From: Clostridiales bacterium
GTDB taxonomy: Bacteria; Bacillota; Clostridia; Oscillospirales; CAG-272
Assembly: GCA_022791685.1 (NCBI GenBank)
Contig: JAAVZO010000027.1
Span: 8,473 to 72,472, forward strand
DNA: 64,000 nucleotides
Direction of reading: 5' to 3'
Positions within the stretch are counted from its first letter, which is position 1. Every line of letters begins with the position of its first letter. The notes beneath the pieces were generated by a model. The model searched no databases. It was given only the letters and a program-made list of their open reading frames with translations, and was not told the DNA's origin. Shown piece by piece: positions 1 through 64,000 of the stretch. The position numbers and the translations under genes were made by a program.

Positions 1-11
1 TGTTATTGACG

Positions 12-43
12 GTTATCGAATCAATATCTGCCACTTCGATAAC
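12..43. repeat. Copy E of the dispersed palindromic element: GTTATCGAA (12-20), 14-nt loop, TTCGATAAC (35-43)
   Basis: The 9-nt arms are perfectly complementary. The core matches the arms at 15966/15996, 18485/18521, 16139 and 57324/57338. Confidence 0.6.
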
Positions 44-62
44 GTTGATATAAGCTTTAATA

Positions 63-91
63 ATTATATCATTTTTACTGACATATGTCAA
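63..91 (-). promoter_or_regulatory. Sigma-A type promoter firing toward position 1
   Basis: Minus strand reads TTGACA (91-86), a 17-nt spacer, then TATAAT (68-63) preceded by TGA (extended -10). The driven gene lies beyond the window edge. Confidence 0.55.
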
Positions 92-112
92 TACGTGAAC
101 TGTTACATTATG

Positions 113-144
113 AAAAATTCGGCGTTCCGATTTATTGGAACGCC
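113..144 (-). terminator. Intrinsic terminator of the MerR-family gene
   Basis: Stem GGCGTTCC (121-128) pairs with GGAACGCC (137-144). On the minus strand it is followed by GAATTTTTC. Confidence 0.7.
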
Positions 145-150
145 GTTCAT

Positions 151-888
151 TTATTTGCTGGTGTGCTTGCAGTAATATTCAACTGCTGCTTTTATATATT
201 CGGTAGTACCATCGCCGCCACAGCTGTCGATCGTGTTCTTGAATCGCTCGTCTGATACATACATCAGCGAAAGACCGTGCAGAATTTCAGGTGTGCAGTT
301 ATAGTAGTTGTCGCATATAAAGCGACGAAGCCGTTCGATCAAGGCTTGGATTTCTTTTGATTCCGGCGGCAGATTTCTATTTCGCCCGATGTCAGTGAAA
401 ATTTGCATAAAGGCTTCATTTACAGCCCGATCATCATTATCCGAGCACTTGTTTGCTTTGCGTTCGAACTCGCTCCATGCCTCTGTCGCACCCCATTTTT
501 CCATCGCTTCTTTACGATAGCTTTCGGATTTATTTCTGTCAAATGCTGAAAAATCCATATTCATTCCTCCGTTTTCAATAATATTATGAGCTAAAGATAT
601 AAGTCTGTTAATCCGATCACGTTCGAATGTCAGCAGTTCAACTTGCGAATTCAGTATATCCTTACGGTCAATATTTTTATTATTAAGTATTGTTTTTATC
701 TCGCTCAGTTTAAACTTTAATTCGCGAAAGATCAAGATATCCCGCAGACGAGATATTGCCGATTCGTCGTACAGCCGATATCCGGCGGCACTGATTTCTG
801 TCGGCTGCAAAAGTTCGATCGTGTCGTAGTGGTGCAGTGTCCGGACACTTACACCGGTCAGCTTGCTGACCTCACTAACAGTAAACAT
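151..888 (-). CDS. MerR-family transcriptional regulator with a TipAS-like C-terminal domain
   Basis: N-terminus MFTVSEVSKLTGVSVRTLHHYDTIELLQP is a typical MerR HTH. A 245-aa length fits a TipAL-type effector domain. SD GGGAGGG lies upstream of the ATG. Confidence 0.85.
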   Translation of the reverse strand: MFTVSEVSKLTGVSVRTLHHYDTIELLQPTEISAAGYRLYDESAISRLRDILIFRELKFKLSEIKTILNNKNIDRKDILNSQVELLTFERDRINRLISLAHNIIENGGMNMDFSAFDRNKSESYRKEAMEKWGATEAWSEFERKANKCSDNDDRAVNEAFMQIFTDIGRNRNLPPESKEIQALIERLRRFICDNYYNCTPEILHGLSLMYVSDERFKNTIDSCGGDGTTEYIKAAVEYYCKHTSK

Positions 889-912
889 TCGTATCCCTCC
901 CTCATGCTATTT

Positions 913-943
913 ATTATAAGCTATTACGAAACGTTAGAGTCAA
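913..943 (-). promoter_or_regulatory. Promoter of the MerR gene with a 19-nt spacer
   Basis: Minus strand reads TTGACT (943-938), a 19-nt spacer, then TATAAT (918-913). The spacer contains ACG-TTT-CGT dyad symmetry. Confidence 0.5.
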
Positions 944-1027
944 TATATATAATGCACAATGTTTGCTGTATATACAGCAACAGCTCTCACATATATGTGA
1001 GAGCTGTACAAAAGTTCAATAATTCAA

Positions 1028-1795
1028 TTACTGAGCTGCGTCTACGATAACAGTGAAGTCAGCGGTCTTCAGTGAAGCGCCGCCGATGAGTCCGCCGTCA
1101 ACGTTGACCTTGGAAAGGAGCTCAGCAGCATTCTTAGCGTTCATCGAACCGCCGTACTGTACAGTGAATGCCTCTGCTGCTTCTGCGCTGTAGAGCTTAG
1201 CGATAACGCCGCGGATAATGCCGCAAACTTCATCAGCCTGCTCAGGAGTAGCAGTCTTGCCGGTTCCGATAGCCCATACAGGCTCATAAGCGATGATAAC
1301 ATTCTTGAGCTGTTCAGCAGTTACATCAAGAAGTGCGATCTTAGTCTGGAGAGAAACGATCTCCTCAGTGATACCCTGCTCGCGCTCAGCAAGAAGCTCG
1401 CCTACGCAGAGAATGACCTTGAGTCCGCCCTCGAGAGCAGCCTTAACGCGCTGATTTACAGTCTCGTTGGTCTCACCAAAATACTGACGGCGTTCGCTGT
1501 GTCCGATTACGACATATTCAGCGCCGCATTCGTTGAGCATTTCAGCAGAGATCTCGCCGGTGTAAGCGCCGTTCTTTGCGAAATGTACATTCTCAGCGCC
1601 GACCTTAATGTTAGTGCCCTTAGCAGCTTCAACAGCAGGAGCGATATCTACGAACGGAACGCAGAGTACGATGTCGCAGTCGTCCTTGCCTGCGACCATA
1701 GGTGCAAGCTCTTTGATGAACTCCTTAGTCTGGGAAGGAGTCATATTCATTTTCCAGTTGCCGGCAATAACAGTCCGACGTGTAGCCTTATTCAT
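1028..1795 (-). CDS. tpiA: Triosephosphate isomerase
   Basis: Motifs AGNWKMN, IGHSERR and AYEPVWAIGTG are present. Length is 255 aa and SD AAGAGGAAA precedes the start. Confidence 0.95.
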   Translation of the reverse strand: MNKATRRTVIAGNWKMNMTPSQTKEFIKELAPMVAGKDDCDIVLCVPFVDIAPAVEAAKGTNIKVGAENVHFAKNGAYTGEISAEMLNECGAEYVVIGHSERRQYFGETNETVNQRVKAALEGGLKVILCVGELLAEREQGITEEIVSLQTKIALLDVTAEQLKNVIIAYEPVWAIGTGKTATPEQADEVCGIIRGVIAKLYSAEAAEAFTVQYGGSMNAKNAAELLSKVNVDGGLIGGASLKTADFTVIVDAAQ

Positions 1796-2033
1796 TTTAT
1801 TTTCCTCTTAACTATGATTTATTTTCAAAGTAAGGAAAGTGGAAAGCAAATGTGCGCCGTCCACTTTCCTTTTTAATTAAAATTAAATTACGTGACCCAA
1901 ACAGTATACCGCTGTCAGTCAAGCCGCAGTAACCTTGTGCTATGTTTGATAGGCAGTAAACAATGAAGTTTACGAGCACAAATCTTGACTATGCCCGCGG
2001 TGGCTCACCGCTGCCCGCGGGGGCGTCCCCGCA

Positions 2034-3332
2034 TTACCGCTCGTTCAGGCATGCGATGCCGGGGAGTTCGAGACCCTCGAGGAATTCGAGAGATGCGCCG
2101 CCGCCGGTCGATACATGAGTCATCTTGTCAGCATAGCCCAGTGTCTCTACTGCTGCTGCCGAGTCGCCGCCGCCGATTATCGAGATAGCGTCAGATTCTG
2201 CAATAGCCTTAGCTACAGTGCGTGTTCCTGCTGCGAAGTTCTCCCACTCAGATACGCCCATCGGTCCGTTCCAAATTACAGTGCCAGCGTCCTTCAGGGT
2301 CTTTGCGTAGAGCTCCTGAGTCTTTTCGCCGATGTCGAGACCCATCCAGCCGTCCGGAATAGAGTCAGAGTAGATTCTCATGAAGGTGGTGTCTTCCTTG
2401 TACTCGCGTCCGATCACATTGTCGACAGGGAGGAGGAAGTTTACGCCCTTTTCCTTAGCCTTAGCCATGATTCCAAGAGCCATATCAAGCTTGTCGTTCT
2501 CGCAGATAGAAGTACCGATAGGATTGCCCATAGCCTTGAAGAAGGTGTATGCCATACCACCGCCGATGATGATGGTGTCGCACTTCTCGAGCAGGCTGTT
2601 GATAACGCCGATCTTGTCGGATACCTTTGCGCCGCCGAGGATAGCTACGAACGGACGCTTAGGATCTTCAAGAGCCTTGCCCATGATCTCGATTTCCTTC
2701 TGGATCAGGTAACCGCATACAGCAGTGTCGAGATAATCAGCAACGCCAGCAGTCGAAGCGTGTGCTCTGTGAGCAGTTCCGAATGCGTCGTTTACATAGA
2801 TCTCAGCCAGCGAAGCGAGTTCCTTTGCGAATGCAGGCTCGTTCTTTTCCTCTTCAGCATGGAAACGAACGTTTTCGAGAAGCAGGACCTCTCCGTCCTT
2901 GAGTGCAGCAGCCTTAGCCTTTGCGTCAGGACCGATAACGTCAGCAGCGAGAACTGCCGGAACACCCTTCTTGTTGAGGTCGTCAGCAACGATCTTCAGT
3001 GAGAGCTTCTTAACGTCGCCCTTAGCCTTTTCGAGAGCAGCAGCAGTTGCAGCCTCACGCTCAGCCTCAGGGAGAGCTTCGATCTTCTTCTTTTCCTTCT
3101 TATCGAGAGCGAGCTTCTCGTTGAATACGTTGTGCGGTCTGCCCATGTGTGAGCAGAGGATAACTCTTGCGCCCTTGTCCATCAGATACTTGATGGTGGG
3201 GAGTGCGCCGACTATACGCTTATCGTCAGTGATAACGCCGTCCTTTACCGGTACGTTGAAGTCGCAGCGGACGAGTACTCTCTTACCGCGGAAGCCTTCG
3301 CCGATATCTTCAATAGATTTCTTGTTGTACAT
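2034..3332 (-). CDS. pgk: Phosphoglycerate kinase
   Basis: Motifs [23 protein letters not shown] and STGGGASLE are present. At 432 aa it carries a charged Lys/Glu/Ala-rich insert after SHMGRP. Confidence 0.95.
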
Positions 3333-3544
3333 TTATATTACCTTGCCTTTCTGTATACTTAAAATTTTATTTTTAATATGTTTTACTAAACAACAATAGT
3401 TAAAAACATTTTTACAGCTATCAATATTTTATCATATCCGGAAGATTTTATCAACACCTATTTGTTAAAAAATCGCCAAAAAATCAGATTTTTCAGATTA
3501 GCATAAAAAATATTTGCCGTATCGCATTATTGTTATGCACTTTA

Positions 3545-4387
3545 TCAAGCGAAAATTGTCTTAGCTGCAAAATATATCAGCACGATCACGCCAAGTATGA
3601 TCCGATACCATCCAAATGCGGCAAAGTCGCGCTTTCTTATGTAGTCCATCAGGAAGCGTATCGCGAGTACTGATACTACGAATGCGACGACAACTCCGAC
3701 AAGCAGCACGATAAGCTCAGCTGAGGTGAACGCGAATCCGAATTTTACGAGCTTCAATAGGCTTGCGCCAAGCATTACGGGTATCGCCATGAAGAACGAG
3801 AATTCAGCTGCTACCGGACGTGCGCAGCCGATGATTATCGCGCCGATGATAGTCGAGCCTGAACGCGACGTTCCCGGGATGAGCGACAACATCTGAAACA
3901 TACCGATAAGCAGTGCAGTTTTGTATGTAAGTTCGGATAGGGTAGAAACGCGCGGTTTCTTGTTTTTGTTCCGACGCTCTACGACGATGAATGCTATACC
4001 GTAGGCGATAAGCGCGATCGCTACGGTCACGTAGTTGTAGAGATGTGCGTCGAGCCAGTCGTCGAGGAGCACTCCGATGACTCCGGCAGGGATTATACCG
4101 ACCAACACCTTGAACCAAAGCTGCCATGTGTCTCGTTTTTCAACGCTGCTCTTAGACGGTGCGAACGGATTCAGCTTGTTGAAATATAGCACAACGACTG
4201 CCAAAATTGAGCCAAACTGGATAACGACGCGGAACATTTCCATAAATTCCGCGCTGACATTCATTTTCAGCAGCTCGTCGGCAAGTATCATATGACCGGT
4301 ACTCGATACTGGCAGCCATTCGGTTATGCCTTGTACGATACCGATGATTATTACTTTTATAAGTTCAATAAACGTAAGATGTTCCAT
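3545..4387 (-). CDS. uppP: Undecaprenyl-diphosphate phosphatase (BacA/UppP)
   Basis: A polytopic 280-aa membrane protein with [13 protein letters not shown] and PGTSRSG motifs. It starts 25 nt after the U32 gene ends. Confidence 0.9.
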
Positions 4388-4412
4388 AAATTATTGCCTT
4401 TCTTGTTATATA

Positions 4413-5723
4413 TCAGTTGCCCGCACGGATTATGTCTCCGGCTTTCACTTCAAACGGCAGCTTTGCGTAAAATCGCATATATGGGTGCGGCGCGGACTCG
4501 ATTACATTCGACTGCTCGTCGTAAAGCTCGCCAATGTTGAACGCGCGTCCGACCTTACCCGGAGAGATGACCTCAACATTCGAATTTGCGAATACCTTAT
4601 TTCGCTGAATCAGCAGCGCGCGTCCGGTCGTACTATCATATGATTCTACGCGGCAGAGATATGCCTTTTCCTTCATATATCCGGGATTTTTCGCGGTATT
4701 TGCGTCCTCCATCGGTTTCGCAAAATAGTAGCCGGTATTATATTCACGGTGACTTACGCTTTCGAGCTCTCGCAGCCATGCGGGGTCGTATTTATAGCCT
4801 TCTGGGTCGGCTAAATAGCGGTCGATCGCCATGCGGTAGGCGTTCGTTACTACGGCGGCGTAGTATTCACTCTTCATGCGTCCTTCGATTTTGAAGCAGT
4901 CGATCCCGGCTTCGATAAGCTCGGGAATATGCTCGATCATGCACATATCCTTCGAGCTCAGGAAGAATGTGCCGCGCTCATTTTCGATTACTGGAACGCG
5001 GTTGTCGGGTCGCTTCTCCTCGACGATCTCATACTCTGCACAGCCTTCGTCAGCAGAAGAAGTACATGAATCGCCGCACGCCATTTCACCAGCTTTTGAA
5101 TAGGTCATATTCCAGCGGCAGGGCTGAGCACAGCGTCCGCGATTTGCATCACGACCGACGAAATGCTGCGACAATAGGCAGCGTCCGCTGTAGGATATGC
5201 ACATCGAGCCGTGTATGAAGGTCTCGAGCTCGAGCTCCGGCGGCGTATTTGCACGGATGAAGCGTATCTCGTCGAGCGTCAGCTCACGAGCGAGAACTAC
5301 TCGCTTCGCACCGAGTCGATGCCATTCGCGGCAGGCGGCTGCGCTGACTGTGCTCGCTTGCGTTGATACGTGAAGCTCTGCGGTCGGCATATACTCGCGC
5401 ACAAGTGAGATAACACCAAGGTCGACGGCGATCACAGCGTCGATACCAAAGTCAGCTATCGACTTAACAAAGCTTTCGAGCTTCGGGTATTCGTCTGAAT
5501 GCGGGGTAGTGTTGAGCGTGAGATTGACACGCACACCATGATCGTGCGCATATTTTACGGCTTCTGCCAGCTCATCGAGCGAGAAATTGTCGGCAGCTGC
5601 ACGCATACCGAAATCGTCTCCTGCGAGGTAGACTGCATTTGCGCCGTAAAGTATCGCTGCACGCAGCTTATCGGCATTTCCGGCTGGGCTCAGCAGCTCA
5701 GGTGGTTTTCGAACATTTATCAT
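4413..5723 (-). CDS. Peptidase U32 family protein
   Basis: 436 aa with LLSPAGN near the N-terminus and ExFxHG...C-rich U32 signature regions (FIHGSMCISYSGRCLLS). Confidence 0.85.
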   Translation of the reverse strand: MINVRKPPELLSPAGNADKLRAAILYGANAVYLAGDDFGMRAAADNFSLDELAEAVKYAHDHGVRVNLTLNTTPHSDEYPKLESFVKSIADFGIDAVIAVDLGVISLVREYMPTAELHVSTQASTVSAAACREWHRLGAKRVVLARELTLDEIRFIRANTPPELELETFIHGSMCISYSGRCLLSQHFVGRDANRGRCAQPCRWNMTYSKAGEMACGDSCTSSADEGCAEYEIVEEKRPDNRVPVIENERGTFFLSSKDMCMIEHIPELIEAGIDCFKIEGRMKSEYYAAVVTNAYRMAIDRYLADPEGYKYDPAWLRELESVSHREYNTGYYFAKPMEDANTAKNPGYMKEKAYLCRVESYDSTTGRALLIQRNKVFANSNVEVISPGKVGRAFNIGELYDEQSNVIESAPHPYMRFYAKLPFEVKAGDIIRAGN

Positions 5724-5761
5724 TGATATCTATCATTCCTTTATAAACAGCAATCTATTTA

Positions 5762-5790
5762 ATTATAGCATTATTGGCGAGAAAATGCAA
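5762..5790 (-). promoter_or_regulatory. Promoter of the U32-uppP unit
   Basis: Minus strand reads TTGCAT (5790-5785), a 17-nt spacer, then TATAAT (5767-5762) with TGC directly upstream. Confidence 0.5.
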
Positions 5791-5965
5791 GCCGTAATTT
5801 GAAATTTTTACATTATTTGACGACTTATATCTGTTTGTTCACGCAAGCATAATTTGTTGTGTAAATAAACAATATAATGTAAAATTTCACGGGGTATTTC
5901 TGTATAATATGGCTTCGGCATTGTGTACGCATTGTTAAATATCTGGAAAAAATCAATCTACCCAC

Positions 5966-5994
5966 TTGCAAATTATTTAATAATGAGGTATAAT
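5966..5994 (+). promoter_or_regulatory. Promoter of the ABC exporter pair
   Basis: TTGCAA (5966-5971), a 17-nt spacer, then TATAAT (5989-5994). Confidence 0.5.
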
Positions 5995-6054
5995 CGTATG
6001 GCTCGCATTTCACTAAGAGTTAATTTATTTTATTTATGGAAGGAAGTTGATTAG

Positions 6055-7794
6055 ATGCTGAAACGTCTCGCCGCTTGTGTGCGTGAATATAAGCTGCCAA
6101 CTATTTTGACGCTTATTTTTATTGTAGGTGAAGCGGTAATTGAAACGTTTATTCCGTTTATCACTGCGGATATGGTGAATCAGATCAAGGCTGGAGCCGA
6201 GATCGGCTCTATCATTCGTATCGGACTTTTGCTGATCCTCATGGCGTGCCTATCGCTCACCTGTGGTGGAGTCGCTGGTTTTACCTGCGCAAAGGCATCC
6301 GCCGGATTCGCGAAAAATCTGCGCAGTGATATTTTCAGAAAGGTACAGGATTTCTCGTTTGAGAATATAGACAAGTTTTCGTCTTCGTCGCTTGTTACCC
6401 GTATGACGACCGATGTCACGAATGTGCAGATGTCATTCATGATGATAATCCGCACTGCTGTCCGTGCTCCGCTTATGTTTATCTTCTCGATAACAATGGC
6501 GTACATAATGGGCGGTTCACTTGCTACGACTTTTGTCGTTATAATTCCGGTGCTTATATTTGGACTTTTAATTATCAGCCGCAAAGCTATGCCGGCGTTT
6601 AAGAGCGTATTCCGCAAGTATGACCGACTCAACGAGTCTATCGAAGAAAATGTACGTGCAATGCGCGTAGTTAAGGGATTCTCGCGTGAGGATCACGAAA
6701 AGCAGAAATTCGGAGCTGCCTCCGAAAATATTCGTCGTGATTTTACTCGCGCTGAACGTATAGTTGCAGTTAATTCACCACTTATGCAGATATGCCTTTA
6801 CTTCAACATGGCATTCGTACTGTTCGTCGGTTCTAAGCTGATAATCACCAATCAGGGTACAACTATCGACGTTGGTCAGATCTCGGCTATGCTTACATAC
6901 GGTATGCAGATACTTATGTCGCTTATGATGCTCTCGATGATTTATGTCATGATTACAATGTCGTCGGAGTCGGCTAAGCGTATCTGCGAGGTTCTCACTG
7001 AGGAGCCTAAGCTTCTCAACCCTGAATCGCCTAAAACAGAAATTAAGGATGGCTCGATAGATTTTGACGGCGTAAGCTTCAAGTATTCAGAAAAGGCTGA
7101 AAAGTTTGCACTTGCTGACATTGACTTGCATATTAAATCGGGTATGACGGTAGGTATACTTGGCGGAACCGGTTCGAGTAAATCGACTCTCGTTCAGCTG
7201 ATACCGCGTCTTTATGACACTACCACTGGTTCTGTCAAGGTAGGCGGAGTTGACGTGCGCGAATATGATATCGAAGCGCTGCGCGAATCTGTCGCGATGG
7301 TGCTGCAAAAGAATCTCTTATTCTCGGGCACGATAAACGAAAACCTGCGTTGGGGCAATGAAAATGCTACTGACGAGGAAATCGTCGAAGCCTGCAAGCT
7401 TGCTCAGGCGGATGACTTTGTACAGTCCTTCCCGGACGGCTACAATACTATGATAGAGCAAGGCGGTACGAACGTATCCGGCGGTCAGAAGCAGCGTCTA
7501 TGTATAGCGCGTGCGCTTTTGAAGAAGCCGAAGATACTTATACTCGACGACTCGACAAGCGCTGTTGACACTAAGACCGACACGCTTATCCGCGCAGGAT
7601 TTAAGCAGTTCATCCCTGAGACCACCAAAATTATTATCGCACAGCGTGTAGCCTCGGTTGAAGAAGCTGATCTGATTATCGTTATGGACAACGGACGCAT
7701 CGCAGCTGCCGGAAAGCATGACGAGCTTTTGAAAACAAGCGATATTTACCGTGAGGTATACACACAGCAGACGATGGGAGGCGATAAGGAATGA
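6055..7794 (+). CDS. ABC exporter, fused permease/ATPase subunit (heterodimer partner 1)
   Basis: Six-TM N-terminal half, Walker A GGTGSSKST, signature VSGGQKQR and Walker B ILILDD. Confidence 0.9.
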   Translation: MLKRLAACVREYKLPTILTLIFIVGEAVIETFIPFITADMVNQIKAGAEIGSIIRIGLLLILMACLSLTCGGVAGFTCAKASAGFAKNLRSDIFRKVQDFSFENIDKFSSSSLVTRMTTDVTNVQMSFMMIIRTAVRAPLMFIFSITMAYIMGGSLATTFVVIIPVLIFGLLIISRKAMPAFKSVFRKYDRLNESIEENVRAMRVVKGFSREDHEKQKFGAASENIRRDFTRAERIVAVNSPLMQICLYFNMAFVLFVGSKLIITNQGTTIDVGQISAMLTYGMQILMSLMMLSMIYVMITMSSESAKRICEVLTEEPKLLNPESPKTEIKDGSIDFDGVSFKYSEKAEKFALADIDLHIKSGMTVGILGGTGSSKSTLVQLIPRLYDTTTGSVKVGGVDVREYDIEALRESVAMVLQKNLLFSGTINENLRWGNENATDEEIVEACKLAQADDFVQSFPDGYNTMIEQGGTNVSGGQKQRLCIARALLKKPKILILDDSTSAVDTKTDTLIRAGFKQFIPETTKIIIAQRVASVEEADLIIVMDNGRIAAAGKHDELLKTSDIYREVYTQQTMGGDKE

Positions 7795-9710
7795 GTAAAC
7801 CTGAGATGAAAAATGGCGCTCCGGCGCGCAAAGTGGATTTTAAATGTCTTGGCAGAGTTGTAAAGATGCTGTTCGGATATTATCCGGTGCTCGTGCCGAT
7901 AACTATTGTCTGCATACTCTTTTCAGCAGCGGTAGCGACTATTCCGGCGATATTCATTCAGAAGATCATTGCTGTTATTGACGCATGGTATCTGAGCGGC
8001 GACTGGGCTGCGGCAAGCAAGGAAATAGTCCCGATGGTGCTCACTCTTATCGGACTTTATGCAGTTTCCATCATAGCAGTTACTGCACAGTCGCAGCTGA
8101 TGGCTTACATTACGCAGGGCTTCCTGTCGAAAATGCGCTGCACAATGTTTGACGGAATGCAGGATCTTCCGATAAAGTATTTCGATACCAACAAGCATGG
8201 CGATATTATGAGCTATTACACCAACGATATCGACACTCTGCGTCAGCTCGTTTCACAGGCGCTTCCGTCTCTTTTACAGGCGGGTACGATAGTTATCAGC
8301 GTATTTGGAATAATGCTCTGGTACAGCGTTTGGATGACTCTTGTTGTACTGCTTGGCGTATTTGCTATGATCATGGTATCAAAAAAGATAGGCGGCGGCT
8401 CGGCGAAATACTTCGTCCGTCAGCAGCGTTCTATAGGTAAGACCGAGGGCTTTGTTCAGGAAATGATGAACGGTCAGAAGGTCATTAAGGTATTCTGTCA
8501 TGAAGAGCAGAGCAAGGTAGATTTTGACAAAATAAACGACGAGCTCTACGAGGACAGCTACCGCGCTCACGCATATGCAAATATGCTCGGTCCGATCATA
8601 ATGAATATCGGTAACGTATTATATGTTGTCATCGCGACCGTTGGCGGCGTATTCCTGCTTTCGGGATTGCCGAATCTCAGTATATCGGGAATGGCGTTCA
8701 GCATAAGCATACTCGTTCCGTTCCTTAATATGACTAAGCAGTTCACCGGTAACGTAAACCAGCTTTCGCAGCAGATCAATGCCATTGTAATGGGTATGGC
8801 AGGTGCGCAGCGTATATTCTCGCTGATGGACCAGCAGCCTGAGACCGACGATGGATATGTTACGCTTGTCAATGCAAAGGTCGGCGCTGATGGCAGCATA
8901 ACCGAGACTGATGAGCATACCGGAAAATGGGCATGGAAGCATCCTCACAACGATGGTACGACAACATATACCGAACTTCGCGGCGATGTTCGCCTCAATG
9001 AGGTAGACTTCGCTTATGAAGAAGGCAAGACTGTGCTGCACGATGTTACTGTGTTTGCTGAACCCGGTCAGAAGGTAGCATTTGTTGGCGCTACCGGAGC
9101 CGGCAAAACGACGATCACAAACCTTATCAACCGCTTCTACGATATCGCTGACGGTAAGATACGCTACGACGGGATCAATATCAATAAGATAAAGAAATCT
9201 GACCTGCGTCGTTCTCTTGGTATCGTATTGCAGGAGACAAACCTGTTCACCGGTACGGTAATGGATAATATCCGTTACGGACGGCTCGACGCTACGGATG
9301 AGGATTGTATCAACGCGGCTAAGCTCGCTGGTGCTGATGACTTCATCACACGTCTGCCGGGAGGATATTCGGCTGAGCTGACTAACAACGGCGCTAACCT
9401 GTCGCAGGGACAGCGTCAGCTTATCGCGATCGCGCGTGCGGCAGTAGCTGACCCGCCGGTCATGATACTTGACGAGGCAACTTCATCTATTGATACACGT
9501 ACTGAGGCTATAGTTCAGCGTGGTATGGATAAGCTGATGGAGGGCAGAACGGTATTTGTTATCGCGCACCGCTTGTCGACTGTTATGAACTCAGATGTTA
9601 TCATGGTACTTGACCACGGACGCATTATCGAGCGCGGTAATCACGACAAGCTGATAGCCGAGAAGGGCACATATTATCAGCTTTACACTGGTGCATTTGA
9701 GCTCGAATAA
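7791..9710 (+). CDS. ABC exporter, fused permease/ATPase subunit (heterodimer partner 2)
   Basis: ATGA overlap with the upstream gene. Walker A GATGAGKTT, signature LSQGQRQL and Walker B MILDEATS. Confidence 0.9.
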   Translation: MSKPEMKNGAPARKVDFKCLGRVVKMLFGYYPVLVPITIVCILFSAAVATIPAIFIQKIIAVIDAWYLSGDWAAASKEIVPMVLTLIGLYAVSIIAVTAQSQLMAYITQGFLSKMRCTMFDGMQDLPIKYFDTNKHGDIMSYYTNDIDTLRQLVSQALPSLLQAGTIVISVFGIMLWYSVWMTLVVLLGVFAMIMVSKKIGGGSAKYFVRQQRSIGKTEGFVQEMMNGQKVIKVFCHEEQSKVDFDKINDELYEDSYRAHAYANMLGPIIMNIGNVLYVVIATVGGVFLLSGLPNLSISGMAFSISILVPFLNMTKQFTGNVNQLSQQINAIVMGMAGAQRIFSLMDQQPETDDGYVTLVNAKVGADGSITETDEHTGKWAWKHPHNDGTTTYTELRGDVRLNEVDFAYEEGKTVLHDVTVFAEPGQKVAFVGATGAGKTTITNLINRFYDIADGKIRYDGININKIKKSDLRRSLGIVLQETNLFTGTVMDNIRYGRLDATDEDCINAAKLAGADDFITRLPGGYSAELTNNGANLSQGQRQLIAIARAAVADPPVMILDEATSSIDTRTEAIVQRGMDKLMEGRTVFVIAHRLSTVMNSDVIMVLDHGRIIERGNHDKLIAEKGTYYQLYTGAFELE

Positions 9711-9744
9711 GCGATAGCTTGCAGAATCTAAATCCATATATGAA

Positions 9745-9785
9745 AATCGGAAGACTTGATTTTTCAAGTCCTCCGATTTTCCTTT
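9745..9785 (+). terminator. Intrinsic terminator after the ABC pair
   Basis: AATCGGAAGACTTG (9745-9758) pairs with CAAGTCCTCCGATT (9765-9778) with one mismatch. A T-rich tail follows. Confidence 0.65.
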
Positions 9786-9874
9786 GGTATGTGAGAATTT
9801 CACTTTACTTTTTTTCAAAAGTATGCTACAATATATTAGGTCAGGATATTTATTGATGGTGAAAGGAATATAAA

Positions 9875-10528
9875 GTGGTGAATAAGCAGAAGATGTCACC
9901 AGTTATAGTGGCTGCGGTCGCTGCGGCAGCTATAGGATTATGTGTTGCAGCATGCAGTGCAGAGAATAAGAATGATGATATTGATATAGTTTTTGATGAG
10001 TTGACAATTGAACAAGTGTCAGATATAGAAGTGACTGAAGCGGAGAGTGATGATAAATACGATATAGCTTCCGATACGACGAAATCAGATGATACAATAA
10101 ATGTGCAAGAAACAACCAAGCCAGAGACTGAAAAATTACCAGAAACTACCCGTATACCAGAAACAACAAAAGTACCAGAAACTCAAAATATACCTGATAC
10201 TACTGCTGTAATTTTGATCAAGCGTTCTGATTCAAGCATGACGAGAGAGCGCATTTTAGAGCTTGAGAATGTTGCTGTATTCTGGGCACCGACTGGTAAA
10301 AAAATGCACCTTGATCCTGATTGTAAGTCGTTCAAGCTCGGATTCACATTTGCAGGAACACTGGAGGAGGCTAAATCTGCTCGTGATGGAGGCTGGTGTG
10401 GTATTTGTTCAAAGGGGATGACGGATGAAAAATACTTGTCAAATTATAAGGCTACAGCTGAACGTCTCGCTGACTGTTATACATATGAGGATTTCTCAAA
10501 CAAAATCCCTGCTGAAGCGTTCAAGTAA
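9875..10528 (+). CDS. Putative lipoprotein with P-E-T-T heptad repeats and a C-terminal His/Cys motif domain
   Basis: Signal peptide with lipobox VAAC. Acidic linker with tandem repeats PETEKL/PETTRI/PETTKV/PETQNI/PDTTAV. The C-terminus has H-x4-C-x28-C-x2-C (HLDPDC...CGIC). GTG start lies 7 nt after GAAAGGA. Confidence 0.6.
   Translation: MVNKQKMSPVIVAAVAAAAIGLCVAACSAENKNDDIDIVFDELTIEQVSDIEVTEAESDDKYDIASDTTKSDDTINVQETTKPETEKLPETTRIPETTKVPETQNIPDTTAVILIKRSDSSMTRERILELENVAVFWAPTGKKMHLDPDCKSFKLGFTFAGTLEEAKSARDGGWCGICSKGMTDEKYLSNYKATAERLADCYTYEDFSNKIPAEAFK
10121..10204 (+). repeat. In-frame tandem 21-nt (heptad) coding repeats
   Basis: CCAGAAAC(T/A)AC-type units are repeated about 4-5 times and encode P-E-T-x-x-[ILV]. 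Confidence 0.7.
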
Positions 10529-10531
10529 GAT

Positions 10532-10566
10532 AAAAAGTGCCGTATTTAATTTACGGCACTTTTCTA
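10532..10566. terminator. Bidirectional terminator between convergent genes
   Basis: AAAGTGCCGTA (10534-10544) pairs with TACGGCACTTT (10552-10562). A/T runs flank both sides. Confidence 0.7.
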
Positions 10567-10569
10567 TAT

Positions 10570-12339
10570 TTATTTATAAAGCCAAGTTGTGTACCAGCTT
10601 CCGCGCTGGCCTAAGGTGTAGAAATCGTTAAGCTTTATCGTTTTTCCTTCAACGTCGACCAGCATTTCGAGTTCGCCGTCATTTAGAATATTGACTGTAG
10701 CCGATTCTAATACGTCGGACGAAAGTCGAGGGATTTCGTTTATAGCAACTGACGGGTTTTCGTCTCTGTCATATCCGAGCAGAATTGGTCCACGGAAAAT
10801 GCAATATCTTCCGTCGCATCCTTCCTTTCCTTCGTCGATACGAATATGCAGAGGTATGTGGAGCTCTGCGGACAGTTCGCTGCTGCCGTCAGACTCAAAG
10901 CAGTTAGCTTTCTTTGTGAAGTTTGCGGTATTCGATATCGTTGTATCAGGTGCAAATCCCGGAATGCGCAGGCACAGCTTTTTGCCATTAGTCAGCTTTG
11001 CGGTGACTTTTACCGACTCCGAAAATGGATAGCTTCCCTCAATTGTTATCTCGTCGCCGTCGGCAGTGGTGAAGCTTGCATTTCCGTAATAGTTTATCAT
11101 CAACGTATCACACTTTTCCAGCGTATCACGCTGTACATATGCCCAATCTGCCAGCATACCGACTCCACGATGAGCATTAACTGAGCAGCAGTTGAGGTCA
11201 GGTGCGCCAGGGCGGCTTTGGAAACCTATCTCATGATAGTTTGCCATACGGAAGCCTTCCATCGGGGTGTTGTACGTGCTCCAGCGACCGGATTTCGAAA
11301 AGCTTCCGGCTACTGCATTGTATAATGAGTGCTCAAGAAAATCAACAAGCTTCGGGTCACCTGTCGCTTGATATAATTGCAGCGCTAACGCGTTGTATGC
11401 TACTACGCAGCAGGTTTCGATAGCTCCGAATCCGTATGGATTTCCGATAGCCTGTTCCCGAGTTGAAAATCCTCCAGTGTTGTGTACATCAGTCGACAGA
11501 ATGCTGTAAAATATCTGCTTTGCAGCTTCTAAATACTCAGGCTGATCTACAGCTTTTGCCATTTCTGCGAAGCCCATAATAACGTGCAGACTTTCCCAAC
11601 GGGGCTTGGGGCATTGATAGAACGGCAGATTCTGTCTTGCATATTCTAAATAGTTTCCGGCGCTTTCTTCTGAGCAGTCCTTCTCGATTTCCTTTGCAAG
11701 GTCCAGATATTTTTCATCGCCAGTGTAATTGTACAGTTTTGTAAATACATGGTAAGTAGCTAAGTTAGTCTCAGCCCAACCGATATCGATCAAACGTCGA
11801 CCGGTGTCTTTGTAGAATGTATTGATGAAAAGCTCGGCTATGCGGTCGATACAGTCAAGCATAGCTTTGTCACCTGTGATATCGTACCATTCGAGCAAAC
11901 CGTACATTATGTGATAATGTCCCCATGCGTCCCACGTTTCGAGTGATACGCCGATACTCTTGTCATCAAGCAGCTCTGGCTCCGGTGAACGTCCGGTAAG
12001 TTGATATTCTTCTGGGAAAACGCCCAAATAACCGTTAGGCTCTTGGTAAGAAATGAGTTCCTTTATAACTTCAAGGCACTCGTCCTTCAGTCGTTCGTCG
12101 CCAAACAGTCTGTACATTGCAGCACAGCCAGTGAGATACTTTCCGGGAAACTCGCCTGCCCAAGGAAGCAACCGGCGATAAGGAGCGACATTTTTGTCGC
12201 GGAACATATATAATAATGCAGGATTAGTCTGTTTCAAGCCTAAAAGCCAGTTTTCGGTGATATTGCGTCCGAGCGCGCCGATGTGGTCGTTAAGCTGCAT
12301 ATCAGTGAGCTTTACACCGATAGATGTAGTGTTATTCAT
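10570..12339 (-). CDS. GH127-like (DUF1680, beta-L-arabinofuranosidase family) glycoside hydrolase
   Basis: 589 aa with no signal peptide. Helical-repeat (alpha/alpha barrel-like) N-terminal part. ETCC and NCC motifs resemble the Glu/Cys zinc and catalytic Cys site of GH127. Confidence 0.55.
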   Translation of the reverse strand: MNNTTSIGVKLTDMQLNDHIGALGRNITENWLLGLKQTNPALLYMFRDKNVAPYRRLLPWAGEFPGKYLTGCAAMYRLFGDERLKDECLEVIKELISYQEPNGYLGVFPEEYQLTGRSPEPELLDDKSIGVSLETWDAWGHYHIMYGLLEWYDITGDKAMLDCIDRIAELFINTFYKDTGRRLIDIGWAETNLATYHVFTKLYNYTGDEKYLDLAKEIEKDCSEESAGNYLEYARQNLPFYQCPKPRWESLHVIMGFAEMAKAVDQPEYLEAAKQIFYSILSTDVHNTGGFSTREQAIGNPYGFGAIETCCVVAYNALALQLYQATGDPKLVDFLEHSLYNAVAGSFSKSGRWSTYNTPMEGFRMANYHEIGFQSRPGAPDLNCCSVNAHRGVGMLADWAYVQRDTLEKCDTLMINYYGNASFTTADGDEITIEGSYPFSESVKVTAKLTNGKKLCLRIPGFAPDTTISNTANFTKKANCFESDGSSELSAELHIPLHIRIDEGKEGCDGRYCIFRGPILLGYDRDENPSVAINEIPRLSSDVLESATVNILNDGELEMLVDVEGKTIKLNDFYTLGQRGSWYTTWLYK

Positions 12340-12365
12340 AAGTTATATTCTCCAATTTGACAGCG

Positions 12366-13511
12366 TTACGATAGCTTCTCTATGCGAAGGGTACGCACAT
12401 AGACCTGCCGTTTGTATCCTTCTGGTGCGTTTTGGGCGATCTGCTCCTTGGGGTCGTCAAAGATCATTGTGATCTCACCTGGAGCACTTTCCACAATGGT
12501 GTTATAGCCGGAGGGACTGTTGCCCCATTTTCCATAACATTCTTCTATGATGTAGGGTTCACTCCATGTTTTTCCTAAATCGTCTGAAAACAGGAGAAAA
12601 TTATGCTCATGTCCACTTACACATGCAAGCGTACCGTCTTTCATCAAGAGCAGCTTGGGCAGTACTCCCCATGAGCAGACTTCGTAGGGGGCTTCCCATG
12701 TTTTTCCATAGTCGAAGGAATGTGTGCAGTATAGAGGCGATACGACCTCGTGACCGCCGGTGCGAATAATGGCACAGAGATGTCCCGGCTCTACTTCAAT
12801 ACAAGACGGTTCGCAGTATCCTTCCGCATTGATATCTGCGATCGGATAGGTATTGCAGTCTGCCACAGTGGTGCCGAACTCCCATGTGTATCCCATGTCA
12901 TGGGATACAACGGTCCATACACGGTATAGATAGAATTGATAACCGCAGTTTTGAGCAAAGTATGGGCACAGAATTTTATCGTCCTTAAATTGTCCGTACA
13001 TCATTACAAAGATGTCACCGTTTGACAACTGATATATATGATCGACAGTACCAGATGACCCGTTGCCGGAATCGCCATACCCACAGGTAAGCTCCGGAAT
13101 ATCGATCGACACGATAGAGGTTTCAACTTTGCCTGCGATTATATCGTCTATGGATGCAGCACGGTAAATAGCTGCAACGTAAGGGACTTTTTCCTGTTTG
13201 GTATTAAAAAGTAGGTTATATGCGGCGTTTTCAAAGCTCATTGCCATAAATGTCCCGTCTGCAAGACGGATAAACGGCACATTTTTCCTGCTCTTAATAT
13301 CTTCAAAGCAAACGCCGTTGTCGAGACGGTCGCCGTTTTCCAAACGGACAAAGGTTTTTCCGTTGTCTTCGGAATATAATGCGTAGCTGCTGTCTTTCGC
13401 GGAAACGGGGATAAAGATCTTACCGGTTCCGAGTTGATCGTTTGTTTCGTTGCTGGCATAGTGTCCGAGGCCAAAACACTGATTGGATAATGTTGTGATT
13501 TTATACTGCAT
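12366..13511 (-). CDS. BNR/Asp-box repeat protein (sialidase-like beta-propeller)
   Basis: Four Asp-boxes: SEDNGKTF, SHDMGYTW, SFDYGKTW and SDDLGKTW. Preferred start is ATG 13511, 10 nt after GAAAGGAAC, so the track's 18-codon extension is not used. Confidence 0.75.
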   Translation of the reverse strand: MQYKITTLSNQCFGLGHYASNETNDQLGTGKIFIPVSAKDSSYALYSEDNGKTFVRLENGDRLDNGVCFEDIKSRKNVPFIRLADGTFMAMSFENAAYNLLFNTKQEKVPYVAAIYRAASIDDIIAGKVETSIVSIDIPELTCGYGDSGNGSSGTVDHIYQLSNGDIFVMMYGQFKDDKILCPYFAQNCGYQFYLYRVWTVVSHDMGYTWEFGTTVADCNTYPIADINAEGYCEPSCIEVEPGHLCAIIRTGGHEVVSPLYCTHSFDYGKTWEAPYEVCSWGVLPKLLLMKDGTLACVSGHEHNFLLFSDDLGKTWSEPYIIEECYGKWGNSPSGYNTIVESAPGEITMIFDDPKEQIAQNAPEGYKRQVYVRTLRIEKLS

Positions 13512-13645
13512 TAGTATAAAGTTCCTTTCTCGTTTTCTCTTTCTTTTGTGGAAGCTTTCTTCCAAATGAACTCTGCGGCGTAAACCGCAAGAGCAATGTC
13601 TGAAAACAATTTATTTAAAAAATTTATTTTCGGACTTGATACATT

Positions 13646-13674
13646 ATTATACATCATTTTCTTTTGATTTGCAA
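13646..13674 (-). promoter_or_regulatory. Promoter of the BNR/GH127-like operon
   Basis: Minus strand reads TTGCAA (13674-13669), a 17-nt spacer, then TATAAT (13651-13646). Confidence 0.5.
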
Positions 13675-13826
13675 TAGATATTTTGAAATAAAAATCAAAT
13701 TTTACGAAAAAGCTTTTATAAGATAAGCAGTATAATGAAAAAGAAGTTCCGTATGATAATGACAGAGAGGTAAATTATTCAGAAAAGAGTAAACGATTTT
13801 TTTGTAGTTTAATTTTCTAAAGCCTA

Positions 13827-13855
13827 TTGACATTTTATGGAAATTGTGATATAAT
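13827..13855 (+). promoter_or_regulatory. Perfect consensus sigma-A promoter with no downstream plus-strand gene
   Basis: TTGACA (13827-13832), a 17-nt spacer, then TGA-TATAAT (13847-13855). Confidence 0.65.
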
Positions 13856-13861
13856 ATATTT

Positions 13862-13930
13862 ACCATGATTCTAATTACTTTATTTTAATTATGCAAACCG
13901 CTCATCTTGTATGTGCGGTTTGCATTTTTT
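13862..13930 (+). ncRNA. Candidate small RNA of about 70 nt, bounded by a promoter and an intrinsic terminator
   Basis: The predicted start lies about 7 nt after the -10. An AU-rich 30-nt 5' part is followed by hairpin TGCAAACCGC (13892-13901)/GCGGTTTGCA (13915-13924). The hairpin is extendable with one mismatch and is followed by T6. Confidence 0.4.
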
Positions 13931-13960
13931 ACTATATATTTATTTTGCAGCTTCTATAAA

Positions 13961-13987
13961 CAAAAAGCAGACATATTAAATGTCTGC
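13961..13987 (-). terminator. Terminator of the 14030-15091 gene
   Basis: GCAGACAT (13967-13974) pairs with ATGTCTGC (13980-13987). On the minus strand TTTTTG follows. Confidence 0.65.
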
Positions 13988-14029
13988 CTTCTTTACGATC
14001 AATCCTGCCGAGGAGGATGATATTATTTC

Positions 14030-15091
14030 TCAGTTTTCCGTACTATCTAAATAATCTTTAATATATGCAGCTATTTCCAACTCAAGGCTGCGGGATTCCT
14101 TGAGTATGTCTATCAGCATAGAGCGGCGTTCGTTGTTGCTTAAGGCAAGAACCTTAGGGTCAGACCAATCATTTTTAAAACCGATCTGAGCTCCGTTTTG
14201 TGCAATGTTTTTCAGCTTTTCGCATAATTCTGCGGCTCTGGCAAGGTTTTTGTCCGCTTTGATCTCATGATACATTTTCAGAAATTTATACAAGTGAGTC
14301 CGGTTCTCAAAAAGCGCAATAAAGTGCGGAAATACTGGAGATGCAAAGTAAAACTCTTCTTTCTCTTCTTCATTCGCCTGATGGAGCTGGAAAATCCATG
14401 TATCGTAAATAGCCTGTCCGTATCCGTTGTGCACTTTGGCAAAGTCCATTTCCTTGGTAGGCATTGTTTCTGTAAGCATACGAAGACCGTTCTTGAGCGC
14501 TTCTCTGTAAGCATAATCGCGGCTGCATTGCTCGCCTTCGGGGATGAACAGGATGATTTCTTCAAAATTTCCTTCCAAAGAGGAGAATTCAGAAGGATTT
14601 TCAAAGTTAAGCGCACTGTTTATCTCATCGTTTCCTTCTTCAAATTTATGCCCAAGCAATATTTCCCCGTTATTGCGGTATCCCCAAATCAGGTAACTGA
14701 ATGGCGTACCACTTTCTATTATGTATACAGTGTTCCCTTTAAAAACGTTTTCCTTTATTACCGATATCAATTCATCCCCATGAATGGCTTGCAGCCGTTC
14801 GCAGGAAAGCCCATATATAGCGGTGCTTAAAGTGTTTGCGGGCATACAGTAAAACAGTCCAAACGCAAATCCGGTCAATACATTTTGAACCGAATACTCC
14901 ATGTCGCTGTAAACCAGTGCACCGGTATCACCGACTTTTTCAGTTTTTCCATATAAAAGTCCGAGACCAGCGTAAACTGCTGGTTTCACATTACTGAATG
15001 GCCACGCCTCACCGCTGAAGGCTTCTATTTTGCGTACTGGTCTGATAATGAACTCGCTGGTTGGTTCTGAAACTTTTTTGGAGTTTTTCAT
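14030..15091 (-). CDS. Hypothetical protein with no family recognised
   Basis: A 353-aa ORF from ATG 15091, 10 nt after GAGG (the track's TTG at 15109 is less likely). AT-rich codon usage by eye. No TM segment or signal peptide. Confidence 0.6.
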   Translation of the reverse strand: MKNSKKVSEPTSEFIIRPVRKIEAFSGEAWPFSNVKPAVYAGLGLLYGKTEKVGDTGALVYSDMEYSVQNVLTGFAFGLFYCMPANTLSTAIYGLSCERLQAIHGDELISVIKENVFKGNTVYIIESGTPFSYLIWGYRNNGEILLGHKFEEGNDEINSALNFENPSEFSSLEGNFEEIILFIPEGEQCSRDYAYREALKNGLRMLTETMPTKEMDFAKVHNGYGQAIYDTWIFQLHQANEEEKEEFYFASPVFPHFIALFENRTHLYKFLKMYHEIKADKNLARAAELCEKLKNIAQNGAQIGFKNDWSDPKVLALSNNERRSMLIDILKESRSLELEIAAYIKDYLDSTEN

Positions 15092-15188
15092 GATTGATTT
15101 ACCTCGCAAATAATATATGGGTAATACTATGCAAAACAGTATCGCATAAAATTATAATACTGCTTTGGGGTTCGACCAGTGACTAAAT

Positions 15189-15262
15189 TGGAGCGAACGG
15201 CGGGAATCGAACCCGTGCTGTCGGCTTGGGAAGCCGGAATTCTGCCATTAAATTACGTTCGC
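15189..15262 (-). tRNA. tRNA-Gly (anticodon CCC), CCA encoded
   Basis: Minus strand reads GCGAACG-TA-ATTT-AATGGCA-GAAT-T-CCGGC-TTCCCAA-GCCGA-CAGC-ACGGG-TTCGATT-CCCGC-CGTTCGC-T-CCA. The cloverleaf folds with one A/C mismatch in the T stem. Confidence 0.85.
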
Positions 15263-15532
15263 AAATTTTTATTTATGGTATTATTATACACTATTGCATA
15301 GCTTTTGTCAAGAGCTATTTTTTAAATTTGCGTTTATAATGATGTTCAGATTTTTGTACTCGCATTCGCACTGTGGCAATGATGTCTTACATCGGATAAA
15401 CTGTAGTGTGATGTCATGAGACAGAGTTGATCGAGACCGTTCAATAAAATTTGATATCTCATGTTTAAAACTTCCGCGCCGGGTAAACACTATGGTTGCA
15501 AAAAAATATAAATGCTTGGAGAGTGAATTTTT

Positions 15533-15877
15533 GTGACCGTCAAACGCGGAGATATTTATTATGCCGACTTAAGCCCCGTGATAGGCTCTGAACAGGGCGG
15601 ACTTCGTCCGGTGCTTATAGTTCAAAATGATGTCGGAAACAAATACAGTCCTACGGTGATAGCTGCGGCAATTACCAGTCAGGTCGGTAAGACTCGACTT
15701 CCTACACATATTGATGTTCTTGCCGACAGGTTCGGGCTTGCCAAGGATTCTGTAATTCTGCTTGAACAAATTCGTACTATAGATAAGAAACGGCTCAAGG
15801 AGAAAATGGGACATCTCGACGACTGCGTTATGCAGAGAGTGAACGACGCTATCGGAGTCAGCTTTGGGCTCGGCTGA
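15533..15877 (+). CDS. mazF: MazF/EndoA (PemK family) mRNA interferase toxin
   Basis: [31 protein letters not shown]...[16 protein letters not shown] closely resembles Bacillus EndoA. GTG start lies 9 nt after GGAGAG. Confidence 0.9.
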
Positions 15878-15931
15878 GTTTTTATATACATAGTAAAACG
15901 CGATCTTTTTTGCGCTTTGCTGTGTACATTT

Positions 15932-16042
15932 ATTCAGGTGGCCGCTTTGCATGGGCAATAGATGTGTTCGATAACTTAACTTTATTTAATTGATAGTTAT
16001 CGAACATATCTAAGTATATGCCTTCGCGACGGTCACCTGAAT
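15932..16042 (+). repeat. Copy A of the palindromic element, embedded in a 111-nt imperfect palindrome
   Basis: Outer arms ATTCAGGTGGCC (15932-15943) and GGTCACCTGAAT (16031-16042) match 11/12. Inner arms are GTTCGATAAC (15966-15975) and GTTATCGAAC (15996-16005). TTTTAT follows. Confidence 0.7.
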
Positions 16043-16068
16043 TTTATGTGAATAAATGGAGAAACCAC

Positions 16069-16097
16069 TTGAAATGCGCTTCGTTATAGTTTATAAT
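16069..16097 (+). promoter_or_regulatory. Promoter of the two-component system operon
   Basis: TTGAAA (16069-16074), a 17-nt spacer, then TATAAT (16092-16097). Confidence 0.5.
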
Positions 16098-16101
16098 ATA
16101 T

Positions 16102-16160
16102 GTAGGAAACCTGTTATATGACCTAATTTAGTTGATAGGTTATCGGACAGGTCTAATATA
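16102..16160 (+). repeat. Copy C of the palindromic element, with a degenerate left arm
   Basis: The right arm GTTATCGGACAGGTCTAATATA begins at 16139. The 39-nt block 16122-16160 matches 18504-18542 at 35/39 positions. Confidence 0.65.
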
Positions 16161-16195
16161 AAATAACAACATAACGAAAGGATATAATCCGCCTG

Positions 16196-16876
16196 ATGTA
16201 TAAGATACTTACTGTTGATGATGAAGCACGGATCCGTGAAATAATACGCAAATATGCTGAGTTTGAAGGGCACGAGGTAACTGAAGCTGCCGACGGGATG
16301 GAGGCCATTCGCCTTTGCCGTGAGAAGGATTTCGATATTATTATTATGGACATAATGATGCCAGAGCTCGATGGATTTTCTGCCTGCCGTGAAATTCGTA
16401 AATTTAAGCAGACTCCGATTATTATGCTGTCAGCTCGCGGTGAAGAGTATGACAAAATCAATGGCTTTGAACTTGGTATCGACGACTATGTGGTCAAGCC
16501 TTTCTCGCCGAAGGAGCTTATGCTGCGTATCGACGCGGTGATGAAGCGCTCGCATACTGCTGTAGTTAAGGAGAGCGTAAATGAGGTCGTCGAAATCGGG
16601 GGGCTGCGTGCTGATATTACTGCTCGTCTTGTTTATGTCGACGGCAATCGAGTTGATATGTCTCCGAAGGAATATGACCTGTTTTTCTATATGCTCAAAA
16701 ATCGCAATATCGCACTATCTCGCGAAAAGCTTATAACTGAAGTTTGGGGATATGACTTTTACGGCGACGATCGCACGCTTGATACGCATATCAAACTGCT
16801 TCGCAAGAGCCTTGGAAGTTATTCGAGACTTATCGTGACACTTCGAGGGGTAGGCTACAGATTTGAGTCTAAATAA
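16196..16876 (+). CDS. OmpR/PhoB-family response regulator
   Basis: The receiver domain has DD, D52-type (IIIMDIMMPELDG) and K (VVKPF) motifs. A C-terminal winged helix is present (LTLRGVGYRF). Confidence 0.9.
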   Translation: MYKILTVDDEARIREIIRKYAEFEGHEVTEAADGMEAIRLCREKDFDIIIMDIMMPELDGFSACREIRKFKQTPIIMLSARGEEYDKINGFELGIDDYVVKPFSPKELMLRIDAVMKRSHTAVVKESVNEVVEIGGLRADITARLVYVDGNRVDMSPKEYDLFFYMLKNRNIALSREKLITEVWGYDFYGDDRTLDTHIKLLRKSLGSYSRLIVTLRGVGYRFESK

Positions 16877-18374
16877 ACATAATAAGCCAAAGTCCAACAG
16901 AAGAATCGGAGTAAGATGGAATTTCTTCATATATATGATGTTGTTCCTTTTAATGCTGCTGGTTCTTCTTTGGACATTTCAGGTAGCGTTTTTTGAACAG
17001 ATATATACGGCTGTAAAGAAAAGTGAAATGTACCGCGCAGCTGATTTCATCGAGGACAACAGCAACCTCAATAACGAACAGATCAAAGCTGCCACCGAGC
17101 AAATCGCGAAAAATTACGACCTCTGTGTTACTTTACTTGAGGTACAGAGGTATAATGAATATATCAGCGGATTTGTTTTATCTAAGTCACATAATCGCCT
17201 CGACTGCGTTATCGACAGCATGAGTGTTAATGAACTTTTAATGTTGAGTCTTAGCGCTATACAAAACGGTGGCGACAGACTTGCGACTATGCCGCGAAAC
17301 ATTAGATATTTGAGTTATTATGTCAACGACTACCGCGGCAATCTTCCGACTGATGACAGCGGAATGGGTACTGGGATCATATATACACGCATTGTAGGGT
17401 CGGACGTGCGCAATGGTGATATTGCTATAGTGCTAAACACCACCACGTCGTCGGTCAATTCTACCGTCCGTACACTGCGTACTGAACTGCTCATTATCAG
17501 CGTAATAATGACTATTGCGGCGCTGATACTATCATTCCTGCTCGCAAAACAGGTCGCAAAGCCGATAATACGTATCAATTCTGGTGCGAAGCTGCTCGCT
17601 GAGGGAAACTATGATGTGCGCTTCAAGGTCGATGGATACCGTGAAATTACCGAACTGTCGGACACGCTCAGCTATGCGGCTCAGGAGCTGTCGAAAACCG
17701 GAGCGCTTCAGCGTGAGCTTATCGCGAACATTTCGCATGACCTGCGCACTCCGCTTACTATGATCGAAGGATACGCTGAGATGATGAGGGATATTCCGGG
17801 TGAGAATACTCCTGAGAATATGCAGATCATAATTGATGAGACTAAGCGGCTGAGCTCGCTTGTAAATGATGTGCTTGATATTTCGCGTTTGCAGTCGGGT
17901 ACACAGCAGTTGAAGCTGGAGGAGTTCAACCTTACTGAAACGATACGTGAAGTTATCGGACGTTTCTCGAAGCTCACCGAACAGGATGGCTGGGTCATCA
18001 ACTTTGATTCGAGCGAGGAGGTCATGGTGAACGCTGACCGCACTCGAATACTACAGGTGGTATATAACTTCATCAATAATGCTATCACTCACTCTGGCGC
18101 TGATAAAGTAGTCATTGTCGAGCAGCGAGTAATTATGCGCGGCAATAAGCAGGTGGTGCGAATCGAAGTCACTGACCACGGAGAGGGAATTGCGAAGGAA
18201 AATATACCGTACATCTGGGACAGATACTATAAGGTGGACAAGCTTCATAAGCGTGCTCAGACTGGCTCTGGTCTCGGACTCTCGATAGTTAAAAGCATAC
18301 TTGAACTGCACAATGCGGACTACGGAGTCGAAAGCGAGCTTGGAAAAGGAGCTACATTCTGGTTCGAGATGTAG
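16863..18374 (+). CDS. Sensor histidine kinase (2 TM, HAMP, HisKA, HATPase_c)
   Basis: H-box ISHDLRTPLT, N-box NFINNAITHS, and G-boxes DHGEGI and GSGLGLSIV. The start is uncertain; the TTG at 16863 overlaps the regulator gene. Confidence 0.85.
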   Translation: MSLNKHNKPKSNRRIGVRWNFFIYMMLFLLMLLVLLWTFQVAFFEQIYTAVKKSEMYRAADFIEDNSNLNNEQIKAATEQIAKNYDLCVTLLEVQRYNEYISGFVLSKSHNRLDCVIDSMSVNELLMLSLSAIQNGGDRLATMPRNIRYLSYYVNDYRGNLPTDDSGMGTGIIYTRIVGSDVRNGDIAIVLNTTTSSVNSTVRTLRTELLIISVIMTIAALILSFLLAKQVAKPIIRINSGAKLLAEGNYDVRFKVDGYREITELSDTLSYAAQELSKTGALQRELIANISHDLRTPLTMIEGYAEMMRDIPGENTPENMQIIIDETKRLSSLVNDVLDISRLQSGTQQLKLEEFNLTETIREVIGRFSKLTEQDGWVINFDSSEEVMVNADRTRILQVVYNFINNAITHSGADKVVIVEQRVIMRGNKQVVRIEVTDHGEGIAKENIPYIWDRYYKVDKLHKRAQTGSGLGLSIVKSILELHNADYGVESELGKGATFWFEM

Positions 18375-18433
18375 CGGCACTGAAAAAATCAGTAGAATAT
18401 GGAGTATAATTCGGTCAAAATCAAATTGCTTAC

Positions 18434-18462
18434 TTGACAATCGTTCATTGATATTGTATCAT
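18434..18462 (+). promoter_or_regulatory. Promoter of the GHL6-like hydrolase/GNAT operon
   Basis: TTGACA (18434-18439), a 17-nt spacer, then TATCAT (18457-18462). Confidence 0.5.
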
Positions 18463-18475
18463 ATAGGTATCAAAT

Positions 18476-18542
18476 AATAGACATGTTCGATAACTTCATT
18501 TAATCTAATTTAATTGAGAGGTTATCGAACAGGTCTAATATA
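18476..18542 (+). repeat. Copy B of the palindromic element
   Basis: AATAGACATGTTCGATAAC (18476-18494), a 26-nt AT-rich loop, then GTTATCGAACAGGTCTAAT (18521-18539). The arms pair at 17/19 positions. It ends 17 nt before the ATG at 18559. Confidence 0.7.
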
Positions 18543-18558
18543 TATGGGAGAGAAATAT

Positions 18559-20535
18559 ATGAAACCTTTAAAATATCGTGAGGTACACCTCGATTTTCAC
18601 ACATCTGAGTCAGTTCCGTCGGTAGGTGACAAATTCGACAAGGAGCAGTTTAAGGCAGCACTCAAAGCTGGTCATGTCGATTCTATCACTATCTTTTCAA
18701 AATGCCACCACGGCTGGGCATATCACCCGTCGACGGCTAACGAAATGCACCCGAAGCTTAATTTTGACCTGCTCGGTGCAGAGCTTGAAGCCTGCCGTGA
18801 AGCGGGAGTCAATGCGCCGGTGTATCTGTCTGCCGGATTTGATGAAAAGTACGCACGCCGTCATCCTGAAAATCTCATAAAGGGTCAGCCGAATTCAGGC
18901 GCAGATTTTCTCAATTCCGCCGGTTATCACCTGCTATGCTACAATACGCCATACCTTGATTATTTAATGGCACAAGTAGAAGAGGTTATGCAAAAGTACA
19001 ACCCAAGCGGAATATTCCTTGATATTTCCGCGCCGCGTATCTGCTACTGCCAGCACTGCCTTGAATCTATGCGTGCTAAGGGTCTCGACCCACACGATCC
19101 TGAGGATGTAAAGCGTCACTCCGATATGGTATACGCCGAATACTGCCGCCGCACTGAGGAGGTAGTCCGCAAGTATAATTTGGATACTACGATATTCCAC
19201 AACGCCGGAAATATAACTCGCGGTCGCCGCGACCATGCTGGATTTGATACACATCTCGAGCTCGAAAGTCTTCCGACCGGAGGCTGGGGATACGACCATT
19301 TCCCGATGTCTGCTGCATACTGCCGCACGCTTGGTATGGAGTTCCTTGGAATGACCGGAAAATTCCACACTACATGGGGCGAATTCGGCGGTTTCAAGCA
19401 CCCGAATGCGCTTCGCTATGAGGCTGCGCTTTCGATAGCTGAGGGGGCAAAGTGTTCTATCGGTGACCAGCTGCACCCGAATGGCGAGATGAATATGTCT
19501 ACATACAAGCTTATCGGCAAGGCATACGCTGAGGTCGAAGCAAAAGAGCCTTTTGTTCGCGGTGCAGAGCATATCGCCGATATTGCAATACTCAGCGCTG
19601 AGGCATTTTCAAATAGCCCGAACCGCAATTGCCCATATGATATGGGAGCGTCGAGAATCCTGCTCGAAGGCAAGTATCTGTTTAACTTAGTCGACCAGTA
19701 CGAGGATATTTCTAAGTACAAGCTGCTGATACTTCCTGATATCATTCGTATTGACGATGCGCTTAAAGCTAAGCTTGACGCATATGTCGCAAATGGCGGT
19801 AAGCTGCTTTGCAGTGGTGAATCCGGACTCAAGACCGATTCGGATGAATTTGCTATCGACCTTGGCGCAGTATGCGAAGGAAAGAACGAATTCTGCCCGA
19901 ACTATATGGTTCCGGAGTATGAGTCTGTCAATGGACGCACTGCGTATGTAATGTACAAGCCTGCGATGAACGTCAAGGCTGTAAACGGAAGCGTCGAAGC
20001 GCTCGTTGAGGATAGCTATTTCAACCGCTCGCCTGAGCATTTCTGCTCGCACAAGCACACGCCGAACGATCCGGGAGCTAACCATGCCGGCGCGATTTTA
20101 ACGGCAAATACTGGCTACATCGCATGGAATGCCTTCCACGATTACGCTGAAATAGGCTCGTTCCATACGAAAGAGCTCGTACTGCACATGATCGAGTCGC
20201 TGCTTGGCGATGATCGTTCGATAAGCGTAAATCTGCCAGACCGCGGAATCGTTACATATACGAAGCAAAGCGAAGAAAGCCGTTATATCGCTCACTTGCT
20301 GTTCGCTCACACAACAAAGCGCGGCAATGGCGTTGAAGTTATCGAGGATATCATTCAACTGTACGATATAAAGCTCAGCGCGGCGCTTCCGACTGCACCG
20401 AAGCGTGTGTATAAGGTGGAGTATGCTGACGGTGGACTTGTCGAAACTGAGCTCAGTTACACATATGCTGACGGAAAGGCTGTAGCTGAGGTCGGTAAGG
20501 TCGAGCTTCACGCGATGGTGGTATTTGATGTATAA
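18559..20535 (+). CDS. Putative glycoside hydrolase, GHL6 / GH42-like barrel with a beta-galactosidase trimerisation-type domain
   Basis: MKPLKYREVHLDFHTSE...CHHGWAYHP is the pattern I associate with the GHL6 family. Preferred start is ATG 18559 after GGGAGAG. Confidence 0.5.
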   Translation: MKPLKYREVHLDFHTSESVPSVGDKFDKEQFKAALKAGHVDSITIFSKCHHGWAYHPSTANEMHPKLNFDLLGAELEACREAGVNAPVYLSAGFDEKYARRHPENLIKGQPNSGADFLNSAGYHLLCYNTPYLDYLMAQVEEVMQKYNPSGIFLDISAPRICYCQHCLESMRAKGLDPHDPEDVKRHSDMVYAEYCRRTEEVVRKYNLDTTIFHNAGNITRGRRDHAGFDTHLELESLPTGGWGYDHFPMSAAYCRTLGMEFLGMTGKFHTTWGEFGGFKHPNALRYEAALSIAEGAKCSIGDQLHPNGEMNMSTYKLIGKAYAEVEAKEPFVRGAEHIADIAILSAEAFSNSPNRNCPYDMGASRILLEGKYLFNLVDQYEDISKYKLLILPDIIRIDDALKAKLDAYVANGGKLLCSGESGLKTDSDEFAIDLGAVCEGKNEFCPNYMVPEYESVNGRTAYVMYKPAMNVKAVNGSVEALVEDSYFNRSPEHFCSHKHTPNDPGANHAGAILTANTGYIAWNAFHDYAEIGSFHTKELVLHMIESLLGDDRSISVNLPDRGIVTYTKQSEESRYIAHLLFAHTTKRGNGVEVIEDIIQLYDIKLSAALPTAPKRVYKVEYADGGLVETELSYTYADGKAVAEVGKVELHAMVVFDV

Positions 20536-21001
20536 TATCCGACCTGCTGTCCGATCGGATTCAGCTGAGATATTCGGACTTATTACTGCACTGGCTGAAT
20601 ATGAAAAAATGAGCGACCTTGTTACGGGAACTGCTGACGATTTAGAGAAGCTGCTGTTTGACAGCGGAGTTGGACACTGCATAGTCGCCGAGGATGGCGG
20701 CAGACTTATCGGAATGGCACTGTATTTCTATAATCTGTCGACCTTCAAATGCCGTGCAGGAATCCACCTTGAGGATCTGTTCGTGCTTCCGGAGCGGCGC
20801 GGGGAGGGTATCGGTAAGCAGCTGCTTCATACTTTATGTCAAATTGCAAAGGACGAGAATCTCGGACGGCTTGAATGGGAGTGCCTTGACTGGAATACTC
20901 CGTCGCTTGAATTCTACCATCATATGGGAGCAGAAAGTCTCGACGAATGGGTACATCTGCGAGTTGACGAGAGTAGATTTGATGAATTTTTAAGTAAATA
21001 A
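20528..21001 (+). CDS. GNAT-family N-acetyltransferase
   Basis: 157 aa with the acetyl-CoA motif RRGEGIGKQLL. It overlaps the upstream gene by 8 nt. Confidence 0.8.
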   Translation: MYNIRPAVRSDSAEIFGLITALAEYEKMSDLVTGTADDLEKLLFDSGVGHCIVAEDGGRLIGMALYFYNLSTFKCRAGIHLEDLFVLPERRGEGIGKQLLHTLCQIAKDENLGRLEWECLDWNTPSLEFYHHMGAESLDEWVHLRVDESRFDEFLSK

Positions 21002-21011
21002 AATAAATGGG

Positions 21012-21048
21012 ATTCGCCGTATAGAATAGTCTATACGGCGAATTTTTA
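21012..21048 (+). terminator. Intrinsic terminator
   Basis: ATTCGCCGTATAG (21012-21024) pairs with CTATACGGCGAAT (21031-21043). TTTTT follows. Confidence 0.8.
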
Positions 21049-21094
21049 TGATATAAAGTACACATCAATTTCTGTGTTATGTTACAAAAAGCCA

Positions 21095-21123
21095 TTGACA
21101 AATAGTGGCAGTTGATGTATAAT
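21095..21123 (+). promoter_or_regulatory. Consensus promoter of the GH36 gene
   Basis: TTGACA (21095-21100), a 17-nt spacer, then TATAAT (21118-21123). Confidence 0.6.
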
Positions 21124-21168
21124 TTAATTATCAGATAAAAATCTGAAAATTGAAATAGGAGAACTATT

Positions 21169-22884
21169 ATGTTTAAGCTTAAATCAAACGATAGCTTTAC
21201 TTGCTCGTTTACCGAGCGTGAGCTTTCGGATGGAATTACTATAATTGCTGTTGAAGCAGTATGCAAGAATGGCGCAGACAAGCTCGAGCTGAGACTTGAC
21301 TGGGAGTGCGACAACATTGGTGTAAACGTCTGCTGGAGCCCGATTGGTTATAAGAATAAAACGATTCGTCCTAACTGGGGCGGATATGTAGGTTCTAACG
21401 CAATGTCGTCTGCACCAGTATTTTCGAATATTGCGTATGATGATACCAACCGTCTTACTATCGCCTGCTCGGACGCTAAGAACAGCGTAAAATTTCGCTC
21501 TGGCGCTATCGAGGAGAATGCAAGACTATCGAATACAGTGATAATCAACGTTGGCTGCTCTGTAAGCGATTATAAGGCGGAGATCCGTCTTGATACCCGT
21601 GAGCTGCCGTTTTATAAGTGCGTCGAGGATGTTGTTAAGTGGTGGGAGACGTTCGATGGCTACGAGCCTACTCACGTTCCGGACACCGCACGCCGTCCGC
21701 TTTATTCGGCATGGTATAGCTTCCATCAGCAGATCGACATTCCACGTATAATCGAGGAGTGCAAGTACTTCAAGGCTCTTGGATGTGAGTCGATAATCGT
21801 TGACGATGGCTGGCAGACCAGCGACAACAGCCGTGGATACGCATATTGCGGCGACTGGATGCCTACTCCGGACAAGGTACCGGATATGAAGGCGTTTGCT
21901 GACGCAGTTCATGAAACCGGAATGAAGTTTATGATCTGGTATTCTGTACCATTTGTAGGAATCCATTCTAAAGCGTATGAACGTTTTAAGGAGAAGACCC
22001 TTTCCGACGCTGGTGGTGGAACTTTCGTACTTGATCCACGTTATCCTGATGTGCGTGACTATCTCATCGGACTATATAAGAATGCAGTTATTGAATGGGG
22101 ACTTGACGGCTTAAAGCTCGACTTTATAGACAGCTTCTGGCAGTGCAATACTGTCAAGGACGGCATGGATTATGTATCGGTATACGATGCGGTTGACCGT
22201 CTTATGAAGGATGTTATTTCTACTCTCAAGGCGATAAATCCTGATATTCTCATCGAATTCCGTCAGAGCTACATGGGACCGCTCATGCGCACATTCGGCA
22301 ACATGATCCGTTCCGGTGACTGTCCGAACGACAGCTACACCAATCGTCTTAACACGCTCTCTCTGCGTCTGACGAGCGGAAATACTGCCGTGCATTCGGA
22401 TATGGTCATGTGGAACTACAACGAGCCGACTGAGCTTGCAGCATTCCAGCTTACCGAGGTTCTCTTCTCGGTTCCGCAGATCTCGGTGCTGCACGACAAA
22501 ATGCCCGAAGATCACGCGAAGATGGTCAAGACATATATTGAATTCTGGACTAAGTACCGTGAAGTGCTGCTCGACGGCGAGATGATGTACAAGGACTACG
22601 CAGCTGACTTCACCTATGTGTCGTCGCTGCTTGGCAATACGCAGGTAGGTGCAGTGTATACTGGACGTATCGCGTATATTGAAAAGGCTACCAACGAAAT
22701 CGTGCTTGTCAACGCTTCGATGAACAAAGACATACTTATAGACAGCAAGATCGGCGGACGTTACGAATACGTAGTTACCGACTGCATGGGTGCTGAAGTA
22801 TCGAAGGGAAAGACCGTTCTTGGCGGTACTCTGGCTAAGATAGAAGCTCCGATCAACGGTGTTGTGACTCTGAAACGCATATAA
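21169..22884 (+). CDS. Alpha-galactosidase-like glycoside hydrolase (GH36/melibiase type)
   Basis: IIVDDGWQ, FMIWYSVPFVG and DGLKLDFID motifs fit a GH-D clan TIM barrel. No signal peptide. Confidence 0.65.
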   Translation: MFKLKSNDSFTCSFTERELSDGITIIAVEAVCKNGADKLELRLDWECDNIGVNVCWSPIGYKNKTIRPNWGGYVGSNAMSSAPVFSNIAYDDTNRLTIACSDAKNSVKFRSGAIEENARLSNTVIINVGCSVSDYKAEIRLDTRELPFYKCVEDVVKWWETFDGYEPTHVPDTARRPLYSAWYSFHQQIDIPRIIEECKYFKALGCESIIVDDGWQTSDNSRGYAYCGDWMPTPDKVPDMKAFADAVHETGMKFMIWYSVPFVGIHSKAYERFKEKTLSDAGGGTFVLDPRYPDVRDYLIGLYKNAVIEWGLDGLKLDFIDSFWQCNTVKDGMDYVSVYDAVDRLMKDVISTLKAINPDILIEFRQSYMGPLMRTFGNMIRSGDCPNDSYTNRLNTLSLRLTSGNTAVHSDMVMWNYNEPTELAAFQLTEVLFSVPQISVLHDKMPEDHAKMVKTYIEFWTKYREVLLDGEMMYKDYAADFTYVSSLLGNTQVGAVYTGRIAYIEKATNEIVLVNASMNKDILIDSKIGGRYEYVVTDCMGAEVSKGKTVLGGTLAKIEAPINGVVTLKRI

Positions 22885-22901
22885 TTTATAATTATAACGA
22901 A

Positions 22902-22945
22902 AATACCCGATATAACATTTACTTATATCGGGTATTTCATTGTTG
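22902..22945 (+). terminator. Intrinsic terminator
   Basis: AATACCCGATATAA (22902-22915) pairs with TTATATCGGGTATT (22923-22936). A T-rich tail follows. Confidence 0.7.
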
Positions 22946-22970
22946 TATAGATTTAATTTGCCCGAAACAC

Positions 22971-22998
22971 TGGACAAATTCAGGATTTGTGGTATAAT
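22971..22998 (+). promoter_or_regulatory. Promoter of purA
   Basis: TGGACA (22971-22976), a 16-nt spacer, then TGG-TATAAT (22990-22998). Confidence 0.5.
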
Positions 22999-23079
22999 AT
23001 ATATGTGACGCTTGCTTTTATTGGCGTGTGTCATGATATTATGTAATTACAGCAAAAAGTTCACTGGAGGAATTTATAA

Positions 23080-24444
23080 ATGCTTACATCAATAGTAGGA
23101 ATCAACTGGGGCGACGAGGGCAAGGGACGCATGGTCGACCTGCTCTCCGAGGAACAGGATATAGTTTGCCGTTATCAGGGCGGCAACAATGCCGGACATA
23201 CTGTTATCAATAACCGCGGAAAGTTCATTCTGAACCTGCTTCCGTCTGGCATACTCCGTCCGGAGATCGTCAACGTAATGGGCAACGGCATGGTCATAGA
23301 TCTGAAGCACCTCTACAATGAGGTCGGTCGTCTTGTCAAGGCTGGTATCGAAATTTCGCCGGCTAATCTTAAGATAAGTGACCGCGCCTGCATAACACTG
23401 CCGTACAGCGTCATTTTTGACCGTCTCGAGGAGTGGAGACTTGCAGATAAGGCATACGGTTCGACCGGACGCGGAATTGCTCCGGCATACGGCGACAAGT
23501 ACATGAAGAAGAGCGTTCGTGTAGGCGATCTTGCTTATCCTGACGCTATGAAGAATAACCTCAGAGGTCTTGTTGATTATAAGAATCTGATGATCAAGAG
23601 CCTTTACGGCGAGCTTCTCAAGGATGAGGAGAAGGCACGCTTCAAGCTCGGTAAGGATTCGAATGATGAGTCGTATTACGACCAGTTCTTCAAGAATGGT
23701 CTTATCAGCTTTGACGCTATTGTTGAATGGCTTGAAAAATACGGTGGATTCTTTAAGGATTATATCGTAGATACTGGCGTTTACCTCACTGACGCACTCG
23801 CAAACGGCAAGCGCATAATGTTCGAGGCTCAGCTTGGCGCTCTCCGTGATATTGACTTTGGTATCTATCCGTTCACGTCGTCGTCGTCGACTATCGCTTC
23901 GTATGGCCCGATAGGCGCTGGCATTCCTGGTGTTAAGCTTGATTATACTCTCGGTATCATGAAGGCATATTCGTCCTGCGTAGGCGCTGGTCCGTTCACT
24001 GTTGAAATGTTTGGACAGGAGGCTGACGCACTTCGCGGTGCAGGCGGCGAGTTTGGTGCTGCTACCGGAAGACCGAGACGTGTCGGTGCGTTTGACGTTG
24101 TTGCTTCAAAGTACGGCGTAAGAGTTCAGGGTGCGGACGAGATCGCGTTCACTAAGCTTGATATTCTCTCGTACATGGAGAAAATCCCGGTATGCGTTGC
24201 ATATGATATCGACGGAAAGATCGTTACTGACTTCCCAGTAGGCGAGGCGCTCAACATAGCTAAGCCGGTATTCGAGTATCTTGAGGGATGGAACTGCGAT
24301 ATTTCAGGTTGCAGAACAGTATCGGATCTCCCGAAGGCAGCAGTTGATTATATCAAGTACTGCGAAAAGGCAGTTGGCTGCAAGATCCGCTATGTCTCGG
24401 TTGGCGCAGAGCGCGAGGCATATGTTGATATGGACAAAAAATAA
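23080..24444 (+). CDS. purA: Adenylosuccinate synthase
   Basis: NWGDEGKG, GGNNAGHT, GSTGRGIAPAY and GAATGRPRR motifs are present. At 454 aa it has an extra charged segment around residues 165-215. Confidence 0.85.
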   Translation: MLTSIVGINWGDEGKGRMVDLLSEEQDIVCRYQGGNNAGHTVINNRGKFILNLLPSGILRPEIVNVMGNGMVIDLKHLYNEVGRLVKAGIEISPANLKISDRACITLPYSVIFDRLEEWRLADKAYGSTGRGIAPAYGDKYMKKSVRVGDLAYPDAMKNNLRGLVDYKNLMIKSLYGELLKDEEKARFKLGKDSNDESYYDQFFKNGLISFDAIVEWLEKYGGFFKDYIVDTGVYLTDALANGKRIMFEAQLGALRDIDFGIYPFTSSSSTIASYGPIGAGIPGVKLDYTLGIMKAYSSCVGAGPFTVEMFGQEADALRGAGGEFGAATGRPRRVGAFDVVASKYGVRVQGADEIAFTKLDILSYMEKIPVCVAYDIDGKIVTDFPVGEALNIAKPVFEYLEGWNCDISGCRTVSDLPKAAVDYIKYCEKAVGCKIRYVSVGAEREAYVDMDKK

Positions 24445-24459
24445 TAAATTGTATTTTGT

Positions 24460-24498
24460 AATCGCCGTGGTAAAGTATCGCGGCGATTATTTTTATTT
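24460..24498 (+). terminator. Intrinsic terminator of purA
   Basis: AATCGCCGTG (24460-24469) pairs with CGCGGCGATT (24479-24488). ATTTTTATTT follows. Confidence 0.75.
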
Positions 24499-24519
24499 GA
24501 AATAATATTGAATTTTGTC

Positions 24520-24548
24520 TTGACCTTTGCGGCAGTATGTGCTAAAAT
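24520..24548 (+). promoter_or_regulatory. Promoter of the raffinose-synthase-like gene
   Basis: TTGACC (24520-24525), a 17-nt spacer, then TGC-TAAAAT (24540-24548). Confidence 0.5.
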
Positions 24549-24582
24549 ATTGATATACTTATAATATAAGGAGATAATCTAT

Positions 24583-26517
24583 ATGAATAATGTATTGTAT
24601 AGTTTTATTAAATCGCACCTGCTCTCGAATTTTGAGGTGACGCTGAATCTCGTGCGTGGAGTGTCTGGCGGGCTTTCTGAGTTCACTGAGGAGATTGACG
24701 GCGATACTGTCATTTGTAAATATATACCTGGATCAAATCTCGAATATTTCAACATCATTGCCAAGCTTGGAGAGGATGCCATAGTATTTGCAATTGACGC
24801 GATGTTAAAGCCGAACGGAGATACTGACTCTGGATTTACTTCTGAGTGCGGCGTGACTATGACGCTTGGAGACATCAAACCAGACGCACTGCTCGGAAGT
24901 CATCACGACAACGCGTGGTGGATGTATCCGACATTTTGCAAGGATTTTTCGTCTATCGTACCTGGTTCGCAGTCGCTGCTTATCAAATCGGGTGCGCTGA
25001 ATTATCATATGCTCCCGCTCACCGGCGATAACTTCCGCTGCGAATTCAATTCTGGAAAGCTTGAGCTCATATCCGGTATGAGTGGTATTTGCCATTTAAG
25101 CGGTGATTTTCTTGCCGTATCGGTATCGACCGACCCATTCAAGGCGGTGGAGAATAACTATAAATTTGCACATGAAATTGGCGCAATACGTGTTCCGCTG
25201 ATAAATGAGCGCAAAATGCCCGAGTTTTTCAACGGCTTTGGCTGGTGTACATGGAACGCATTTTATGCAAATGTAACGAGTGCGGGAATTTTTGAAAAGC
25301 TGGATGAATTCAAAGAAAAGAACATTCCGGTTAAGTGGGTTATAATTGATGACGGCTGGCTGAGTATACGCGAGCAAATGCTTTCGGGATTTGATGTGGA
25401 TTACGTAAAATTCCCCGAAGGCTTAAAGGCTGTTATAGCTAAGATGAAGAATGAATACGGAATTGAGAAGGTCGGAGTATGGCACGCATTTAATGGCTAC
25501 TGGTCGGGCGTTGACCCCGAAAGCGAGCTTTATAAAGAGCAGAAGGATAATCTGTTTACCACGCCGTCCGGACGTGTGCTGCAATCGCTTGACGAGGATA
25601 AGGCGTTCAAATTCTGGGACGCATGGCACTCGTTTCTTGCAGACTGCGGAGTCGATTTCTTGAAGGTTGACAATCAGAGCTCGCATAGCGGACAGATCGC
25701 AGGCGTGATTCCGACTGCCGAGGGCTGCCGCATTGCGCATAATGCGATCGAGCGTTCGATTAGCAAGAATTTCGGCGGTGCGGTCATCGACTGCATGGGT
25801 ATGGATATGGAGAACGTGCTTGCACGTCCTATGTCTGCGGTATCGCGCAATAGCGACGACTTCTTCCCGAAGCGTGAGCGCGGATTTATCAAGCACCTGA
25901 CGCAGAACGTGTATAACGCTATCTGGCATAATCAGATATATTTCTGCGACTTCGATATGTGGTGGTCCGACCATGAGTCGGCATATCAGAGCGGCGTACT
26001 GCGTGCGATTTCGGGCTCGCCGATCTATGTCAGCGACGCTATAGGTAAGAGCCGCCGCGATACGATCATTGCGACGGTTGAGGATGATGGAAAGGTCATG
26101 CTTTGCGATTATGCGGCAAAACCGACACTCGACTGCGTGTACACCGATTGTCAGGCGGAGAATAAGCTGCTGAAGGTATGGAATCGGAGCGGGGACAATT
26201 TTGCGGTGGCTGCGTTTAATGTCAGTGACTGCGAAGTTACCGATACGCTCGATTTTGGCACAATTCCGGAGCTGAGCCAGGACTGCGAATATATCGCATA
26301 CGAGTATTTCACAAAGAAGTTCAGCCGTATCAACTTCTTTGAAGATACTGAATTGACACTTGGACGCGACGGTGTGGCGGTGTATTCGATTTATCCGATA
26401 ATCAAGCCGAACGAGGACAGCGACGAGGGCGCGTATATTATGCTCGGCGATACAAGCAAATATGTGCCGATCGCGTCGGTGAATAAGCAGAAGAAGCTCA
26501 TTTCGGAGATACTGTGA
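24583..26517 (+). CDS. Raffinose synthase/Sip1-type GH36 family protein (alpha-galactosidase or galactosyl transferase)
   Basis: GWCTWNAFY, VIIDDGW, FLKVDNQ and SDDFFP motifs are typical of the Raffinose_syn family. Confidence 0.7.
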   Translation: MNNVLYSFIKSHLLSNFEVTLNLVRGVSGGLSEFTEEIDGDTVICKYIPGSNLEYFNIIAKLGEDAIVFAIDAMLKPNGDTDSGFTSECGVTMTLGDIKPDALLGSHHDNAWWMYPTFCKDFSSIVPGSQSLLIKSGALNYHMLPLTGDNFRCEFNSGKLELISGMSGICHLSGDFLAVSVSTDPFKAVENNYKFAHEIGAIRVPLINERKMPEFFNGFGWCTWNAFYANVTSAGIFEKLDEFKEKNIPVKWVIIDDGWLSIREQMLSGFDVDYVKFPEGLKAVIAKMKNEYGIEKVGVWHAFNGYWSGVDPESELYKEQKDNLFTTPSGRVLQSLDEDKAFKFWDAWHSFLADCGVDFLKVDNQSSHSGQIAGVIPTAEGCRIAHNAIERSISKNFGGAVIDCMGMDMENVLARPMSAVSRNSDDFFPKRERGFIKHLTQNVYNAIWHNQIYFCDFDMWWSDHESAYQSGVLRAISGSPIYVSDAIGKSRRDTIIATVEDDGKVMLCDYAAKPTLDCVYTDCQAENKLLKVWNRSGDNFAVAAFNVSDCEVTDTLDFGTIPELSQDCEYIAYEYFTKKFSRINFFEDTELTLGRDGVAVYSIYPIIKPNEDSDEGAYIMLGDTSKYVPIASVNKQKKLISEIL

Positions 26518-27431
26518 TGAATACATTTGAATCCGTTCGTTCTTTTGTATATCGCAATGCACGTCCGCTCGACCTTGCAAGATGGCAGTATCACTTTGAA
26601 AACGGGAGTCAGGCGGCTGTTATAAATGCGTTGAAATACTATCAAAATGCTGATGGTGGATTTGGTCACGCAATAGAACCGGATTGCTGGAATGTCAATT
26701 CGTCTCCTATCGCTACATGGATGGCGACTTGTATTCTGCGTGAAGTTGGCGTGGCTGAAGGCGATATTATTGATGGCATACTTCGTTATCTTGAAAGCGG
26801 CGCTGATTTCGATGAGGCGCAAAATCAATGGCTGAATAGTGTTCCAAGCAATAATGATTACCCACACGCCGTATGGTGGGGATACAGTGAGGGCGGCGAG
26901 CTTATGTATAATCCAACTGCGTCGCTTGCTGGATTTATAATCAGATTTGCGGACAAATCGAGTGCGCTCTATAAAAAGGGCAGCGAAATTGCGTGTGAGG
27001 CGTATAAATTTTTCGAAAAAAGCGTGCCGTTCGGAGAGCAGCATATCACCGCTTGCTTTATAGAATTGTACGATTATTGTCGTGAAGCTGGCGTTGAACT
27101 TTTCGACATGGAGCGATTCAAGGAATTGCTAATAACGCAGGTGCACAATAATATCTGTCAGGATACGGCGAAGTGGGCGGTTGAATATGTCGCGCGTCCG
27201 ATTGAGTTTTTCAATACCCGCGACAGTATATTCTATCCTGATAATCGCGACATTGCTGAATATCAGTGTGAATTTATTGTAAGCTCTCAGCTTCCTGATG
27301 GAAGTTATCCGGTTACTTGGAGTTGGTGGAACGATTATAAGGAATTTGAGATATCAGCTAACTGGTGGCGCGTAAGCTTTGCCATTAACAATATATTATA
27401 TCTGAAAAATTTCGGGAAATTATTAAGTTAA
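26517..27431 (+). CDS. Hypothetical protein, possibly an alpha/alpha-toroid (prenyltransferase/terpene-cyclase-like) repeat fold
   Basis: The ATG overlaps the upstream TGA. Repeated Q-x-x-DGGF/PDGSY-type motifs (YQNADGGFG, SQLPDGSYP) are present. No firm family call. Confidence 0.45.
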   Translation: MNTFESVRSFVYRNARPLDLARWQYHFENGSQAAVINALKYYQNADGGFGHAIEPDCWNVNSSPIATWMATCILREVGVAEGDIIDGILRYLESGADFDEAQNQWLNSVPSNNDYPHAVWWGYSEGGELMYNPTASLAGFIIRFADKSSALYKKGSEIACEAYKFFEKSVPFGEQHITACFIELYDYCREAGVELFDMERFKELLITQVHNNICQDTAKWAVEYVARPIEFFNTRDSIFYPDNRDIAEYQCEFIVSSQLPDGSYPVTWSWWNDYKEFEISANWWRVSFAINNILYLKNFGKLLS

Positions 27432-27435
27432 TAAA

Positions 27436-27476
27436 GTGAAAGTGGAAAACTCATAACGAGTTTTCCACTTTTTGTG
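27436..27476. terminator. Bidirectional terminator between convergent units
   Basis: AAGTGGAAAACTC (27440-27452) pairs with GAGTTTTCCACTT (27458-27470). TTTGTGGTTT follows. Confidence 0.75.
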
Positions 27477-27482
27477 GTTTAA

Positions 27483-28244
27483 TTATATTTCCACGCTCTC
27501 GCATACCTTCAAGAGCTTCAGAGGTGCGCTGAATTTCTTTGCGGAGTATTCTATCCAATCGTTCGGGCAGCCGTTTGTATCGTAAAGGTCGTGATGTCCC
27601 GGGATGAATATTTTCGTTCCGCATTTAGCTGCAAGCTCAGCAGCTTCATTTGAATCGAGGTTGCCGATGATATTGCGCGAGGTGCGGAACCAATCGCGTC
27701 CATTTACCGGAAGCAGCATTGCGTCAAGCTTTGCGGCTGCAAGGGGTTCAAGCAGACCATCATACATACTCATATCGCCGCCGAAGAATATCTTCTTTCC
27801 TTCAGCTTCTATGATGTAGGACAGCTCGCGGAAGTCGCCAGATTCATCTTGGTGCAGCTCAGTGTGAGCGCAGGGAATCGCAATGATCTTTACTCCGGCA
27901 AGTTCGAACGGCTCGCCCCATGCAGCTGGAGCAGGCGCGTGCATTTCGGTAGGAGCGCCGTAGATGGAGCGTATCTCAGCTGCACTCGGCGCAGGTACGA
28001 GCGTAAAGCTGCGGCGGCGCAGGCGATAGAAGGGCTCGAGCGATTTCTTGTCGAGGTGGTCGCCGTGCGGGTGCGAGATTACGATGACATCGGGCATAAG
28101 CTCACATAATGTAGTCGGCGCGGGATAATTTCGCTTGCTTGTAGGTGAATCGACAGAATCGGACAGGTATGGGTCGGTTACTATTGACAGCGTGTCGGTC
28201 TCGATATGGAAGCACATCTGACCGAGATATGTTATTTTTACCAT
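27483..28244 (-). CDS. MBL-fold metallo-hydrolase
   Basis: HPHGDHLD motif. Preferred start is ATG 28244 after AAAGGA, 13 nt downstream of the preceding stop. Confidence 0.8.
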   Translation of the reverse strand: MVKITYLGQMCFHIETDTLSIVTDPYLSDSVDSPTSKRNYPAPTTLCELMPDVIVISHPHGDHLDKKSLEPFYRLRRRSFTLVPAPSAAEIRSIYGAPTEMHAPAPAAWGEPFELAGVKIIAIPCAHTELHQDESGDFRELSYIIEAEGKKIFFGGDMSMYDGLLEPLAAAKLDAMLLPVNGRDWFRTSRNIIGNLDSNEAAELAAKCGTKIFIPGHHDLYDTNGCPNDWIEYSAKKFSAPLKLLKVCESVEI

Positions 28245-28257
28245 TTTATAATTCCTT

Positions 28258-29622
28258 TCAAAACAGCATATTTTCGATATACAGTTCGCAGAAGCGGTCG
28301 TTATCGTCAAGCGATATGGTTTCAGCTTGCACAGCTAACTGCTCGCATATTTTACGGGAAGCCGGCTCAAGCAGCTTAACCGCACCGGACAATGCAGAGT
28401 TTCCGAGTATTTCGACCTTTCCGCAATTATTAGGTATAAGTCCTATCCGACGGCAGGAATTGAGGTCGAGGTGACTTCCGAAGTTTCCGGCAATACAAAA
28501 TCGGTCCGGAATGACTCCATCGAGCAGTGTGTCGATTCCGGCGCGTATCGCACTTTTCGCGAGCTGCAATTTGCGGATATCCTCAGGTGTAACATACACG
28601 CCGTTTGCGAGCTCAATCGGTTCGGCGAGGTATCCGCTTTCGTCGACGATTCCCGCGTCGAGCAGTGCCGCCGCCGCTGAAATAAACCCACTTCCGCATA
28701 TGCCGATTGCCGGCTTATCATCAATGGTCGAACATATCAGCCGTTCGCCGTCAAAATGAACGCGATTTATCGCCCCGGGCTTTGCCTGCATACCGGCGGA
28801 TATCTCAGCGCCTTCGAGCGCCGGTCCGGCGGCAGTTGAAGCGCAGATAATGCGATTATCCTTGATCAGCGCCATTTCGCCGTTCGTTCCTATGTCGACG
28901 ATGAAGCAGCTTTCGTCCGATTTAGGTTCAGCACCGATGATCGCGCAGGTGGTGTCAGCGCCTATGAAGGCTGAAATGCAGCTTGGCAGATATACTTCTC
29001 CGGCATTTATCAGTCCGCGGACAGTCTCGCCGAAGCGGCTGACCGGAGTAAACGGAAATGTTGCCATACCTGATACGTCGAGTCCGGCGAAAAAATGCAG
29101 CATGACGGTGTTGCCGGTCACTACGACCGTCTCAGATTGAGTCGATGAAAGCTCGGCAAGCAGCTGATTTACCGCGGCTCGCAGCTCATTTGTCAGCTCG
29201 TGCGAGTGTTCCGCGGCAGCTTCAATACGTGTTATCACATCCGCGCCGAATCGCCGCTGTGGATTCAGCATTGAAGCCGACGAAATAACATTACCGCTGT
29301 CGTCGCAGAGTACGGCTTCGATGGTCGTAGTTCCGATGTCTACGGCGGCATATTTGCCAGATATGGCGGACGCGATAGTTTTGCTGGTGTTATCAGCTAT
29401 TTCGACGCTGACATCTCCGCCGCAGTAGATATGACAGGCGAGCACGCTCTTCCAATTTTGAAGCGTTGATGGTACGTTTGGATCATCCGACAACGCGCCC
29501 GACGCATTTATCCGGCATTTACCGCATTTGCCGTGACCGCCGCAGGGAAGCTCGAGCGGATAACCTTCATCTGCAAGAGCTTCGGCGAGTGTAACGCCAG
29601 TTCGATTAAATTTAATTATCAT
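28258..29622 (-). CDS. [2Fe-2S] ferredoxin domain fused to an ASKHA (DUF4445) ATPase, RACo-like corrinoid reductive-activase family
   Basis: N-terminal C-x5-C-x2-C...C (CGGHGKCGKC...LACH). Actin-like ATPase motifs DIGTTT, DIGTNGE and GICGSG. At 454 aa it is shorter than typical RACo. Confidence 0.7.
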   Translation of the reverse strand: MIIKFNRTGVTLAEALADEGYPLELPCGGHGKCGKCRINASGALSDDPNVPSTLQNWKSVLACHIYCGGDVSVEIADNTSKTIASAISGKYAAVDIGTTTIEAVLCDDSGNVISSASMLNPQRRFGADVITRIEAAAEHSHELTNELRAAVNQLLAELSSTQSETVVVTGNTVMLHFFAGLDVSGMATFPFTPVSRFGETVRGLINAGEVYLPSCISAFIGADTTCAIIGAEPKSDESCFIVDIGTNGEMALIKDNRIICASTAAGPALEGAEISAGMQAKPGAINRVHFDGERLICSTIDDKPAIGICGSGFISAAAALLDAGIVDESGYLAEPIELANGVYVTPEDIRKLQLAKSAIRAGIDTLLDGVIPDRFCIAGNFGSHLDLNSCRRIGLIPNNCGKVEILGNSALSGAVKLLEPASRKICEQLAVQAETISLDDNDRFCELYIENMLF

Positions 29623-29673
29623 AGTTATTAAACCACAAGCGCAGTTGGTTGGACTGCGCTTGTTTTGTTGACA

Positions 29674-30894
29674 TTATTCGTATTTTCCGGACGAAACGAG
29701 ACCTTCGATGAACTGTTTTGCCAGTCTTGCCGAGCGTCCACCACGTTCGAGTGCAAAGCGTTCAGCGAGCAGTTCGAGCTCGGAGTCGTCGATCTTCACG
29801 CCGTTTTCATCAGCCAAATGACGCACGATATGCAGATACGTCTTTTTATCCGGCTTCTGGAAGCTGACATGGATTCCGAAGCGTTCGGAAAGCGATATGA
29901 TCTCCTGCATGGTGTCGTTGCGGTGGATATCATCGCCTTCACGGTCGGAGAATTTCTCCTTGATGATGTGTCTGCGGTTGCTCGTCGCGTAGATAACTAC
30001 GTTTCTCGACTTCGCGGAGACCGAACCTTCGAGTACTGCCTTCAATGCGTTGAAGTTGTCATCGTCCTTCTGGAACGAAAGGTCGTCTATGAAGAGTATG
30101 AATTTCAGCGGATTGAGTGCGAGTTCGTCGAGTATCTGCGGGATCACGCAAAGCTGATCCTTGCGTACTTCGATTATACGCAGTCCTTCATCATAAAGTT
30201 CGTTCACTACTGCCTTTATTGTCGACGATTTGCCGGTTCCAGCATCACCTGTGAGCAATACGTTTGCTGCCGGCTTTCCGTCGAGCAGCGCTTTCGTATT
30301 GTCGATAATAACTTTGCGCTCGAGCTCGTAGTCGACCAGCGAAGCAAGTGTCGTGCTATCGGGATTTTTGACTGGAACGATGTGATTCTGCGCGTTGATA
30401 AAGAACATACGATTGCGTGCGTATGTGCCGTAGCCGTATTTGCCGATATTGGCGGTGCGGTGTTTGTAACCTTCGACGATATCGACGTTTCCGGAGTCGA
30501 ATTCCGGCAGATATCCGTCCCAACCGATATATCCGCGCAGCTTGTCTGAGTTGAGGTCGGCTGTTGCCTGTAATATATGCAGCTCGTGTTCGACACAGCG
30601 TTTCTGCTGCTCAGACGAGGTTCTGCCGCTTCCGATAAGGCGAACGTAGATATTTTCATCGTTTTCGCAGATATCCTTTATATACTCGCCAAGACTTGCT
30701 GCGTTGCTGGTATAAAGCTGCGAAACGAATTCTGCGTATGCGTTGATGGCAGATTCGAGCGAAAATTCGTTGTTTGATTCAGCTTTGTCAAGGCAATAGC
30801 ATAATGCGTTTACTACTGGGTCAGAAAGCAGCGAACGAAAGATAGTAAGCGATTTCAGACCGATTCTAAGGTTAGAAAGTTCAGAGAGTGCCAT
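29674..30894 (-). CDS. DUF815-type AAA+/P-loop ATPase
   Basis: Walker A GDAGTGKSS and Walker B FILFIDDLSF. 406 aa. The ATG lies 1 nt after the ilvD TAA. Confidence 0.7.
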   Translation of the reverse strand: MALSELSNLRIGLKSLTIFRSLLSDPVVNALCYCLDKAESNNEFSLESAINAYAEFVSQLYTSNAASLGEYIKDICENDENIYVRLIGSGRTSSEQQKRCVEHELHILQATADLNSDKLRGYIGWDGYLPEFDSGNVDIVEGYKHRTANIGKYGYGTYARNRMFFINAQNHIVPVKNPDSTTLASLVDYELERKVIIDNTKALLDGKPAANVLLTGDAGTGKSSTIKAVVNELYDEGLRIIEVRKDQLCVIPQILDELALNPLKFILFIDDLSFQKDDDNFNALKAVLEGSVSAKSRNVVIYATSNRRHIIKEKFSDREGDDIHRNDTMQEIISLSERFGIHVSFQKPDKKTYLHIVRHLADENGVKIDDSELELLAERFALERGGRSARLAKQFIEGLVSSGKYE

Positions 30895-30895
30895 T

Positions 30896-32551
30896 TTAGT
30901 TTAGAATAGCCCCCGATGCGCCGCCGGATACGAGTGCAGCATAGCGTTTGAGGTAGCCGGAGAGCTCCTTCTGCTTCGGAACGAAATTCTTCATGCGTTC
31001 ATCGAGTTCAGCAGCGTCGACCTTTAATTCTATTTTATTTTCAGGAATATTGATACTGATGATATCGCCTTCCTTGACTACGCCTATCATTCCGCCGCTC
31101 GCTGCTTCGGGAGTGATATGTCCGACACAAGCGCCGCGTGTAGCGCCGCTGAAACGTCCGTCAGTAATGAGTGCGACGCTGTTTCCGAGTCCCATACCCA
31201 TGATAGCAGAGGTAGGATTGAGCATTTCGCGCATACCCGGACCGCCCTTAGGACCTTCATAGCGGATAACGATAACGTCGCCGGGATTGATTTTTCCGGC
31301 GTTGATAGCAGCCTGAGCGTCCTCTTCACATTCGAATACTCTTGCCGGACCTTCGTGAACAAGCATTTCTGGAGCGACAGCTGAACGCTTTACAACGCTT
31401 CCTTCTGGAGCTAGATTGCCGCGGAGCACTGCGATACCACCAGTTTCACTGTATGGATTCTCGATCGGACGGATAACGTCAGGATTGCGGTTTACGCAGC
31501 CTGCGATGTTTTCTCCGACGGTCTTAGTGGTTACGGTCATGCAGTCAGTATTGATGAGTCCGCGCTTGTTGAGCTCGTTCATAACGGCATAAACACCGCC
31601 TGCTTCGTCGAGTTCTTCGATATATGTGCGTCCTGCTGGTGCGAGATGGCAGAGATTCGGGGTCTTCGAGCTGATGTCGTTTGCGATATCGAGGTTTATT
31701 TCTATACCGCACTCGTGAGCGATTGCGGGGAGATGAAGCATACTGTTAGTCGAGCAGCCAAGCGCCATGTCGACGGTGAGCGCGTTCATTATTGCGTCCT
31801 TAGTCATGATATCGCACGGGCGAATGTTCTTTTTAACGAGCTCCATTACAGCCATACCAGCGTGCTTTGCAAGCTCGATACGTGCAGAATATACAGCGGG
31901 GATAGTACCGTTGCCCTTGAGTCCCATTCCGAGCGCTTCAGTAAGGCAGTTCATCGAGTTAGCGGTGTACATACCCGAGCAAGAGCCGCAGGTCGGGCAG
32001 GTCTTGCACTCGTATTCATGCAGTTCAGCTTCGTCCATCTTTCCAGCGTTGTACTTACCGACAGCTTCGGAGATGGTGGAGAAGCTTGTCTTAGCGCCGT
32101 GTACGTGTCCGGCGAGCATAGGACCGCCGCTGACGAATACTGTAGGAATGTTGAGGCGAGCAGCTGCCATCAGAAGTCCGGGGACGTTCTTGTCGCAATT
32201 AGGCACCATAACGAGTGCGTCGAAACCGTGAGCCATAGCCATAGCTTCGGTCGAGTCGGCGATAAGGTCGCGGGTAACGAGCGAATACTTCATACCGACG
32301 TGACCCATAGCGATGCCGTCGCAGACAGCGATAGCCGGGAAAACTATAGGTGTACCGCCAGCCATAGCTACTCCGATACGAACAGCTTCGACGATCTTGT
32401 CGATATTCATATGACCAGGCACGATCTCGTTGTACGAGCTAACTATACCAACGAGCGGGCGGCTTACTTCTTCATCTGTAAGACCGAGCGCATGATAGAG
32501 CGCACGGTGCGGCGCGTTCTGCGCGCCATTCTTTATTGCATCACTTTTCAT
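30896..32551 (-). CDS. ilvD: Dihydroxy-acid dehydratase
   Basis: [23 protein letters not shown] and GHITPEA motifs are present. Preferred start is ATG 32551 after AAAGGAG, so the track's 31-codon extension is not used. Confidence 0.95.
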
Positions 32552-32830
32552 GTGTGTACTCCTTTTGAAGGTTGCGGGATGTGCTTGTTTAAAGGGGACG
32601 CGCGGCTTGTCTTGAACGTCCTCCTTCGGAGGACGTAAAGCCATGGCAAAGAACTTTTATAAGCTATCGCAAGTTATGCGCGTTCGCCCATGCAGCATAG
32701 CTGAACCGTTTATTTAGCGGGGCGAACACTATATCAGCATTTGTTAGAGCTATAGAGGTGCGTTCGACTTCATGGGTCCTCTCCATTACGTCGAACTACT
32801 TTCTGCGATTTGTTTGATTTTTAATAGTTC
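32552..32830 (-). promoter_or_regulatory. Structured leader of unknown class upstream of ilvD
   Basis: Three hairpins are present: H1 32762-32796, H2 32682-32727 and H3 32616-32636. An anti-SD-like CCCCTTT segment is also present. No T-box GGTGGTACC motif was seen. Confidence 0.35.
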
Positions 32831-32876
32831 TTTTTTAAACAAAATTGAGGCATGGCGGTTTGCTGCCATGCCTCAG
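32831..32876 (-). terminator. Intrinsic terminator after ilvC
   Basis: Minus strand reads TGAGGCATGGC...GCCATGCCTCA (32875-32846), followed by AATTTTGTTT. Confidence 0.75.
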
Positions 32877-32921
32877 TCCCGCAATTAAGCTTTTTCTTAT
32901 TGAGGGTTAACAAATCACTTA

Positions 32922-33956
<1,035 letters not shown>

Positions 33957-33964
33957 TTAAAAAA

Positions 33965-34471
33965 TTATAAGTTTGTATCTTTGATTATGGTCGAATCGCC
34001 CTTTTCAAGCGATACGATACCGGTACGGCAGATTTCAAGTATCGGATAATCGCGCATAAGATTGATAAAATCGTCGATTTTCCGACTATCGCCGGTAACC
34101 TGAAAAATTATAGTGCTGCGTGTGTAGTCTATAGTTTTAGCTTCGAAAGCGTCCGCAGCAGCACGAATATCATTTCTGATATTCGCGTCGTTCTGCATTT
34201 TTATCAGCAGAACCTCGCAGCTTACTGAATTTTCGTTTGTCAGCTCTTTTATCGAGCAAACATCAGGAAGCTTGTACAGCTGATTTACCAGCTGCTGTTT
34301 CATTTGTTCCTCGCCCTCGAACATCACGGTAATACGCGAATAATCGTTCGATTCGGTCTCGCTAACGGTCAAAGTGCTGATGTTGAATTGTCTGCGGCGG
34401 AACATACTTGTCACACGGTTGAGTACACCGGAGTGATTGCGTACCAGAACGGCTATAGTGTATCTGTTCAT
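33965..34471 (-). CDS. ilvN: Acetolactate synthase small (regulatory) subunit
   Basis: ACT-domain start MNRYTIAVLVRNHSGVLNRV. The ATG at 34471 lies 1 nt after the ilvB TGA. Confidence 0.9.
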   Translation of the reverse strand: MNRYTIAVLVRNHSGVLNRVTSMFRRRQFNISTLTVSETESNDYSRITVMFEGEEQMKQQLVNQLYKLPDVCSIKELTNENSVSCEVLLIKMQNDANIRNDIRAAADAFEAKTIDYTRSTIIFQVTGDSRKIDDFINLMRDYPILEICRTGIVSLEKGDSTIIKDTNL

Positions 34472-34472
34472 C

Positions 34473-36140
34473 TCAATCACCAACCTTTATGATAATATCG
34501 TCCATCGAGCCGCCCGGAGGAAGCATAGGAAGTACGAACTCATCCTTATCGATAGCGCATTCAACGATGTACGTACCGTTATATGCAAATGCTCTTGTAA
34601 GCGCTGCGTCGAGCTCGTCGGGAGTCGATACCTTCTCGCCGTCCGCACCGAACGCTTTTGCAAGTGCGATGAAGTCAGTCTTGCGGTCGAGTATGGTGTT
34701 TGAATAATGCTTGTCGAAGAAGAGTGTCTGCCATTGACGAACCATTCCGAGTACGCCATTGTTGAGCAGCAGAATGACCAGCGGAACATTGTTGGTAACA
34801 GATGTTGCGAGTTCGTTTAAGCACATACCGAAGCTTCCATCGCCGGTTACAAGAACCGAACGCTCTCCGGTCGCAAATGCCGCGCCGATTGCAGCGCCCA
34901 TACCGAATCCCATCGTTCCAAGTCCGCCGCTCGATATGAATCTGCGGGTATTCTTGAACGCGAGATTCTGTGCAGCCCACATCTGGTGCTGTCCGACATC
35001 GGTTGCTACTGGTGTGTTTTCATTCAAGTGCTTATTCAGCGTGAGAATAGCGTTGCGCGGGGTCATGCCTTCACGGTTATCGAGGTAGTCGTGTTCTTCG
35101 GCTTTGAACTGGCTGACCTTAGCCTGCCATTCGGTATGCTTAGTCTCGTTTATTAGCGGGAGCAGCTTTTCGAGTGTCAGCTTGATGTCGGCTCTGAGTC
35201 CGTGAGTCGCAGTCGCGGTTTTCGAAAGCTCTGAGCCGTCGATATCGATGTGAACAATTTTCGCCTTAGTTGCGAATTTCGAGAGTTTTCCAGTAACTCG
35301 GTCATTAAATCTTACGCCGAGCGCGATTATGCAGTCTGCATTGTGCATCGACATCGAGCAAGCGTAGTGACCGTGCATACCCTGCATTCCGAGGAAACGA
35401 GGATGGTCGGTCGGAATACCTGAAACGCCCATCAATGAGCAGCCGATAGGTGCGTCGATCTTTTCCGCGAGTGCGAGCATTTCCTGCTGTGCTTCGCTGG
35501 AGATCACGCCGCCGCCGTAGTAAATGAACGGCTTTTCTGCTGAATTGATACATTCAGCCGCTTGCTGGATACGGATATCCTTTGCAGCGAACTTTTCAAT
35601 AGGAGTTACTGCCGGCTTCGGGGTATACTCGCACTGTGCTATTTGAATATCCTTTGGGATATCTACAAGCACCGGACCGGGGCGACCCGACATCGCAAGC
35701 TGGAATGCTTCACGCAAAGTATCAGCTAACTGCTCGACCGAGCCTATGAAATAGTTGTGTTTTGTTATAGGAAGCGTGATACCGGTTATGTCTATCTCTT
35801 GGAAGCTATCCGAACCTATCTGAGAGGTCGGAACGTTTCCGGTGATCGCGATAAGCGGTACTGAATCGAGATATGCGGTAGCGATACCGGTTACGAGGTT
35901 AGTTGCACCTGGACCGGAGGTTGAAATAACAACTCCGGGCTTGCCGCTGGCTCTTGCATATCCGTCCGCCGCATGAGCAGCGCCCTGCTCATGTGCGGTC
36001 AAAATGTGGTGTATTTTGTCTTGATACTTGTACAGGGAGTCGTAGACATTGATTATCTGACCTCCGGGGTATCCGAATACGACATCGCAGCCCTGTTCAA
36101 TCAATACATTTACAATTATATCTGAACCTGACAAACGCAT
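34473..36140 (-). CDS. ilvB: Acetolactate synthase large subunit
   Basis: ThDP enzyme motifs GYPGG and GLGTMGFGMGAAIGA...GDGSF. 555 aa. Confidence 0.95.
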   Translation of the reverse strand: MRLSGSDIIVNVLIEQGCDVVFGYPGGQIINVYDSLYKYQDKIHHILTAHEQGAAHAADGYARASGKPGVVISTSGPGATNLVTGIATAYLDSVPLIAITGNVPTSQIGSDSFQEIDITGITLPITKHNYFIGSVEQLADTLREAFQLAMSGRPGPVLVDIPKDIQIAQCEYTPKPAVTPIEKFAAKDIRIQQAAECINSAEKPFIYYGGGVISSEAQQEMLALAEKIDAPIGCSLMGVSGIPTDHPRFLGMQGMHGHYACSMSMHNADCIIALGVRFNDRVTGKLSKFATKAKIVHIDIDGSELSKTATATHGLRADIKLTLEKLLPLINETKHTEWQAKVSQFKAEEHDYLDNREGMTPRNAILTLNKHLNENTPVATDVGQHQMWAAQNLAFKNTRRFISSGGLGTMGFGMGAAIGAAFATGERSVLVTGDGSFGMCLNELATSVTNNVPLVILLLNNGVLGMVRQWQTLFFDKHYSNTILDRKTDFIALAKAFGADGEKVSTPDELDAALTRAFAYNGTYIVECAIDKDEFVLPMLPPGGSMDDIIIKVGD

Positions 36141-36146
36141 TTATTT

Positions 36147-37244
36147 TTATCCTTTTCTGAGATGTTCGATTATTAACTTGCCCATCTCTGTACAGCCGAC
36201 CTTCTTGCATACAGCAGCTTCGGTTGGGTCGGACGGCATTATATCTGCACTGCGGTAGCCATCGTCGAGTACTGCTGAGATTGCATTTTCGATGCAGTCA
36301 GCTTCGTCAGCCATATCGAAGCTGTAGCGCAGCATCATTGCAGCCGAAAGTATTGTTCCTATCGGGTTTGCTACATCCATTCCGGCGATATCCGGTGCAG
36401 AACCGTGAATAGGCTCATATAGTCCGCACGAGGTCTTGCCAAGGCTTGAAGATGGGATCATGCCGATAGAGCCGGTGATCATCGATGCTTCATCCGACAG
36501 AATGTCGCCGAACATATTCTCGGTGACGATCACGTCGAACTGAGCGGGGTTCTTTACGATCTGCATTGCACAGTTGTCGACGAGCATATCTGTGAGTTCG
36601 ACATCCGGGTATTCAGCAGCGAGACGGTGCATAACGGCTTTCCAGAGACGGCTCGAATCAAGCACGTTGCTTTTTTCGACCGAGCAAAGCTGCTTTCTGC
36701 GCTTTCTTGCAGTCTCAAAGCCGATTCTGCCGATACGTTCGATTTCCTCTTCGCTGTACGCGAGAATATCAGTAGCGACCTTCTGACCGTCGATCTCGTC
36801 GGTCTTGTGCTCGCCAAAGTAGATTCCGCCGATGAGCTCGCGGACGATTATGAAGTCAATTCCTTTGTCGACGATGCTCTGCTTCAGCGGGGAAGCGCTC
36901 GCGAGCTGCTTCCATATTTTTGCCGGACGATTGTTACTGTATACGCCCATTCCGACACGCAGACGCAGCAGACCCTTTTCGGGACGCATAGGTCCTGGAA
37001 CGTCGTTCCATTTATTTCCGCCGACTGCACCGAGCAGCACGCTGTCGGACGCAAGGCACTTGTCGAGCATAGCCTGAGGCAGCGGGTCTCCCCATTTGTC
37101 GATAGCGCATCCGCCCATGTCAACATCGTCATAAGTGAAGGTATGTCCGTACATATCTGCAACTGCATTGAGAACGAGCAGCGCCTGATTTACGATTTCC
37201 GGACCGATTCCGTCGCCGCGGATAACGGCAATATTCTTATTCAT
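36147..37244 (-). CDS. leuB: 3-isopropylmalate dehydrogenase
   Basis: GDGIGPE and [10 protein letters not shown] motifs. Preferred start is the third ATG (37244), 8 nt after GGAGG. It overlaps the leuD end. Confidence 0.95.
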
Positions 37245-37740
37245 TTGCATTGCCTCCATTTAATTTAAGCGAAGCAAGCAGACCGCCGTTTTTGATTATA
37301 TTCTGGATGAATTCCGGGAAGGGCTGTGCCTGATAAGTCTTTCCGGTGGTAATGTCGGTAATTACGCCAGTATCGAAATCGACCGAAACTTCATCGTTCG
37401 CAGAGATTTCATCTACAGCTTCTGGGCATTCAAGAATCGGCAGACCGATATTGATAGCGTTGCGGTAGAATATACGTGCGAAGCTCTTCGCGATTACGCA
37501 GCCAGTGCCGCAGGTTTTGATGACCAGCGGAGCGTGCTCACGCGACGAGCCGCAGCCGAAGTTCCAGCCGGCAACCATGATGTCGCCTTTTTTTACTTCC
37601 TTAACGAAGTTGGTATCAATGTCCTCCATGCAGTGCAGAGCAAGCTCAGCGGCGTTTGGAGTGTTAAGATAACGTGCGGGGATGATAACGTCGGTGTCGA
37701 CGTTGTCGTTATATTTGAAAACACGACCTTGAGTGTTCAT
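37237..37740 (-). CDS. leuD: 3-isopropylmalate dehydratase small subunit
   Basis: 167 aa with [13 protein letters not shown]. Confidence 0.9.
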
Positions 37741-37742
37741 GG

Positions 37743-39002
37743 TTAAGCCTCCTTTGGTTCAGTGATGTATCCGGTCAGCGCACTTGCAGCAGCAGTTGCT
37801 GGCGATGCGAGGTATACCTCACTGTCGACGTGACCCATACGACCGACGAAGTTGCGATTGGTGGTAGCAATGCAGCGTTCGCCAGCGGCAAGGATACCCA
37901 TGTATCCGCCAAGACACGGACCGCAGGTCGGGGTGGATACGACTGCGCCAGCGTCGATGAATGCGGTGATATATCCGCGCTCCGTGCATTCGCGCATGAT
38001 CTGCATTGTCGCCGGAATGATTATGCAGCGCACTCCGTCAGCGATCTTCTTGCCATTGAGGATCTTGTAAGCGGTCTCCATATCTTCCATGCGTCCATTG
38101 GTGCAGCTTCCGATAACGACCTGATCTATCTTGATATCCGAGAGTTCGCTTGCCTTGCGGGTATTTTCGGGAAGGTGCGGGCAGCTTACAGTAGGTGTGA
38201 TCTCAGCGAGATTGATGTCGATTACGCGCTCGTACTCAGCGTCAGCGTCGGCAGTGTAAACTACCGGCTTGCGCTCGCAGCGTCCGGTCATATATTCGAC
38301 AGTCTTTTCGTCAACTGGGAATATGCCATTCTTTGCACCCGCTTCAATTGCCATATTGCATATGCAGAGGCGATCGTCCATCGAGAGCGATGCAACACCG
38401 TCTCCGGTGAATTCCATGCTCTTGTAGAGTGCGCCGTCAACGCCGATCATACCGATTATGGTAAGAATAACGTCCTTACCGCTGCAATTAGCGGGGAGTT
38501 TTCCGGTGAGGTTGAACTTGATTGCGGCAGGCACTTTGAACCATGCCATGCCGGTAGCCATGCCGGCTGCCATATCGGTGCTTCCGACTCCGGTCGAGAA
38601 CGCGCCGAGTGCACCGTAAGTGCAAGTGTGGCTGTCAGCGCCGATTATGCAGTCGCCAGCACAAACTACGCCCTGCTCAGGAAGGAGCGCGTGCTCGATT
38701 CCCATCTTGCCGACATCGTAGAAGTGGCTGACGCAGTGCGAGCAAGCAAACTCGCGGCACTGCTTAGACTGTTCAGCAGCCTTTATGTCCTTGTTCGGTA
38801 CGAAGTGGTCAAGTACTATAGCGATTCTGTCTTTATCGAAAACCTTGTCGAAGCCAGCTTTTTTGAATTCGTTGACTGCGACTGGTGTCGTTATGTCATT
38901 GCCGAGAACAATATCAAGCTTAGCATTGATGAGCTGTCCTGCGACTACCTTGTCGAGCCCGGCATGGGCTGCAAGGATTTTCTGTGTCATTGTCATTCCC
39001 AT
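37743..39002 (-). CDS. leuC: 3-isopropylmalate dehydratase large subunit
   Basis: Aconitase-family motifs GADSHT and GSCTNGR...CGPCLG. 419 aa. Confidence 0.9.
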
Positions 39003-39014
39003 ATGAATTTCTCC

Positions 39015-40676
39015 TTACTTCATATTGTTGTACGCACTAATGAGCGCGTTAGCGCTCGCGTGGATGATATCAGTATCAGTACCAGCACCCCAGCTCATTT
39101 CGCCGGACTTGCCCTTGATTCCGATGTAAGCCGCAGCGACGCTTCCCGAACCCTGCTCCTGCATACTGTGTTCTGTATACACCTGAAGCTCGTAATCGTT
39201 GCCGGTATATGCTTTCAGCGCGTTGCTTACTGCGTCGAGCGAGCCGTTTCCGACCGAGTTTATCGTCATTGAACGACCTTCATTTGCAAATGTTATCTCA
39301 GCGCTTACTTCATTTTCGCCGCGCTTCAAGCTCATATTTACGATCGAAATCGGTGAGTTGATGTTGAAGTAGCTCTTCTTGAATATATTGAGTACGTCGG
39401 ATACCTTTAATTCTCTGTGCTCGTGGTCGGACACACTCTTGCATGCGTAGCTGAGGTGCTCACGCATACCTGCCGGAAGCACGTAGCCGTAGGTCTGTTC
39501 GAGAAGATAGCCGATACCACCCTTGCCGCTCTGCGAGTTTACGCGGATAACGTCTGCGTCGTATGTACGGCTGATATCGTGCGGATCTATCGGAATATAA
39601 GGTACAGTCCAGCGGTGGAGTTCCTTCTCCTCGCGGTACTTCATACCCTTTGCGATAGCGTCCTGATGGCTTCCTGAGAAAGCGGCAAATACAAGAGCTC
39701 CTGCATAAGGCGAACGCTCATACACGTGCATTCTGGTGCATTTTTCGTAGGTTTCGACGAGCTCAGGCATATTCGAGAAGTCGAGCTTGGGGTCAACGCC
39801 GTGCGAGTACATATTCATCGCGAGCGTGATAACGTCAACGTTACCGGTACGCTCACCGTTTCCGAACAGTGTGCCTTCCACTCGGTCAGCGCCTGCGAGA
39901 AGTGCGAGTTCAGTGTCAGCTACGCCCGTTCCGCGGTCATTGTGTGGGTGGAGCGATACAGTGACGTGCTCGCGGTACTTGAGGTTTTCGCTCATGTACT
40001 CGACTTGGCTCGCGTATACGTGCGGCATACTCATTTCGACCGTTACAGGAAGGTTGATTATGACATTGTTGTTTTCGGACGGCTCGAGAATATCGAGTAC
40101 TGCGTTGCAGACTTCAAGTGCATACTCAGGCTCAGTTCCAGTGAAGCTTTCGGGCGAGTATTCGAAACGGAAGTTGCCTTCATATTCGCCAGCGAGCTTC
40201 TTTACGAGCTTTGCACCGTCGGTCGCGATTTTCATTATTTCTTCCTTCGATTTGCGGAATACCTGCTCACGCTGAGCTACGCTGACTGAGTTGTAGAAAT
40301 GTATTATCGCACTCGGCGCGCCCTTGCAGGCTTCGAAGGTCTTTCTTATGATGTGCTCGCGGCACTGAGTCAGTACCTGAACGGTCACATCATCTGGGAT
40401 CATGTTGTTGTCAATAAGTGTACGGAGAAATTCATATTCGGTCTCGGAGGCAGCAGGAAAGCCAACTTCGATTTCCTTGAATCCGACTTTGAGCAGTGTT
40501 TTGTAGAATTCGAGCTTTTCATCAAGGCTCATCGGAATTACGAGGCTCTGGTTGCCGTCGCGCATATCGACGCTGCACCATACCGGCGCTTTTTCTATGT
40601 GGTCTTTAGTCACCCATTTGTTGTGTATACCGGGAGCGGGGTAGTATCCCACGCTGTACTTAGTTGAATCCATCAT
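39015..40676 (-). CDS. leuA: 2-isopropylmalate synthase, long (type 2) form
   Basis: WCSVDMRDGNQS and HPHNDRGTG motifs. 553 aa with a C-terminal regulatory domain. Confidence 0.85.
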   Translation of the reverse strand: MMDSTKYSVGYYPAPGIHNKWVTKDHIEKAPVWCSVDMRDGNQSLVIPMSLDEKLEFYKTLLKVGFKEIEVGFPAASETEYEFLRTLIDNNMIPDDVTVQVLTQCREHIIRKTFEACKGAPSAIIHFYNSVSVAQREQVFRKSKEEIMKIATDGAKLVKKLAGEYEGNFRFEYSPESFTGTEPEYALEVCNAVLDILEPSENNNVIINLPVTVEMSMPHVYASQVEYMSENLKYREHVTVSLHPHNDRGTGVADTELALLAGADRVEGTLFGNGERTGNVDVITLAMNMYSHGVDPKLDFSNMPELVETYEKCTRMHVYERSPYAGALVFAAFSGSHQDAIAKGMKYREEKELHRWTVPYIPIDPHDISRTYDADVIRVNSQSGKGGIGYLLEQTYGYVLPAGMREHLSYACKSVSDHEHRELKVSDVLNIFKKSYFNINSPISIVNMSLKRGENEVSAEITFANEGRSMTINSVGNGSLDAVSNALKAYTGNDYELQVYTEHSMQEQGSGSVAAAYIGIKGKSGEMSWGAGTDTDIIHASANALISAYNNMK

Positions 40677-40709
40677 TATATCATTTCTCCTAACTCTATA
40701 TTACATTTA

Positions 40710-41084
40710 TTATATCTCTGCGATCACTTCAACTTCAACGAGAACATTCTTCGGAAGCGCTTTGACAGCCACGCAGGAGCGTGCCGGCTTCGATATGAAA
40801 TATTTCTCGTAAACCGCGTTGAATGCGGCAAAGTCAGCCATATCGGCGAGGAAGCAAGTGGTTTTTACCGCTTTTGAAAGCGAGCTTCCTGCGGCTTCAA
40901 GAACTGCTGTGAGGTTCTTGCAGACCTGTTCGGTTTGAGCCTCAATTCCGACTGCTTCTACAGCGCCGGTAGCGGGATCTATCGGGATCTGTCCGGATGT
41001 GAATATCATATTTCCAGTAACTATCGCCTGTGAATATGGACCGATAGCTGCCGGTGCATTTTCTGTATGTATAATCTTGCTCAT
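40710..41084 (-). CDS. ridA: RidA (YjgF/TdcF) enamine/imine deaminase
   Basis: 124 aa. AIGPYSQA...RSCVAVKALPKNVLVEVEVIA is the typical family pattern. Confidence 0.9.
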   Translation of the reverse strand: MSKIIHTENAPAAIGPYSQAIVTGNMIFTSGQIPIDPATGAVEAVGIEAQTEQVCKNLTAVLEAAGSSLSKAVKTTCFLADMADFAAFNAVYEKYFISKPARSCVAVKALPKNVLVEVEVIAEI

Positions 41085-41099
41085 TATGATTACCTTCTT

Positions 41100-42299
41100 T
41101 TAGTGCGATATAATTTTGAAGCCTTCATCGCGCAGCGACTGCGTGATGAGCTGTACGTGTTCGTAGTTGCGGGTCTCCATCTCGATTCGGAGATAGCATC
41201 CGTTTACGCTCTCAGTCTCGCCTGCGTGCTCGTGGTGAACGCTGGTGACATTTCCACCACAGTCAGCGATTATACGCGATACGTCCTTCAGCTGACCGGG
41301 CTTGTCGATAAGCTCGATAAGCAGGTGACTGGTACGTCCCGATTTCATAAGACCGCGCTGGATCACTCTCGAAAGGCTGGTAACGTCGATGTTGCCGCCG
41401 GATACTATGCTTACAACGCGCTTTCCCTTTATCGGAAGCTTGTCGAACATAGCCGCTGCCACCGAAACTGCGCCCGCGCCCTCAGATATCATCTTCTGCT
41501 TTTCGATAAGCGCAAGTATAGCGGTAGATATCTCATCGTCACTGACGAGAGCGATGTCGTCAACGTATTTGCTGACTAAATCGAACGTATTCTCGCCCGG
41601 CTGCTTTACTGCGATACCATCGGCGATAGTAGCGACTGAATCAAGGCATTCTATCTGGTTATCACGAATCGAGTTAAGCATACTCGGTGCGCCTGCCGAC
41701 TGAACGCCGTAGACTTTGATCGAAGGTCTAATTGCTTTGACTGTATATGCGATACCTGAAATAAGTCCGCCGCCGCCGACTGGAACTATTATTGCGTCGA
41801 TGTTATCGAGGTTGTTAATGACTTCAAGTGCTATAGTGCCCTGACCGGCAATGACATTTTCGTCGTCGAACGGGTGAACGAAGGTATAACCTTCACTGTC
41901 TCTAAGCTCGAGAGCCTTCTTGTAAGCGTCGTCGTAGCAGCCCTTTACAAGGCAGACATCCGCGCCGTATCCCTTTGTCGCTTCTACCTTTGAAATTGGG
42001 GCGCTGTCGGGTAGACAAATCAGCGATTTGATCCCATTTTTCGAAGCGGCGAGCGCAACACCCTGCGCATGATTTCCGGCTGAGCAGGCGATAACTCCGC
42101 GTGCTTTTTCCTCATCGGAGAGCATGGACATTTTGTATCCAGCGCCTCTTACCTTAAATGAACCGGTTATTTGCAGGTTTTCGGGCTTCAGATAAAGCTC
42201 ACAGTCGGGAGCGATTCCGGCTGCACGCACGAGAGCGGTTTCGCGGATTATATTGCGAAGCACGACCGAAGCGTTAAAAACCTTATCCAATGTAAGCAT
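41100..42299 (-). CDS. ilvA: Threonine ammonia-lyase (biosynthetic type, single ACT-like C-terminal domain)
   Basis: The PLP site is LQITGSFKVRGA, with the GGGGLISG glycine loop. 399 aa. Confidence 0.9.
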   Translation of the reverse strand: MLTLDKVFNASVVLRNIIRETALVRAAGIAPDCELYLKPENLQITGSFKVRGAGYKMSMLSDEEKARGVIACSAGNHAQGVALAASKNGIKSLICLPDSAPISKVEATKGYGADVCLVKGCYDDAYKKALELRDSEGYTFVHPFDDENVIAGQGTIALEVINNLDNIDAIIVPVGGGGLISGIAYTVKAIRPSIKVYGVQSAGAPSMLNSIRDNQIECLDSVATIADGIAVKQPGENTFDLVSKYVDDIALVSDDEISTAILALIEKQKMISEGAGAVSVAAAMFDKLPIKGKRVVSIVSGGNIDVTSLSRVIQRGLMKSGRTSHLLIELIDKPGQLKDVSRIIADCGGNVTSVHHEHAGETESVNGCYLRIEMETRNYEHVQLITQSLRDEGFKIISH

Positions 42300-42329
42300 A
42301 AATCATCTTCCTATCTGGTTAAATATATA

Positions 42330-42595
42330 AAAATACCGTCTCAAAGAATTTCTTTGAGACGGGTGCAATTATCACACTCGTGGTACCACTCAAATTGCAG
42401 TCAAGCAACTGCCTCTCTGTAGGATCAAACAATCCCATGCTTTTACGCAGCGTCACGAAAAGCCCTACTATAGTTTCAAGCTTTCAGCTCAGAAGTGAGA
42501 GGTCTTTGAAAAGCTCTATACCGATTCACACCAACCATCGGCTCTCTGAAATATCCCTGTTTCTGACCGTCTTCGTCACAGCTTTTAAATCTTTC
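42330..42595 (-). promoter_or_regulatory. T-box riboswitch leader, probable Leu (CUC) specifier
   Basis: Minus strand carries an AGAGAG/GGTTGGTG stem I motif. The specifier context is GACCT-CUC-AC (CUC = 42499-42497). The T-box sequence AATTTGAGTGGTACCACGAG spans 42397-42378. The terminator CCGTCTCAAAG/CTTTGAGACGG (42362-42336) is followed by TATTTTTA. Confidence 0.8.
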
Positions 42596-42600
42596 AATAC

Positions 42601-42629
42601 ATTATAATACAAAAACGCGTTTTTGTCAA
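42601..42629 (-). promoter_or_regulatory. Consensus promoter of the ilv-leu operon
   Basis: Minus strand reads TTGACA (42629-42624), a 17-nt spacer, then TATAAT (42606-42601). Confidence 0.65.
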
Positions 42630-42649
42630 GTGGTTTCACAAAAAGTTAA

Positions 42650-42685
42650 TAATAAATTCAGCCAGCATATATTTAACGCTGGCTG
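42650..42685 (-). terminator. Terminator of the sigma-fusion gene
   Basis: CAGCCAGC (42659-42666) pairs with GCTGGCTG (42678-42685). On the minus strand AATTTATTATT follows. Confidence 0.65.
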
Positions 42686-42702
42686 TTTGATAAAATAACT
42701 AA

Positions 42703-44379
42703 TTACCTATAGTAAAGTGCGGTGCAGGCTGAGGATGCTTTATAATCTGCTGGTATCTCCAACATATACTTTTCCGGTGCATTTATCGCTTGCCACATAA
42801 CATAGCAGAGCGGGTCGAATGCGAGGCGCATTGTCCAGTTCACATATTCCTCGTACAGATCCTTGTGTATTGACGGCAGCAGCAAGTTGTCGCCGAGCTC
42901 GCCGATCCTTTGAACATATTTGAATGCAAGCTTGCTTGTTTCACGTCGAAGGAGCTCGTCGATGTCGTTCTTGACCTGATACGGCATGATCGGCAATGTA
43001 GGATACAGCCCGCCATCGCGTTTTTCGAGAAAACCCTGCACTATCAGTTCAGCCGCCATGATCTCCTCAACCGATGTAAGCGGTGAGTCGGGCGACTTCA
43101 TAAGGCGCATGATTAGAGCTATATTTTGTTCATTTAGTGCCTTTTCGCGGCTGTACGAGAACGGCTCGCAGTCGTAGAGGTTTGCGTAGGTTATCTTATT
43201 GTACTCCGATGTGCGGAAGTGATGATGGATATTGCTCCACGAAATCGCATTGATTTTCTTGTATTCGAGCTTTTCGCCGGGTAGAGTTACATATGCCGTT
43301 ATGCGGTATGATTTGCCGTTATTGTCAGCTGCGTCCGGTTTGCTGTCGCGGAACAGCTTCGTCATTGTATCGGCAAGCACCGAACAGGCGGATACATAAA
43401 ACAGCCACATCAGCTTGCCGAGCGGAAAATCGTTTCCGTAGTAATCGAAACCGCGCAGCTTATCCTCTGCGCCGACTATAATGTCGCGTATTTCAGGCGC
43501 AATATCGGCGTATACATTCGACAGCTCATGGTTAATGTCGATGTTTTTCTGGCGAGGCAGAACTACGAAGTCGGTGAGGTATTTACCTTTTGAAGCTTCT
43601 TTGATGAATTTATTGTCGAGCAGATATTTTAGTTTCTCTTCGAAATAAACCGGAGCTACGCCGATCTCATCGGCTATCTCACGCACGGTGTGCGCCTTGC
43701 TTGCGCAGATCGCGAAAATCTGCTTTGTCATCAAATCGCTTATTTGGTCCCAATAATTCGGTGCGCTGTAACCGCCGCTGAGCATTACATCAGCGGGGGC
43801 GAATGCGCTTCTTCCTGTAGTTTCCATTGTATATAGCTTCCTTTCCGATTTTTCAGCTCGCTGCAATTTCGGCTTAGCAGTTTCAATAGAAGCTGTCAGC
43901 TGCTCGCTGAGCTGATTCTTTGCGTCATAGAGACGGCGCTTGACTGTGCCGACCGGGATTTCGAGTAGGTCAGCGATCTCGTTCACCGCCATTTCACGGA
44001 GGTAATAGCAAATTAAAATCTCACGGTGAATTCGTGACAGCCGCGACAGATTAAAATTTAATTCGCTGCGCTCTTCCTCAGATATCAATCCATCTATCGG
44101 GTCATCGTCCAACGCTAACAGCTCAGTCATGCCTTCGAGCGACACTGCCTGATTGTATTTCAGGCGCAGAAATACCTTAGTCTGATTTTCGGCGAGCCGC
44201 CAATACCACGAATAGAATGCTTCTATCGGGCGATTCTGCCGCTCGGCGCGATTGATTCCCTCGAGCGCCTGACAGAGTATTTCCTGTGCTAAATCCTCAG
44301 CGTCGCGCTCGTCGGTAAGCCGCTTTCGCGCGTATAGGTAGGTATTAAGTATAAGCTCGTCGTCGAAACGTGCGTCTAT
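42703..44379 (-). CDS. ECF-like sigma-70 family protein fused to a roughly 400-aa C-terminal domain with a second HTH; start codon unresolved
   Basis: Region 4 is REMAVNEIADLLEIPVGTVKRRL. Region 2-like sequence (DAEDLAQEIL...FYSWYWRLAEN) lies in frame upstream of the first canonical start, GTG 44145. The best candidate start is ATA 44379, 6 nt after GGAGGA. Confidence 0.55.
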   Translation of the reverse strand: MDARFDDELILNTYLYARKRLTDERDAEDLAQEILCQALEGINRAERQNRPIEAFYSWYWRLAENQTKVFLRLKYNQAVSLEGMTELLALDDDPIDGLISEEERSELNFNLSRLSRIHREILICYYLREMAVNEIADLLEIPVGTVKRRLYDAKNQLSEQLTASIETAKPKLQRAEKSERKLYTMETTGRSAFAPADVMLSGGYSAPNYWDQISDLMTKQIFAICASKAHTVREIADEIGVAPVYFEEKLKYLLDNKFIKEASKGKYLTDFVVLPRQKNIDINHELSNVYADIAPEIRDIIVGAEDKLRGFDYYGNDFPLGKLMWLFYVSACSVLADTMTKLFRDSKPDAADNNGKSYRITAYVTLPGEKLEYKKINAISWSNIHHHFRTSEYNKITYANLYDCEPFSYSREKALNEQNIALIMRLMKSPDSPLTSVEEIMAAELIVQGFLEKRDGGLYPTLPIMPYQVKNDIDELLRRETSKLAFKYVQRIGELGDNLLLPSIHKDLYEEYVNWTMRLAFDPLCYVMWQAINAPEKYMLEIPADYKASSACTALYYR

Positions 44380-44452
44380 GTTGATTCCTCCGTTATTTGT
44401 AACCGGTTACATATATATGAGTATAGAAAATGTCGGAAAGGTTCGGTATGAT

Positions 44453-44489
44453 TTAAAAAATATTGAGAGTACACGGTACTCTCAATATT
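44453..44489 (-). terminator. Terminator of the lipoprotein gene
   Basis: AATATTGAGAGTAC (44459-44472) pairs with GTACTCTCAATATT (44476-44489). On the minus strand TTTTTT follows. Confidence 0.8.
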
Positions 44490-44498
44490 GATTCGGGC

Positions 44499-44984
44499 TT
44501 ATTCGTCAAGCAGCCATCCGGTTTCTTCGTCGCGCATTTTATACATATCGTAGAAAGATATTAGGGATTTGGGAGACTGTTCATTATTGCAGAAGAACAT
44601 ATAGCTCAAAAATGCGGTTTCGCCGTTCTGCTCAGCTTTGACAATAATTTCGGCTTCACCGCTTCCGGCTCCGCTGCGTCCGCTGACGATTTCGCCGTTC
44701 GTGTATCCTTCTGGAAGTCCCAGCGTACACATACTTGCATTTTCGCTTGTTTTGTCATATACGTAGAATGTAAGTCCGGCTTCAAAAACGCAGAACTTCG
44801 GATTGCCGCCAACCGGAGATACGGTCAATACAGACGATTCAATGTCAGCTGGCAGACTGGCTTTTTCTGTTATGTCGACATCGAATTTGGGTATATAATC
44901 GTCATCAGCTTTGTTGCAGGCGGTGGAACTAAAAAGCATTGCAGCGCTGAGCAGTACGGTAACGATTTTCATTATTTTATTCAT
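44499..44984 (-). CDS. Hypothetical lipoprotein
   Basis: Signal peptide with lipobox SSTAC. 161 aa. Confidence 0.6.
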   Translation of the reverse strand: MNKIMKIVTVLLSAAMLFSSTACNKADDDYIPKFDVDITEKASLPADIESSVLTVSPVGGNPKFCVFEAGLTFYVYDKTSENASMCTLGLPEGYTNGEIVSGRSGAGSGEAEIIVKAEQNGETAFLSYMFFCNNEQSPKSLISFYDMYKMRDEETGWLLDE

Positions 44985-45092
44985 CTTGCCCTTCGAATTT
45001 TATTAAGTTGAATATATTATACCATAATGCAGCCTGGATTGCAATACAAATTTAAAATTTCATATTTTGTGGATAAGAAATGCAGTGAAATA

Positions 45093-45121
45093 TTGACATT
45101 TGATGATAAAAGAGGTATAAT
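45093..45121 (+). promoter_or_regulatory. Consensus promoter of secDF-tcdA
   Basis: TTGACA (45093-45098), a 17-nt spacer, then TATAAT (45116-45121). Confidence 0.6.
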
Positions 45122-45160
45122 AGATAAGTTAAAAGTTTTACTAACGAAAGGAATTACAGC

Positions 45161-46426
45161 ATGAACTCAAAACAGAAAAGCATTTTTAAGCTGACTGCGG
45201 TGTTCGTGGTTATCGCCATACTGGTGCTTGTTGCGCTTGTTGGTGTCGGTGACGCACTGCCCGGAGTTTTCAGCGATGGTGCTATCAACAAGGGACTCGA
45301 CCTTGTCGGCGGTTCATACATTGTCTATGAAGCAGATATTGATGAAGCCGACGAAAATCTCGCTGACAATATGAATGCCGTAAAATCAATGATGCGCAGC
45401 CGTCTTGATACTCTCGGATACACAGAAGGAACGGTCACTTTGTCAGGCGACCGCCGTGTCATTATTGAGATACCGAATATTTCAGACCCTGAGGAGGCGG
45501 TGCAGAAGCTCGGTTCGACCGCAGTGCTTCAGTTCGTCGACTACGAAAATAACGTTATCCTTGAAGGCAGCGACATAGTTCGCGCTGACGCTTCCTATGG
45601 AGACGCTACCGGACGCGGATATCCGACATGGTTTATTAGTCTGAAGCTTTCTGATGAAGCAGTCAAGAAATTTTCCGACGCGACCCTGCGTGTCTCAAAG
45701 CTGAAGGATAATAAAAATTACATCGCGATTACTCTCGACGGCGAGCAGCTTTCCGCACCGTTCGTCACCGAACAGCTCACAATGAGCGATGTAGTTATCA
45801 CCGGCAACTATGACCAAGAATCCGCACAGTGGCTTGCTGGCGTTATTACGTCCGGTCAGCTGCCGTTCGCACTTCGTGAGGTACAGCTTGACTCCGTAGG
45901 TCCGACTCTCGGTGAAAAGGCGCTTTCTACCAGCATTATCGCTGGAGGAATCGGTATAGCGCTTGTAATGATATTTATGATAGTTATGTACCGTCTCCCC
46001 GGTGCGATAGCTTCTATTGCGCTTGTCGCATATATTGCAATGACTGGTATAATTCTTGTACTATTCCAGATCAACCTCTCGCTGCCCGGAATCGCTGGAA
46101 TAATCCTGTCGATAGGTATGGCAGTCGACGCGAACGTAGTCATTTTTGAGCGTATCAAGGACGAGCTTCGAATCGGTAAATCGACCGGAGCGGCAGTAAA
46201 ATCAGGCTTCAAGCGTGCGTTTACTGCGGTGCTTGACTCGAATATAACTACACTTATCGCTTCATGCGTTCTCTGGTACTTCGGAACCGGTACTGTTCAA
46301 GGCTTTGCTATAACGCTGTTCATCGGAGTATTGCTTTCGATGGTGTCGGCGATCATCATCACCCGTATCCTCTTAAACAGTCTCGTGGGGCTCAATGTCC
46401 GCAATCCGAAGCTTTACGGCGCTTGA
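45161..46426 (+). CDS. secD: Protein translocase subunit SecD
   Basis: N-terminal TM segment, a periplasmic-type domain and six C-terminal TM segments with GIAGIILSIGMAVDANV. Confidence 0.9.
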   Translation: MNSKQKSIFKLTAVFVVIAILVLVALVGVGDALPGVFSDGAINKGLDLVGGSYIVYEADIDEADENLADNMNAVKSMMRSRLDTLGYTEGTVTLSGDRRVIIEIPNISDPEEAVQKLGSTAVLQFVDYENNVILEGSDIVRADASYGDATGRGYPTWFISLKLSDEAVKKFSDATLRVSKLKDNKNYIAITLDGEQLSAPFVTEQLTMSDVVITGNYDQESAQWLAGVITSGQLPFALREVQLDSVGPTLGEKALSTSIIAGGIGIALVMIFMIVMYRLPGAIASIALVAYIAMTGIILVLFQINLSLPGIAGIILSIGMAVDANVVIFERIKDELRIGKSTGAAVKSGFKRAFTAVLDSNITTLIASCVLWYFGTGTVQGFAITLFIGVLLSMVSAIIITRILLNSLVGLNVRNPKLYGA

Positions 46427-46442
46427 TCACAGGAGGACATAC

Positions 46443-47345
46443 ATGAAAAACTTTAATTTTGTAAAAAACAAGAATATCTTCTTTATCATCACCGCCGTTG
46501 TTATCGTTCTTGGCGTAGTTTGCATGATCGTGCGCGGCTTCAACGTCGACACTGACTTTGCTGGCGGTACAAATATGCAGGTGCGTATTGGCAAGACGCT
46601 CGATTCAGCTGAGCTTGACAATATACGCAAGATAACCGAAGATATAATCGGTACAAGTGTGTCGAGCGTGCAGAAATCGGGCTCGAACTCAGATGAAGTT
46701 ATTATTAAGATGAAAGAAATCGACTCTGAGACGCGAGCTCAGCTCTTTGACAAGTTAGTCGAGACCTACTCGCTCACGGACGCTGACTTGCTCTCAGTGC
46801 AGAACGTTGGTGCGTCAATGAGTGCAGACCTTCGCCGCGCGGCATTTATTTCGACGGCTATTGCTGTTGTGCTGATGCTTATCTACATCGCATTCCGCTT
46901 CAAGGTCGTATCGGCTGTTGCCGCTGTGATCTGCCTTGTTCACGACCTTGCGATCATGCTTATCGCTTATTCGCTGTTTCAGATTCCAATGCAGAGTACG
47001 ATGATCGCAGCACTGCTTACGATCCTCGGATATTCCATCAACGCGACGATTATCATCTTTGACCGTATTCGAGAGGGACTCAAGCAAGACCAGAAAAAGC
47101 CGCTCGAAGATACTGTTGATGTAAGTATTCACAGCACCCTGACCCGTTCGATAAATACGACAATTACAACTCTTCTCACAATAGGTATGATATACATCCT
47201 TGGCGTAGAGTCGATACGCAGCTTTGCGCTTCCACTGATCGTAGGTATAGTCGCCGGACTTTATTCGTCGGTATGCCTTGCCGGAAATCTTTGGGTAGTG
47301 CTCGATAAGCTATTTTCGAAAATTCGCCCGAAGAAGAAATCATGA
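46443..47345 (+). CDS. secF: Protein translocase subunit SecF
   Basis: Preferred start is ATG 46443 after AGGAGG. The GYSINATIIIFDRIRE motif is present. Confidence 0.9.
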   Translation: MKNFNFVKNKNIFFIITAVVIVLGVVCMIVRGFNVDTDFAGGTNMQVRIGKTLDSAELDNIRKITEDIIGTSVSSVQKSGSNSDEVIIKMKEIDSETRAQLFDKLVETYSLTDADLLSVQNVGASMSADLRRAAFISTAIAVVLMLIYIAFRFKVVSAVAAVICLVHDLAIMLIAYSLFQIPMQSTMIAALLTILGYSINATIIIFDRIREGLKQDQKKPLEDTVDVSIHSTLTRSINTTITTLLTIGMIYILGVESIRSFALPLIVGIVAGLYSSVCLAGNLWVVLDKLFSKIRPKKKS

Positions 47346-48058
47346 CACAGGATTGGCTGCACCGCGAGCGTATGCTGCTTGGCGACGACGCGGTAGAGCG
47401 TATTAAAAATAAACGCGTTCTGTTGTTCGGCGTGGGTGGGGTCGGAAGCTATGTGCTTGAAGGGCTCGTGCGCGCCGGAGTTGGTACAATGGCTATTGTA
47501 GACAACGATGTTGTGAGCTTAACGAACATAAATCGTCAGCTCATTGCGGATACTTCGACTGTTGGACGGTCGAAGGTTGAAGTTGCAGCCGAACGCGCAA
47601 AGCTGATAAATCCAGCGATCGATGTAATTTGCTATCCAGTATTTACCGATGAAAGCAATGCTGTTGAGATTATCGAATCAGCTGCCCCCGATTACATCGT
47701 CGATGCAATTGACACGGTAACAGCAAAGCTTGCGATAATCCGCGTGGCGAAAGAGAAGAACATACCTGTGATATCGTCGATGGGTACTGGTGCTAAGCTT
47801 GACCCTACGCGGTTTCGTGTGGTGGATATTTCGAAAACGCATACTTGTCCGTTGGCGAAGGTAATGCGGATAAAGCTGCGCGAAATTGGGATAAACCATT
47901 GCGACGTGCTGTTTTCGGACGAGCTGCCAGTCAAGGCGGTAATGCAAAGCGAGCTCGAAGGCAATACAACACGCAATATCCCCGGCTCGATATCATTCGT
48001 ACCATCAGTAGCAGGGCTGGTTATCGCCGCTCATGTGGTGAAAGAATTTATAAAATAG
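47342..48058 (+). CDS. tcdA: tRNA threonylcarbamoyladenosine dehydratase (ThiF/MoeB-like E1 fold)
   Basis: GVGGVGSY nucleotide loop and ...IVDNDVVSLTNINRQ. 238 aa. ATGA overlap with secF. Confidence 0.8.
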   Translation: MTQDWLHRERMLLGDDAVERIKNKRVLLFGVGGVGSYVLEGLVRAGVGTMAIVDNDVVSLTNINRQLIADTSTVGRSKVEVAAERAKLINPAIDVICYPVFTDESNAVEIIESAAPDYIVDAIDTVTAKLAIIRVAKEKNIPVISSMGTGAKLDPTRFRVVDISKTHTCPLAKVMRIKLREIGINHCDVLFSDELPVKAVMQSELEGNTTRNIPGSISFVPSVAGLVIAAHVVKEFIK

Positions 48059-48069
48059 CTCTAAATTTT

Positions 48070-48112
48070 AGATGTGCAGTTTTGGGATATGAACTGCACA
48101 TCTTTCATTTTA
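48070..48112 (+). terminator. Intrinsic terminator after tcdA
   Basis: AGATGTGCAGT (48070-48080) pairs with ACTGCACATCT (48093-48103). TTCATTTT follows. Confidence 0.75.
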
Positions 48113-48166
48113 AAAATTATGCACAAATAGTTTTTTAAAAAAACTATATTTTTTCTTGAAAAGCTA

Positions 48167-48195
48167 TTGACAACGTGAGGATAATGTGGTATAAT
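48167..48195 (+). promoter_or_regulatory. Consensus promoter of rplJ-rplL
   Basis: TTGACA (48167-48172), a 17-nt spacer, then TGG-TATAAT (48187-48195). Confidence 0.65.
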
Positions 48196-48201
48196 ATTAA
48201 A

Positions 48202-48399
48202 TGTTGAGTCCTAAGACCACAGGTTAGGCGTAAGCCGGGTAAAGATTCCTGCCGAGGATGAAATTTCAAAGCTATATATTATATTGTGTCGATTGGCGCT
48301 TATATATTTGTTTGATCTTTCGCTCGGATTTGGTTCGGGACGAAGGATTTTTTACTTTTACGCAATGTTTGGCGTATAAATATCCCGGGAGGTGAAATT
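48202..48399 (+). promoter_or_regulatory. Ribosomal protein L10 leader (autoregulatory leader with an attenuator hairpin)
   Basis: A roughly 200-nt leader lies between the promoter and rplJ. An imperfect hairpin at 48315-48348 is followed by T6 just before the rplJ SD. Position and architecture fit the Firmicutes L10 leader. Confidence 0.55.
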
Positions 48400-48921
48400 A
48401 TGCCAAGTGAAAAGATTTTAACTCAGAAACAGCAGGTCGTAAGCGAACTTACTGAAAAGGTTAAGGCAGCAAGCGCAGGTGTTATCGTAAATTATTCGGG
48501 TATCACTGTTGCTGACGACACCGCACTCCGCGCAGCTCTCCGTAAGGAAGGCGTTGAGTACACTGTTTATAAGAACTCGATTACCGGAAGAGCTTGCGAG
48601 AATGCAGGTTACGGTGAACTCAAGAACGTACTTGAGGGCATGACCGCTATCGCTATCAGCAATGATGATCCGGTTGCACCGGCTAAGATTCTTAAGGAAT
48701 ATGCCGACAAGATCGAATCCTTTGAACTCAAGGGCGGCTTCGTAGACGGAGGCGTTCTCGATAAGAAGGGCGTTGAGGAACTTGCAGCAATCCCGCCGAA
48801 GCCCATGCTCGTCGGAAAGATGCTCGGTTCTCTCCAGAAGTCTCTCTACGGTCTCGCATATGTACTTCAGGCGAAGATCGACAAGGAAAACGGCGGAGCA
48901 GAAGCTCCTGCAGAGGCGTAA
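48400..48921 (+). CDS. rplJ: 50S ribosomal protein L10
   Basis: 173 aa with the typical L10 sequence and context upstream of rplL. Confidence 0.95.
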   Translation: MPSEKILTQKQQVVSELTEKVKAASAGVIVNYSGITVADDTALRAALRKEGVEYTVYKNSITGRACENAGYGELKNVLEGMTAIAISNDDPVAPAKILKEYADKIESFELKGGFVDGGVLDKKGVEELAAIPPKPMLVGKMLGSLQKSLYGLAYVLQAKIDKENGGAEAPAEA

Positions 48922-48976
48922 ATCTATCGCCTGAGTTTTTCTCAAATTTATTATTTATAATCGGAGGTTATTTAAA

Positions 48977-49351
48977 ATGGCTACAGAAAAGACAACCAAA
49001 ATTCTTGAAGATATCAAAACCCTTACTATCCTCGAACTCGCAGACCTCGTTAAGGCTCTCGAAGAGGAATTCGGCGTATCCGCTGCTCCCGTAGCAGTAG
49101 CAGGCGCAGCAGCTCCGGCGGCTGCAGCAGCTGAGGAGAAGACCGAGTTTGACGTAGTTCTCACCGGCGCTGGTGCTAACAAGCTCGCAGTTATCAAGGT
49201 CGTTCGTGAACTCACTGGTCTCGGACTTAAGGACGCTAAGGACCTCGTTGAGGGTGCTCCTAAGACCATCAAGGAAGGCGCTTCTAAGGAAGACGCTGAG
49301 TCCATCAAGGCTAAGCTCACTGAGGCTGGCGCAACTGTTGAAGTTAAGTAA
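48977..49351 (+). CDS. rplL: 50S ribosomal protein L7/L12
   Basis: Ala-rich hinge and a C-terminus [19 protein letters not shown]...AGATVEVK. Confidence 0.97.
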
Positions 49352-49370
49352 TTTAGCTTAAACATATCAA

Positions 49371-49402
49371 ACCGCTGACGGATTTCCCGTCGGCGGTTTT
49401 TT
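49371..49402 (+). terminator. Intrinsic terminator after rplL
   Basis: ACCGCTGACGG (49371-49381) pairs with CCGTCGGCGGT (49387-49397). TTTTT follows. Confidence 0.85.
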
Positions 49403-49564
49403 GCACAGTTATGATCTCGATTTAATTTTGGCTCAGCGAAATCTCAGAAAAACAGCGTTAAATCGAGTTATATCGCGAAAATGTCAATTTATCGGACTTC
49501 TTGCTGTGTAAAATCAGAATAAACATAGAATTTTTAAGAAAATCGAGATTTTTTGAAAAAACTA

Positions 49565-49593
49565 TTGATTTTTTCGACGTTTTCTGATACAAT
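49565..49593 (+). promoter_or_regulatory. Promoter of the potABCD leader
   Basis: TTGATT (49565-49570), a 17-nt spacer, then TGA-TACAAT (49585-49593). Confidence 0.5.
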
Positions 49594-49676
49594 ATTACCC
49601 GATATGTATTATGCAACTATTTGCATATTGTATCGGGTATTTCCTTGCAGGGCATATCGTTCGCGATTTGTTTTAC

Positions 49677-49735
49677 CATCTCTTTCCGGTATCCGACGCC
49701 GTTTTGTCGGAGAATTGGTTCGGGATGTTTTTTTT
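49677..49735 (+). terminator. Leader-embedded intrinsic terminator (attenuator) upstream of potA
   Basis: The hairpin has three segments: CATCTC/GGGATG, CCGGT/ATTGG (with G-U pairs) and TCCGAC/GTCGGA with an 8-nt loop. T8 follows directly (49728-49735), about 55 nt before the potA ATG. Confidence 0.55.
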
Positions 49736-49790
49736 CGTCGAACGATGGCATAAAAATTCATATTATCTAAAAGGAGCGGCATAACAGGAA

Positions 49791-50900
49791 ATGGATAAAA
49801 ACAAAATCATCGAACTTAGAGACATTACGATGGAGTATGAAGGCGAGCAGGTGTTAAAGGGGATCAACCTCGAGATTCACGATAAGGAATTCGTGACCCT
49901 TCTTGGACCTTCTGGATGCGGTAAGACAACCACTCTGCGCATTGTGGGTGGATTTATAACACCTGATTCCGGCGACGTTTTCTTCGGCGGCAAGCGTGTC
50001 AACGACCTTCCTCCATATAAACGTCCTGTCAACACAGTATTTCAGAAGTATGCGCTTTTCCCACACCTCAATGTGTTCGAAAATGTTGCATTCGGTCTGC
50101 GTCTAAAGCACACCCCAGAGAGCGAGGTTGCGAGACGTGTAGGCGAAATGCTGGAAATCGTCGATTTGAAGGGCTTTGACCGACGTGGAGTAAATCAGCT
50201 TTCGGGCGGTCAGCAGCAGAGAATCGCTATCGCACGTGCGCTTATAAACAATCCGAAGGTGCTGCTTCTTGACGAGCCGCTTGGTGCGCTCGACCTAAAG
50301 CTGCGCAAGGAAATGCAGATCGAGCTGAAAAAGATCCAGCAGCGTATGGAGATAACATTTATATATGTAACTCACGACCAAGAGGAAGCGCTCACAATGA
50401 GCGATACTGTCGTAGTCATGAAGGATGGCACTATCCAGCAGATAGGTACGCCGCAGGATATATACAACGAGCCGAAGAATGCCTTTGTTGCTGACTTTAT
50501 CGGCGAGTCTAACATTCTTCCGGGTATTATGCACCGCGATTATCTCGTCGAATTTGCTGGAAACAACTTCGATTGTGTGGACGCTGGATTTGAACCGATG
50601 GAGCCGGTCGATGTTGTGATCCGTCCAGAGGATATCAGTATTGTGCCTGCATCTGATGAAGTTCTCAACGGTGTTGTAGAGAACGTGCAGTTCAAGGGCG
50701 TGCATTATGAGATAATAGTTCGCGCTTATTCGGACACATGGGTGATCCATTCGACAAAAGCGCCTGAGGTTGGCTCGATCGTTGGAATTACACTGACACC
50801 AGAAGATATACATATTATGAAGAAGAGCGATGTTGAAAAGGTAAACTATTTCAAGTCCGAATCGGAATCGGAGGGCAGCAGCATTGAACAAGAAATATAA
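49791..50900 (+). CDS. potA: Spermidine/putrescine ABC transporter ATPase
   Basis: Walker [10 protein letters not shown], signature LSGGQQQR and Walker B LLLDEP, plus a TOBE-type C-terminus. Confidence 0.9.
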
Positions 50901-51801
50901 GCTTGCCGCAGCTCCGTACTTACTTTGGATGATAGTGTTCATCGTCGTTCCGCTGATACTCATCGCAGTATTCGCATTTACTACTACAGTATCGTGCGAC
51001 GCTGAAGGAAATATCCTTTCTGAGGACGAGCTCGCTGAATACCTTGCAGAGTGCGAGGAAAACGAAGTCGAGCCTGAGCTGACCGAAAAGAAGGTCTTCA
51101 CGATCCAGAATATTCTTGATGTAAGTAAATATTCTACCGTGCTTATCAACTCAGCATGGCTTGCGCTTATCGCGACGGCTATCTGCCTTGTTATCGCGTA
51201 TCCGCTTGCATATATGATTTCGCGTATGTTTTATTCGCGCCAGAAGTTAGCGCTAATGCTTGTAATGCTTCCTATGTGGATGAACTTCCTGCTGCGTACA
51301 TATGCGTGGATGACTCTGCTTGAAAAGAATGGACTTATCAATAAATTTTTCGCACTGTTCGGACTTGGTCCGTTCAATATGATAAATACACAAGGCGCGG
51401 TAGTGCTCGGTATGATCTATAACTATCTGCCGTTTATGATTCTGCCGCTCTACTCGGTAATGACGAAAATCGACGACCGCACTATAGAAGCCGCACAGGA
51501 TCTTGGTGCGAACAGCTGGCAGGTTATCAGCAAGGTCGTGTTCCCGCTTTCTATGCCCGGTGTAGCATCCGGTATAACTATGGTATTCGTTCCGTCGGTA
51601 TCGACCTTCATTATTTCGCGTATGCTCGGCGGCGGAACCAATATGCTTATCGGTGACCTGATTGACCTTCAGTTCCTCGGAAACGCATATAATCCGAACC
51701 TTGGTGCCGCGATATCGCTGGTGCTGATGGTATTCGTTTTCCTGTGTATGTCGATTACAAACCAGATTGACAATGAAGATATGGAGGGTGTACTGCTTTG
51801 A
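50884..51801 (+). CDS. potB: Spermidine/putrescine ABC transporter permease
   Basis: TTG start 8 nt after [14 protein letters not shown] permease loop. An acidic insert lies in the first external loop. Confidence 0.85.
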
Positions 51802-52604
51802 AAAAAATCACATCAAAAATTTACATCGCTGCGGTGTTCATCTTCCTGTATGCGCCGATATTTGTGCTGATTGCGAATTCATTTAACAAGTCGAAGAGCC
51901 GCACGGTATGGACCGGATTTACGCTTGATTGGTATACTAAGCTTTTCAACAACGAAGTGATCCTTAAAAGTCTATTGAATACGCTCATTGTAGCAGCGAT
52001 AGCGTCGATAGTTTCGACTATTCTCGGAACTGCGGCGGCGATTGGTATTTACAATATGAAGAAAATCACGCGTTCGCTGGTTATCAATATCACATACATT
52101 CCGATCATGAACTCGGAGATGGTCACTGGTGTATCGCTTATGCTGCTTTTCGTCGCGCTGAATATCAATCTTAGCTTTATGACACTTATATTCGCGCACA
52201 TCACATTCTGTGTGCCTTACGTAATTCTCAACGTCTTGCCGAAGCTGAGACAGATGAACCGCAATCTATACGACGCGGCGCTCGACCTTGGCTGCAACCC
52301 ATTTCAGGCGTTCCGTCATGTCGTTATACCCGAGATCATGCCAGGTATAGTTACTGGATTTCTAATGTCGATAACCTACTCGATTGACGACTTCGTTATC
52401 AGCTACTTCACACATGGCTCGACCTCGCAGACGCTGCCTATCACGATTTATTCAATGACACGCCGTAAGGTCTCGCCTGAGGTGAACGCGCTGTCGGCGA
52501 TAATATTCGTTGTCGTGCTCGTGATACTGCTTATCATGAATCTGAGCGATATTCGCCGCACATCTCCGAAGAAGAAAAAGCGTGTAAAGGAGAAGCAGTC
52601 ATGA
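51798..52604 (+). CDS. potC: Spermidine/putrescine ABC transporter permease
   Basis: TTG start overlaps the potB stop. The DAALDLG EAA-type loop is present. Confidence 0.85.
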   Translation: MKKITSKIYIAAVFIFLYAPIFVLIANSFNKSKSRTVWTGFTLDWYTKLFNNEVILKSLLNTLIVAAIASIVSTILGTAAAIGIYNMKKITRSLVINITYIPIMNSEMVTGVSLMLLFVALNINLSFMTLIFAHITFCVPYVILNVLPKLRQMNRNLYDAALDLGCNPFQAFRHVVIPEIMPGIVTGFLMSITYSIDDFVISYFTHGSTSQTLPITIYSMTRRKVSPEVNALSAIIFVVVLVILLIMNLSDIRRTSPKKKKRVKEKQS

Positions 52605-53833
52605 AGAAAAAAATATTAACTGCACTCCTTTCAGGCGCTCTTATTGCTTCATCAATAATTGTACCGATATCAGCCGACGATGAGCCGGAGTATTCAAACA
52701 GTGTAGACTGGGATAAATTCCGTGGACAGAATGTGACTATCAACGTCTACAACTGGGGCGAATATATATCTGTCGATGAGGGCGAGGAGGATTCCTACGA
52801 TACAAATAAGGAATTCGAGAAGCTGACCGGAATAAAGGTAAACTACACTAATTTCGCGTCGAACGAGGAGCTTTACGCGAAGCTGAAAAGCGGCGGCTCG
52901 TCGTATGATATCATCATTCCGTCGGACTATATGATTGCGCGCATGATAAATGAGGATATGCTCGAAAAGCTGAATTTCGATAATATACCAAACTACGACG
53001 CGCTGATCATGGACAAGTTCAAGGGCATGGATTATGACCCGACTGAGGAATACTCTGTGCCGTACACTTGGGGCATGGTTGGTATTATCTACAATACCAC
53101 GCTCGTTGACGAAGAGGACGATGTCGGAAGCTGGTCGATTCTCTGGAATGAGAAATACGCTGGCGATATTCTGATGTTCTCTAACTCTCGCGACGCATTT
53201 GCGATAGCCTGCAAGTATCTTGGTTATTCGATGAATACGACCGATGAGCGCGAGCTGCGAAATGCCGCTACCGCGCTGACCGACCAGAAGCTGCTCGTGC
53301 AGGCGTATGTAATGGACGAGATATTCGACAAGATGACCGGCGGTGAGGCTGCACTTGCGCCGTACTATGCCGGTGACGCTATAACGATGATCGGCGATAA
53401 TCCCGACCTTGCGTATGTAGTTCCGCGAGAGGGAACGAACCTGTTTGTTGACGCGATGTGCATTCCGAAGGGCGCGAAGAATAAGGAAGCGGCTGAGATG
53501 TACATCAACTTCATGTGCGAGACACTCGCTGCACTGAAGAATATCGAGTATATCGGTTATTCGACTCCACAGAAGGAAGTGCCAGAATATCTCGATGAGG
53601 AGTTAGCGAACAGCCCAATATCATATCCTGACGACGAGATACTCGACAATACAGAAGCGTTTATTGCGCTTCCAAATGCAACAACGAAGCTTATGGATGA
53701 GCTATGGACATCGATATTGACCGCGAATGAAACTGCACCGTGGACAATTCCGGTATTTCTTATCGCTTGTCTTGGCATGTCGGTCGGAATCAATGTGTTC
53801 CGTGCGCGCAAGAAGAAGCGAAACGCAGGATGA
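52601..53833 (+). CDS. potD: Spermidine/putrescine-binding protein with a C-terminal TM anchor
   Basis: PotD-family body (NWGEYI..., SDYM..., YTWG...). N-terminal signal peptide without a lipobox Cys. The C-terminal hydrophobic helix WTIPVFLIACLGMSVGINVF is followed by RARKKKR. Confidence 0.85.
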   Translation: MKKKILTALLSGALIASSIIVPISADDEPEYSNSVDWDKFRGQNVTINVYNWGEYISVDEGEEDSYDTNKEFEKLTGIKVNYTNFASNEELYAKLKSGGSSYDIIIPSDYMIARMINEDMLEKLNFDNIPNYDALIMDKFKGMDYDPTEEYSVPYTWGMVGIIYNTTLVDEEDDVGSWSILWNEKYAGDILMFSNSRDAFAIACKYLGYSMNTTDERELRNAATALTDQKLLVQAYVMDEIFDKMTGGEAALAPYYAGDAITMIGDNPDLAYVVPREGTNLFVDAMCIPKGAKNKEAAEMYINFMCETLAALKNIEYIGYSTPQKEVPEYLDEELANSPISYPDDEILDNTEAFIALPNATTKLMDELWTSILTANETAPWTIPVFLIACLGMSVGINVFRARKKKRNAG

Positions 53834-53845
53834 ATCGAGAATAAC

Positions 53846-53884
53846 AAAAACGAACCGCGACGGAAAATTCCGTCGCGGTTTTCG
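53846..53884. terminator. Bidirectional terminator between potD and accA
   Basis: AACCGCGACGG (53853-53863) pairs with CCGTCGCGGTT (53870-53880). A-runs and T-runs flank it. Confidence 0.8.
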
Positions 53885-53894
53885 CTAATATTTT

Positions 53895-54680
53895 TTACTT
53901 CTTATCGAACTCACCGAAGCGGCGGAAGCGCTTGTAGCGCTGGTCGCGCAGCTCGTCGGACGAGAGCTTTGACAACTTTTTCAGGTCATCTACCAAAATA
54001 TTTCGCATTTCATCGCACATACGGTCGAATTGTTCAAAATTTTCTGGTATAATATTATCAGCAACTTTAAAATCAACCATATCCTGTGCAGTTATATGAA
54101 GCGCGTCGGCAGCATTTGCTACTTTTCCTGCATCTTTCCAGAGTATGCTTGCACAGCCTTCGGGACTGATTACTGAATAGACAGCATTCTCAAGTATGTG
54201 TACTCTGTCAGCAGCAGCGAGTGCAAGAGCTCCTCCGCTTCCACCTTCTCCGATTATTACTGTAAGGCATGGAACACCAAGTCCCATCATTTCGAGAATA
54301 TTCTCTGCGATGGCTTCACCTTGACCTCGTTCCTCGGCTTCAGCTCCAGCGTATGCACCCTGAGTGTCGACAAAACATACTACAGGACGATTGAATTTCT
54401 CCGCCTGCTTCATCAGACGAAGCGCTTTGCGATAGCCTTCGGGCTTAGGGCAGCCAAAGTTTTTCTTAATTCTTTGCTGAATGTCGCTTCCCTTGTCGAT
54501 TGCGATGAATGTAACCGGAATATCTTCGATGAAGCCAACGCCTCCTACTATCGCGTCGTCATCTCCAAAACGGCGATCACCGTGAAGCTCAACGCGTCCT
54601 GTGAAGATTCCGTTTACATAATCTGCACCAGTTGGACGATGATTCTGACGCGTAGCTCTGAGTCTGTCATATGCTGTCAT
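53895..54680 (-). CDS. accA: Acetyl-CoA carboxylase carboxyltransferase alpha subunit
   Basis: GGSGGALA motif. The short 261-aa form overlaps accD by 4 nt. Confidence 0.9.
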
Positions 54681-55522
54681 ACTGCCGCCCCCTTGCGTTT
54701 TTTGGATTTATGATGGATTTTCAGTAGGTTCTCAAGTGTATCACGAAGTTCATCGCGCTTTACTATATTATCGATGAATCCGTGTTCAAGCAGGAATTCA
54801 GCGGTCTGGAAATTATCTGGAAGCGCTTTTCCTGTGGTCTGTTCAACAACACGGCGACCTGCAAATCCGATGAGCGCTTTGGGCTCAGCGAGCAGGATGT
54901 CTCCCTGCATTGCAAAGCTTGCGGTAACTCCTCCGGTGGTCGGGTCAGTGAGCACGGTAATGTAGAGCAGACCAGCGTCGCTATGACGCTTAACTGCACC
55001 GCTTACCTTAGCCATCTGCATAAGCGAGATGATGCCTTCCTGCATACGAGCTCCGCCGGACGCAGTAAAGCCGATGACCGGCAAACCACGCTCAATAGCA
55101 GCCTCGAAGAGAAGAGTTATCTTTTCGCCGACAACTGAGCCCATGCTTGCCATGATGAAGCGTGGATCCATTACAAATATTGCGACCGGAACCTTGCCTA
55201 TCTCAGCGAGTCCGCAGACAACAGCTTCATTCTCTCCGGTAGCTTCGAGCGCCTTTTCAAGCTTTGTTGCATATCCGGGGAAGTTCAGAAAATCGCGGCT
55301 CTTATATTCGGAGAACAGCTCTTTAAAGGATTTCTTGTCAGTGACCATGTTGATACGCTCGCGAGCGCTCATGCGGTTATATTTTCCGCAGTCAGGGCAT
55401 ATCATGTAGCCCTTCTCGAATTCGGCATAGTCGAATTCTTTGCCGCAGGCAGAGCATTTTACAGCCTGGTGCGGGGCCATTGATTTAAATTTGTTTATGA
55501 TTGATTCAAACATTGCTATCAC
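54677..55522 (-). CDS. accD: Acetyl-CoA carboxylase carboxyltransferase beta subunit
   Basis: N-terminal Zn ribbon C-x2-C...C-x2-C (CSACGKE...CPDCGKY). SGGARMQEG motif. The start (GTG 55522 or ATG 55513) has no clear SD. Confidence 0.9.
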
Positions 55523-55592
55523 GAATATATCATGTAATATGCCAATTTTAAGATGACATATTACACAATATATTTCCTTTTGAGAATTTTGT

Positions 55593-56021
55593 TTATTCTT
55601 CGGCTTTTACAAGCGCAAAAGTGAACTCAGCTTCGACGCAGACTTCGCCGTTTACACGTCCGATACCCTTTGCCTGATAGAAGCTTCCGACCTTGCGGAC
55701 TATCGAGCACTCAGTCGCGAATTCATCGCCGGGTCTTACAGGATGTCTCCACTTGACATTCTTCATTCCGGTGAAATATGGTGTGCCAGAGTCGCACTCG
55801 ATAAGCATACAGCAAGACTGTGCGAGGATCTCGCACTGGATAACGCCCGGAACTACCGGATTGCCCGGAAAGTGTCCCTGCAAGAACCATTCGTCGCCGC
55901 GTATCTTTGTAAGTCCTACTGCGACCTTTACGCCGTCGCGCTCCTCTACATCAGCCTCGCCGAGCAAAAGCATTGCGTCGCGGTGTGGAAGACGGGTCTC
56001 CAATTCCTTATGTGTCAGCAT
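55593..56021 (-). CDS. fabZ: 3-hydroxyacyl-ACP dehydratase
   Basis: LPHRDAMLL and [11 protein letters not shown] motifs. 142 aa. Confidence 0.93.
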
Positions 56022-56036
56022 ACGTATACCGTTCCT

Positions 56037-57263
56037 TTATTTGCAGGCGCGGAATGCGAGGCAGACATTGTGTCCGCCGAATCCGAGCGACTCAGAAAGT
56101 GCGAGTTCGATCGGTGCTTCAACTGCGGTATTCGGAGTGTAGTTGAGGTCGCACTCTTCATCCGGCTCAAGCAGATTGATAGTCGGCGGGATGATTCCGC
56201 TGCGGATAGTCAGTATCGAAGCGATAGCTTCGGCTGCTCCGGCAGCGCCAAGCATATGTCCGGTCATTGACTTGGTCGAGCTTACATGGATCTTTCCTGC
56301 GTCATCGCCAAAAGCAAGCTTTAATGCAGTAGTTTCAGTAAGGTCGTTGAGCTTTGTTCCGGTTCCGTGTGCATTGAAGTATATCTTTTCTGCATCGACC
56401 TCATTACCCTTCATAGCGAGCTTGATCGCGCGTGCTACCTGTGAGGCAGTCGGGTCTGGAGCGGTTACGTGGTGCGCATCACAGGTCGTGCCGTAGCCGA
56501 CTACTTCCGCGAGAATCTCAGCGCCACGATTTACTGCGTGCTCATATTCTTCGAGTACAAGCATTGCTGCACCTTCACCCATTACGAATCCGCCGCGGCG
56601 CTTGTCAAAGGGAAGGGAAGCTGCATTTTTATCGGTTGCAGCCGAGAGAGCCTGACAGTTGCCAAATCCGGCTACTGCGAGCGGGTTGATAACTGCTTCG
56701 CTTCCGCCGCAAATTATAGCTTCTGCTGCGCCTACTGCGATCGCACGGTAAGCTTCACCTATTGAGGTTGAAGAAGTAGCGCAAGCAGTAGTGTGAGCGA
56801 TACACGGACCTTTAGCGCCAAAGCGGATAGCTACATTTCCGGCAGCTATATTGCCTATCATCTTAGGTATGAACTGCGGAGATACACGGCGCTGACCGCT
56901 TTTCAGCAGATTTTCATGCTCAGTGCAGAAAGTTTCGAATCCGCCGATACCCGAGCCGACATAAACGCCGAGCTCATCAGGGTCGATCTTGCCTATAATG
57001 CCGCTCTGCTCAACTGCTTCATCGGCAGCGTAAAGCGCATACTGTGTGTATATATCTGATTTGCGTATTGCATTCTTGTCAAGGCGCTTTGCAGGGTCGA
57101 AATCCTTCAGCTCGCCAGCAAGAGTATATTTATTATCAGTGACATCGAAATGGGTTATTGTATCGATTCCGTTTTTGCCTTCGATAAGCGCTTTCGCGTA
57201 CTCATCAACTGTGTTTCCGATAGGAGTGACACAGCCCATTCCGGTTACGACAACTCGTTTCAT
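56037..57263 (-). CDS. fabF: 3-oxoacyl-ACP synthase II
   Basis: Active-site context TTACATS, plus HGTGT and GHNV regions. 408 aa. Confidence 0.93.
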   Translation of the reverse strand: MKRVVVTGMGCVTPIGNTVDEYAKALIEGKNGIDTITHFDVTDNKYTLAGELKDFDPAKRLDKNAIRKSDIYTQYALYAADEAVEQSGIIGKIDPDELGVYVGSGIGGFETFCTEHENLLKSGQRRVSPQFIPKMIGNIAAGNVAIRFGAKGPCIAHTTACATSSTSIGEAYRAIAVGAAEAIICGGSEAVINPLAVAGFGNCQALSAATDKNAASLPFDKRRGGFVMGEGAAMLVLEEYEHAVNRGAEILAEVVGYGTTCDAHHVTAPDPTASQVARAIKLAMKGNEVDAEKIYFNAHGTGTKLNDLTETTALKLAFGDDAGKIHVSSTKSMTGHMLGAAGAAEAIASILTIRSGIIPPTINLLEPDEECDLNYTPNTAVEAPIELALSESLGFGGHNVCLAFRACK

Positions 57264-57323
57264 AATCTATATAATTCCTTTCAAAAGGTTTGGATATTAT
57301 AAAGCTCAGAGTGCATTATGCGT

Positions 57324-57354
57324 GCTCGATAACATAGGTTATCGAACAAGTCTA
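57324..57354 (-). repeat. Copy D of the palindromic element, intercistronic between fabG and fabF
   Basis: Minus strand reads TAGACTTGTTCGATAAC-CTAT-GTTATCGAGC, with 9/10 stem pairs and a 4-nt loop. It starts directly after the fabG TGA (57357-57355). Its left arm matches copy B at 16/17 positions. Confidence 0.65.
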
Positions 57355-58083
57355 TCATATTGCAAGCCCGCCGTCAATGCGAATTACTTCTCCGGTGATG
57401 TAATCGGCTGTCGCTAAGAACAATGCCAGCGACGCGACTTCATCCGGATTGCCCATGCGTCCGAGCGGTATCTTTGAGGTTACGGCTTCATCATTGGCGA
57501 ACTTTTCGGTCATATCGGTTACGATAAATCCGGGGGCGATTGCATTTATGCAGATACCGCGTCCTGCAAGTTCACGTGCGGCAGATTTAGTCATGCCGAT
57601 TAGTCCTGCCTTTGAAGCGGAGTAGTTCACCTGACCGGGATTGCCGATAATTCCGGCAATAGAGCTCAAATTGATCACCTTTCCGCTGCGCTGCTTTACA
57701 AGGAGAGGACATACGCGACGCATCATGTTGTATGCGCCTTTGAGGTTGATATTTATAACATCGTCGAAGTCGGTTTCCTTCATCATTACAAGCAGCTTGT
57801 CGCGAGTGATACCGGCGTTGTTTACAAGAATATTTACAGCGCCAAAGTCAGCGAGCACCTCGCCGATTGTCTTATCGACTTCTTCGTAATTTTCAACATG
57901 GCACTGATAAGCCTTAGCGTGTCCGCCTTCAGCTTCGATTTCGGCAACTACCGCGTCAGCGCTTGCCGAATTGCTTGAATAAAGAATGGCGACGTTAGCG
58001 CCTTCCTTTGCGAACCGAACCGCTATTGCACGTCCGATTCCGCGGGAGCCGCCAGTAACGACGGCGGTCTTTCCGGTCAGCAT
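57355..58083 (-). CDS. fabG: 3-oxoacyl-ACP reductase
   Basis: SDR motifs TGGSRGIG, NNAG and YxxxK (YSASK). 242 aa. Confidence 0.93.
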   Translation of the reverse strand: MLTGKTAVVTGGSRGIGRAIAVRFAKEGANVAILYSSNSASADAVVAEIEAEGGHAKAYQCHVENYEEVDKTIGEVLADFGAVNILVNNAGITRDKLLVMMKETDFDDVININLKGAYNMMRRVCPLLVKQRSGKVINLSSIAGIIGNPGQVNYSASKAGLIGMTKSAARELAGRGICINAIAPGFIVTDMTEKFANDEAVTSKIPLGRMGNPDEVASLALFLATADYITGEVIRIDGGLAI

Positions 58084-58985
58084 GATTTTACCTCGTCTGC
58101 AACTGCTGCGATTTCTTCAGGAGTTTCAGCGTGAAGTACCTTAGCGTCGGGGGCAATCTTCTTAACGAACTTAGACAGAGTCTGTCCCGGTCCTACCTCG
58201 ATGAAGGTGTTGATACCCTCAGCCGACATATTGCGTATGATCTGCTCCCAGCGAACAGGATTGTTAATCTGATTTTCCATCAGATTCCATACATCTTCAC
58301 CGTAAGGCTGTGCAGTGTAATCTGCCCATACCGGAGTAGTTATTGTATTTGCCTTGAGCGTGGCAAGATATTCGCCAAATTGCTTAGCTGCATTGTTCAT
58401 AAAAGGCGAGTGGAAACCACCGCTTACTGCGAGCGGTACGACTCTTGCACCAGCAGCTGCAAAATCAGCTTTAGCTGCGTCGAGAGCTGTCTTGAGTCCG
58501 GCTACGGTCACCTGACCAGGACAGTTGTAGTTTACAGGATATACGTTTTCATGCAGTGCGCAGATACGCTCAACTTCTTCATTCGAGAGCTTCAATACAG
58601 CAAACATACCGGTCTCGAATTCATCGGAAGCCTTAGCCATCAGGTCACCGCGCTTGCATACGATCTCAAATCCAGTCTCGTAGCTGTATGCGCCGCCTAC
58701 TGCAAGTGCAACGATCTCGCCAAGTGAGAATCCAGCAAGTGCGTCCGGCTTAACGCCCGCACGTATCAGCGAATTCGCTGCGGCAAGCTCAGCAAGATAC
58801 AGACAAGGCTGTGTATTTTCGGTTTTCTTTAAATCATCCGGAGTTCCGTCGAAGCAGATCGAGGTGATGCCGGGACGAATTTTGTCTGCAGCGTCGAAAA
58901 GCTCGCGCTCGGATTCGTAGAGCGGCTTTCCCATTCCGGGATACTGAGCTCCCTGTCCGGGGAAGAGCAGTGCTATTTTATCCAT
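58077..58985 (-). CDS. fabD: Malonyl CoA-ACP transacylase
   Basis: FPGQGAQ and GFSLGE active-site motifs. 302 aa. Confidence 0.93.
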   Translation of the reverse strand: MDKIALLFPGQGAQYPGMGKPLYESERELFDAADKIRPGITSICFDGTPDDLKKTENTQPCLYLAELAAANSLIRAGVKPDALAGFSLGEIVALAVGGAYSYETGFEIVCKRGDLMAKASDEFETGMFAVLKLSNEEVERICALHENVYPVNYNCPGQVTVAGLKTALDAAKADFAAAGARVVPLAVSGGFHSPFMNNAAKQFGEYLATLKANTITTPVWADYTAQPYGEDVWNLMENQINNPVRWEQIIRNMSAEGINTFIEVGPGQTLSKFVKKIAPDAKVLHAETPEEIAAVADEVKSC

Positions 58986-59920
58986 TTCGTTGCTCCTTTT
59001 AATAATTCTTCTGTATCCTTCATGATTTCCTCGATCATTTCAGCTACAGGCTGAGGACGATTGACCATGCCAGAAATCTGACCAGCGAGAACGCAGCCAG
59101 TCTTAGTGTCGCCTTCAACAGCTGCACGTCTGAGTGCACCGACTCCAAGGTCAGCGACTGATTCAGGTGTAGCGTCAGGCGCGTACTCTTTGACTATAAA
59201 TTCGCGGCTGAATTTATTCTTTATGCAGCGGCAGGTGTTTCCGCCGAAACGGCGACCTGTCGTTACAGTCGACGTATCGGCTGCATCGAGTACCATTTTC
59301 TTGTAATTTTCATGTACGCCGCATTCTTCTGCGACAAGGAAGCGAGTTCCGATCTGTACGCCTTCAGCGCCGAGCATAAACGAAGCAGCAGTACCGCGTC
59401 CGTCGGCGATTCCTCCGGCAGCGATCACAGGTATCGAAACAGCGTCAACTACCTGCGGAACGAGCGCGATCGTAGTGAGCTCGCCGATGTGTCCGCCGGA
59501 CTCCTGCCCCTCCGCAACAACTGCGAATGCGCCAAGCTTTTCCATTCTGACTGCCATTGCAACCGAAGCGACAACAGGAATTACCTTTACGCCAGCTTCG
59601 AGCCATGCGGGCATGAACTTAGTCGGCATACCAGCGCCGGTGGTTACTACCTCGACCTTTTCGTCGATGATGATCTGTGCAGCTTCTTCAGCTGTTGGGC
59701 TTTGGAGCATTAAGTTTACTCCGATGGGACGGTCGGTCAGCTCGCGCGCGATCTTGATCTGACCGCGCAGATAGTCGCCGCCTGCCATTGCGGAGATGAT
59801 TCCGAGACCTCCAGCCTCGGAGACCGCTGCGGCAAGCTTGCCGTCAGCGATCCACGCCATGCCGCCCTGAAATACAGGATAGCGCAGTCCGAGACCTTCG
59901 GTGATTCTGGTGCTAAGCAT
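58973..59920 (-). CDS. fabK: Enoyl-ACP reductase II (FMN, NPD family)
   Basis: YPVFQGGMAW and AAGGIADGRG motifs. 315 aa, in a fab context. Confidence 0.85.
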   Translation of the reverse strand: MLSTRITEGLGLRYPVFQGGMAWIADGKLAAAVSEAGGLGIISAMAGGDYLRGQIKIARELTDRPIGVNLMLQSPTAEEAAQIIIDEKVEVVTTGAGMPTKFMPAWLEAGVKVIPVVASVAMAVRMEKLGAFAVVAEGQESGGHIGELTTIALVPQVVDAVSIPVIAAGGIADGRGTAASFMLGAEGVQIGTRFLVAEECGVHENYKKMVLDAADTSTVTTGRRFGGNTCRCIKNKFSREFIVKEYAPDATPESVADLGVGALRRAAVEGDTKTGCVLAGQISGMVNRPQPVAEMIEEIMKDTEELLKGATKWIK

Positions 59921-60144
59921 TATTCAGCTTTCAGCTCCTCGATCTTAGCAACGAGGTCAGATACGAGCTGGATGTCGGGAGAAACTTCGATCTCAACGCC
60001 GAACTCGTCGGAGATGTCCATAAGGAGCTCTGCGATGTCGAGCGAGTCCATACCGAGGTCGGTGAGCTTGGTTTCAGCGGTGATGTCTGCAACGTCGCAG
60101 TCGAGCTTGTTAGCGATAATTTCAGCAAGTTTTTCAATAATCAT
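59920..60144 (-). CDS. acpP: Acyl carrier protein
   Basis: 74 aa with the LGMDSLD phosphopantetheine site. Confidence 0.93.
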   Translation of the reverse strand: MIIEKLAEIIANKLDCDVADITAETKLTDLGMDSLDIAELLMDISDEFGVEIEVSPDIQLVSDLVAKIEELKAE

Positions 60145-60183
60145 GATAATTTCCTCTTTTCAAAAATATAAATTTAATATGTT

Positions 60184-61137
60184 TTACCATTTGATAAGGC
60201 AAGCAGCGTCGGAAAGTCCTCCGCCAAATGCCGTCAGCAGAAGCAGGTCGCCTCTGTTTAAGCTGCCATTGCGATTTAATTCATCGAGTACAATCGGCAC
60301 GCTTGCGCTTGAAGTATTGCCGTAACGGTCAATGTTTAAGCAGAATTTTTCAACCGGAACACCGAGCCTTCTTGCTGACATATCAATAATGCGCTTGTTA
60401 GCTTGGTGTGGAACGATGTATTTTATATCATCCAATGTTAAGTTGTTCTGCTCAAGCAGAGCTTTTACATCATTGCATATCGATGTGACCGCGTATTTGA
60501 ATGTCTCCTGACCCATCATATGGATGACAGGCTTTTCAGGCTCGACAGTGTTGAACGGAGACTCTCCGGTATACATCGGTATTTTGAGTACTTCGTTATC
60601 TCCGGTCACATTGAATACAGCATCAATATAGTTGTCGCCCTCTTCGAGCACAACTGCACCAGCACCGTCTCCAAATATAACGCAGGTCGAGCGATCGCTC
60701 CAGTCAAGAATGCGACTGAGACGCTCCGAGCTGACAACAAGCACCTTCTTAGCTTTGCCTCGTGCGAAATAACCGGCTGCTGTTTCGAGTAAGAACAAGA
60801 ATGCAGAGCAGGCAGCACTAACATCAAATGCCATGCAGGTAGCGCCGATACGCTTTTGAACCATGCAGGCAAGTGATGGTGACGCGTAATCTCCGCTGAC
60901 CGTGGATGCGATAATTAAATCGAGATCGCTTGCATCAATTCCAGCATTGTCGAGAGCGGCTTTAGCAGCTTCTGCTGCCATATCGGTGCAAGTCTCGTGA
61001 GTTGCGATACGGCGTTCTTTAATGCCTACTCGCTGAACTATCCATTCGTCGTTAGTATCGACATAATTGGAGAGCTCGTCATTTTTTACGATTCGTTCCG
61101 GAACGAACATTCCGGTTCCGAGTATTCGAAAGCTCAT
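60184..61137 (-). CDS. fabH: 3-oxoacyl-ACP synthase III
   Basis: Preferred start is ATG 61137 (MSFRILGTG). Active-site motifs AACSAF, HQAN and GNTSSAS are present. Confidence 0.93.
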   Translation of the reverse strand: MSFRILGTGMFVPERIVKNDELSNYVDTNDEWIVQRVGIKERRIATHETCTDMAAEAAKAALDNAGIDASDLDLIIASTVSGDYASPSLACMVQKRIGATCMAFDVSAACSAFLFLLETAAGYFARGKAKKVLVVSSERLSRILDWSDRSTCVIFGDGAGAVVLEEGDNYIDAVFNVTGDNEVLKIPMYTGESPFNTVEPEKPVIHMMGQETFKYAVTSICNDVKALLEQNNLTLDDIKYIVPHQANKRIIDMSARRLGVPVEKFCLNIDRYGNTSSASVPIVLDELNRNGSLNRGDLLLLTAFGGGLSDAACLIKW

Positions 61138-61344
61138 GATAATTTTACCTTTCTTTCGGAAGTCGCGGCTGATTTTATACTGCGCCAGCCGCAAACGCAA
61201 TGAAACATATAATCTTTTACGTTATACAAGTAAGTACCCAAAAAAGTGATAGGGTTACAAAAAAACGAAAAAAACTTTGAAAATTTTTCTTTCGGCTGTG
61301 TAACCTTTTAATTTCAAACAATACTAAAAATAATACAGTGTAGG

Positions 61345-61857
61345 GTGGTGATGATAGTGGATACATTCGAGAGCATATACAGAGAATATTTTTCACGCGT
61401 GTACGGCTTCATTTATCGAATGTGCAGGGATGATGACCTCGCTGAGGAATTGACGCAGGAGACGTTCTTTCAGGCGTTTAAATCATTCCGCCGCTTCAGA
61501 GGTGACAGTGAGCTGTTTACGTGGCTCGCAGCTATCGCAAAATTTACATTTTTCAATTATATGAGAAAGAACAAGTGCGCTGAGTGCGTAAATCTTGATC
61601 TCATAGCGGACACGCTTTCTGACAGTGACGACAGCGACCCTGAAGCGACTGTCGAAAAACGCGAGACTACTGTCGCGATACGCCGTGCGATTTCAAATAT
61701 GCCGGAAAAATATCGCGATGTTGTAATGCTGCGCCTATACGCCGAGCTTCCATTTTCAGAAATAGCCGAGTCGCTCAAAATAACCGAAAATTCGGCTAAG
61801 GTTATTTTTCACCGTGCGAAAAAAATGCTGACTGAAGAATTAAGGGCTGAGGTTTAA
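61345..61857 (+). CDS. ECF-type RNA polymerase sigma factor
   Basis: Region 2 (DDLAEELTQETFFQAF) and region 4 (LPFSEIAESLKITENSAKVIFHRAKK). The start is ambiguous among GTG 61345, ATG 61351 and GTG 61357. Confidence 0.85.
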   Translation: MVMIVDTFESIYREYFSRVYGFIYRMCRDDDLAEELTQETFFQAFKSFRRFRGDSELFTWLAAIAKFTFFNYMRKNKCAECVNLDLIADTLSDSDDSDPEATVEKRETTVAIRRAISNMPEKYRDVVMLRLYAELPFSEIAESLKITENSAKVIFHRAKKMLTEELRAEV

Positions 61858-61891
61858 ATTGAGTTCCTATAATCATGAAGGAGATGAATAT

Positions 61892-62227
61892 ATGAATATT
61901 TCATGTGATATGGCGATGGATCTTATTGCGTTATACAATGACGGAGTCGCAAGTGAGGACAGTCGTCAGGCGATACGCGAGCATTTGAAGGGGTGTCCTG
62001 ATTGTCGACGTGCATTTGCGGAGTATTCAGCCGAACGCAAAAAAGCTGCTGAGGAGAGAATAGCGCGTGATGATGTTTCGGAAAAATATACGCTGCTCGC
62101 AAAGCACTTGCGCCGCAATCATATGATCTCGACGGCGACGGTGATGTCGGTTGTAGCAATATCACTCTTAGTTGGAAGCTTTGGAACGCTGCGGCTGCTC
62201 ACTCGAAATGAAGCGGATGACGAATAA
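61892..62227 (+). CDS. Anti-sigma factor (zf-HC2, single TM)
   Basis: The H-x3-C-x2-C motif is HLKGCPDC. A TM helix VMSVVAISLLVGSFG is present. ATG 61892 follows GGAGATGA. Confidence 0.75.
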   Translation: MNISCDMAMDLIALYNDGVASEDSRQAIREHLKGCPDCRRAFAEYSAERKKAAEERIARDDVSEKYTLLAKHLRRNHMISTATVMSVVAISLLVGSFGTLRLLTRNEADDE

Positions 62228-62231
62228 AATA

Positions 62232-62267
62232 ATGCAGGGAGGTAAAATGCGCCTCTCTGCATTTTTG
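62232..62267 (+). terminator. Intrinsic terminator after the anti-sigma gene
   Basis: ATGCAGGGAGG (62232-62242) pairs with CCTCTCTGCAT (62252-62262). TTTTT follows. Confidence 0.7.
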
Positions 62268-62406
62268 TATAATTCAGAGTATTATCAGGAAAAATACAGA
62301 ATATCGTCATTTATTTGTCAGATTACGGTGGTAAAATATATATGCAGCAGAGAAGGAGGGCTGCGAATTTTAAAATTGAGTCGATATTAAAAATGGAGTG
62401 TTACTT

Positions 62407-62667
62407 ATGAAAAAGATTAAAAAATTACCGCTTATCATACTTGCATTGTTTGCAGTTGGAATAATGGCGGCGAGCTGCTCTGATAAGGATAAAGATAATT
62501 CTGATTCGGACGAGCCAAATGTGACATCAGCAGAGGATACGACCGATAATGATACTGATGAAGTAACTGACAATGATACCGACAGCGATGAAGTGCCCGA
62601 TGATACTGATAACACGGATACCGAACCCGTGGACGAGGACACTGACCCAGAAACAAACGAAGCATAA
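62407..62667 (+). CDS. Small acidic lipoprotein (Asp/Thr/Glu-rich low complexity)
   Basis: ATG 62407 lies 8 nt after GGAG. Lipobox MAASC. The mature part is almost entirely D/T/E/N/S. Confidence 0.55.
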   Translation: MKKIKKLPLIILALFAVGIMAASCSDKDKDNSDSDEPNVTSAEDTTDNDTDEVTDNDTDSDEVPDDTDNTDTEPVDEDTDPETNEA

Positions 62668-62674
62668 AAGCATA

Positions 62675-62710
62675 CACCTCATTGACGATATGCCAATGAG
62701 GTGATTTTTA
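62675..62710 (+). terminator. Intrinsic terminator
   Basis: CACCTCATTG (62675-62684) pairs with CAATGAGGTG (62694-62703). ATTTTTA follows. Confidence 0.75.
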
Positions 62711-62711
62711 T

Positions 62712-62744
62712 TAAAAACAAACCTCCGAATATTTCATCGGAGGT
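62712..62744 (-). terminator. Terminator of the GGGtGRT gene
   Basis: ACCTCCGA (62721-62728) pairs with TCGGAGGT (62737-62744). On the minus strand TTGTTTTT follows. Confidence 0.7.
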
Positions 62745-62765
62745 CTGTAAAAATCGCTTAAAGCC

Positions 62766-63773
62766 TTATTTCATGCTCTCTTCTACAGCAACTGCACAAG
62801 CAACGGTAGCGCCAACCATCGGGTTGTTGCCCATACCGATGAGACCCATCATCTCAACGTGTGCCGGTACAGAGGACGAACCTGCGAACTGAGCGTCGCC
62901 GTGCATACGTCCCATCGAGTCAGTAAGACCGTAGGAAGCAGGACCAGCTGCCATGTTATCAGGGTGAAGTGTACGTCCTGTGCCTCCGCCGGATGCAACA
63001 GAGAAGTACTTCTTGTCGTTTTCGATAGCCCACTTCTTGTAGGTACCTGCAACGAGGTGCTGGAAACGAGTCGGGTTGGTCGAGTTACCAGTGATGGAAA
63101 CGTCAACGCCCTCATGCTTCATGATAGCAACACCCTCGAGAACGTCGTTAGCGCCGTAGCACTTAACTTTCGCCTTGTCGCCGTTCGAGTATGCCTTCTC
63201 GTAAACGACTTTAAGCTCGTCGTTGTAGAAGTCATAATCAGTGCATACATAGGTGAAGCCGTTGATTCTCGAAATGATGAATGCAGCGTCCTTGCCAAGA
63301 CCGTTAAGAATAACGCGGAGCGGCTCTTTTCTTACCTTGTTAGCGGTTCTTGCGATACCGATAGCGCCTTCAGCAGCTGCGAAGGACTCGTGACCTGCCA
63401 AGAAGCAGAAGCACTTTGTCTCCTCACGGAGAAGCATTGCGCCGAGGTTACCATGACCAAGACCAACGCTGCGGTTCTGTGCGACAGAGCCGGGCACGCA
63501 GAATGCCTGAAGTCCGATACCGATCGCTTCAGCAGCGTCAGCGGCGTTGGTAACACCCTTCTTTATAGCTACTGCGCAGCCGAGAGTGTAAGCCCATACT
63601 GCGTTCTCGAACGCGATCTGCTGTACGCCCTTAACTATTTCTTCGACATTGATGCCCTTATTAAGGCATATGTCTCTTGCCTCCTCGAGGTCGGCAATTC
63701 CATATTCAGCAAGGCATTTTTCGATGCCTGCCATTCTTCTTTCCTTACCTTCAAAGGTTACGTTGTTAGACAT
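62766..63773 (-). CDS. GGGtGRT-family protein (conserved, function unknown)
   Basis: 335 aa containing the eponymous SGGGTGRTLHPD motif. Confidence 0.75.
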   Translation of the reverse strand: MSNNVTFEGKERRMAGIEKCLAEYGIADLEEARDICLNKGINVEEIVKGVQQIAFENAVWAYTLGCAVAIKKGVTNAADAAEAIGIGLQAFCVPGSVAQNRSVGLGHGNLGAMLLREETKCFCFLAGHESFAAAEGAIGIARTANKVRKEPLRVILNGLGKDAAFIISRINGFTYVCTDYDFYNDELKVVYEKAYSNGDKAKVKCYGANDVLEGVAIMKHEGVDVSITGNSTNPTRFQHLVAGTYKKWAIENDKKYFSVASGGGTGRTLHPDNMAAGPASYGLTDSMGRMHGDAQFAGSSSVPAHVEMMGLIGMGNNPMVGATVACAVAVEESMK

Positions 63774-63790
63774 TGTTAGCTCCTCCTCTC

Positions 63791-64000
63791 TTACTGCTTT
63801 CTTGGGTCAATATACTTAGCGGCTTCATCAAATCTGCCGTAAGTCTTGATGTTGGCTTCGTAAGCTTCCTTAGGATCCTTACCAGCCTTGATAGCGTCCA
63901 TCATCTTGCCGAGGTGTACGAACTTGTAGCCGATAACCTCATCGCCCTCATCGAGACCGAGTTCAAGAATGTAGCCCTCAGCCATTTCGAGGTAACGAAC
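63791..64000 (-). CDS. Hypothetical protein, C-terminal part only (truncated by the window edge)
   Basis: The reading frame stays open to position 64000 (..VRYLEMAEGYILELGLDEGDEV...). It ends 17 nt upstream of the GGGtGRT gene start. Confidence 0.5.
   Translation of the reverse strand, partial: VRYLEMAEGYILELGLDEGDEVIGYKFVHLGKMMDAIKAGKDPKEAYEANIKTYGRFDEAAKYIDPRKQ

Follow-up and report, generated by a model that had tools for sequence, protein, structure and literature searches.

Two near-identical 39-nt blocks, found between the promoter and the ribosome-binding site of a two-component operon and again of the adjacent hydrolase operon, probably derive from a small noncoding REP/MITE-like palindromic repeat, each block being the 3′ half of one copy, and the copies would be lineage-specific insertions into older leaders. 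A selfish repeat is the most likely reading, in preference to a control switch common to both operons. Three roles had been offered in the original prediction (an operator, a 5′ mRNA stem-loop, and a REP/MITE-like repeat), and it is the last of these that the evidence backs.

The paired blocks and the operons that carry them

The blocks, at 16122-16160 and 18504-18542 of the 64-kb stretch of DNA analyzed here (the window), are identical at 35 of 39 positions when recomputed, as first reported, and a repeat finder lengthens the pair to 45 nt at 87% identity (family D2). Each forms the 3′ half of a palindromic element of 60 to 70 nt. The gaps between block and start codon, 36 nt (ATG at 16196) and 17 nt (ATG at 18559), agree with those described earlier, as does the placement of the block between a sigma-A-type promoter and the ribosome-binding site at both operons. 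The genes and promoters concerned are as follows.

16069-16097, plus strand: promoter of the two-component operon, sigma-A-type (TTGAAA-17-TATAAT, 11/12)
16196-16876, plus strand: OmpR-type response regulator gene with copy C in its 5′ leader (Pfam Response_reg and Trans_reg_C)
16935-18374, plus strand: histidine kinase gene (Pfam HAMP/HisKA/HATPase)
18434-18462, plus strand: promoter of the GHL6 hydrolase/GNAT operon, sigma-A-type (TTGACA-17-TATCAT, 11/12)
18559-20535, plus strand: GHL6-family glycoside hydrolase gene with copy B in its 5′ leader (Pfam GHL6 and Glyco_hydro_42M)

The kinase reading frame is open from 16863, and a database protein (P0001; 100% identical, 479 amino acids) fits a start at ATG 16935.

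Anatomy and copies of the element

The element is composed of inverted arms of ∼19 to 24 nt around an AT-rich spacer of 4 to 26 nt, with a total length of 45 to 70 nt and an arm consensus of roughly ATAWTAGACNTGTTCGATAAC. The arms are 88 to 94% complementary, as in a short noncoding element with terminal inverted repeats. Intergenic hairpin copies number four in the 64 kb of the window.

15955-16020, plus strand: copy A (repeat D15, 83% to B; profile E-value 2.6e-15; fold −25.4 kcal/mol, z −6.9)
16096-16161, plus strand: copy C (family D2; profile E-value 3e-17; fold −18.1 kcal/mol, z −3.4)
About 18474-18543, plus strand: copy B (repeat I15; profile E-value 5e-20; RNA fold −26.5 kcal/mol, z −7.8)
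57313-57360, plus strand: copy D (22-mer match, family D2; profile E-value 4e-10)

Five copies had been proposed, and a profile built from the copies recovers the four members listed (E-values 4e-10 to 5e-20). The 22-mer GTTATCGRACAGGTCTAATATA has four matches at ≤3 mismatches in the window versus none in 100 shuffles, and the full palindrome GTTCGATAAC-N-GTTATCGAAC is present at 15966-16005 and 18485-18530, with an expectation of 0. The fifth candidate, "copy E" at 12-43 (strand undefined; GTTATCGAA-N13-TTCGATAAC), has its arm order swapped, shares similarity over only 9 to 10 nt, gives profile E-values of 10 to 16 and a weak fold (z −2.5), and is not a member. The other long hairpins of the window are all unique, short-loop, and terminator-like.

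Copy B, between the GHL6 promoter and ribosome-binding site, has the 5′ arm ATAATAGACATGTTCGATAACTTC, an AT-rich spacer of 20 to 26 nt, and the 3′ arm GAGGTTATCGAACAGGTCTAATAT; the 17/19 pairing given originally is right for the arm quoted then, and the repeat finder reports 24-nt arms that are 88% complementary. Copy C lies in the corresponding interval of the response regulator gene, and its 5′ arm is degenerate as claimed, the core reading CCTGTTATATGACCTA instead of CCTGTCCGATAACCTA; the 3′ half is intact and the RNA nonetheless folds. Copy A is a full element whose 18- to 20-nt spacer is homologous to the copy B spacer; it is located 3′ of the PemK toxin gene and 5′ of the regulator promoter, inside a structure that takes the form of a simple hairpin in relatives. 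Copy D, with a 4-nt spacer and one degenerate arm, sits in the fabG-fabF spacer of the minus-strand fab operon, immediately past the fabG stop codon. Spacing between the 10-mer cores is 4 nt in D, 20 nt in A, and 26 nt in B, and is undefined in C, in which the 5′ core is degenerate.

The alignment also bears out the earlier statement that homology reaches into the loops, which is real among copies A, B, and C. At the level of sequence, the 35/39 identity demonstrates common descent of repeat copies rather than a shared regulatory site. The elements are not assembly artifacts, because two Logan contigs of run SRR11195284 (L119 and L138), which come from a separate assembly, match the window with 100% identity over A, C, D, and most of B.

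Within Rfam and literature sequence searches, the view that this is no described motif stands. Rfam 15 at the gathering score reports only T-box and tRNA matches in the window and none to the element, a permissive Rfam search yields only subthreshold microRNA-precursor hairpin matches, and a full-text literature search with the arm 10-mers returns unrelated primers only. To our knowledge, the arm does not fit LexA (Cheo), cre, dre (NagR/DasR), Spo0A, DnaA, RAT, or IS5-end sequences, either in sequence or in arrangement.

Comparison with syntenic relatives

Three syntenic relatives (L122, L123, and L126) share the order PemK-RR-HK-GHL6-GNAT and have kinases 75, 70, and 62% identical to that of the window, respectively. 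Both promoters (−35 and −10) align base for base in all three, and the element is absent from both leaders, as is copy A from the region 3′ of pemK. At the copy C site the window exceeds L122 and L126 by 56 nt, and at the copy B site it exceeds the relatives by ∼60 nt, in each case exactly at the element. In L139 and L140 (FabF 85% identical), fabG and fabF are separated by 65 unrelated nucleotides that do not include copy D, versus 91 nt in the window, and conservation of the FabG C terminus (IDGGLAI*) continues as far as the insertion point. All four of the orthologous sites are without the element in relatives, with flanking genes or promoters kept, although divergence blurs the exact bases of the empty sites. 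We note that the arm is not found at ≤1 mismatch in the intergenic regions of relatives, and that a hairpin of the form TGTTC-N6...reverse complement occurs 0 times in ∼72 kb of distinct relatives' DNA versus four copies in the 64-kb window. The long regulator leader of L123 weakly resembles copy C, which was attributed to chance likeness of AT-rich sequence on either side of an unrelated GC hairpin.

Because the promoters are kept and the element is missing in these relatives, the copies are best read as lineage-specific insertions and not as a conserved operator, and both predicted sigma-A-type promoters are, on the alignments, older than the element. The repeat would have multiplied in the host lineage to reach at least four intergenic sites, with B and C presumably inserting a few bases 3′ of the −10 boxes of the two older conserved promoters. 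For annotation, this is a warning that a striking motif common to a regulator and its neighbor operon can be a recent repeat insertion and not a regulon signature; a comparison of three genomes sufficed to tell the two apart.

Possible effects on expression and alternative explanations

Copies A, B, and C (three of the four) are clustered in 2.6 kb at a single two-component system, and copies B and C are placed alike with respect to a promoter, arrangements that could reflect selection (exaptation) instead of chance or target preference. From the geometry, both operons would be transcribed through the element, and thus both mRNAs would carry a stable 5′-proximal stem-loop. The hairpins start ∼5 to 9 nt from the 5′ ends predicted from the −10 boxes and have stabilities of about −18 to −26 kcal/mol. 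Such a stem-loop could shield the transcripts from 5′-end-dependent decay, or present a 19- to 24-bp duplex to RNase III, and would leave the ribosome-binding sites free.

It is unlikely that copies B and C, once inserted, came to be maintained as cis-acting RNAs, setting mRNA half-life or providing an RNase III site as a common posttranscriptional input. The position of the hairpins just past the predicted start sites favors this, together with stems of 19 to 24 bp with 1 to 3 mismatches and the finding that B and C are the most similar copy pair and are both oriented along transcription; Correia elements that occupy this position in Neisseria undergo cleavage or protection by RNase III and alter the expression of the genes beside them (PMC2649163). 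Against it stand the loss of much of the 5′ arm core in copy C, which is a poor fit with a stem under strong selection, the location of copy A outside any leader and of copy D in an operon spacer, and the fact that the relatives do without the element. The 5′ stem-loop of the original prediction is therefore upheld in its geometry and read as a consequence of insertion, its function being putative. Copies B and C do provide two natural repeat insertions exactly between promoter and ribosome-binding site, and these are apt for tests of mRNA fate.

A mobile promoter, in which TTGAKA in the spacer and TAATAT at the arm/flank junction would drive or boost the downstream genes, is improbable. The internal hexamers (TTGAKA-16-TAATAT, at 16132-16159 and 18514-18541) are present as had been noted, and Correia element ends are known to create promoters (PMC2649163), but as a promoter the sequence is weak, scoring 9/12 only and equaling several coding-sequence hits of the same scan. 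Moreover, a usable −10 is missing from copy A and a −35 from copy D, a start from copy B would fall at ∼18548 within the Shine-Dalgarno sequence GGGAGAG, and both genes are already served by conserved 11/12 promoters.

The proposal that the block is a shared operator, at which one regulator (the adjacent OmpR-type protein or another) would couple two-component autoregulation to the hydrolase operon, is improbable. It has in its favor the same 39 nt at the same interval of both operons, a 3′ arm positioned where a roadblock repressor would act, and a CTAAT repeated 30 nt apart inside the block. Against it, relatives that share this gene order and these promoters have the block at neither site, so that the regulon wiring would have no need of it. 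The spacing of the arms, varying from 4 to 26 nt, leaves the half-site distance unfixed and is ill-suited to a dimeric operator, and further copies lie 3′ of pemK and within the fab operon. OmpR-family regulators bind to direct repeats, and the direct repeat TGAAT-N6-TGAAT (16038-16054) upstream of the regulator −35, conserved in the window, L122, and L123, is a more plausible candidate site for the regulator than the block.

Chance palindromes, or independent terminator-like hairpins sharing a 10-mer, are a negligible prospect: among the matches listed, single 10-mer palindrome matches scattered over unrelated phyla do resemble ordinary terminators, and we estimate that ∼17 random matches are expected in 596 Gb, but the window copies are alike over 35/39 to 45 to 66 nt including the spacers with 0 in shuffles, no copy has a T-run after its stem or is called by a terminator scan, and the identity and profile statistics already refute this reading.

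Mobilization

If the blocks are indeed parts of a selfish repeat, its spread may have involved a trans-acting transposase recognizing the arms or their hairpin, as for MITEs or REP/REPIN sequences, and the long conserved arms around a free spacer suggest recognition of this type. Neither a transposase, parent IS, or RAYT with these arms nor unpaired arms flanking a gene were found in the window or the fetched loci, and tblastn with Y1_Tnp proteins gave no match in the window or the relatives' loci. Recurrent neighbor genes across 118 loci are only common paralogues and Y1_Tnp genes, with no recurrent transposase. Y1_Tnp genes are present in seven Treponema loci, and a RAYT link through them was dropped because they are bracketed by a different inverted repeat, CTAAACTTGACCCA. 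All copies have TA at both ends, which is part of the palindrome itself, and no unambiguous target-site duplication is readable; a GTAG-type or other conserved unpaired tetranucleotide is lacking at the stem foot, where the flanks (ATA/TAAT) are palindromic.

Relationship to known repeats and leaders

The element is similar to the REP/REPIN sequences, which RAYT transposases (Y1, IS200-like) mobilize, as a short extragenic palindrome in which the arms are conserved and the spacer is free (PMC2817692, PMC3116915, PMC3337134). It shares with them hairpin formation, multiple copies, and lineage specificity, and a REPIN, with two inverted units around a spacer, resembles it in layout. Unlike these, it has no RAYT gene beside any copy and no GTAG-type 5′ tetranucleotide, and it is clostridial, whereas REP/REPIN sequences are known mostly from Proteobacteria; REPs are also usually at gene 3′ ends, whereas two of the window copies are in 5′ leaders. 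The element adds a small palindromic repeat family to uncultured gut Clostridia, in which such elements are poorly catalogued.

The Neisseria CREE, a MITE, is likewise a small nonautonomous inverted-repeat element often located between promoter and gene (PMC2649163, PMC2229807, PMC10969869); when cotranscribed it forms a long duplex cleavable by RNase III, and its ends can make −10-like boxes (PMC2649163). CREE also has TA at both ends, but is 100 to 155 bp long with 26-bp repeats and an IHF site, in contrast to the 45 to 70 nt, weak hexamers, and unproved TA duplication of the window element. We know of no similarity between the CREE inverted-repeat sequence and the element, and the likeness is functional and positional.

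The RUP, BOX, and SPRITE repeats of Streptococcus pneumoniae are small interspersed hairpin-forming intergenic repeats of a Firmicute that are transcribed with their neighbors (PMC3049150). They differ from the window element in their unrelated sequences and larger modular structure. RUP is tied to IS630-Spn1, whereas no parent of the window element was found in the window or fetched loci. Stem-loops at the 5′ end stabilize mRNAs in the ompA leader of E. coli and the ermC and aprE leaders of B. subtilis. Those leaders resemble the ones described here in having a stable hairpin a few nucleotides from the 5′ end and an unobstructed ribosome-binding site; they are single-locus and conserved, in contrast to the window hairpin, which is a recent insert missing in relatives and whose effect is putative.

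Occurrence elsewhere

One more copy, with a spacer homologous to those of the window, is present in an Acutalibacteraceae MAG (L030). Termite-gut Treponema MAGs contain a high-copy intergenic, hairpin-forming repeat defined by the same 15- to 19-nt arm (GACTTGTTCGATAACC), which is found in all intergenic classes, breaks assemblies there, and predominates among the matches listed in a scan of a genome collection with the 10-mer palindrome; no description of it was found. Its arm core (GACTTGTTCGATAACC / GGTTATCGAACAAGTC(Y)AAT(AT), 15 to 19 nt) is identical to that of the window element. In contrast, its spacers of 4 to 7 nt (some 28 nt) are unrelated to those of the window, it is as a rule joined to a terminator (GCAAAATGC...GCATTTTGC-T-run) as well as to a second hairpin, and it belongs to another phylum. 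With copy B as query, BLAST gave no meaningful match in 72,556 plasmids, a viral contig scan gave two isolated matches with unrelated flanks, and a metagenome scan restricted to spacers of 8 to 26 nt gave nine matches, of which 0 are of the window type.

We regard it as unlikely that a trans-acting enzyme common to gut Clostridia (Acutalibacteraceae-like) and termite-gut Treponema uses the conserved arm (ATTAGACNTGTTCGATAACC) as its recognition hairpin, which would make this a new type of REPIN/MITE-like system spread horizontally across phyla, with B and C co-opted as a common 5′-leader stem-loop coupling the stability of the two-component-system and hydrolase mRNAs. The identity of the Treponema arm does run 5 to 9 nt past the 10-mer used for retrieval, and the shared arm hints at a common mobilizing or binding protein.

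Nature of the repeated block

The palindromic element found ahead of both the two-component system and the adjacent hydrolase operon is a noncoding interspersed repeat, specific to this lineage and able to form a hairpin, of the REP/REPIN or MITE type, although we do not assert membership in REP-RAYT systems or MITEs proper because a GTAG-type foot is absent from its stems and no defining enzyme was found with it in the window or fetched loci. The 39-nt blocks at 16122-16160 and 18504-18542 are identical at 35 of 39 positions, as originally predicted, and repeat detection lengthens the matching stretch to 45 nt at 87% (family D2). Each block comprises the spacer-proximal portion and 3′ arm of a 60- to 70-nt palindrome, and their near identity reflects common descent of repeat copies. 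The promoters upstream of both blocks are of the predicted sigma-A type.

Repeat copies and promoters in the window
15955-16020, copy A; RNA fold −25.4 kcal/mol, z −6.9
16069-16097, promoter of the response regulator (RR) operon, TTGAAA-17-TATAAT; 11/12 versus the sigma-70 consensus
16096-16161, copy C; 5′ arm core mutated, RNA fold still −18.1 kcal/mol, z −3.4
18434-18462, promoter of the hydrolase operon, TTGACA-17-TATCAT; 11/12 versus the sigma-70 consensus
18474-18543, copy B; 24-nt arms, 88% complementary (I15), AT-rich spacer of 20 to 26 nt; RNA fold −26.5 kcal/mol, z −7.8
57313-57360, copy D; 4-nt spacer, one arm degenerate, in the fabG-fabF spacer of the minus-strand fab operon

A 22-mer from the block has four matches in the window and none in 100 dinucleotide shuffles, and there are two occurrences of the complete palindrome GTTCGATAAC-N-GTTATCGAAC, where none is expected. 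A profile built from copies A to D recovers these alone in the window (E 4e-10 to 5e-20), and the spacers of A and B are homologous (D15; profile alignment). The degenerate 5′ arm described for copy C is borne out, but the family numbers four copies rather than the five proposed; in the candidate at 12-43 the order of the arms is swapped, and with a profile E of 10-16 it is rejected. Copies A, B, and C share the orientation of the surrounding genes, and no T-run follows any of copies A to D; the remaining long hairpins of the window are unique, short-looped, and terminator-like. Logan contigs that were assembled independently for run SRR11195284 match the window at 100% identity across A, C, D, and the greater part of B, which excludes an assembly artefact as the source of the copies.

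Probable gain of the element in the window's lineage

Three related contigs (L122, L123, and L126) have the same PemK-RR-HK-GHL6-GNAT gene order, with histidine kinase (HK) identities of 75%, 70%, and 62%, respectively; the predicted gene identities hold, with an OmpR-type RR, a HAMP/HisKA HK, a GHL6-family glycoside hydrolase, and a GNAT acetyltransferase. Both promoters are kept in all three and align base for base with the window, that of the RR together with the upstream motif CTGAATTTTATGTGAATAAAT and that of the hydrolase as TTGACW-17-TATYAT. The palindrome is absent from all three. The RR leader of the window exceeds those of L122 and L126 by 56 nt precisely at copy C, and the hydrolase leader is longer than those of the relatives by ∼60 nt precisely at copy B. 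At the site of copy A, the relatives have a plain hairpin directly ahead of the CTGAATTTT motif, which in the window is interrupted by extra sequence containing A. At copy D, the fabG-fabF spacer is 91 nt, versus 65 unrelated nt in a relative whose FabF is 85% identical (L139/L140), and the FabG C terminus (IDGGLAI-stop) is conserved right to the first base of the element. Neither the intergenic arms nor a generalized hairpin (TGTTC-N6...reverse complement) was found in ∼72 kb of distinct relatives' DNA, versus four copies in the 64-kb window. It is most parsimonious that the element was gained in the window's lineage; the original interpretation is partly supported, and its selfish-repeat option is the best of its readings, the element being multicopy and absent from orthologous sites.

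We note that the RR leader of L123 (9090-9216) is ∼150 nt longer than those of L122 and L126 and includes a separate hairpin (CGCCG...CGGCG) with an A/T run behind it, apparently an unrelated insertion event or an attenuator-like structure in the same leader.

Position in leaders and alternative roles

Both leader copies are insertions between older promoters and ribosome-binding sites, and the blocks end 36 and 17 nt ahead of the start codons (ATG 16196 and ATG 18559), as predicted. Transcription would start ∼7 nt past the −10 boxes, near 16104 and 18469, such that both mRNAs would open 5 to 9 nt ahead of a long stem; the Shine-Dalgarno sequences (GAAAGGA and GGGAGAG) lie outside it. Stems close to the 5′ end can slow 5′-end-dependent decay, as in the ompA, ermC, and aprE leaders, and RNase III can act on a duplex of 19 to 24 bp. 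The nearest well-studied parallel is the Neisseria Correia element, which is found at an equivalent position, gives rise to promoters at its termini, and undergoes either cleavage or protection by RNase III (PMC2649163; reviewed in PMC2229807 and PMC10969869).

A promoter carried by the element itself is unlikely to contribute, because transcripts initiated from the internal hexamers of copy B would start within the Shine-Dalgarno sequence, and one of the two hexamers is missing from copy A and likewise from copy D. The hexamers within the block score 9/12 versus the sigma-70 consensus, and several matches in coding sequence score equally.

The proposed role of the block as an operator that links the RR to the neighboring hydrolase operon fails on both conservation and fixed spacing, because the block is missing from L122, L123, and L126 though the promoters are kept, and the arm cores lie 4, 20, and 26 nt apart in D, A, and B. 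The direct repeat TGAAT-N6-TGAAT (16038-16054, within CTGAATTTTATGTGAATAAAT at 16037-16057) is a stronger candidate for the site of the RR itself; it lies just upstream of the RR −35, and both L122 and L123 retain it. Direct repeats of this kind are bound by OmpR-family proteins, and this is likely an autoregulatory site. A minus-strand stretch at 42626-42661 is 72% similar to the 16037-16057 region (I1). In L122 (11490-11525) and L126 (11470-11505), a candidate operator-like palindrome, ATCGGC-TTGAC...-GCCGAT, embraces the hydrolase promoter across the −35 and spacer; it is not preserved in L123 or at the orthologous window positions (18425-18460).

Related repeats and mobility

Species-representative genomes were scanned with the 10-mer palindrome, and termite-gut Treponema MAGs dominate among the matches listed, with a repeat of the form ATTGGACTTGTTCGATAACC-(4 to 7 nt)-GGTTATCGAACAAGTCYAAT. 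Its arm is common to the window copies over 15 to 19 nt, 5 to 9 nt past the part imposed by the search (e.g., ...GTTATCGAACAAGTCTAATATAAC in L008 and ...GTTATCGAACAGGTCTAATATA in copy B), and its variants change the inner stem in step on both arms (GATAAC, GAGAAC, AAGAAC, GGAAAC, and AAAAAC). Among the matches listed, the Treponema repeat is intergenic between tandem (30), convergent (15), or divergent (8) genes, and usually joined to two further hairpins, one terminator-like and the other related to the repeat. Sharing of the arm suggests either descent from one source through horizontal transfer or a similar protein that recognizes it, and we consider improbable a hairpin-recognition system that spans the two phyla and in which the leader copies were co-opted. 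The flanks of isolated matches in other phyla are unrelated, and these matches resemble terminators that fit the pattern by chance; by our own estimate ∼17 chance matches are expected in 596 Gb. One element copy, ACAGCTGTTCGATAACC...GGTTATCGAACATACTGT, is present in an Acutalibacteraceae fecal MAG contig (L030, 715-775) between two tandem minus-strand genes, with a spacer homologous to that of copy A. A JGI metagenome scan (spacers of 8 to 26 nt) yielded nothing of the window type.

In the Treponema composite, the palindrome GGACTTGTTCGATAACC-N-GGTTATCGAACAAGTC is followed first by the terminator-like GCAAAATGCNNNGCATTTTGC with a T-run and next by a second hairpin, GAATTTGTTCAAAAAC-TGAA-GTTTTTGAACAACTC. 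It occurs at L002 4660-4779, L103 2230-2345, and at least ∼80 further loci among the 118 fetched, more than 40 from Cc175_bin63 alone; it is often <100 nt from contig ends and therefore breaks k=119 assemblies.

No transposase, parent IS, or RAYT carrying or adjoining the element was found in the window or fetched loci. TA at both element ends is indistinguishable from the palindrome itself, and, judging by these four sites, the target was the loop of a hairpin for A and ATAT-rich sequence for B, C, and D. Seven Treponema loci among the matches listed have IS200-like, multicopy Y1_Tnp genes (L033 4114-4707, L040 3358-3882, L046 5-490, L103 2496-2846, and the ends of L047, L052, and L064). That of L040 retains the HUH (HIHFLI) and YIAENP motifs; in the others the HUH is degenerate (RLTFYIKP) and the C terminus truncated. 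They are rejected as the element's enzyme, being bracketed by another inverted repeat, CTAAACTTGACCCA / TGGGTCAAGTTTAG.

The element matches no Rfam family, and a full-text literature search with the arm sequence returned no paper with relevant context, in agreement with the initial failure to recognize a described motif. The element itself is new within a well-known kind that includes REP/REPIN (PMC2817692, PMC3116915, and PMC3337134) and pneumococcal repeats (PMC3049150).

Other features of the window

15192-15262, minus strand, tRNA gene between the ORF at 14030-15109 and the pemK region
15533-15877, PemK/MazF-type toxin gene
42352-42588, minus strand, T-box leader (108.9 bits), upstream of a minus-strand gene run starting at 42299 and preceded by the 42626-42661 stretch

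All four genomes keep the toxin gene directly ahead of the two-component system (pemK regions: window 15263-15877, L122 8228-9096, L123 8187-8934, and L126 8362-9101). The 270 nt preceding pemK in the window contain no antitoxin-sized ORF, and no gene is called in the 390- to 525-nt upstream regions of the relatives; PemK may be an orphan, or its antitoxin may be very small or an RNA. Imperfect 18/36-nt tandem repeats (CCAGAAAC...) at 10121-10210, within the ORF at 9875-10528, suggest a proline/glutamate/threonine-rich linker in a probable surface protein.
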